A stretch of DNA of 42,553 nt, from positions 1 through 42,553 of the forward strand of contig JASJQH010006909.1 in NCBI GenBank assembly GCA_040143965.1, given 5' to 3'. The notes beneath the pieces are model-generated. The model worked only from the letters and a program-made list of their open reading frames with translations, was not told the origin of the DNA and ran no database searches. Origin of the DNA: Basidiobolus ranarum (taxonomy: Eukaryota). Positions 1 through 42,553 of this stretch are shown piece after piece (within the stretch, counting starts at the first letter, position 1; every line of letters starts with the position of its first letter). Made by a program: the position numbers and the translations under genes.

Positions 1-287
1 TGATGTGATCCAAGGGCATATAGTGAGGGGCAAATATGATGATTCAATAGATGCGAAAGGTTTTCGAATAATAAAACGGATGGATTAATTTTTATTTGTT
101 GACAATGATTTTACTCTAAAGACGATGATAGTAACACCCTAAAGATGGTGAGAGATATATAAGTAGAGATGGATGCTGACCGGAGGATAGCGTGTAAGGC
201 TAAAAGAAGGGGACCTCTTATTTACAAGGAAGTGATTTTGACGAGCCTTCTTATATTATTGAAATGATATCTTGATGTGCGCTTTTT

Positions 288-1997
288 TTATGCGTTAGGC
301 ACAAGCAACTTGATAAAAACGGTAGCAAAGACATTGATGGCTGCAAATACAAGGAAAGTATAAGGGCCTAATGCCTGCTTCATAGTAGGGATAATCAATC
401 CTACAGCGAATGTGCCACTATTTTTATGAATGTTAAGGTGAGTATGGGCATGGTAGATATGGTCCAGACATAGTTAATAACTTACATCCATCCAATGCTT
501 GTAGCAGCACCAACAACTGCACTAACTGCTACTGTTGGCATGATTTCTGGAATGATAGTAACAGTCACAGGTCCCATTCCGATCGCAAAGGAAGCCACAT
601 ACAGTAAAGCTATATAAAACGTAGGAACATTAGAAAGATATCATCAAGATGATCATGAATACTGTAAACATACATGAAGCGACGACCAATAGCTCGATGT
701 TGTATTTGGAAGCAATAACCATCGCAATAGCCATTATAGCCATCCCCCCAGCACTGATTAAAAGCAGGAGCTTACGACCGGTGCGAGCAATGATTATAGC
801 CGAGACGGAGGTCATGATCACATTGATTACAGCGATACCAACGGTAACATAAGAAGCTTTTTCTGGGCCGAAAACATCTTTGAAGATGCTTTGAGAGTAG
901 TAAATAATCCCAATGATCCCGGACAGAGGTTGAAGAGCAAATAAGATGATACTAATGATACTAAATCTTCTAAGGGAGTGATCACGTAGCACGTCGAGTA
1001 TATTGAGGGGCTTCAAAGCCGTAATCACGGTGACGTTTTGACTTTCTTCGTCAGTTTGTTCTGTAAGAGTCTTATCCTTCAATCCTTGACAAGTAATGAT
1101 GGTTTTCTCCTCGCATACTTTTTCACTGCTCAAACCAGTGGAACTAGGATTCTCTGAGCATAATTGAGTAGAACTGGTAGGTGTGACATTATCTTTATCA
1201 CCACGTTGTGCATCTAACATTTCCTGAAATTCGTTTTCGGTATCACATCCTTTTCTCAACTTCTCTAATACCTCTCTGCCTTCATCAAGTCTACCAGCCA
1301 TAATAAGATAACGTGGGGTTTCTTTACAGAAGCAAAGAAGTACGGCTTGAATAGCTGCAGGAGCGATAGTGGCACCCATTAACCATCTCCACCCGGGGAT
1401 ACCGTTGAATAATAGACAAAATACCTGAGCAATCAAAATACCAAGCATTTGAGAAACTTCAAAAAGCACTCCCATGGTACCTCTGAGACGGTTGGTGGAA
1501 GTTTCAGCAATGTATGTGGGAACAGCAACACCAGCTACGCCACTTCCGACTCCTACTAAAAGACGGCCCATAACAAATAGAGGTGTGGATGTGGACATCG
1601 CAAGAGCTAAACCTCCAACCATAAATATGATATTGTTCCACAACAATGTATTTCTGCGTCCAACTTTACTTGTGATATGACCAGCTGCCATACTTCCTAA
1701 CAACCCCCCGAGAGCAAATACACCTACAGCAAAACCCCTACCAGGTATAAGTAACATGATTGGATTACCAACATTTTAGTCAAGATTTAATTACCAAACA
1801 AGAGGCTCCATAGGAAGGCAATCTGGAAAATAAGCGCCGGTACCCTTGGGAGGGCACACGAGAATCACATCCTGGGAGATATTTGGCACACCAGAATTGT
1901 ATCCAGCATTTAAACCAGCAAGAAGTGCACTGAAATTGCTAAACAAGGTGTATGCATCAAATACTTTATATCTAGAATCGCGGCTGTTGGTATTCAT
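288..1997 (-). CDS. MFS sugar porter (GLUT/HXT-like), 4 exons: 1795-1997, 674-1737, 486-609, 288-417
   Basis: Sugar-porter motifs GRRNTL, GRLLVGVGSG, PTYIAE, RLRG, ETPRYL, QPLSGI..IIYY, GRKLLLL, GMGPV. GT-AG introns at 1738-1794, 610-673 and 418-485 join the ORFs in frame; ends ...LVPNA* (TAA 288-290). Confidence 0.9.
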
Positions 1998-3676
1998 GAT
2001 CTGAACAGTAAAGATTGCTGTAAAGATGTAGTTTGGAAGGAAACAAAATGTTTAATAGACTAATGAGTTCCTGTTCTTCGCTGGTCTGCTCAATATATAT
2101 AGCATCCTCTAGTTTTAACACCGTTACAAATATGTCAATGTCGTCATCGGCCATCATGCCTTATGTGCTAGCGCAAATTAGCAGAACGTTGCAGTGAAAT
2201 TGGTATTCACAAAGATTCAATTATATAACACAATGGTTTCCAAGTTTAGTGTAGTCATTCGGATAGATATAGAATTTTGATGTCGGACGCTATATCAATC
2301 AATTATGGCGTTCTGGCTTTTATGCAACAGTCTGGTTAAATGACAAAACTCAGTATGATATGCGTATCTTCATCTTATCCAGCAAATCTAGTTGGCCCAT
2401 ATGGCATTTTCTAATGTTCACCCTTCCTATGGCTAAGGCTAAAGGACACTTGGAAGTACACTTTGTACTGCTAGATAGTTATCGCATAAGCTTGATATTT
2501 TCATGGTTTCAAGGATGACATAACTACTGACACATAGCATGATGTTGGGGTCAAAATACAATGCAATTCATGCGCTAATAAAAACTATTTACAACCTTTT
2601 GAATGAATTTTGAAACCATGAAATTCGGGAACCTTTGAAACAATCCTGCAAGAGAAATAGATCGAGATCCTTTGCCCCAACGGAATCAGTAACAGCTAGC
2701 TTTGATAGAGTATCAACAACATCAACGCCTTGTTCTCTGTACTGGGATCAGCACATGAAAAAAAGGTGATTACCAGCAACGATTTCGAAAACTAACTTTC
2801 AGAATCTGCCTCACCATCCTTGCTTTCATTACTATATGGGCCTGAGCATCGAAATCTTGAAACACAGCAGGTTTCGCGTTAGGATTTGGGAATTCAGAAT
2901 TCAGGATTTAGGCACGATTTAGCGATCTAGCGGTCGTTGAATGTGAGGACTATGTGTGAGGATTGAAGATACATAGGATCATAACTTTCGGTTCTATTTT
3001 CTCCGAGGGCCACAGACCGCCGACTTGAGACTAATCTGAGACGTGGTATATGTAAGGAAAAACGGAACACATCTATAGTAAGTGAAGCCAACGAAATCAA
3101 CTAATTTCTTTACGGTTCTTCAGCAGCCATTATTTAACCTTGCATGAAGCTTGCTCGTTTTGCACGCTACCTTTAGTCGAATACTACTTACCTCGATCGC
3201 GCTTGTTTCATGATCAAACTCCCCTTTACCAAATGGTGTCACAAGCCAAAAAACCAGTTACTTGGTATACAATCGGATACCTTGTTATCTATTACATATG
3301 CGTCTACACCAGCATTGCTACATGGAGGTGTAGCCATCTATCGCTTGTAATCTTTAAGAGTTCACGTACATTACGGGATAGGTTTTATAGATTAGCACGA
3401 TTAAAAAATGCAACATCGTTAATAGATTTCACCGAACATTTGATGCATCAACAGTCATGAAAGGAACATGTCAAGTGAAGCGTAGAAATACGATTCATTC
3501 CAACAGCTGCATAATAAGTCACTGCAACACACTATTGTCACAAAACTGCTTATAAGACAACCTCAATTATGTAAAACACCGCAATCATTTCCATCGAGAT
3601 TGGCAATATGTTATGTAATTCACTTACGCCCTTTATAGTCTAATGTGTCTATTCGTGCTTTGTAAACTGTGGCAAG

Positions 3677-3714
3677 AATCATGCAAACTTGAAATCATGC
3701 AAGCAATCATGCAA
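3677..3714. repeat. Three copies of AATCATGCAA in short tandem arrangement
   Basis: aatcatgcaaacttgaaatcatgcaagcaatcatgcaa read directly. Confidence 0.7.
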
Positions 3715-4549
3715 GCCCTAGACAACTCTTCAATGATTTCAAAAGCAGACCAAGACAAACCCCATTGCTTGTTCTGCTCGCATGTATCTTTGCACTGTAT
3801 GTCGATCTTGCAGCATCTCTGATCTCCCTCCGGAGAGATGAAACAAGTCTCAGATTTATTTAGACTTTTTTTTCAACTTGATCTCCGCCTTTTATTTCAA
3901 TGTCAATCACACACTTACTAACCCTAAGAGCATCTGTGCACTAGATCTTGGTGTACAATCCTGTGGTTGCTTCAACTATGAGCTACGGTAGAAATCGTCT
4001 CGGTAGCTTTCTCTTAATTTAATAATCATTAAGAAGGAAGGTCCTAACAATACCAACATATGTCTTTTTAATGAATTCATTGGTCCAATGACGGACTTGG
4101 ATATGGTAGAAACCATGTAAAATAGCGATAGACCTTTGTGTCCTCCTCCTCATCATTGCCTTCACCGAATGCGCTCTTAGTTAGTGTCTAGTTGCCCTCC
4201 AAATATGGTAGGAATCCCCTTTTTTTCTTACGATTGTTTATTGCTTTTTGCTTGGGAGTTCGATGGGATAGTAATGCGTAGAATTCCTGGCCACCTACTA
4301 TTAGTTAATGGTAATTTGAATACCTTCATTAGAAAAAAAAAATATTCCTATAATCGTGATATCAGTAATGTTCAGGTGTAACATAAGAATTAAAGCTAGT
4401 ATTTGGCATGCAACTATCTAATATACTAAATAAAATCAATTTCCTCCACCTGCAATTACATAAAGGCTTTAAATTTTGTTTCTTATATTGGCGCTTCGAA
4501 ATAAGTGACTGAAACAAAAGGTGTTTTTTATGAGATCAAAGGCTTAGTT

Positions 4550-4578
4550 GAAAGTGAGAGTGAAAGTGAAAGTGAAAG
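4550..4578. repeat. (GAAAGT)n hexamer microsatellite
   Basis: gaaagtgagagtgaaagtgaaagtgaaag. Confidence 0.7.
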
Positions 4579-5560
4579 ATACGCCTCTGTTTATCAAAAA
4601 AATCGCCGATGAAAGTGATATTTCATTCAACATTAGTGGGGAGGGTTAGTATACCCAGGTGGTTTCCTTCCCTATTTATAAATCCTGGCTTATATTTGTA
4701 TTATTTAATAAAGTGGATGACTCTAATACGTGAGCTGAAGGAAAATCTGCCCTTAGTTTGACAATGTATGTATTTGAGTGACTCAAACGGTAAGTATTCC
4801 AAGATCTGTCTACGCTATCTCTTTAGTTATCTCTCTAATTTCTAAAATACTCTCGAAGTTAATTCCCTCCATCGTTACAAGCTTCTCGCTTCTATTATCG
4901 ATGTAGTTAGCAACAACAGGCAATTGAAACTTTTTATCTTAATTATCTACTTGGAAGATTGGTTTCATGAAAGAAATCTCACAAAAGATTCCGTAACTTA
5001 CAACTGATTTTGAGTGCAAAAGTGAACAACACTGGTGATCAGTAAGTTAGAACTTCTTTGCAGATATATACCATGAAATCATATTTACAATCCAATGATT
5101 TTGTAACAAACTGGCTTATAAATCCAGTCTCAAGTACCTTCTCTTCTCACGAGCTTGAGAAACTGGTTCAGTTAAAGAGTTATGCTTATTGAAAGTACAA
5201 AGATACCCGAGTAGACTTCCAATTTGGATATTTGTTAATATCAATACTTATACACCCAAACAATGACTTATCTGTTAAGTGCGTAAACCCTGGTTGATAT
5301 CTTTGGGATCTCAACCATTACGATTACTCACTCTACCAATAGAGTATATGCTAATAACACCGGTGATAGATCGAATGGTTAAAAACCACCATTTTCAACT
5401 ATTCTCTCAGGAATGTACGACTACGCAATCTTCCCTCAGTCAACATTACAAATTGTTATGTAAACAGGAAAAAAAATTTAGTATGTGCGCTTATTACAAA
5501 ATAAGTTTATTAATCATTTGTATTTGTCCCTAGGGGGTAGTAATAAAATGAGTCAGAAAT

Positions 5561-6109
5561 TTAACAACCATCGAAATCGAAGTCATCACCGAAAGCGACA
5601 TCAGAGTCAGAGTCGGAATCAGCTTCAGGGAAAAGACCCTTGGATCTAAGGTAAGCGATGGCAAGAGGAAGAGCCTCATCTCTCATCTTGAGAGTGAATC
5701 TATCCTTCTCGGCGTCAGCGAGGATCTCGGCAGTAGCGATGTCACCGTTGACGGACAAGACCTTACCGTCGAAAGGAGTGATAGCGGCTTCAATCCATTC
5801 TTTGATATCGATCTTCTCGGTCATTTCCTTGGGAACGTAGGCAACGACGGCAACCTTCTCGTTGTTGATAGAGAAGATCATCTTACCGACGGAACCGGAA
5901 CCACCTCTGCGTTCCTCCTCACTGGGGTCGCTCTCAGCGTTCATGGCCTTCATGGATTCAACCAAAAGGTCGACGTTACCCTCGGGCTCATCGAGCTTGG
6001 TGCAGAAGAATTCCAAACCACCCATCTCGGCGACACCTTGGATTTCGACACCTCTCTTTCCTCCCTCCTTAATGACCTTTGCAAGAGTCTTTTCGTTGAA
6101 AGTGGACAT
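5561..6109 (-). CDS. Uncharacterised 182-aa intronless protein; C-Ala/DHHA1-like domain (inferred) with acidic C-terminal tail
   Basis: ATG at 6109 (MSTFNEKTLAKVIKEGGKRG...). Strong bias to TTC, GTC, ATC, GCC, ACC, AAG, GAG, GGT codons supports a real, highly expressed gene. KMIFSINNEKVAVVAYVPKE...KEWIEAAITPFDGK resembles the eukaryotic AlaRS C-terminal domain by eye. Confidence 0.85.
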   Translation of the reverse strand: MSTFNEKTLAKVIKEGGKRGVEIQGVAEMGGLEFFCTKLDEPEGNVDLLVESMKAMNAESDPSEEERRGGSGSVGKMIFSINNEKVAVVAYVPKEMTEKIDIKEWIEAAITPFDGKVLSVNGDIATAEILADAEKDRFTLKMRDEALPLAIAYLRSKGLFPEADSDSDSDVAFGDDFDFDGC

Positions 6110-7061
6110 GTTAAATAAGCGAACTACTCTGAGAACAGTGGGAAGGACATGACCGAAATCTATTGTTAATTTAAGCAAACAATTTTTTCATCCCCTGCAC
6201 CATTGAGATTGCCCTGGTCGTACTTTTTTTTTAGTGACCAATTTGTGTGATGAAGAAATTCTCCCCCATTTAATTCTCTATAATCTTCTATTTTTCCCTA
6301 TAAATGGTCGTTAAATCAATTCAATGAACAAGATATTTTAATTGGGAGAAATATCCATGGTTTTTATCCAACCATAAGATGCTAAGATAAGACCTTCTCG
6401 ATGCTAACTTAATATGGGTAAACAGAAACAGCTACCACTGTATTGATAATTAGTAGCATAATGGCCTGAATACTCAGTGATAAGCAAAAGCCACTAGTAA
6501 ATTGGATAATTAACAGTATATTAAGGGGTAGTGATTACGTTGAAGTTAGAAAGAGAACCAAGTTATGCGACGAATAAATCCCTATGCAAAAATATCCAAA
6601 TCATATTTAATAAATATCGAATTGGTAATTTCACGTCATCCCGGTAATTTAATAAAAAGAGTGAATTGAAACAACAAATGAAAAGGAAGGTATATAGTCT
6701 TCTAAAATCAACGAAAACAAAGAATATTATCTAAATTTTTAAGAAAATGTCAAGTAATAATGGGTTTCCTGGTAAAGGGAAAGTAATATGTACAAACATA
6801 ATGTTCCTGAAACTAATCAACAAATTGGCATCGATTCTTCTGCACGTACATGTATACTGGTCTCTCCGAATAGATTCCCATTATAGCAAAGACCGTGAGT
6901 AGTGTACAAGATACACTGGGCTGATACTCAGGGGGTGGAGTGTCCCAATGTTTCTGGAAAATTTCCAGTACAAAGGAGATGCTATTATGAAGAGATCGAG
7001 ACACTTGGATTAAGTGAATAAACAGGAACTTCTGAGAAAATTATAATTATCAATAAAGTAT

Positions 7062-8146
7062 TCAGCATTTGGCCTTCAGACGATATTGCTCGTCGATAAA
7101 GCCAAATTCATGCTTTCCAATGACAAAAGAGGTCGGTGCTACGCATACAATTTCATTCAATGGACGAGACCCATCATCAAGAGAGAGTTTCTGAAGACAT
7201 AAGCTAGCAAATACTGCCTCATGCAATTCTTTCGGATCTTCTACGAATGTTGTATTGTAGTTTTCATTGGTGGCTTTTCTACGTTTGTTTGGTCTTGGTT
7301 TGATCACACTTGACTTCTTTGGGAAGATGGAAGCATGGAATGTATATGTCACTGGTGACTGGTATGCAATAGGGGACTGAGAAGCACTATTGGTGAGTAC
7401 TGAAATGAAATCCTTTTCGATTTCGTCCTCATTTTTTGGTGACTTCTTATTAGCCTCTCTTCTGCGTTTTTGAGTTCCTGTGACTTTCTTTGGTGTATAA
7501 CCTTCTTCCCCGCTGAGATTGGGAGTTTCTGGGGGACTCACCATACCAGCTTTGGATATCTTGGCTTTTTGCTTTGCAAGTGCAGCCTCTGCTGCCTTAC
7601 TTTTCCGTTCTTCCATGGACATGGGAACCCGAGAGGAAGAGTTTGGATGTGATGGTTCTAAGACATCTTGGGGAAATTGTGGACCAAAAATAGGAACTAG
7701 ATCATCACGAATATACCAACAGGTTCTCTTGGCCAGTTCATATGCACGATTGAAAGGAAGCCTAAGGGTCAGAGATAAGATTGTAAGAACTTGAGGTATA
7801 TAATTACGAAATAATATTGAGCATCTTACCATGTTCCTTGAATCTTCAAAAACCCACCTCGGATTTTCTTCACTTCTTTTGATAGCTCTGGATTAGAGTC
7901 AACCAATTTAGCGATTTCACTCTTTTCACGGCCAATAGCTTTCCAAATACCAGTCCAATAAACATAACCTGTTTCTCTATCCCAAAGGATAGGCTGTTCG
8001 TTCAAAGTGAATTCATATACAGGAATATACCCTCTTGGGTCCAGTGAAGTAGAGTATTTAGCGCAGTGAACTTTCTGCTTATCTGAAGGAAAGGGAGCAT
8101 GTGTATTAGGAGCAGTGGTGTCGATCGGAGAGTTTGCGGATGTCAT
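7062..8146 (-). CDS. APSES/KilA-N DNA-binding transcription factor, Xbp1-like; exons 7830-8146, 7062-7761
   Basis: ILWDRETGYVYWTGIWKA...KKIRGGFLKIQGTW|LPFNRAYELA..C..IR..LVPIFG is the APSES signature. Intron 7762-7829 (GTAAGA..TTAG) splits the Trp codon of GTWLP. Confidence 0.9.
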
Positions 8147-8803
8147 ATTTATCAAGGTGAGTATAGCAGAGGAGGTGGTGGCAGGCTACCCAAGAATCAA
8201 AATCAAATTAAGGTGTCCGTTTAGCTAAAGAGATTCACGAAGTTCAACTTCCGAGTATGTATGTATAGACAATTATTCGAGGATCTGAGAAATATTGAGG
8301 GGTAGCGATGGCTTATATAGGAATTTCTGAATCCGAGAACAAGAGGATATTATGGTGTTGCCAGTATGCGCGGAATTAGGGGTTTGATTAGAGCTTAATG
8401 ACCAAGCCTGGGTGAGGGGCTGCTCTCGGGTTTAGATGAATAATATATCAAGGGAATATAGTTATGTCAAGTGGTGGTGTGGAATTTGGATCAGGAACCT
8501 ATTTGGTAATTCGATGCGGACTACAAGGAAATCAGCAGTTTTGCAAAATAGATCCTGTTTCTTATACAGCGAATGGAACACTTGTTCAGAAGGGTTTTAC
8601 TAGGAAGAGTGAGTGTACGCTTTGTTATTCCATGGCTCTGAGTCGAGGTGAATTAGCCATCCAGGTAAAGAGATTGGATGGAGGAGGGTTGGGTTTTATC
8701 TAACTCTAATCATCTGGTATTTAGTATATAGTCATGATGTGGGTGATTCAGGAGACGAACCATTAAGCTCGAAAGCTCGGAAATCTCTTTTACGTTTCCT
8801 TGG

Positions 8804-8815
8804 TTTGGCGGGAAA
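8804..8815. promoter_or_regulatory. Candidate E2F-type site TTTGGCGGGAAA upstream of the APSES gene
   Basis: Exact match to the E2F consensus (TTTSSCGC); motif match only. Confidence 0.3.
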
Positions 8816-10648
8816 GGAAATTCATCAGCAAGACACATCCATAGATTGAATAGGAGATGGCTGGATACTTCATTTTTCTCGAAGACGAAAACGTAAAACC
8901 TGTATCACGAACAAAGAGATTGGAGGGGTCTATAATGGATGCAACGTGACCAAAACTTGCTTTCTACAATCTAGCTCGAGAAAAAGAAGCCCCTTTCCCC
9001 TGCAGAGATGATTTGGAGTGTCGGGATGTTGTAGTGGCAGATGCATAGGTCGAAGGGGCTCTTACCTTCGGATTGATCGTTTTACAAAAACCCCGGTACA
9101 CCGAGGTGTGTGCAGCTCAAATGATGGCTTAGCCTACGAACAAGATCGCTAATTCTTTTATTGGCTGGGTGTGGACCTATTGGCAGTCACTGATCAATAA
9201 TATTTGCTCATACCGTGATATGGAATATTGCCAGCGAATAAAGACGAGTTATGTGTGGGTATTTGAGAACTGGCACTTGGAGGTCAGACTTGAGATTCCC
9301 CTGAGACGTATAGTGATTATTTAATATCGACAACACCTGATGCGTTTTCTGATGTGTTTTTGTTGTTCGTCCACATGCCCACAACACCCGCAACGCCCGC
9401 AACATTCACTACAGGGTTAGAAGTCAAAAAGGGGTCAATGACTTGTTATAGACTTCGGCATTGTTTCATTCGACACCTATCCAGTATTATTCACTCTAAA
9501 TCAATATCAGCCATGTGATGTCGTATATCCGTATCTCCATATTGTCAACAGGATATTAGCCTTATTTGTAATAATGAGAGTGGTGCTGTCCGGTTACGGC
9601 CAAACATCATCAATAAGACAAAGATGCACTACAGCAAGCCAAACCCCTAGACTCTGGAAACTATCTCACAACGCCAACCGAAAATCAGGTAGAAAATTAT
9701 TTAGAAACCAAATGTTAGCGGGTAACGATGTCAAAGTACTCACTCTAGACACTCTATGGCTACTCTCTATGCAGTTGGATAATCTCGTCTCCTTAATTCC
9801 ACGCTCATCGACCAATCGCATATACGATTAGCACTCAGTAGAGCTGATTGTCAAACAAAGGAGTCACTAAGAAGTTACTCGGCCATTTGGCTTTGAAGCT
9901 CCAAGCCGATGACCTCTCGAAGATCAGTTGCTTATTAGGGAAGTGCATACATGCATACACTCATCGAGAAATCTGATGTGCACAAAGTTCATCACCAAAC
10001 ACGCTTCCATATATATCACTCGTTTCCACAAAGAAACCTCGTTCTGGGAAGACAAGGAAACTCGTCTGATTTAGAAAGTTGATCGGTCTATTTGCCTCAA
10101 TAAAATCAATTCATTAATTACCGCGTAACCAACGATGGTGTCCAAAACTCGGTTTACTAGAACTATAACAAAAGAAATGTTCCTGGCACGCTACGCCTAA
10201 TTAACAAAAATAACCAATTCAATTTGTTGAGACGGTGAAACATACTCCCATGAAACGATGCATTTGACATTAAAGCTTAACTATGCGGAGATTACGTAAA
10301 AGTTTAATATAGCTTTTTTGTTTTGTTTAAAAGTATAAGCAGGCTCGAGGCAAAATAATGGAAATGGCATGACAAAAGGAGTTTTGGAAAACAGCAAAAG
10401 TTCATAGGATGTGAACCAACAAAATATATGAAAAATTCACATTAAGATCAATCTTCCAAGGGGGTTGTTATAATCTGTCCAAGGCTAGGTCAGGCGATCT
10501 AAATTTGAAAGTCCTTTACGTAGAATCAGTCTCATAATTAAATAAGTAGTGAATCGAGGGAAATATCAAACAAAACTAAATCTTTAGTGCGAAAAAAAGC
10601 TTAACAGGGCGGTGCAAGAAAAGTTAAAGAAACCCCGATAGTTTCCAA

Positions 10649-11755
10649 CTACAAAATATGACATTTGCTCTTCTTCTTTCTTTTCTCGCTAGGATTACTG
10701 CCAGGCTTGTTACTACCTTCTCGAGATGCACGAATCATTCGCACAACTGTATAGAAGGATTTTTCCACATTTACGGATGTCTTGGCTGATGCTTCGATGA
10801 ACTCACAGCCAAGTCTTCGAGCTAATCCGAGCCCTTCTTCTTTGGAAACTTCTCGTTCATTAATTTTATCGCATTTATTTCCAACAAGCATCACTGGAAC
10901 TCTTTCCGTGTCCTTTACACGAATAATTTGGTCGCGAAATCTTTCGACTCGCTCAAAAGTAGAGCGAGAGGAAATAGAATAGACCACTAAGAACCCCTCT
11001 CCATCTCTAACATAAAATAACAACTTAGCTATTAAGTAAAGTACGTTCAACTATAAACTGTGTACTACAAACCTAATCCATTGGTCACGTAGAGCAGTAT
11101 ATTCCTCTAAAAATGAGGAGGGTATTAGCCACAAGTTACGTAGAATAGTTTACTTAAAAACCCGTTAAATTACCTTGGCCAGCAGTATCAAGAACCTCAA
11201 GCATGCAAGACTGCTCATCTATGACGGCTTGTTTACGATAAGAATCCTCAATGGTAGGATCATAAGTCTAGAATAATCCGCATAAATAATTAACACAAAT
11301 CCTCATAAGTTTAAAGCAAAAATATCATGGAAATACCTCTGAATATTTAAATCGTCATTTTCAGAGGGATTAAATGAACTTGGTTAGTTGAAACATTAAG
11401 AAGCACAAATAGGATTGATTTCAGTACTGACCCACGAAATGATTCAAACAAAGCTATATCATCAAGCAACAAATAATTAAAAGAGAAACTAGGTAAATAA
11501 TTGTGAAAGTTGTGTGATAAAATAACAATTCCACTGTGTAAACAAAAAGAAGAGACTGCTACACTGGATAACTAACCTGGATAGTAAGCGCAGTCTATGA
11601 AATAACGTAAAGCAACATTTAGTACACGAAATACACTGAAGAATAGTCGCATATAACCAGTAATTGAGGGAATATGAGTTGATGTGTAATAACTGAAAAG
11701 CCCGTACCTTTCCAACACCACCATCGCCAAGTACAACTAATTTATATAAAACCAT
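10649..11755 (-). CDS. rasB: Ras GTPase, fungal RasB/Ras2 type, 191 aa; exons 11708-11755, 11577-11594, 11432-11453, 11337-11338, 11174-11267, 11073-11106, 10649-11006
   Basis: Spliced product [40 protein letters not shown]...[22 protein letters not shown]...NKCD...EASAK...[10 protein letters not shown]. All G-boxes, effector loop, polybasic stretch and CAAX present; exon total 576 nt. Confidence 0.95.
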
Positions 11756-12588
11756 TCTGAGAAAATCGACAAGTGTATCCCAAAGAGCGAGCAAAGAAAT
11801 AAGGTTATATGGGATTGTACAACGATGTCAAAGAGTAGAAAGAAAAATGGTAATTTGAATCAAGAGCCCTTATCAAAGACAAGTTGAATAAAAGGACACA
11901 ACTCACAAACTAGGACTTCAACTAAATTAGGCACAATTAAGTTCAATTTATTACATGGCTGTTACATGGACAATGAGAGAAAAAATTGATAAACACAGCT
12001 GATGATCCTATTCCAAATAATTATATATGTATAAGTTAACCCTAATGTAAGATAGCTCTTCTATGGCGCGGAGACTCATAGATTAACTAGTGAAATAGCG
12101 ATACCGCTACTATTGTTTTAGTGATAGACTGACTAAACAGGGGAATATCCTGATTGGTGGATGGGCATTTTCTCGGAATGCTCACTTTGCTCTCAAACCG
12201 AGTGTTATTGGAGTAGAGATCAGGCTTATCCACCACCTATCATGTCGACTATATTTTGGGCTACATTAATGTGAATACAAAACATCCGATTATGTGGCTG
12301 ATATCAGTTACATAAAGTATAGCGTAATGAGAGACGAGAATAATTAATGCGATATAGATATCCGATATTTGATATTTGAATGCAAACAATCACTATTTCC
12401 CTCCACCAATAAACGAAAGGTGGTGTAAGACAATGCTGCATGCACAAGTAACTTAATCGAACCCTACTTACGTGCTTTGTCGCTCTGTTGTGTTAGTTGA
12501 ATATTAACTTATTAATTAATGAACCACAGTATTCCGTATTCCATACAAGTGTTTATTAGATTGTACAAAAAATCCGAATATCCCGAGC

Positions 12589-13375
12589 TTAAGCCTTTTC
12601 AAACTTGGCTTCGATTTCCATGATACTAACTTCGTCATTAGACTAAAAGTACAAGAGGTTAGGAGGATAAAAACCAAACTTCAACAATGAACAGGTACCT
12701 TATCATCATAGTCGGCCCATTCTTGGTCCGATAAGTCGATCTCTTCGAAGGGAGTATTGGATTCAGCTCCTTTACAAACCCAACCATCCTATATAGGTAG
12801 ACTTAGTTTATGATTCATAATAAAAATATTCGTTCAGAAAAACATACTCTAGGTTCGAACTCCACAGGTTCCAGGCCACGACAATCTAAAGTGACCATAC
12901 GAGCGAAAGATCCAGAGTCTTCAATTGTGTATGGACGAACTTTTTGAGCTTCATCAAAAGCTAAATTAAAGGTTTAAGTACTCCAGAAATTGCAATAATT
13001 AAATATCAAGTATAAGTACTGGCAGAGCTTTCTCTCTTGCAAAACTTGCAGCGCATAACAAGGTTGGCTTCTCCACGACTGCCTGAAACGTCGGAAGTCT
13101 CTGTACGGTTGAGAGTGATCCAATTTTGGTCGACTTCATTACAACTATTGCACTTGATCTACGTTTGAAAGTAACCTGTTTAATGTAAAGAAAATGGCGA
13201 ATGAAAAGGATTACTTTTGAACCTTGAAATGCCAGTCATAATCATCGGATTCAGGCTTCAAGTCAGTCACATTGACGAGCTCAGCTTTAAACAATAGGTT
13301 GATTTTCTATAATTCGCAAAGTTTATATTCCTGTTCAGAAAAATTTGTCTCTACATGAACTAAACTTACCACCAT
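12589..13375 (-). CDS. DUF866 / CXXC zinc-binding protein (CZIB/C1orf123, yeast YCR090C-like); exons 13370-13375, 13223-13306, 13020-13158, 12848-12960, 12699-12788, 12589-12642
   Basis: Not in the ORF track. Manual splice gives [18 protein letters not shown]...[12 protein letters not shown]...[19 protein letters not shown]...[16 protein letters not shown]...[25 protein letters not shown]. Confidence 0.92.
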
Positions 13376-13772
13376 GGTATTCGACTTTTGGAGATATGAG
13401 CAAGTAGGGAAATGGCCACACTCCTTTCTGTATACCACAATGTAATCAAGTGAAAACAGTTTGATTTTTTTTTGAAGGAATCTGAACAATTTTCATGATT
13501 TTGCAACGTGATCCTAGGTATAGTAATATATAATATAGGATGAATATGAAAACATATGAAGCGTCTTTTATTAATCATTTAATCTAAATCACGCATATCA
13601 TATCCTTATGTTACAACGAAGAAACAAATAACTGATGAAGCAGATGATGTATGGGATGTGAGAAGTTGCTTGTTAAAGAGAATGTTGATGAAATGAAGTG
13701 AAGTGATGAAGTATATGGAGCAAAAATGCGTAGTAAGGAACAGTGACAATGTGTAGAAATGTGCAAATGCGA

Positions 13773-16244
13773 CTATTGCTGTACAATTTTGGATTCCTTC
13801 AGAAATTCAGTGTACAGTTGTGGGAAATGGGTTTTTAGATGCTGGTATACTTTTTGTACTTCTGTAGCTCGTTTTCGATGTTGCAGCGGAGTCAGTAGTG
13901 TTCGACATGTTTTCACACTTGGTTTAACTTGCATAAGTGGCATTTCGTCTACAAAGATCCGAATTGCTTCGTGGATTGCCTCGTGTCGACAGAGCGCCTC
14001 CATGTACGAGTTGAAGTTATTCTCGTCAAGTGAAAACCGTTCGTATTTAAGCGATTGCCAAGTAGACTGTAATGTCCGCAGGTCATTGTTGTATCCACAT
14101 GAATCCAATAGAACAGAGATGGTGCTGTTAAAGGAGGATTTGGGGAATGGGCGGGTTTTCACGTTATTCCAGAGATCTAATACCTTAGTACCTTCACCCA
14201 TCTGAGAATAGCAATGCATGATGATCGAGTAAGTGTGAGAATTAGCGGGGATATTGTTCTTGATCATCTCCCCGTATAATGCCAGACTTGTCTCATAAGT
14301 CTTCTTCTTGGCGTATCCATGCATCAAGGTGTTGTAGCTTATCGTAGAAGGGCCGTCCTCAGTCTTTGTCATCTCGTCAAAGACCTGTTGTGCCTTGACC
14401 AGATCGTGGTTTTTGACATACGCATTGACAAGTGAATTATAAGAAACTGTGTCGGGCTTGATTCCACATTCCTTCATTTCCTCCAAGAATCCATGGGCCC
14501 GAAAGACATCCGAGTGCTTTGCACAAATGTTGATCAACACATTAAAAGTAACCAAAGAAGGCTTTACTCTCGAATCGACCATGTCTTGGTAAACTGAGAG
14601 AGCTTGGTCCATTTGCGAATGCTCTCCAAAAGACTGGATTAAATTGGTGTAAATAACGGTATCCGGTTGAATATGACGTTTCCGCATCTCTGCATAGAGA
14701 TCTACAGCCTGCTCAAGAGAGGCGCACCTGGAGTATGTCTGAATGAGTGTAGAATAGATAATAGGACTCAGTGGAACTCGGTTGGTCAGCATATCTTGGT
14801 ACAGCTCTTGCACTTTGTCAATGTTCTGTTGCTTTCCGCAAGCATCAAGGAGAATGGAGTATATTACAGTATCAGGGCGTACTCCGGCCTTGAGCATATC
14901 TTTATAAGCATCTAGAGCCTTTCCAATGTTGTCACCTCTTATGTAGCCTCGTATGATACAAGAATAGGTTACAACATCGGGCGCAAGACTCTTGTGCTTC
15001 ATGTCTTGAACCAATTTAAATGCTGATTCAAGATCCCCGGATTGGGCAAAGCCATTAATTAAGGAGTTGTATATAACACGATCAGGTTTGACTTTAGAGT
15101 TGACCATCTCATTCAGAATGTCGAGGGCTTTTTGATTTTGTTGAACATTGAGGTGTCCATTGATAAGCAAAGAAAAGGTGACTACCGTGGGGTGTATCTT
15201 CAACTTCAACATATCCTGATAAAGTGATAATGCTCGGTCAATCTGCCGACTTTTGGTGAGTACGTTGATTAATGAATTGAATACAATGACGTCTGGAGTC
15301 AGATTTTGAGTCCACATCTCCTCATACAATCTCAATGCGCTATTCCAATCTTTTCGAGAGGCGTATCCGTTGAGGAGGATGGAAAATGTGAAAATATCTG
15401 CTACAAGTCCTTGTGCCCGCATCTCTTCATAGATCTGCCCCGCCTTTTCAACATTACCTAGTTTGGTGTAAGCGTCAATAAGAATATTATAGGTCATCAG
15501 AGAGGGCTTAAGACCATTCTCCTGCATATTCCGATGGATTTTGCTGAGTAAATCTCCAAACTTATGCCTCTTACACAGACGGAGCAGAATGTGATATGTC
15601 GCTCTGTTCGGTGTAAAGTCACTCTTCATGTTAGTCTGGAATATTTCGAATGCTCGGTAAGGTTTGTTGAAACCTACACTGTCAATCAATGTATTGTATG
15701 CATGGGTGTTAAGTCGTAAGCCTTGCATTTTTATACCTTCCAGAAGTACACCTGCTTGCTCAATCTCTCCATGCCTTTCATAAAATGAAATTAAAGAGAT
15801 ATTCTGTAATGGTGTGTTGAATTGGACCTTGCTTCGTTTCATAGTTTCTATGATAGTTTTTCCTTTGGATTGACTGTAACTAAATAAAGCGAGAACCTTT
15901 GAATAGTTCTCTGGAGAAATAAGAAGTTCCGGCTGCTTTTCTTTTAAAGATAAAAATAACTCCCAAGCCAGTTTTCTGTCCTTCTTTCTTACAGCTTTTA
16001 TCAGTGCTTCGGGCGTAGCTATAGGGTCAGAGGATAGTTGTTTTGGAAGACATTGCTCTCTAGTTTGATGTATAGATTGACTCTGAGTATGACCCACTTG
16101 ACTCAAGAAGCGGGGCTTCGAGGAAGCGGATTTAGGTTCGAAAGTAACACTTGTTCGATGGTGAAATGTGTGGGAAAGTCTTAAGGTACAGCAACGAGAG
16201 ATGATACCAAACCGTTTAGTTAATACCGGAAACGGCCTCAACAT
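13773..16244 (-). CDS. Pentatricopeptide repeat (P-type PPR) protein, 823 aa, probably mitochondrial
   Basis: At least 14 tandem ~35-aa repeats (e.g. RVIYNSLINGFAQSGDLESAFKLVQDMKHKSLAPD). Arg/Ser-rich, acid-poor N-terminus from ATG 16244. Intronless. Confidence 0.93.
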   Translation of the reverse strand: MLRPFPVLTKRFGIISRCCTLRLSHTFHHRTSVTFEPKSASSKPRFLSQVGHTQSQSIHQTREQCLPKQLSSDPIATPEALIKAVRKKDRKLAWELFLSLKEKQPELLISPENYSKVLALFSYSQSKGKTIIETMKRSKVQFNTPLQNISLISFYERHGEIEQAGVLLEGIKMQGLRLNTHAYNTLIDSVGFNKPYRAFEIFQTNMKSDFTPNRATYHILLRLCKRHKFGDLLSKIHRNMQENGLKPSLMTYNILIDAYTKLGNVEKAGQIYEEMRAQGLVADIFTFSILLNGYASRKDWNSALRLYEEMWTQNLTPDVIVFNSLINVLTKSRQIDRALSLYQDMLKLKIHPTVVTFSLLINGHLNVQQNQKALDILNEMVNSKVKPDRVIYNSLINGFAQSGDLESAFKLVQDMKHKSLAPDVVTYSCIIRGYIRGDNIGKALDAYKDMLKAGVRPDTVIYSILLDACGKQQNIDKVQELYQDMLTNRVPLSPIIYSTLIQTYSRCASLEQAVDLYAEMRKRHIQPDTVIYTNLIQSFGEHSQMDQALSVYQDMVDSRVKPSLVTFNVLINICAKHSDVFRAHGFLEEMKECGIKPDTVSYNSLVNAYVKNHDLVKAQQVFDEMTKTEDGPSTISYNTLMHGYAKKKTYETSLALYGEMIKNNIPANSHTYSIIMHCYSQMGEGTKVLDLWNNVKTRPFPKSSFNSTISVLLDSCGYNNDLRTLQSTWQSLKYERFSLDENNFNSYMEALCRHEAIHEAIRIFVDEMPLMQVKPSVKTCRTLLTPLQHRKRATEVQKVYQHLKTHFPQLYTEFLKESKIVQQ

Positions 16245-16428
16245 ATTAGCGATGGGGAAGTAAATACTTATCTTCCGCCAAAATGAATGATCGACTAATA
16301 AAAAACCTGAAAATGACTCGAGCTCTATTACCACGATTGAACACAAAGTAATACGTCTTTAACCGTCAATCATGAAATTGGACTTATCAGACCAGTTTCC
16401 CAAAAGCTACCCAAAAGGTTGTATGAAA

Positions 16429-16525
16429 TGAAAATTTTACGAATGCATGAAATTCTGAGTGATCGAGCGCAGCTTAATCTGATCGACAAAACAGTTCAGA
16501 GCTGATGAGCCACTGGATGAGCTGA
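16429..16525 (+). promoter_or_regulatory. RRPE (TGAAAATTTT, 16429-16438) plus two PAC cores (GATGAG 16504-16509; GATGAGCTGA 16516-16525) in the PPR/DIM1 divergent promoter
   Basis: Motifs seen directly. RRPE upstream of PAC is the known layout of yeast ribosome-biogenesis promoters, and DIM1 is such a gene. Confidence 0.5.
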
Positions 16526-16917
16526 TATGATTTATTTATGGTTTAAGAAAAGGTTACTTCACTTTAACTAGCAAAGATGTATGTCGATAGCAGGAAAAGC
16601 ATGTCATCGTGAAGTTCTTTTGTTGGTCATTAGTTGGTTTTGTTACACTCTACTAGCATCTGTCCTTACTCTTACATCTTTGCTTATTGTCAGATAAATA
16701 GGTTAAAATCAGTATATTATATGGCATCCAATGATTTGACTGCTTTTATTGAGACGAACTTAAACTATATTAACAAATTTATAGAAACTAAAAAAACGAA
16801 GAAAAAATCTGGTATTTGAGTGGTTTTTTTTCTTTTTTCAATATTACTATGGAATAGACCGATTTGCATAGACAGTCGTTTTATTCTCTGAAAGACATCG
16901 GCCAAGTTTCTATACCA

Positions 16918-18456
<1,539 letters not shown>

Positions 18457-18737
18457 AATACTATTTCTTTAAGAATAATAATGCTTTTTTATATTTTTGA
18501 CATGGCATATTTTTTAAACACAAGAATTACTAGAAAAATAATTAAAATCTCTATGTACTATTTGTAAAAAGTCAAAATAAAGGTTGCTTAATAGGGTACA
18601 CGTAGAGACGAATTATCTTCTGAATTCTCTTTTCAGTTATATACAATACTAAAGGAGCAATACAAGCTTACATGGTTTGGTAGCTTTTGGGTCAGTATAC
18701 ATGATTATGCTTTCAAAGTGAAATGACCATGGTAATC

Positions 18738-19821
18738 TCAATGGTCGTCAGTACATTTAACATGGTCATCGTCGATTGTAGAGTAGAGATGGCCTTCCTT
18801 TATCAACCATGTGGCAGCATAACTAGGTTTTGAAGGAGTGAGAAGAGTTTCGAGTGCAAAATGAGGTTATACATTACCTTATCTCCTCTGTAGGGAAGTG
18901 ACCAACCAACGATTGGCTTAGACTAGCAATATGCATTCCTTCGTTTGTGTCAGGACCGGACTTTACAACATCAATTATCATTCGTTGTAATGGAGAGAAT
19001 CCATTATTGTAGTTATAGGCACTACTTCTTGCAAAGTCGCTCATTTCCATTTTAATATTCGTGGAATTGAGATGTTCCCGATTTCCTTGTACACTCTAAT
19101 AGCTGAATTAATTCTCAACGTGATTGACCGTTATCAAAGGATCATCACTTACCCCGGCGTTTCTTGTACGAGATAGGTGGCAATGAAGGGTTTCCAATAA
19201 GTGTGCAGTAACTTCATTGAAATCAACAATGGGCCGGAGTAGAAAAGCAAGTATATATCTCTTGTTTGAACAGGCTCTGACCGTACCAGTTACACGAACA
19301 TATACACCTCGGCTAGCAGAGTTCAGTCACATTGGGTTATGGGTATGCTAGAATGATTTGTCATACCTTAATTCCCCGCGTGTTTGAAGCTGATGGTACA
19401 AATCATCACTAGGAAAGGCACGAATATCTATTGAACCAGTACCATCTTCGACTACAAGGGATATATGTGTAGGCTGCTCGGAGATTGCACGAATGATACC
19501 TACAAAAGTGACCTTTTAAAGTTTAATTAACATCGTTTTCGACTCATACATTAGAGAGATGAGTAACTTGTGTAATCTCAACATTGTCTAATCTAAAAGG
19601 TGTTTCCAACGTTACTGGATCCATATTAAGAAGTTGCTTAATGGTCACTGGACTTAGGGTTTGGTTTCCAGCATGTCTTCTCTAGGAGTAGTGAGCCACC
19701 ATTAGAGAAAGGTAGAAATGTCCGTAAATATGGGACCAACCTTGGCACCGGAAGAATCAAGTATTACATTCGAATCTCCATGAGCTTCTGCATGGTTCTC
19801 ATACGCCATAAATCCGTACAT
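18738..19821 (-). CDS. RFA2: Replication protein A 32-kDa subunit (OB fold + winged helix), multi-exon; start uncertain (19821 or 19873)
   Basis: Manual splice gives QTLSPVTIKQLL, VTFVGIIR, VEDGTGSI, YVRVTG, LRPIVDFNEVTAHLLETL and C-terminal EGHLYSTIDDDH; TGA at 18738-18740. Confidence 0.88.
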
Positions 19822-20036
19822 TAAAGAAGAACTTACAACTAGAATTATTGGTTCTAGACTTGTCCAACAACATGACTTCAGGTATTGATGGGAATCAGAC
19901 AACAATGTTGGATGACAAGGCGCAGCAATTGGTAAACAACAACCATTTGGACGCGAGTGGCGGAGTCGAGTGACCGAATCAATGGGGGTCTTAGTGATGA
20001 AAAGATGATTTATTTAAAAATACGTATAATTATATG

Positions 20037-21059
20037 TTATTCTTTTACATTGGCAAGCGAGGTAGGTAATTCGTGAATGGTTTGAGTAATATAACCACCA
20101 GCTTTATGCTTGCCAGCTGGGGCAGGGATTCTTCGATTCCAGAACTCGTCGAAGCGTTCACGACAATTATTACGTGCGTCTATCCAGCACCCGGCAAAAT
20201 GTATCAGGAAATCACCTTCGTGATAGGTATGAACTGCATCCATATCACCACAAGCCTCCGGAGGGAACGCGTTAAATTTTCGTTGATTCACAAAGTAGAA
20301 TCGATCGGCGACCTCTTCGTCAGTCTGATAGAGGAATTGGAACACTCCCTGCTCTGCGTAACCAAAACGATATGCGAACTCGGGGGCGTATACACGCTGT
20401 AAGAAATTTTGAGTCCAAGGTGAGTTGTGAATCATAAAGCTACCAGCATTCATGCCATTACAATCCCAGGAGATGACAAACTCTTTTTGAGCATACTTGG
20501 GTTGTGTCAAGTTCCCTAGGATGTGTTCTTCAAGTTTAAGGAAAGGATCTAAGATAACCGTGTCGATATCTATCCACCAAAACCACTTGATATCGGGATT
20601 GCTTTTCATGTGCTTCAAAAGAGTTAGGATCTTCCCCCAGGCCTGAATCATTGTTTATTAGCTCAATGGTAAGAGTAGACATAGAAAATGGTCACTTACT
20701 GGAACACGGGAGTTATCGTATATCCCATCCTCAATATAATGATAGCCGTGAAACCTCGCATATTCTTCTTTGTTATGAGCTGATCTTGGTAAATAATGAG
20801 ACTCTGCGTTGTTGAAGGCGACAACTACGGCGATTTCTTCAGGGCGAACCATGGGTAGAGGACCCTCTGTTGTGGTGTCCAGTCCTAATGCAGTTTTAGC
20901 GCGATGTGCTACATTGGCTTTGTGAGAGCTCGGTATTAAAGTAATGGTTATGACCAATAGAATAAATAGGCCAAGTATGTAGTAGCGCCTGGGCAAACGA
21001 CGTCCTTGCATAGATAGATTGTCCTTTGTATATGTAGAACGGCCGAAAGTCACCGACAT
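20037..21059 (-). CDS. GT34 (GMA12/MNN10-family) Golgi glycosyltransferase; exons 20700-21059, 20037-20642
   Basis: Type II transmembrane anchor YYILGLFILLVITITLI; NKEEYARFHGY, AWGKI, WFWWIDID (DxD), GMNAGSF, EQ, GDFLIHFAGC. Intron 20643-20699. Confidence 0.92.
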
Positions 21060-21625
21060 CTTGATTATGGTAATCCAGTACCAGAAGCTATTTATCTCTA
21101 CGGCAAAGATACTATCAACTTTTATAGAGATCACGCAAGCCCAAGCTTGAGCTATCTTTACGACAAACAATTTAAGCTCATTGGAAGGCATCTATGAAAC
21201 GTCGCCAAGTGGTGATTCATGTTGCCATGGGTTCTTGTTGTTGTTCTTAGGGTATTTGCTGACGGGGCTTTGCAAGTAGATATCTTTATCAACATTCACT
21301 AATTGCTGGTAAATGCCGCGATGATTCCGACAGGTCTATAGGTCAAGTTTCTTTGTACTTATTTGTCCAACGTTTACTATGTGTGTTTACAACCTAAATC
21401 AATATAAATATCTGATTGTGGGGTATATTTAGACATCACTCGATTGTCAGCCAATCATGTAGATGGAATATCAAAAATGGCTTGATGAACGGTCAAGTCG
21501 ATAGAGCTAAATTGTATAAGTCAGGTGCGGTGGCTCTCAATTTCCACTAAAGGGTATTGGTCGAAGGCTAAGGCGATATTCCCGTTAGGGGGATTTTATC
21601 TGGGGTTGCAATTCGGTGGCGTGTG

Positions 21626-21651
21626 AGGGTTAGGGTTAGGGTAATGGTTAG
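21626..21651 (+). repeat. Short interstitial telomere-like (TTAGGG) tract
   Basis: agggttagggttagggtaatggttag in the divergent promoter. Confidence 0.6.
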
Positions 21652-22018
21652 AATGACCATCGAATATTATGCAGTAGAGGAATTGTGCATGCCATTTGCT
21701 TTGTTCACTATGAGGCCTAGGTTCTTAATTACTGCTTTTCACTTCACGGTAATTGATTGGACAGTTACACGGCTATCGCTTTCTTAACTCGATTCACACG
21801 ACTCGGTTAAGTACTAGAATTATTCTCAGCTTGAAAATAATTACTATTGATGACATATTGTTTGACAGCTTTCAATTAATTTTGTATTGATTCGGAAGCT
21901 GATGGACGGATAATTGCTACTTGTGGTTACTTAAAAAGGTTTGGACCGCTCGAGACCACCCAGTGAGTATAAAAATCCTGGAGTGTAGGTTGAATTTAGT
22001 TGTCATACTATTTGCAAT

Positions 22019-23461
22019 ATGAATTCTTTGCGTCAGTCCGCTCTTCGTGGTAGTTCTCTCAATAGAGCGTTATTCCTAACCTCCAAACGTACCCTCTTTA
22101 CCAGGAAAACTCCCAAAATCGTTACTCCAGAGGAGGCAGTATCGGTAGTTAAGGATAATGATCGTATCTACCTCCATGGTGTTGCAGCTTTCCCTCGTAC
22201 TCTATCACTTGCACTTGCACAACGTTATAAAGAGCTAAAAAACGTTGAGTGCATTCACATTCATATTGAGGCCTCTAACCCTTGCTGTCCTCTTACTGCC
22301 ACTACTGAAATGAAAGATCAGTTTGCTGTCCCTCCAACTTTGGAGGAAATGAAAAAGGCCTTCTTCGTTAACAACTTCTTTGTTGGTGCCAACCAAAGAA
22401 AGGCTGTTCAAGAAGGTCTCAGCAGTTATGTACCATGCTTCCTCAGTGAGTTACCTGCTTTAATGCGTCGTGATATTGTTCGTCCCAACGTGGCCCTTCT
22501 TAATGTCTCTCCTCCAAACAAGCATGGTTATGTTTCCCTTGGTGTTGAAGCCTGTACCTCTTTAGCTGCTGTTGAAACTGCCGATATCGTTATTGCTCAA
22601 ATCAATCCTAATATGCCACGTACACACGGTGATTCTTTGATCAGCATTAACAACTTCGATTACATTGTTCCCGATGTCGACGAGAAACTCCCAGAGCACT
22701 TCAGTGGCGCCATGACACAACAGGATCGTGATATTGGTAGAATCATCGCTGGACTCATCGATGATGGTGCCACCCTTCAAATGGGTATCGGGTCTATTCC
22801 TAACGCTGTATTGGCCTCTCTCACTAACCATAAGAACTTGGGTGTACATACTGAAATGTTCCAAGAAGGACTTATTCCACTTATGGAGAGCGGTGTAATT
22901 ACCAACAGAAACAAGAAATTCATGCCAGGCAAGGTAGTCACATCATTCGTTGTTGGTAGCAAGGTTCTATACGACTACATTGATGACAACCCAGAGATCA
23001 GCTTCGTTGACGTGAGTGTTACAAATAGTCCCGTTGTAATTTCCAGTAATCCCAAGGTTGCCGCTATTAACGCTGCCGTCGAGGTTGATATTACTGGTCA
23101 GGTCTGTGCTGATTCTATCGGTACCCGTCATATTTCCGGTGTCGGAGGTCAAGTTGACTTTGAACGTGGTGCCGCTATGAGTGAGGGAGGTATTCCCATC
23201 ATTTGCCTTCCCTCAACTACCCGAGTGAAGGGTGATCCTAATGCTGTTGGCCACTCGAAGATTGTCAACACTCTCAAACTCGGTGCTGGTGTTGTTACCT
23301 CTAGATACCATGCTCACTACATCGTTACTGAATACGGTTATGCTTTCCTCTTCGGCAAGAATTTGTTACAAAGAGCCAGAGCTATGATCGATATTGCCCA
23401 TCCTGATCACCGTGAGCAACTTCATAAGGAAGCCTTCGAGCGTTACAAGGTCTTGGTCTAA
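22019..23461 (+). CDS. Acetyl-CoA hydrolase/CoA-transferase, 4-hydroxybutyrate CoA-transferase / ASCT-IB type, with mitochondrial presequence
   Basis: DGATLQMGIGSIP, LGVHTEMF, EVDITGQVCADSIG, SGVGGQVDF, VTEYG. Arg/Ser/Leu-rich N-terminus. Intronless, 480 aa. Confidence 0.93.
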   Translation: MNSLRQSALRGSSLNRALFLTSKRTLFTRKTPKIVTPEEAVSVVKDNDRIYLHGVAAFPRTLSLALAQRYKELKNVECIHIHIEASNPCCPLTATTEMKDQFAVPPTLEEMKKAFFVNNFFVGANQRKAVQEGLSSYVPCFLSELPALMRRDIVRPNVALLNVSPPNKHGYVSLGVEACTSLAAVETADIVIAQINPNMPRTHGDSLISINNFDYIVPDVDEKLPEHFSGAMTQQDRDIGRIIAGLIDDGATLQMGIGSIPNAVLASLTNHKNLGVHTEMFQEGLIPLMESGVITNRNKKFMPGKVVTSFVVGSKVLYDYIDDNPEISFVDVSVTNSPVVISSNPKVAAINAAVEVDITGQVCADSIGTRHISGVGGQVDFERGAAMSEGGIPIICLPSTTRVKGDPNAVGHSKIVNTLKLGAGVVTSRYHAHYIVTEYGYAFLFGKNLLQRARAMIDIAHPDHREQLHKEAFERYKVLV

Positions 23462-23762
23462 CTTCCAACTCTCATTTCATCATCTTTGCAAAAATATCAT
23501 CTCAGCATTAACTTTTTATTTCTCGTAAAATAAACTCCACTACTTTCATCTCCAAGAATTTTCATTTTACAGAGTCGTTGGATATCTGTGATAACAATCT
23601 TGACTATTTTGGAATGGGTGTTCGCTAGAAGCAGATTTAAGGATGCAAAGATTCAGAGGCAGATAATAGAAGCAGGGTTAAGGTTAAAAGGACCATTTAT
23701 TCTTAACTGACAAACACGTGATCAAATATTAGATTTAAAGTAATTACTGAAGATTTATTGAT

Positions 23763-25575
23763 TTAACTCCAATCCTACAAAATGGGAAATATGTTAATTG
23801 AATACAATCCACTTCAATCTAAGCAAAAGACTACGTTACCCTGTCAGGCAAGAGAATTGGTCCAAGTAGTGACCAACTGTACAAACCAATACAGAACCAA
23901 CTGGATACTACTTTCACCCAAACTGCAGGCCAACTGGCACCGATTCTGATCATCTCGGAAGTGTCCGAGTAACTATTCCAGTTGGTTAATAACATGGACA
24001 CATACATAGCTCCAATGGCAAAAATGATATGGAAAAATGTATAATTGTACTGGCAACCGTGCTTTTCATCGTCAGTGGCCGTCCCTGGTTCGTCATCATC
24101 ATCATCTTCAGAATGCTCAGCGTCGTTTAGAGCTGAAGCAGGTAATGCTCTAGAAACATGGCCAAAGTAAATATCTCGTGAATTTTAAAGTAAATAAATG
24201 TTCACTTACCCGCTTTCAATGGCTGCCATCAAAGCCTCAGATTTCATCCCTTTGCTCTTTCCAGGCTGGCTATCGATAAGCGGAACTGCAGCGGCAGAAT
24301 TGACTGGGTCATAATCAGTGGAGCTGATCAATGAGCTACTCTGAGTAGCTGCTCTAGAAGTGGAGTATACAATAGCTACAATAGTGAACATAGCACCAAA
24401 GAGAACGGCTGTATGACGTGTACTACGACTACGAATAGGGTTACAATAGTAATCATCACCAACAACAGGCTCATTCATAACGGCACTTAAGATCAACCAA
24501 CTGCAATAGATGGCAACCATAGAGGCTTGCGACAGTCCGGACTTACTATTAGCTTCTTGGATTTGAGGGTGAACGGAGAGGAAAGTGATAAGCACGCAGA
24601 GGACCAAATTAAACGTGATGAAAAATTGATTCAGTCCGCATCCATTTCTACCAAAATATGCGTACATAACTCCGATCAACGCAAGTACAATTATGAACAT
24701 TCCAATGGAAGAGCCGACAACGATATATTTCCACTTGTCATTACTATCATTTTCCCATTTTTCAATGCACGATTCACTCCAACTATGAGCAAAATCTACC
24801 AAAAGTGCAAGCTGTACAAGAATAAAGAAGGATGCTCCAATGATGGCAATGTAATTTCCCCAGAACGCAAAAAATCCATTGGGAATGAAAAATGCAATCA
24901 CAGTAAGGAGAAGCCAAGCAAATACTTTAGGTCCCCACCAGCTATAAGTTATTCATTGAGTGAATCTGAAGGAAATTCGGGTATTAAATCTGAAGTACAT
25001 ACCCGTTTTGAATGGAAGCACGAGGCTCACGACTGTCGTTCACATTCCAAACCAAGGCACTCAAAATAAAATGAAACAAGGCGAGAGCAAAGCAGATTCT
25101 ATGTACCTGATTTGATGATAAAGGGATGAATAAATCCATACTAAAGAACATTTAGCTTGTAATAGAAGTCTACCGCGAAAGCTCCATAACAGCGCCCTTC
25201 TGGGCAGTGAAGAGTTAAATATCCATAAGTTATGTCAGACAGTGTTTTCATTGCCCAGTCAGTTAGCATGAGCCATGATAACTATAAATAAAAAATATGA
25301 GAAAAAATGGCTTGAAACTAGACAAAAGGAATAGATAATAGTAGAATTGGCTACCAACCAAAGAGGAAACTAAGAATATCCCCTAAGAACAAATGCAAAA
25401 CATCCAGTTAGTTCACCAAGAAGTAACTACGTAAGATAACAATTTTATTTACAGCGTATGAAAGCCTAGTAGCAATCGAGCCTTGAATCTTGAATATTTT
25501 AGAGGCACAAGAACAAGCAGTGGAAGTGCAACAAGAGCATATTTGCATTGAGAGGCAACTGACGATGCATCCCAT
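23763..25575 (-). CDS. TMS1: Serine incorporator (SERINC/TMS1/TDE) membrane protein, multi-exon
   Basis: Cys-rich N-terminus MGCIVSC..CSCC, SIATRLSYA, CYGAFAVHRICFA, FILVQLALLVDFAHSW, SGLSQAS, YNYTFFHIIF, MLLTNW, WVKVVSSW; ends LLPDR|DWS* via intron 23775-23839. Confidence 0.93.
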
Positions 25576-26003
25576 TATTGCTATTTACGAGTGAAAGAGT
25601 ATGAAAGGGATATTGTTTAACAAGAAACTAAACCCAAGGTCAGTTGAATATTAAAAGAATGCACACGTCCCGTGATTATCTACCGAATGATCTATCAAGT
25701 TATATGAAATATTCATTGAGGAACTATTCTATTCATGATTATTACCATTTAGAGAAATTAACCAGTCCGTATGTAGAATTAATGATATCATGTAAAAATA
25801 ACTAGGAGAATAGATGTGCCTGCTGGTTCATGCTTGCCACGCTTTTTGTTATCCATAACGTGCTTCATAATAGATAATTGTTTGACACACATACCATGCA
25901 TACACTAATTAAGAAGCAAACATGAGAGAGTAATGACTGTCAACTAGCTGAATTCAAGAATTGTATTTATTTTTGTTCTTCTACGAGTGAAGAAAAGCAC
26001 TAC

Positions 26004-27333
26004 TTAGTTTTTGTACTTGGCTAAGAACTCATCATGGAAACTTCCCGAAGAAGGAACAACTAGGAACGAGGGAATACCATTTTGGACGACATATTTAGAG
26101 TGACCCAAGACACCCATTAAAGCGCACTTCTTACCAACTTTAATGAGAGAGGCTTTGGTTGCATTTTTGGGATGGTATTCGAAGAAAACCTCCACAGAAC
26201 TGGGCTTATATACTCTAGAGGTATCCCAGGGTGCTGGTTGCTCGAACATCACTTCAAGATGGTCCATGAAGGTATTGGTTTCATCGAAAGCAGAAATAAA
26301 GTCGCTCTCTTTATATTCCGGATACAAAAAGAACACCGGCCAAGTGAGTTCTCCGCTCTCCTCATTCAAAGTAACAGAGTGAGGGGAGTCATTTTGCCAG
26401 TCATATTCAAGCTTGAGGTTTGATTCAAGTTGAATATTTCTTAGCTAAGAATGAATGATGTATAAAGTTTAAAAAAAGAAACAAAGAAATACAGTGTATG
26501 ATGTTTTGAAGTCACCTTTATAGCCTGATCGATTTTATCTTTCCTCTCTCTTTCTAATCTTTCACGCTCTTGTCTTCTCAATTCTTTCTTTTCCTTTTCT
26601 TCTTTCTGTTTTATACAGAGTTGCTTCTCTTGGGCAACAGACTTGTTATTGGGTTCAAACTATAGCATCCGATATCATATTAGAAATCACTCTATAGCCA
26701 AAGTTAGCCATTAAAACAACTACTAACCTTAAGAGCCCAATCGCAACAATCTATAGCTTCTAAATATTTCTCGAGAGCACGCAAAGCCCTAGCTGAGCGA
26801 TAAAGAGCCTTTACATTTTTAGGGTTAATACCGAGTGCGGCAGCGCAATCATTTAAAACACGTCCATAATTTTCTGTTCAAGCTAATATCTCAGTATATA
26901 TAGGCTATAACGATAATCCGATAAAAGCTTACCAAGCTCTAAATTTACAGCAGCACGATTAGTGTAACAAATGGCCATAAGATTTTTATCCCCGCATTCA
27001 GTCTCTAAAGCCTGAGTATAAAATTTAATGGCATCTTGGTACTTGTGTTTTCCCTCTTTGAAACAGTCGTTTCCTTGATTTTTAAAGTTTTCGGCAACCT
27101 CTATATGTATTTAACTAAGTTGAGTTCAATGCGACTTGGTAAAATGGCTGATTGAGTATACCTTCAGCGGTTCCATCATAAGCGAGTGATTGTAAAGCTA
27201 ACAGAGTAGCATTCTCTTCCGAATCTTCAGGTAAATTATTCATAAATAAGGGGATTTTGTTCATTTCCTCGAGGATATGCTCCTCGGACATGGCCCATTC
27301 AGGGCGTTGCTGATCTGGTCCTGGAACGGACAT
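26004..27333 (-). CDS. CNS1: TPR Hsp70/Hsp90 co-chaperone Cns1/TTC4, multi-exon
   Basis: PLFM, LALQSLAYDG, AENFKNQGNDCF, NRAAVNLELENY, NPKNVKALYRSA and the C-terminal wheel domain LTWPVFFLYPEYKESDFI. Confidence 0.93.
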
Positions 27334-27614
27334 TATAATATACCAATTGGAAACTGCTCAAGGCGATAGCTTGACAACACTAGCAAGAATGACATTCTAC
27401 ATGAATTTTTTTTAATTTTTTTCTCATCTAAATCCACATGGGCTAAATCACACTTGATTGATTAGTGCTAACTAAATCACGAATTTAATCTAGTTGAAAT
27501 TCCACTCAACTAAGCTCCGACAGTAAACTTTTGAAGGGATATCTAGGCGTCATTCAGGTAGGTCACGTAAATGAAAGACTAACAAGTTCGTGGCTCGGAA
27601 AAAATGGACAAACG

Positions 27615-27668
27615 CGGTTACGGTTGCGGTTGCGGTTACGGTTACAGCTACAGTTACGGTCACGGCTG
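27615..27668. repeat. Degenerate (CGGTTR)x9 hexamer repeat
   Basis: cggtta cggttg cggttg cggtta cggtta cagcta cagtta cggtca cggctg. Confidence 0.85.
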
Positions 27669-27990
27669 AAGTTCAGTTGCGGATGTGAGGCAACGAATGC
27701 AGTGCTAGATTTTGGTAAAGCTTGTTTACAGCACATTCTTTGTGATTGATATTGTATATATATGGTAGCTGTCTCGGTGTTTTGTAGATCGTATCCTCCG
27801 TTTGAGAATAGATTCCGCCATTGAGGCAACTCTAAATACCTATTCCAGAACAATTCTTATCAAGTGAATCGAGATAGCGACATTTTCAATCAATCAAGGT
27901 CTGGTCGAAGCTATATTTATGTGATATTCAATTATTGGCTTTAGGTCACGTCTCTTGGTACTACGCCCATATCCAGACACAACAATGGGT

Positions 27991-28048
27991 TGACTTCTAT
28001 TAGACCTAATCTATGGCCTGACTCTGCTATTAGACCTAATCTATGGCC
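27991..28048. repeat. Tandem duplication of a 28-30 bp unit
   Basis: TGACTTCTATTAGACCTAATCTATGGCC followed by TGACTCTGCTATTAGACCTAATCTATGGCC. Confidence 0.85.
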
Positions 28049-28629
28049 CATTATGGTTGCTATCCGTACTTGTTCTAGTGGATATCGTAGTTATTCTAGT
28101 TGCTATACCATATTTGCTTACTCTGGCTGCTTATAATTGCAGTATTTGCTGGTCAGGGGGTTTATATTAATCGAAATGGCGAAATGGTCTACAAGCTCTA
28201 TGACCAAATGATTCTAGATATATCAACCCCGGTTCTTCCAAATGCGTATTTGTGGTTAGCACGCTGAGAGTTCACCGCCAATTGCGATAAACAATGCTGA
28301 TCAATATGCATGTGCCAGGGATGAATGATGGACTAAGAGATGTAGGTTTTAGAACTGCAGATAACACTGGCCACACACTCACACACAATCATACGTACTC
28401 GAACACAGAAATCATCGAATTCTGAGCTCTCCTAATACATGCAAGTCCGATGAGATCAACAAATTTGGTGTGCTGACGAAGTTTTTCTCAAGTTACACCT
28501 GATACCGGTTTTGGAACAGCATAAATTACCTCAGCTGGTAAATCGTACTCGCACCTTTTCTTTTTCTTGCTTCCTTAACTCATTTGGTGTGATATCTCTG
28601 ACTAATCATCCATTGACTTGAACTAAAAG

Positions 28630-31600
28630 ATGTCAAACGAAGCTGGTTACGAGTCGAACCAGCCGGTACAAAGTATCCCTAGTGTTGCTACTACAGACCC
28701 AGTAGAGAGAGATCTCCCTAACTTACCAACTAACGAGCCTAATCAGCCTAATGGAGAGCCAGAAATCTCCACTGAACAACGCGTAGCTGATGCTCACATA
28801 GAAGCAGACAAGGTCATGTCTGATTCGAAAGCACCAGTCCACTCTTTTAATCCCAATGATACTCCCGAAGAAAAAGCAAAGAAGGCAAGAGAAGCTCCTG
28901 GCGTAGCAGATGTAACCGCAAATAACCCACTCTTAGATGGCCCACAAGCCAAGACCATTATTAGCGATGCTACCCTACCTTCAGGTAACGGAAAGACTTC
29001 AGAAAGTGAAGGAGCAGTCAAAGCTGCTGAAAAGTCCAAACCAGCCAAAGAAACCGCTGCTGAAGTTAAAGCAAAGCCTAAGAAAGATCTTCCACCACCT
29101 ATCCTTGGCTGGCGTGAGTCTAATGATGATTTCATGAAGAAGTATGCTGGTCAAGAGTGGCAGAATTATATTGCTATCACTGTGTTAATATTGGGTGGCT
29201 TTCTCGTGTCTCGTTTGTATTTCGGATTCGGGTGGTGCTTGATTGTTATCGCCTTCGGTACACAATACTACGCGAATTCGGTGCAACGTCACCGCCGGAA
29301 CGTTCGTGATGATATCACCCGCCAATTAGCTGTTAACAGGCTATTCAATGACTCAGAATCTACTGAATGGCTCAACAGCTTTGTCAGTAAATTTTGGCTT
29401 ATTTACGAACCAGTCCTTTCAGCCATGGTGGTTGAGATTGGCGATGGAGTGTTGGCAGAAAACACTCCAGGATTCCTCGATTCCCTTCGTCTTTCTCACT
29501 TCACCCTGGGAACTAAGGCTCCAAGAGTAGATTCCGTTAAAACCATAAACAACAATAATGGTGAGAAAATCGAAATGGAATGGGAATTTTCCTTCACTCC
29601 CAATGACACTATGGACATGACCAAGCGTGAGTTGGAGACCAAAACCAATCCCAAGATTTGCCTAGAGATTCGTGTCGGTAAAGGTATTGTTGGAGCTGGT
29701 ATGCCCATCTTGGTTGAGGATTTCGCCTTCAAAGGAAGAATGCGGATCGGTATTTATCTTATGAGCACCTTCCCTCACGTCAAAACTGTCGACGTTAGCT
29801 TCATGGAGCCACCAGTCATTGACTATGTTCTGAAGCCACTCGGTGGTGAGACCTTTGGATTTGATATTGCTCACATTCCAGGATTACAAACATTTATCAG
29901 AGATCAAACCAATGCTGTATTAGGCCCCATGATGTATGCTCCTAACGTGTTCACCCTCGATGTGGAGCAAATTATGAGTGGTGTTGACATGGAGGCTGCT
30001 GTTGGTGTCCTAAAGATTACCATCCGTAGTGCCAGAAACCTAAAGAATGTGGAGTTGATTGGTATGTCGGATCCTTATGTTATCCTTCAATGTAACAATC
30101 GCGCCGAGCTTGCCCGTACCTCCGTCAAATATAACACACTCAACCCTGTTTGGGATGAAACTTACTATGTACTCCTTCACAATATCAGTGATAACCTATC
30201 CTTAGAAATCTTTGACAAAGAAGATGTCCAAAAAGATCGAAGCTTGGGTACTGCCACATTCGACTTGTCTACCCTGAACGACACTCCAGAACAAACCGAT
30301 ATTCTTGGAAAAGTTATCCGTGAGGGAGGTAAAGAATCTGGAGAATTGTTGTACGATCTGGCCTACTATCCAGTAATTCCCCCAGTTAAGAATGAAGATG
30401 GAACTGAATCACCAGTCGAATCCAACAGCGGTATTCTCAAGGTGTTCATTCATCAAGCCAAGGATCTCAGCTCCACCTGTGATGCCTATGGTACGGTCAA
30501 ATTAAATGGCAATGCTATTCTTAAGACTCAGGTTATCAAGAAGAAAAACAACCCACTCTGGGAGAAGAATGTGGAGATGTTCATCAGCGACAAGAAGAAC
30601 GCCATATTTGAAGTCGATGTAATGGATGAGCGTGGCTTTGTGGCTGACCCAGTGATTGGAAAATTCACCACTACCTTGGATGAGGCACTAAACCGTGATG
30701 GCCAAAATCCTTGGTACAGTCTTGACGGCTCTGCTGGTAAGGTTAGAATGACCTTTGTATGGAGACCTGTAGTTATCAAGGGTGGGGTTTTATCTGCCGG
30801 ACGCCTTGCTCCTCCTATTGGAGTTGTACGCCTTGACTTGATATCAGGACTTAAATTGAAGAACACCGACCTTCTTGGAAAAGCCGATCCATACATCATT
30901 GTCTCTGTAGCTAACAAACAAAAGGCACGAACTGAGTACATCGAGGACAGCGTAGATCCTACTTGGAACGAGACTCATTTCATTGGAGTACGCAATCCTC
31001 GTGAGATCTTCGTCATTGAAGTTTACGATTGGGATAAATTTGGTAAAGACTCATTGATTGGAAGTACATCTCTTAACATTTCTGAACTTCTGGGTCCCCA
31101 GATTGCTGAAGGTCAATTCGGTGAAGGTCCAGTAAAGCAGTACCAGCAACCAATTAAGTTTGAAAGCAAAGAACGTGGTACCGTTTGCTTCAATGCTCAT
31201 TTCTACCCAACAAACCCAATCACTACTCCACAAGAAGAGCATGCCGAAGGTGTAAAAGAAATTACCGAGTTGGAAGCGGCCGAAGGCTCAGTCGTTGAGA
31301 AACCGGAAGAGAAACCAGCCGAGCCAATCGATTATACTCAATTTAGTACTGGATTGTTATCTGTCCTTATTGGTAGCACTAAGGAAACCAAAAAACAGTT
31401 AGACAGTTGCTTTGCTGAAGTGCTAATCAACAACAATGAGTATAACATTGTTCACCGTACCGAAGTCAAGAAGAAGGTCACTGATCCTATCTTCAACGAA
31501 GAATGCGAAGCGTTTGTTCAAGAAGCGTTATTTACCAAGATATCTGTTTTGATTCGTCAACATAACGATAGCCGCACAGAGATTGCAAGAGTTACTCTTC

Positions 31601-33051
31601 CTGTCACGGAAATCTTGGACATCTTAACTAAAACTAATTCCAATGACTCTTCTTGGTATGAATTCGAAAACCATCCTGGAAAAATCCAACTGGCCTTCAA
31701 GTTCACACCAGTCAATGTTGATATCGACGAGGCGTTGAGTGTAACCAACAAGGGAGTTGTCGCCGTAAAGATCATTAAAGCCAATAATCTTAAAGCTGCG
31801 GACTCTTCCGGTTTAAGTGATCCATTTGTACGAGTAAAATTGAACGATGAAAAGGTTTTCAAGACGAAAACCATTAAAAAGAGTCTAAACCCGGAGTTTG
31901 ATGAAGAATTCAGTGCATCTTTGATGTCTCGTAATCAGGATGTATTCTTGTTCGAAATCTTTGATTGGAATCAATTCCAATCTCAAGAATTATTAGGCCG
32001 TGTGCAAGTAAATGCTAAAGACCTCGAACCATCAGTTGCCTACGTTAATGAATTTCCTCTTACCTCTGGTGAAGGCACTTTAACCCTTAGCTTCCTGTTC
32101 ACTCCCGAGCATGTTGGTAAGTTGATGTCTGACCGCAAAGGAACCATTGGTGGAACAATTGGTGGTGCAGCACTTGGCGGTGCAGCAACAGTGGTTGGGG
32201 GAACACTAGGAGCTGGTAAAACAGTTGTTGGTGGTACCTTAGGAGCAGGAAAGTTCGTAGTAGGTGGTACTTTGGGAGCTGGCAAATCTGTAGTAGGTGG
32301 CGCCAAGGGACTATTCGGTCTTGGTAAAAAGAAATCTGTCGATGGTACTGAGGCATCACCCAACCTTACCGAAAATACAGTCACCCCTGTCCCTATCGAC
32401 GCACCCGCTCCTGTTCCCGCTCCAGTGGTAGCCAGTGTCCCAATGGAAGCTGCTGCTGCTGGACCCGCCGCCATGAGTGATACTATTGATTCTAATGCCG
32501 AGGCAGAGAGTGATATTACTGGTGATAGTGGACCAGAAACCTTTGGAACTGAAGCTACCGGTCAGCCCGGAACCATCACTATCTTCGTACTAGAAGGTAG
32601 TAATTTACCCGCAGCAGACAGCAATGGTATGAGTGATCCTTACATTAAAATCCGATGGGGCAGAAAAGTAGTGCATAAAACCAAAATCATCAAGAAGACA
32701 CTGGCACCCATCTGGAATGAGAGCTTTACCATCCCAACCAATGGATCCCGTGTAAGACTACATTTCTCAGTTAAAGATCACAACCTTTTGCAAGACACTA
32801 CCCTAGGTGAATATGAATTAGATGTTTGGGATAGAATTCACCCCGCCAGCAATGTCATGTCAGATGAGTTCCTAGCACCTCTAGCCAATGCTGAGAAGGG
32901 ACAGATCAAGCTACGTATTGAATTCACCCCAGATGGAGGTAGCAACCCAGTTGGCCAAGGCGATAACTCTGCTCCTAGTAGTGAATATGGCGACGTGAGC
33001 TCCAAGAAATTTGGCTTTAGCTCATTTAGGAAGAAAAATTTTAGCGGATAG
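28630..33051 (+). CDS. Tricalbin / extended synaptotagmin (TM hairpin, SMP domain, about six C2 domains), 1473 aa, intronless
   Basis: ESTEWLNSFVSKFWLIYEPVLS, FTLGTKAPR (SMP); repeated SDPY/SDPF...NPxW C2 motifs; basic C-terminus. Confidence 0.96.
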   Translation: MSNEAGYESNQPVQSIPSVATTDPVERDLPNLPTNEPNQPNGEPEISTEQRVADAHIEADKVMSDSKAPVHSFNPNDTPEEKAKKAREAPGVADVTANNPLLDGPQAKTIISDATLPSGNGKTSESEGAVKAAEKSKPAKETAAEVKAKPKKDLPPPILGWRESNDDFMKKYAGQEWQNYIAITVLILGGFLVSRLYFGFGWCLIVIAFGTQYYANSVQRHRRNVRDDITRQLAVNRLFNDSESTEWLNSFVSKFWLIYEPVLSAMVVEIGDGVLAENTPGFLDSLRLSHFTLGTKAPRVDSVKTINNNNGEKIEMEWEFSFTPNDTMDMTKRELETKTNPKICLEIRVGKGIVGAGMPILVEDFAFKGRMRIGIYLMSTFPHVKTVDVSFMEPPVIDYVLKPLGGETFGFDIAHIPGLQTFIRDQTNAVLGPMMYAPNVFTLDVEQIMSGVDMEAAVGVLKITIRSARNLKNVELIGMSDPYVILQCNNRAELARTSVKYNTLNPVWDETYYVLLHNISDNLSLEIFDKEDVQKDRSLGTATFDLSTLNDTPEQTDILGKVIREGGKESGELLYDLAYYPVIPPVKNEDGTESPVESNSGILKVFIHQAKDLSSTCDAYGTVKLNGNAILKTQVIKKKNNPLWEKNVEMFISDKKNAIFEVDVMDERGFVADPVIGKFTTTLDEALNRDGQNPWYSLDGSAGKVRMTFVWRPVVIKGGVLSAGRLAPPIGVVRLDLISGLKLKNTDLLGKADPYIIVSVANKQKARTEYIEDSVDPTWNETHFIGVRNPREIFVIEVYDWDKFGKDSLIGSTSLNISELLGPQIAEGQFGEGPVKQYQQPIKFESKERGTVCFNAHFYPTNPITTPQEEHAEGVKEITELEAAEGSVVEKPEEKPAEPIDYTQFSTGLLSVLIGSTKETKKQLDSCFAEVLINNNEYNIVHRTEVKKKVTDPIFNEECEAFVQEALFTKISVLIRQHNDSRTEIARVTLPVTEILDILTKTNSNDSSWYEFENHPGKIQLAFKFTPVNVDIDEALSVTNKGVVAVKIIKANNLKAADSSGLSDPFVRVKLNDEKVFKTKTIKKSLNPEFDEEFSASLMSRNQDVFLFEIFDWNQFQSQELLGRVQVNAKDLEPSVAYVNEFPLTSGEGTLTLSFLFTPEHVGKLMSDRKGTIGGTIGGAALGGAATVVGGTLGAGKTVVGGTLGAGKFVVGGTLGAGKSVVGGAKGLFGLGKKKSVDGTEASPNLTENTVTPVPIDAPAPVPAPVVASVPMEAAAAGPAAMSDTIDSNAEAESDITGDSGPETFGTEATGQPGTITIFVLEGSNLPAADSNGMSDPYIKIRWGRKVVHKTKIIKKTLAPIWNESFTIPTNGSRVRLHFSVKDHNLLQDTTLGEYELDVWDRIHPASNVMSDEFLAPLANAEKGQIKLRIEFTPDGGSNPVGQGDNSAPSSEYGDVSSKKFGFSSFRKKNFSG

Positions 33052-33390
33052 ATTAAGTAGTATAGTTTGATCTGTTGAAATAATTTATATATATTTATCA
33101 AGGTTTTGTAGTTTTTAGTTATAAAGTTAGCACAGATCATTTATTTATGAAACACCAATAAAGCTGTAATCCTAAAGCCCTAGTCTTTTCTAAACACTTT
33201 TGAATGCACATCGATCATCCAGTGAATCAATAAAAATTTCAGACAAATCAATGCCATAGTAATCTTGGGGGTAGTGACAGGACAGGTATTAATATTCAAG
33301 GGAAAAAATTTCTATTTTCCATTTGACTCAGTTAACGAACAAAGTTTGTTTGCTTTCCCTGTACAAGCTACCCCTTTTGCTTCCATTATC

Positions 33391-34082
33391 ATGTCAAACT
33401 TTTTATTGAATACTGTTCGTAGCTCTATTAGCACTGTGTCTAATATTTCGAGAGGCTTGAACCCTGGCTTCGGTGGTATCATTGGTAATATACTCGTTTA
33501 CTAGTTTCCAAGGCGACTTTTAGGTGTAACCTGTTGAAAATTTAGGTGGTATTCAAGTCAGATGGGCTACCAAGAGATCCGGAGGTTCTTCTAGAAACGG
33601 TCGTGATTCCGCTGGTAGAAGATTAGGTGTTAAGAAATATGGTGGTTAGTAAATTTAACCTATTTAGTTTCTATGTATTCAAATGACCAACGAATATTGT
33701 TAACTCTTTAGGAGAATTTGTTATTCCTGGTAACATTCTTGTAAGACAACGCGGTACCAAATTTCACCCTGGTTTAAATGTATTTATCTCTATTTCTTTT
33801 CGTTCACCACCCACTATTTTTTCTAACCTTAGTTTGATATAGGTTGGTATTGGTAAAGATCATACTCTTTTTGCCTTGAAACCTGGATATGTTCAATTTT
33901 ATGTGGATGAAAAGAGAGCTGATCGTAAATATATGGGTATCACCTTTGATCGTAATGATAAACTTCCTTATCATAAAGACGAACCAAGCAAAAGATTGTT
34001 TGATTTGGTGGATTTGACTAGCATTAAAAAGGCTAAACTTGAAAGTCAACGCGAAGTTCGTGATTCTGGAGTCACTTTGTAA
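33391..34082 (+). CDS. MRP7: Mitochondrial ribosomal protein bL27m; exons 33391-33484, 33546-33644, 33712-33779, 33843-34082
   Basis: Presequence, then [66 protein letters not shown]. Confidence 0.95.
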
Positions 34083-34372
34083 AGACCAGTAACAAACACC
34101 TACATTCCATTAAAATCATTTGCTAGCATTCTTTACATAAAATTGGATCGATTAGAAGTGATGTACCCTTATTATGTATCCTCATCCTCACCCTTAAACT
34201 AGCGTTGTGTTAAATCAAGCTATAAATTTCAAAAAGATGATTTATTAATTTTCTAATAGTACAACCATGAGTAGGTGAGAAAGCGGATGAGAAAACGGGG
34301 GAGAAAATGTACAAGTCAGTAGGGCTCAAAATGCTAGATGTACAATTAGATTGAAGTTGTATAAACTAGTGC

Positions 34373-36645
34373 TTATATATAGTGATTGTTGTGGTGAGGA
34401 AACCAAGTTTCTATTAGAGTATCAACTGCTACTGGATGCTCGTTATTTATGAAATAGCTTACATCGGTTAGTAGTAGATCTTGAATGCTCATACGATTGT
34501 TGGGTGGAAAGCACTTGTTTGTAGAAATGTTGTTCTCGGAGACATACGATAAAGGTGGAGCTGGATAATTAAAAGTAGGTTGATAATCTTCCTGAAGACT
34601 ATATACGGGTGCCTCTTGTGTCCACGACTCGAACTTCGTGTCTAGACCATAGGAGTCGAAAGTCCCTCCTATTGTTGAGGCTGGATGTGCGTTTTCCCCT
34701 TGTTCATTAACAAGCTGTTGAATTGCTGCAACTATTTCATCCTGAGTAGGCACTCCATCGTATTCTGTCTGTGTATAATGTTGGTCAGCGAAGGGTTGGT
34801 TCTCCATGCAGTTTGTGTTTTGAAGAACAGGTTGATCTTGATATGTGTAATCAAATTGACCTTGTAATTGATCCACCCACTGGGAATTATCATAAAAGGC
34901 GAATTGTTCCGGGTGGAAGACTTGTTCGTATTCGATATTATTTTGAAAAGATTCCTTAACAACATTGGGTTGATATTGGGGAACGAAATTGACTTGAAAA
35001 TCTTCGGATTTTCTTTCGTTTCGATAATCCGGAAATTGAGAGGCACCTTCGACCTCTTGGATGACATTGTACTGTTGTACCATCTGACTACACGAGTTCG
35101 TATTTTCACTAGTATTAGGATACATGGAATCACTCTCCGAAATAGTTTGGAGTGAAACGTAGCCTTCATCGCTTGGGTAAGAATGATCAGATTCTTCATT
35201 AGAGTTGTTATCATCTGGATAGACATCTTCTGAGCAACTTATTAGCGAGGATTCTGTCGGGCATTCAGGTGTGTTGACGGAGACTTTACGAGTCACTGAG
35301 TCAAGTAAAGCGTCGAGTTCCATGTAGCTATTATGATCAGAAGCATATCGCGAATGAATGGAGGATTGTACATGCTAATCAAGATTATCATTAGAAACCC
35401 AATTTCTCCAACAAATTTTATGTGTGTACTTACCTCCTCTAAATCATCAAACTTGGCTTGACAATTCTCACAATATCCGGGTTTCTTGGGGATTACAACC
35501 ATGGGGTTGGATTTCGAAGTACTGACACTGGACGAGCAAGAAGCTGGCATCCGTACTTGTGCACTGCCAGGAATATTGCGATTCAATAACTTGTTTCGTG
35601 CTTGGGAAGTTTTCGGAGATCCAAGATCATCATCGTATTTAATAAATGGACACTTTCCCTCAGTGTTACGATACAACTTTGGCCAGGGTGTGGTTCCACT
35701 TTCATTGCCAGCTAGATATTCCCGTACAGCTATAGGTTTGTGAGTCTTTGTGGTGTCTTCCACCAACAAGTATATCTGTCTGAGATAATGGACATGTGTA
35801 GAGCTGTGCGGACTAATCCCGAAAACCTTTTCATCGCGTAGCACATCGTCTAAGGGCTTTGATGAGAGGTTGCTCATAGGAGACTTTAGAAGATGCCGAA
35901 GAATATTGAAAAGCTCTAGAAATGGATTAGTTTAGGTAATGTTGAAATTATATCACTATAAAAGGACACTTACTTTGTGTTGTCCACACTTTGATTCCCC
36001 ATTTGCCTGCATTTTGGGCCAGCTTAGATGCGGTGGCTGTTTTGGAAGTCTAGTGATATCGAAGTTGGTTGGAAATGTATTCATTTGATACGTTCAAGTA
36101 GATGCTATATTCTTACCTTTGATGAAGGAGAGGAGAAAGACATGGCTCGAGACGGTTTACCAGCACCGATGAGCTTGGAGTCCCCGGATTTATTTTGGCA
36201 GATAATCAAATGAGTGACTTTAGAGGAAAAGAACGGCTCAATTTTCTACATATTGAATGGTTAGTTTCCAAGGTGATATATTAACATAGTTGTGATTTTC
36301 ACTAACCCCTCCAAGTCGTTGAATCTGATATCTCATATCCTGTATTACGTTTTCTTCTATTTCATCAAAGTAAAATAGAAAGGTAGGGAAGGCTTTGCGA
36401 TAAGCCTTTGCCCAAACAGCAACATCAACTGAGTTCGCTTTGGGAGTGACCAAGGGCTTTTTGGGAACAGCAGTTTTTATACGTTTTGGAGTGAAAGAGT
36501 CTCGACTGTACTGTGATGGCTCAGTATGAATGTCCGAGAAAGTTTCTAATCCTCTCTTCTTGGAATTACGGGAGTTACCATTTGCTGATGGTACTACTTT
36601 CGTCTGTGAGTTTTCAGCGTGTAAAAGAAGAGTGGACCTACCCAT
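34373..36645 (-). CDS. DBF4: Dbf4/Dfp1 regulatory subunit of Cdc7 kinase, 5 exons
   Basis: Motif N (BRCT: FYFD..LGG-KIEPFFSSKVTHLII), motif M (YLLVEDTTKTHKPIAVREY..WPKLY...CPF), motif C zinc finger KPGYCENC..FDDLEE-HVQSSIH. Confidence 0.92.
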
Positions 36646-36756
36646 TTAACCAAACAAAATACTCAAATAGCTATTAATTCCTAGGAATATTTCTGTGCCT
36701 TTTCCTTCACTTTTAAGAAACCTTAGTAACAACAGCAGGGGACTTGGTTTTGTATG

Positions 36757-36961
36757 TCGCGTTTACACGAGATTCCCTTTTTTTCCAGTCCACATTTGCT
36801 ACATGTTCTCTAAAATAACTAGAGATGAACCAATCAGTTACCTCATATGTGATCTACCTTCGATTATCCTCTATTTTAGTGAGATTTTTACTGAATTTAG
36901 CAAGAAATGTCCTCTTTGAGTGAATTGGATCATACCACGTACCAAGAATAGAAAAACGCGA
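36757..36961. promoter_or_regulatory. Two AAACGCGA motifs (MCB/SCB-like) upstream of DBF4
   Basis: TCGCGTTT at 36757-36764 and AAACGCGA at 36954-36961; motif match only. Confidence 0.4.
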
Positions 36962-37153
36962 CCCAACGAAATTAAAGGTATGTGATGCACGCATTTAAGC
37001 CGTATTTAAACAATTTAAGTTAGTTTAGACTCAAGCGACTAATCAAACCAACATTCAGAGAATCACCTAAATTCTTAATTTTCTTGTTTCAATGAATACT
37101 CCATTAATTACGCAAGAAGGGAAGGTCCTGTCTGGACTTTAATATTATCACTC

Positions 37154-38057
<904 letters not shown>

Positions 38058-38280
38058 AGCGTAATTGAGTAATTAATGGATTAACTCTAATCCCCGCCAT
38101 CGTCCTAAGCATTCTTTCGCTCTCGCTTGTTGTTTGTAAATGACCATCAACAGATCCTTTGTACCTTTAATCACTTATAAACGCATTGTATGGTTAAGAA
38201 TTCGCATATTTATTCGATTTAATGGATTCTGTTTTACCATGGATCTATCACTATTCGCTTTATACAGTTGCTGAGTGTAA

Positions 38281-38319
38281 GGAGGGGGAGGGGAAGGAGG
38301 AGGAGGAGGAAGAGGAGGA
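38281..38319. repeat. Purine-rich (GAG)n simple repeat between convergent 3' ends
   Basis: ggagggggaggggaaggaggaggaggaggaagaggagga. Confidence 0.7.
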
Positions 38320-38660
38320 AATAAATGTGATCATCACCATTCATGTCCAATTTTTACAGATAGCATTCTTCGACGGATGTTACTTTACTTCGCAGGTTAC
38401 TTTTGATAGCTGATTCGAAGAACCTCCACTCTCTAGTAATATATCACATCCTATAGACATTAGAAAGCAAAGACTAGGAACGTATTTCCTCAAGTGGAAA
38501 GGTAACTCTCTGGTGATTGTTACTACTGGTTAGTTTCATTGCTAACCCTTCCACCACCACCGATTCAATTAAGTTCACTTATTTCGAGGGGAAACAATTA
38601 CATAAGGTGGAGGGAAATATGAACGTGGGTTGATTAAATTAAAAATTAACATGAAACCAT

Positions 38661-40197
38661 TTATCGCACTGTGGGTAATGGTAATGGTAATGGCAATGTT
38701 AACGGTGGTGGTAGCGGAAATGAATCAATTAATGCCTCCCAAGATAACTCTTGATCACACTCATAATCAGTCGATATGACTGGGTTGGGCTCATCGAATT
38801 CCTGGGAGGGTCGGAAGTTAGAGTCCGGCGGTGAGCCTAGCTCCTCATCAGAGCTTGGTGAACTGTCGAGTGCTAACTCAGTTTCACTAGAAAAGGAGTC
38901 ATCGGTATCAAAGGTAGGGGCTGCTGACAAATCAGGATAATAATTGAAAGATTCTACAAACAAAAAGGCTGTTAGAATGTTAGTGTGGCAACAACTACCA
39001 GCATCCACTTACCATGTGAATCCATCGAAAGAAATGAATGATTGTTGTTCTGGAAAGTGACTAAAAACCCCAGGGTTATTATAATGATTATAATGATGAA
39101 GGATCAAGGGAGATATGCATCAATGTACCATTATCGAAAAGAACACTTTTATCCACCGTTCGATTGCTAGATTTCGTCAACAAGTGCACTGTAAAGGATG
39201 GTAAGTTTCAATCAACTCGAGTAATTCTCTCAGGTTGCAGTCCATACCATGTCTAAGAGAACGGATTGTACGATTCTTGAATCCCTCCATTTGCTTTGAT
39301 TTCAACGACCGTGTTTCTGTCGCTCTATCGAATGAGGTGAATTCCCTTCGAGAGCCTTCTGCTATACAGTCTTTCCACCTGTATAAATATATACATGGGT
39401 TAATTAAAGGTCTACTTGAGTCGGAGTTGTGCTATTACCAATTTTGTAAAACATCAGATCCAGTCTGAATCAGTACACTAGAGCTCCCTTTTGATAGGAC
39501 TATGATGAAGTGACGTCCTTTATACTCAGACATGGTTCCAATTTGTACCTCATCCAATGGGACTTGTCCTAAAAGCTAAATAATCCAAACAAAATAAGTC
39601 TGCATCCCTGGAATCAATAACAATAAACAAGTCGGTTTCACCTTGTGATGGCGTTCAAAGCTAGTGTCAGAAGGTAAATCGTAGAACCTGAGTGTTGTAT
39701 TAGTTAAAACTGCCAGTGCTTTGACCCAACCGTTACCAAGGAATTTCAAGTCACCACGAAGTTTACGGTTGGGACGTTGAATAAGTGAGGTGACGTTTGG
39801 TTTATCTTTGTAATAAACAAAACCAACTTTAGAGAAGGTTGCTTCAAAGGTGGCTCCATGACTATATAAAAACGTCCCAATATCCAAAGGTTTTTCAAAT
39901 TTAAAGTCCTCCGTGATGGCTGGCTTATGAGTATCGCAAGCGTATGAAACGTGTAGTGGAGTTAGAAAATGCATTCCACAGCCTGTACATTTCATGGCTT
40001 TGAATGGTTGGGGTCCTACGAACATGTTCTGCCCACATCTTACACAAGTGACTATTTTGGATTAGTATAAAGTGGAGTGAAATATGGCTCTCAAGTAGGG
40101 TACCTTTGGAGGCTCCGATAAATTGTGCATGAAAGGTAGTTAGTTCTTGTTGCTCTTTTTCCAAGAAAGATACTTTAAGCCATGATAAATTGGCCAT
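38661..40197 (-). CDS. Uncharacterised protein with N-terminal CxxC...CxxC, PH-like domain and acidic/Pro-rich tail; about 7 exons (alternative in-frame start 40263)
   Basis: Manual splice gives MANLSW...GASK-VTCVRCG...MKCTGCG...KVGFVYYK...GWVKALAVLTNTTLRFYD...K-LLGQVPLDEVQI...KGRHFIIVL...VLIQTGSDVLQNW-WKDCI... All introns GT-AG and in frame. Confidence 0.75.
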
Positions 40198-40542
40198 GAT
40201 AAGGTGGTAAATTGATGGGTTAGAGAATTCAGTATTTGTAATAGATCCAAGTCTCCATTCCATATTTCAATTTAGTGCTTATATAAGGATAAACGGAATA
40301 GGGGTTCATTCAACGGAGTGAATCTTCCAAAAAGGAAGGTGGAGTACTCAACATTTCTGGTCATTAATATTACTAGAACCGGTTGAGGTTGTGCATGTTA
40401 TGAAGCAATGTTTACCTCTTAACTCTGCTAAACTACACTCGGCCAGACATAAATTAATGTTATTGATTTCAAGAAATAGGAGTTGTTCAGTCAAACAAAG
40501 AAGTCGCTATAGTCATGTACTGGCGGTTTAACGAACTCAGGT

Positions 40543-40599
40543 CAAGCCACTTCTCCGATAACAACGGAGTCCAAGCCACTTCAATAACAACGGAATTCC
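40543..40599. repeat. Imperfect tandem duplication (~28 bp)
   Basis: CAAGCCACTTCTCCGATAACAACGGAGTC / CAAGCCACTTCAATAACAACGGAATTCC. Confidence 0.75.
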
Positions 40600-41155
40600 T
40601 GGATTCTTATCAAGAAAACAAACCAGTAATTTTGCCAATGAGTGAGAGGTTTTCCGTATTTCAAAAGATTGTCGTAAAGAGCTGAATGCACACATACCCC
40701 ACTGAATTACTATATGCGGTTTGAAGACTTCTTTACCTTAAGTGCCTATACAGACTGCTCTTATATAATAGAATACTACTTATCTTTCATCCACACGTCA
40801 AAGCGATTGATTAAATGCACACATGTTATTTGGTTGTGGGGAATTGCTATCGAGGTGTGGGGAAATACATATTGACATGCTGTGAATGCGGTTTGCGAAT
40901 TGATTTTTCTGACTGAATGCCTTTCTATTGGCTTAAAAGTTAATTTGACCTTATTGATGGCGTAAGTTAATGTACTGTCACTTGAGGCTCTAATCACTCT
41001 GTACAGCAAAACTGCTAACTTATTTTCTGATAATGATGAGACTACTTGCTGAGTAAATATATATATATATTTGACAAACGTTTAATGCTATGAATAGGTA
41101 GCCGTTCAGACAAAGAGGGGAGGGAGGCAGGGGGGGGTGAAAGATGGTGCGGTGC

Positions 41156-41523
41156 CTATTTGAATTTAGGATTGTTCATTAGAGTTTTGTATTCGTTGAT
41201 CTTAGCTTCCTGTACGCGAAGGCGGCTGAAATGGTCGAACTAGAATGAGGAAGGTAGTAAAAAAGTCCAGTTAGAATCATTTTCAAGTTCAATAAAGGCT
41301 TCTGTTTACATACCCAACTCAGAGGACATGCCTCTTTGAAGTCCTTTTCTTTACGAACAAGGGACTCGTCTTGAGCCACTTGAGCATCCAAAGGATCTAT
41401 GATAGACTTCTCGTCAAGAGCTTCGAAGAATTTATCACGAGCTGCCCAGCATTTCTTTCGTGCTGCACGGTCTAATGGCTTATATGAAGATTGGTGGTCG
41501 GTCGTTTCAACTTGGTTGCTCAT
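41156..41523 (-). CDS. COA6: Cytochrome c oxidase assembly factor 6 (COX6B-like family); exons 41314-41523, 41156-41239
   Basis: RAARKKCWAARDKFFEALD...FKEACPLSW|FDHFSRLR matches the COA6 pattern R..CW..RD.YF.CLD...F...C..SW..YF..R. Intron 41240-41313. Confidence 0.85.
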
Positions 41524-41698
41524 GTTCACGATATGATTTAATGCAGTGTGTGTAAGTAAAATTTTACCTCTGCATAGCTTATCATGTACTAAGTCCAGTC
41601 ACGTGTCTCAAGTAAATCAAAATCCAATTTGTTCAATAAATACAAACTCCAATTCATACTCAAATTGCTATCAAGCGAAATTGACTACTATTTGGGCG

Positions 41699-42553
41699 AC
41701 TGCAGCCAAATAGATATATTTATAATACTAGTATCACAGGAAATAAAAGGAAAAGCTTGCTGTATATAGTGTTGCACATTTGACCATTGTTTGCAGGTTT
41801 ATATTGTGGACAAACTAGCCAGATAACAGGATTGAAATAAGTTCATTATCTTTGAAATCCTAATCCCCTAGGCATATCTGAATTATGCTTTAATTATGAA
41901 TATATCAATGATAAATTGTCATCTTGCTGCAAGCAAGTCATTCACTCCAATCCTTTTCATTCCTACTGCATCATATCTCATATTATAAAATATGCTTTGG
42001 GATAGGGAGAGGCAGGTAACATAGCCACTTCAATACATGACTAGTTCCAGCAGACCAGATAATATATTAAAGAGGTATTTAACATCAACCACAATTTCTT
42101 TCTGTTAAAGCATCTTGGGAGCCTGTTGGAAGTAGTTTGAAGAATTAGAGAATTTGTTGGCATTCACTTAATGATATACTGAGTTGAAAGTGTTGAAGTT
42201 TATTGTCTTTATCATATTTGTTATCTTTATCTTTATACACCTAACTATTTCATATATCAAATATAAGTTTGTTAACATTGCTTAGTCAAATATCACTTAA
42301 CTACAAATTGGAGCATATATTATATATATATGTGAATAATGTGAGAATTAGCAATTCCATATTGGAAACTTCAAACTTGTCCATATTGCCCCAAAAATAG
42401 CTCACTTTATTCCCACAGATGTTCTGAACACAACCCCAGTGTTAGTTTTCTGTATTTCCACAAAAATGTATAAATGCTTTATTTCCAGACAATAAATAAT
42501 TATCTCACAAAGCTCTTCACAACTCCACTTTTCTAAAGTTCCTCCAAACAGCC
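41699..42553. mobile_element. CpG-free AT-rich segment, possibly a decayed methylated repeat/transposon remnant, running off the window
   Basis: No CG dinucleotide found by eye in 855 bp; no long ORF; no element family identified. Confidence 0.4.

Follow-up and report, generated by a model that had tools for sequence, protein, structure and literature searches.

A probable two-nucleotide exon in a Ras2-type GTPase gene of Basidiobolus ranarum and its conservation among fungi

The Ras2-type gene and its exons

The window, by which is meant the whole 42,553-nt stretch of Basidiobolus ranarum DNA analyzed here, is an ordinary fungal nuclear region around a Ras2-type small-GTPase gene. Long open frames nearby, at window positions 630-1775, 13773-16358, 20037-20654, 21989-23461, 24206-24952, 28627-33051, and 35293-35931, have as their matches a sugar transporter, a PPR protein (861 aa uninterrupted), a GT34 galactosyltransferase, an acetyl-CoA hydrolase, Serinc, a multi-C2/SMP tricalbin-like protein, and Dbf4. 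The Ras2-type gene lies at 11755-10649 on the minus strand, where reading of the sequence and its translation gives seven exons and six introns, all six of the latter GT..AG. Its parts are the following (a slash, here and below, marks a splice boundary).

11708..11755, minus strand: exon 1, 48 nt, with the ATG at 11755-11753; codes for the P-loop and is followed by the donor gtacgg
11595..11707, minus strand: intron 1, 113 nt, GT..AG
11577..11594, minus strand: exon 2, 18 nt, coding for TALTIQ
11454..11576, minus strand: intron 2, 123 nt, GT..AG
11432..11453, minus strand: exon 3, 22 nt, coding for LCLNHFV and supplying the G that opens the Glu30 codon; skipped by the deposited annotation
11339..11431, minus strand: intron 3, 93 nt, gtcagt...ttcag
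11383..11388, minus strand: branch-point-like ACTAAC in intron 3, read from the sequence, with a putative function
11337..11338, minus strand: candidate exon 4, the dinucleotide AG, bases 2-3 of the Glu30 codon, in the context ttcag/AG/gtattt
11268..11336, minus strand: intron 4, 69 nt, gtattt...ttctag
11174..11267, minus strand: exon 5, 94 nt, starting ACT TAT GAT; codes for switch I and the start of switch II, plus a G
11107..11173, minus strand: intron 5, 67 nt
11073..11106, minus strand: exon 6, 34 nt; its translation begins inside a split E codon and ends inside a split R codon
11007..11072, minus strand: intron 6, 66 nt
10649..11006, minus strand: exon 7, 358 nt with the stop TAG (10651-10649) counted in; codes for the stretch from DGEGF, by way of NKCD and SAK, to CHIL

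With the AG included, the seven exons give a CDS of 576 nt and a complete protein of 191 aa, with no internal stop and with the CAAX box CHIL. The hallmarks of Ras follow one another in a single open frame: the P-loop GxxxxGK[ST], switch I, switch II as DTAGQEEY, NKxD, SAK, and the CAAX box. The translation has the features of the Ras family and of its Ras2 subtype reading LCLNHFVETYDPT. The domain PF00071 (Ras family) is precomputed on the deposited protein of the gene (P0001), whose top matches are named RAS2 or small G-protein Ras2.

A first-pass annotation of this DNA had placed the dinucleotide at 11338-11337, the preceding donor at 11431, and the start of the next large exon at 11267, with introns of 93 and 69 nt, and these positions, lengths, and sequences are all exact. 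Exon 3 ends in TTC GTG G, its last base being 11432, and gtcagt follows from 11431. The same annotation held that joining exon 3 directly to exon 5 shifts the frame; indeed, without the AG the translation reads HFVDL and then meets a stop. Its further proposal, that inclusion of the AG restores Glu and a CDS of 576 nt, agrees with the translation, which is that of an uninterrupted 191-aa Ras.

The dinucleotide has the properties of an ultra-short exon (at most 3 nt). It lies between a canonical YAG acceptor and a GT donor, each of a complete intron; it keeps the frame and codes for a conserved residue, Glu30 (Glu in 39 intact relatives); and its position and coding content are conserved in orthologs whose introns have diverged. 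The pattern AGNNGT occurs a single time in the 164-nt gap between exon 3 and exon 5, precisely at this site. When the gap is shuffled, AG/AR/GT arises, with 40 nt or more left for each intron, in 3.0% of cases. Two other AG-to-GT pieces of the gap also rescue the frame (the 5-nt GATTT and a piece of 20 nt) and were rejected, as the residues that they add are not conserved. U12-type or AT-AC introns were rejected by eye, the donors being GT and unlike the U12 consensus.

Inside intron 3, the putative branch A (11384) precedes the acceptor G (11339) by 45 nt, and the sole AG between the two sits 5 nt past the branch A. The dinucleotide also closes a run of three very short exons of 18, 22, and 2 nt (11432-11594 plus the dinucleotide). 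Exons of 18 and 22 nt, the 18-nt one in the same position, are found as well in an AT-rich metagenome locus (L011, see following), which extends conservation beyond the dinucleotide to the whole series of short exons.

Conservation of the split glutamate codon

Metagenome contigs were scanned with an alignment of exon-7 fragments, and this yielded 80 related loci, distributed as follows.

Both flanking exons visible and split: 38/80
Two-nucleotide exon and the intron after it visible, exon 3 beyond the end of the contig (L005, L077): 2/80
Contiguous across the site: 32/80
Contig ends before the site: 8/80

Comparison of intron positions in orthologs, suggested in the first-pass annotation as a check, gives a consistent picture, since the split codon and an internal YAG/NN/GT are found in all 38 split loci. 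In each of them the upstream exon closes on the codon's initial G, with GT after it, and the downstream exon opens with a Thr codon directly after AG. The internal dinucleotide is AG in 34 loci, AA in three (L045, L069, and L078), and TG in one; it is AG as well in L005 and L077. AA also completes a Glu codon and is thus synonymous. Hence, acceptor/AR/donor is kept in 37 of the 38 split loci, as one would expect from the earlier claim that the two bases provide positions 2 and 3 of a Glu codon. The single TG, which codes for Val instead of Glu, belongs to L011, a gene with a divergent P-loop. This locus (L011:735-1184) is a divergent paralog with the P-loop GDRGSGK, in which the layout of acceptor, two bases, and donor is kept with TG; it could be a pseudogene or a neofunctionalized copy.

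By best match, L005, L006, L010, and L011 are nearest to proteins of Glomeromycota, and L016 and L019 are GC-rich fungal loci that are taxonomically unplaced. Nine of the remaining split loci were compared, and all nine are nearest to Ras proteins of Agaricomycetes; the FTLNCFVETYDPT-type family contains Ras1 of Schizophyllum commune. In the two GC-rich loci (L016:1576-1870 and L019:1085-1360), the exon after the dinucleotide is just 19 nt long (ACN TAY GAY CCN ACN ATC G). The Glu codon ahead of DSYRK is interrupted there by an additional phase-1 intron, so that exons of at least 22, 2, and 19 nt follow one another.

A nonredundant set was made of 31 loci, including the window, that share less than 30% of their 12-mers. 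In 30 of the 31, AG/AR/GT is found with both introns of at least 40 nt, versus a mean of 0.9% in gap shuffles; these loci being related by descent, a joint shuffle probability overstates their independence and is not a true P value. The gaps between the flanking exons resemble one another no more than shuffled sequences do, with a median global identity of 0.571 (0.544 when shuffled), whereas the 40 flanking exon bases have 0.775. Across 30 loci, a pyrimidine precedes the acceptor AG in 30, GT follows the exon in 30, and the donor has G at +5 in 23, a base that is absent from the window donor (gtattt). The introns around the dinucleotide measure 46-102 nt across loci. A six-base signal retained inside introns that appear otherwise randomized is the mark of selection, and the comparison shows a dinucleotide under purifying selection for Glu.

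Contiguous Ras2-type contigs give a second view of the junction. All 30 have the Glu codon (GAG in 23, GAA in seven) and read F[VI]-E-[TA]-YDPT. Most are about 1 kb long with an uninterrupted full-length frame, and several end in runs of A; because of this open frame and these terminal A runs, the ~1-kb contigs look like transcripts and are taken as transcript-like. No skipped junction, that is, one with the two bases absent, occurs among the 80 metagenome loci, a count made on assembled contigs, which would drop rare isoforms. A regular-expression match to such a junction in L052 is the acceptor of a downstream intron, with no join. In one transcript-like contig (L018:189-449), the region of the two-nucleotide exon is spliced and the intron after DTAGQ is apparently retained, the latter being thus still present once both introns around the dinucleotide had been removed.

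A search for a transcript and a genome of one species among the 80 loci (blastn, at least 93% identity) gave no full-length match and only two short ones, each confined to one exon: 71 nt at 95.8% identity and 96 nt at 93.8%. Pairing of transcript-like contigs with split loci at the protein level gave no near-identical pair, in a comparison confounded by read-through matches.

Seven contiguous loci are genomic and of ascomycete type, with an acceptor directly before LCLNHF and both introns flanking the Glu codon gone. These RasB-like loci are L028, L030, L032, L051, L059, L070, and L072 (around locus position 3840, or 567, or 2743). In genes of this type the intron before LCLNHF is kept and all downstream ones are lost, leaving a single exon from LCLNHF to the stop.

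In conclusion, the AG at 11338-11337 is very probably genuine, an exon of two nucleotides that a Ras2-type GTPase gene includes constitutively and that completes the codon of Glu30 at the entry to switch I; we put the probability at a little over nine in ten. Inclusion is inferred from the conservation of the site and from the transcript-like contigs of relatives.

Deposited proteins and alternative readings

A search with exon 7 finds P0001, the deposited RAS2 protein of B. ranarum, which is 100% identical over that exon. It has 183 residues, with TALTIQ joined straight to TYDPT and LCLNHFVE missing. The missing residues correspond to 24 nt, i.e., to exon 3 (22 nt) and the two-nucleotide exon, and by this sequence reading the predictor held the frame by dropping a good 22-nt exon. 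The absence of eight residues from a public protein thus follows from a predictor unable to place an exon of 2 nt, and the remark of the first-pass annotation that gene finders miss such exons holds for this very gene. The B. meristosporus protein P0003 and the B. ranarum paralog P0004 have 191 aa each and read LCLNHFVETYDPT. P0002 and P0006 are further B. ranarum paralogs. The annotation pipeline missed the dinucleotide in P0001 and P0006 and gave the full 191 aa for P0004; either one of the two introns is absent from the P0004 gene, or its model was rescued by protein evidence.

Similar scars are frequent among deposited proteins. They were counted in a Ras2-type set of 120 proteins, of which 40 were not evaluable and 80 remained, and in an Agaricomycete set of 120, all evaluable.

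Intact: 39 in the Ras2-type set, 107 in the Agaricomycete set
TIQ joined to T: 8 and 0
VE dropped (HF joined to T): 8 and 8
GVGK joined to T: 7 and 0
Read-through or insertion after HFV: 6 and 3
Glu present, upstream odd: 4 and 0
Other odd N-terminus: 8 and 2

The defect lies exactly at the Glu junction in 29 of the 80 evaluable Ras2-type proteins, and the same or a variant defect is found in 11 of the 120 in the Agaricomycete set, where intact entries are mostly transcript-derived or are genome models evidently containing the Glu codon. The HFV-G-K read-through of Mucor circinelloides and Calcarisporiella is the product expected from reading through G/GTAAG. Scars are found in proteins of Mucorales, Glomeromycota, Mortierellomycota, Kickxellomycotina, Zoopagomycotina, Entomophthora, a chytrid (Rhizophlyctis), and Piromyces, which suggests, indirectly, that the same split codon extends well beyond the groups with DNA in hand. 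One of the loci with AA (L078) has an exon 7 about 98% identical to Hymenopellis radicata P0182, which carries the scar joining HF to T; it is equally near the transcript-derived P0167, which has Glu.

Among the alternatives, regulated inclusion is compatible with a real two-nucleotide exon, and we consider it unlikely. Skipping would give a frameshifted transcript prone to nonsense-mediated decay and would in this way tune Ras dosage. It could take place by pairing of the intron-3 donor with the intron-4 acceptor, or by use of the exon's own AG as acceptor followed by resplicing at the regenerated G/gtattt. The stop that follows HFVDL when the dinucleotide is omitted fits such a role, as does the form YAG/AG/GT, in which a second AG stands by the GT as in a recursive site and which is found in 36 of the 40 loci with a visible two-nucleotide exon (34 of the 38 split ones, together with L005 and L077). 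However, skipped junctions are absent from the 80 loci, each of the 30 contiguous Ras2-type contigs has the Glu codon, and the three loci with AA retain the exon while lacking the second AG.

Much less probable is a single intron of 162 nt with a noncanonical GT...CT end, in which the AG at 11269-11268 would be kept as exon and there would be no exon of 2 nt. The bases before ACT are also AG, and the mRNA would be identical. Yet this requires a CT acceptor, whereas six of six introns of the model are GT..AG, and it leaves unexplained the internal YAG/AR/GT of 37 of the 38 split loci, whose introns are unalignable. Furthermore, AG precedes Thr in all 38 split loci, yet the codon is GAA in seven of the 30 contiguous contigs; since the terminal dinucleotide is invariably AG, only an AA exon, as seen in three loci, can supply it.

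It is likewise scarcely credible that a frameshift has made the gene a pseudogene, or that two bases went missing from an exon edge during assembly, with the internal AGAGGT a chance match. The 3.0% of gap shuffles that produce AG/AR/GT in the window allow for such a coincidence, but all other exons are intact, every Ras motif is present, and the same edges (..G/GT and AG/ACN) recur with the internal site in 37 of 38 other loci from many samples.

The least probable alternative is that the deposited model is correct, with exon 3 and the AG both skipped, a protein of 183 aa, and TALTIQ-TYDPT at the junction: this model keeps the frame and is the one publicly deposited (P0001). It lacks, however, the LCLNHFVE that the sister species and 39 intact relatives have, and it places a perfectly conserved 22-nt exon with canonical sites inside a supposed intron. 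The same deletion recurs in eight deposited proteins of unrelated fungi, as would be expected of a predictor artifact. In H-Ras numbering, this deletion would remove Phe28 and residues leading into switch I.

Ras2-type GTPases control fungal growth and morphogenesis, and the eight residues missing from the public protein lie next to the region that binds nucleotide and effectors. The error passes into any alignment, phylogeny, or structure model that draws on scarred entries. The case also provides a clean natural example of a two-nucleotide exon held by selection while the surrounding introns diverged beyond recognition, and it could serve as a test case for gene finders and aligners that are aware of micro-exons and as a system in which to ask how the spliceosome handles an acceptor and a donor 2 nt apart.

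Splicing, age, and known micro-exons

Introns 3 and 4 each have their own GT, AG, and branch-like sequence. Because these short introns carry complete signals, recognition would probably proceed across the intron, and exon definition would not be needed. With only 2 nt between the acceptor (11339) and the donor (11336), two spliceosomes would presumably be too close to assemble together, and the introns would therefore be removed sequentially from one transcript. Either order would leave a legitimate site, ...GTGGAG/gtattt in one case and ttcag/AGACT in the other. The first usable AG past ACTAAC (11388-11383) would be the acceptor of the two-nucleotide exon, and the exon's own AG would serve as the -2/-1 bases of the next donor. 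The latter AG may also act as a second, G-preceded AG beside the GT; its use would create a recursive site and lead to a frameshifted mRNA, a possible source of noise or regulation.

The arrangement is old, with YAG/AR/GT at the same codon in Glomeromycota-like loci, in the GC-rich unplaced loci, and in about 30 Agaricomycete-like loci; loci of ascomycete type have lost both introns flanking the Glu codon. The scars of chytrid and Neocallimastigomycota annotations hint that the exon may date to the fungal ancestor, in which case it would be among the oldest and most widely kept exons of at most 2 nt known. A joint reading can be proposed in which the exon is at least as old as the ancestor of Basidiobolus, Glomeromycota, and Agaricomycetes and YAG/AG/GT is a recursive-splicing switch setting Ras dosage; taken as a whole, it is doubtful. 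Such a switch would work by directing Ras2 transcripts to nonsense-mediated decay, whether through the second AG or through skipping, and Ras dosage would be set by this means.

Two known arrangements resemble the Ras site. Recursive sites, or zero-length exons (PMC6224609), share with it an acceptor beside a donor, removal in two steps, and a 5′ splice site that is recreated or kept. However, no base of a recursive site stays in the mRNA, whereas here two are kept and translated, and the introns are short (93 and 69 nt). The site was thus rejected as a recursive splice site, two bases required by the frame standing between acceptor and donor. Stwintrons (PMC5639578 and others) are likewise fungal intervening sequences removed in consecutive splicing reactions. 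In a stwintron the inner intron breaks up the donor, branch point, or acceptor of the outer one, whereas the Ras introns are complete with a tiny exon between them; this class was rejected as well, both introns having intact GT, AG, and branch-like motifs in the unspliced sequence.

The closest parallels by size are in Coprinopsis cinerea, where a long-read survey, in the part available, counts 50 genes with 57 exons of 2 nt between them, describes fungal micro-exons as hardly investigated, and states that misannotated exons of 2 nt break gene models (PMC12230235). Like these, the Ras exon is internal, fungal, and exactly 2 nt long, and its omission breaks the frame. That survey, in the same part, concerns one Agaricomycete genome and mentions no gene for Ras, whereas the Ras case comes from an early-diverging fungus and is traced over distant groups. 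A literature search on two-nucleotide Ras exons and on fungal exons of 2 nt found no paper on a Ras micro-exon, and the C. cinerea lists may include the ortholog. In a Cryptococcus paper (PMC3990503), micro-exons appear only as an aligner setting.

A fungal exon of 1 nt is described for CYP621A of Fusarium (PMC12940212, in the part available). It resembles the Ras exon in that it lies in a conserved motif and was inferred from the incompatibility of exon phases and from orthologs. As given there, it is confined to one genus and one P450 family and has the support of archived reads, whereas the Ras exon has 2 nt and a far wider distribution.

Plants provide the other comparison. Arabidopsis APC11 has an exon of 1 nt, according to the section available of PMC4674806, and plant APC11 and VPS55 have conserved 1-nt exons that are missing from annotations, according to that of PMC8831610. 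These exons and the one of Ras are alike in being ultra-short, apparently constitutive, placed between ordinary introns, long conserved, and unannotated. The likeness extends to loss, as the plant exon disappeared along with both its introns in some lineages (PMC8831610, same section), and so, it appears, did that of ascomycete-type Ras loci. The plant exons have 1 nt and, in the accounts cited, were validated by RT-PCR and reporter constructs, whereas the Ras exon has 2 nt and is predicted here from sequence comparison. Exons of 1-2 nt are therefore already documented in fungi and plants; what is new is a deeply conserved case in Ras, which stands out by the depth of its conservation and by the amount of misannotation that it has caused.
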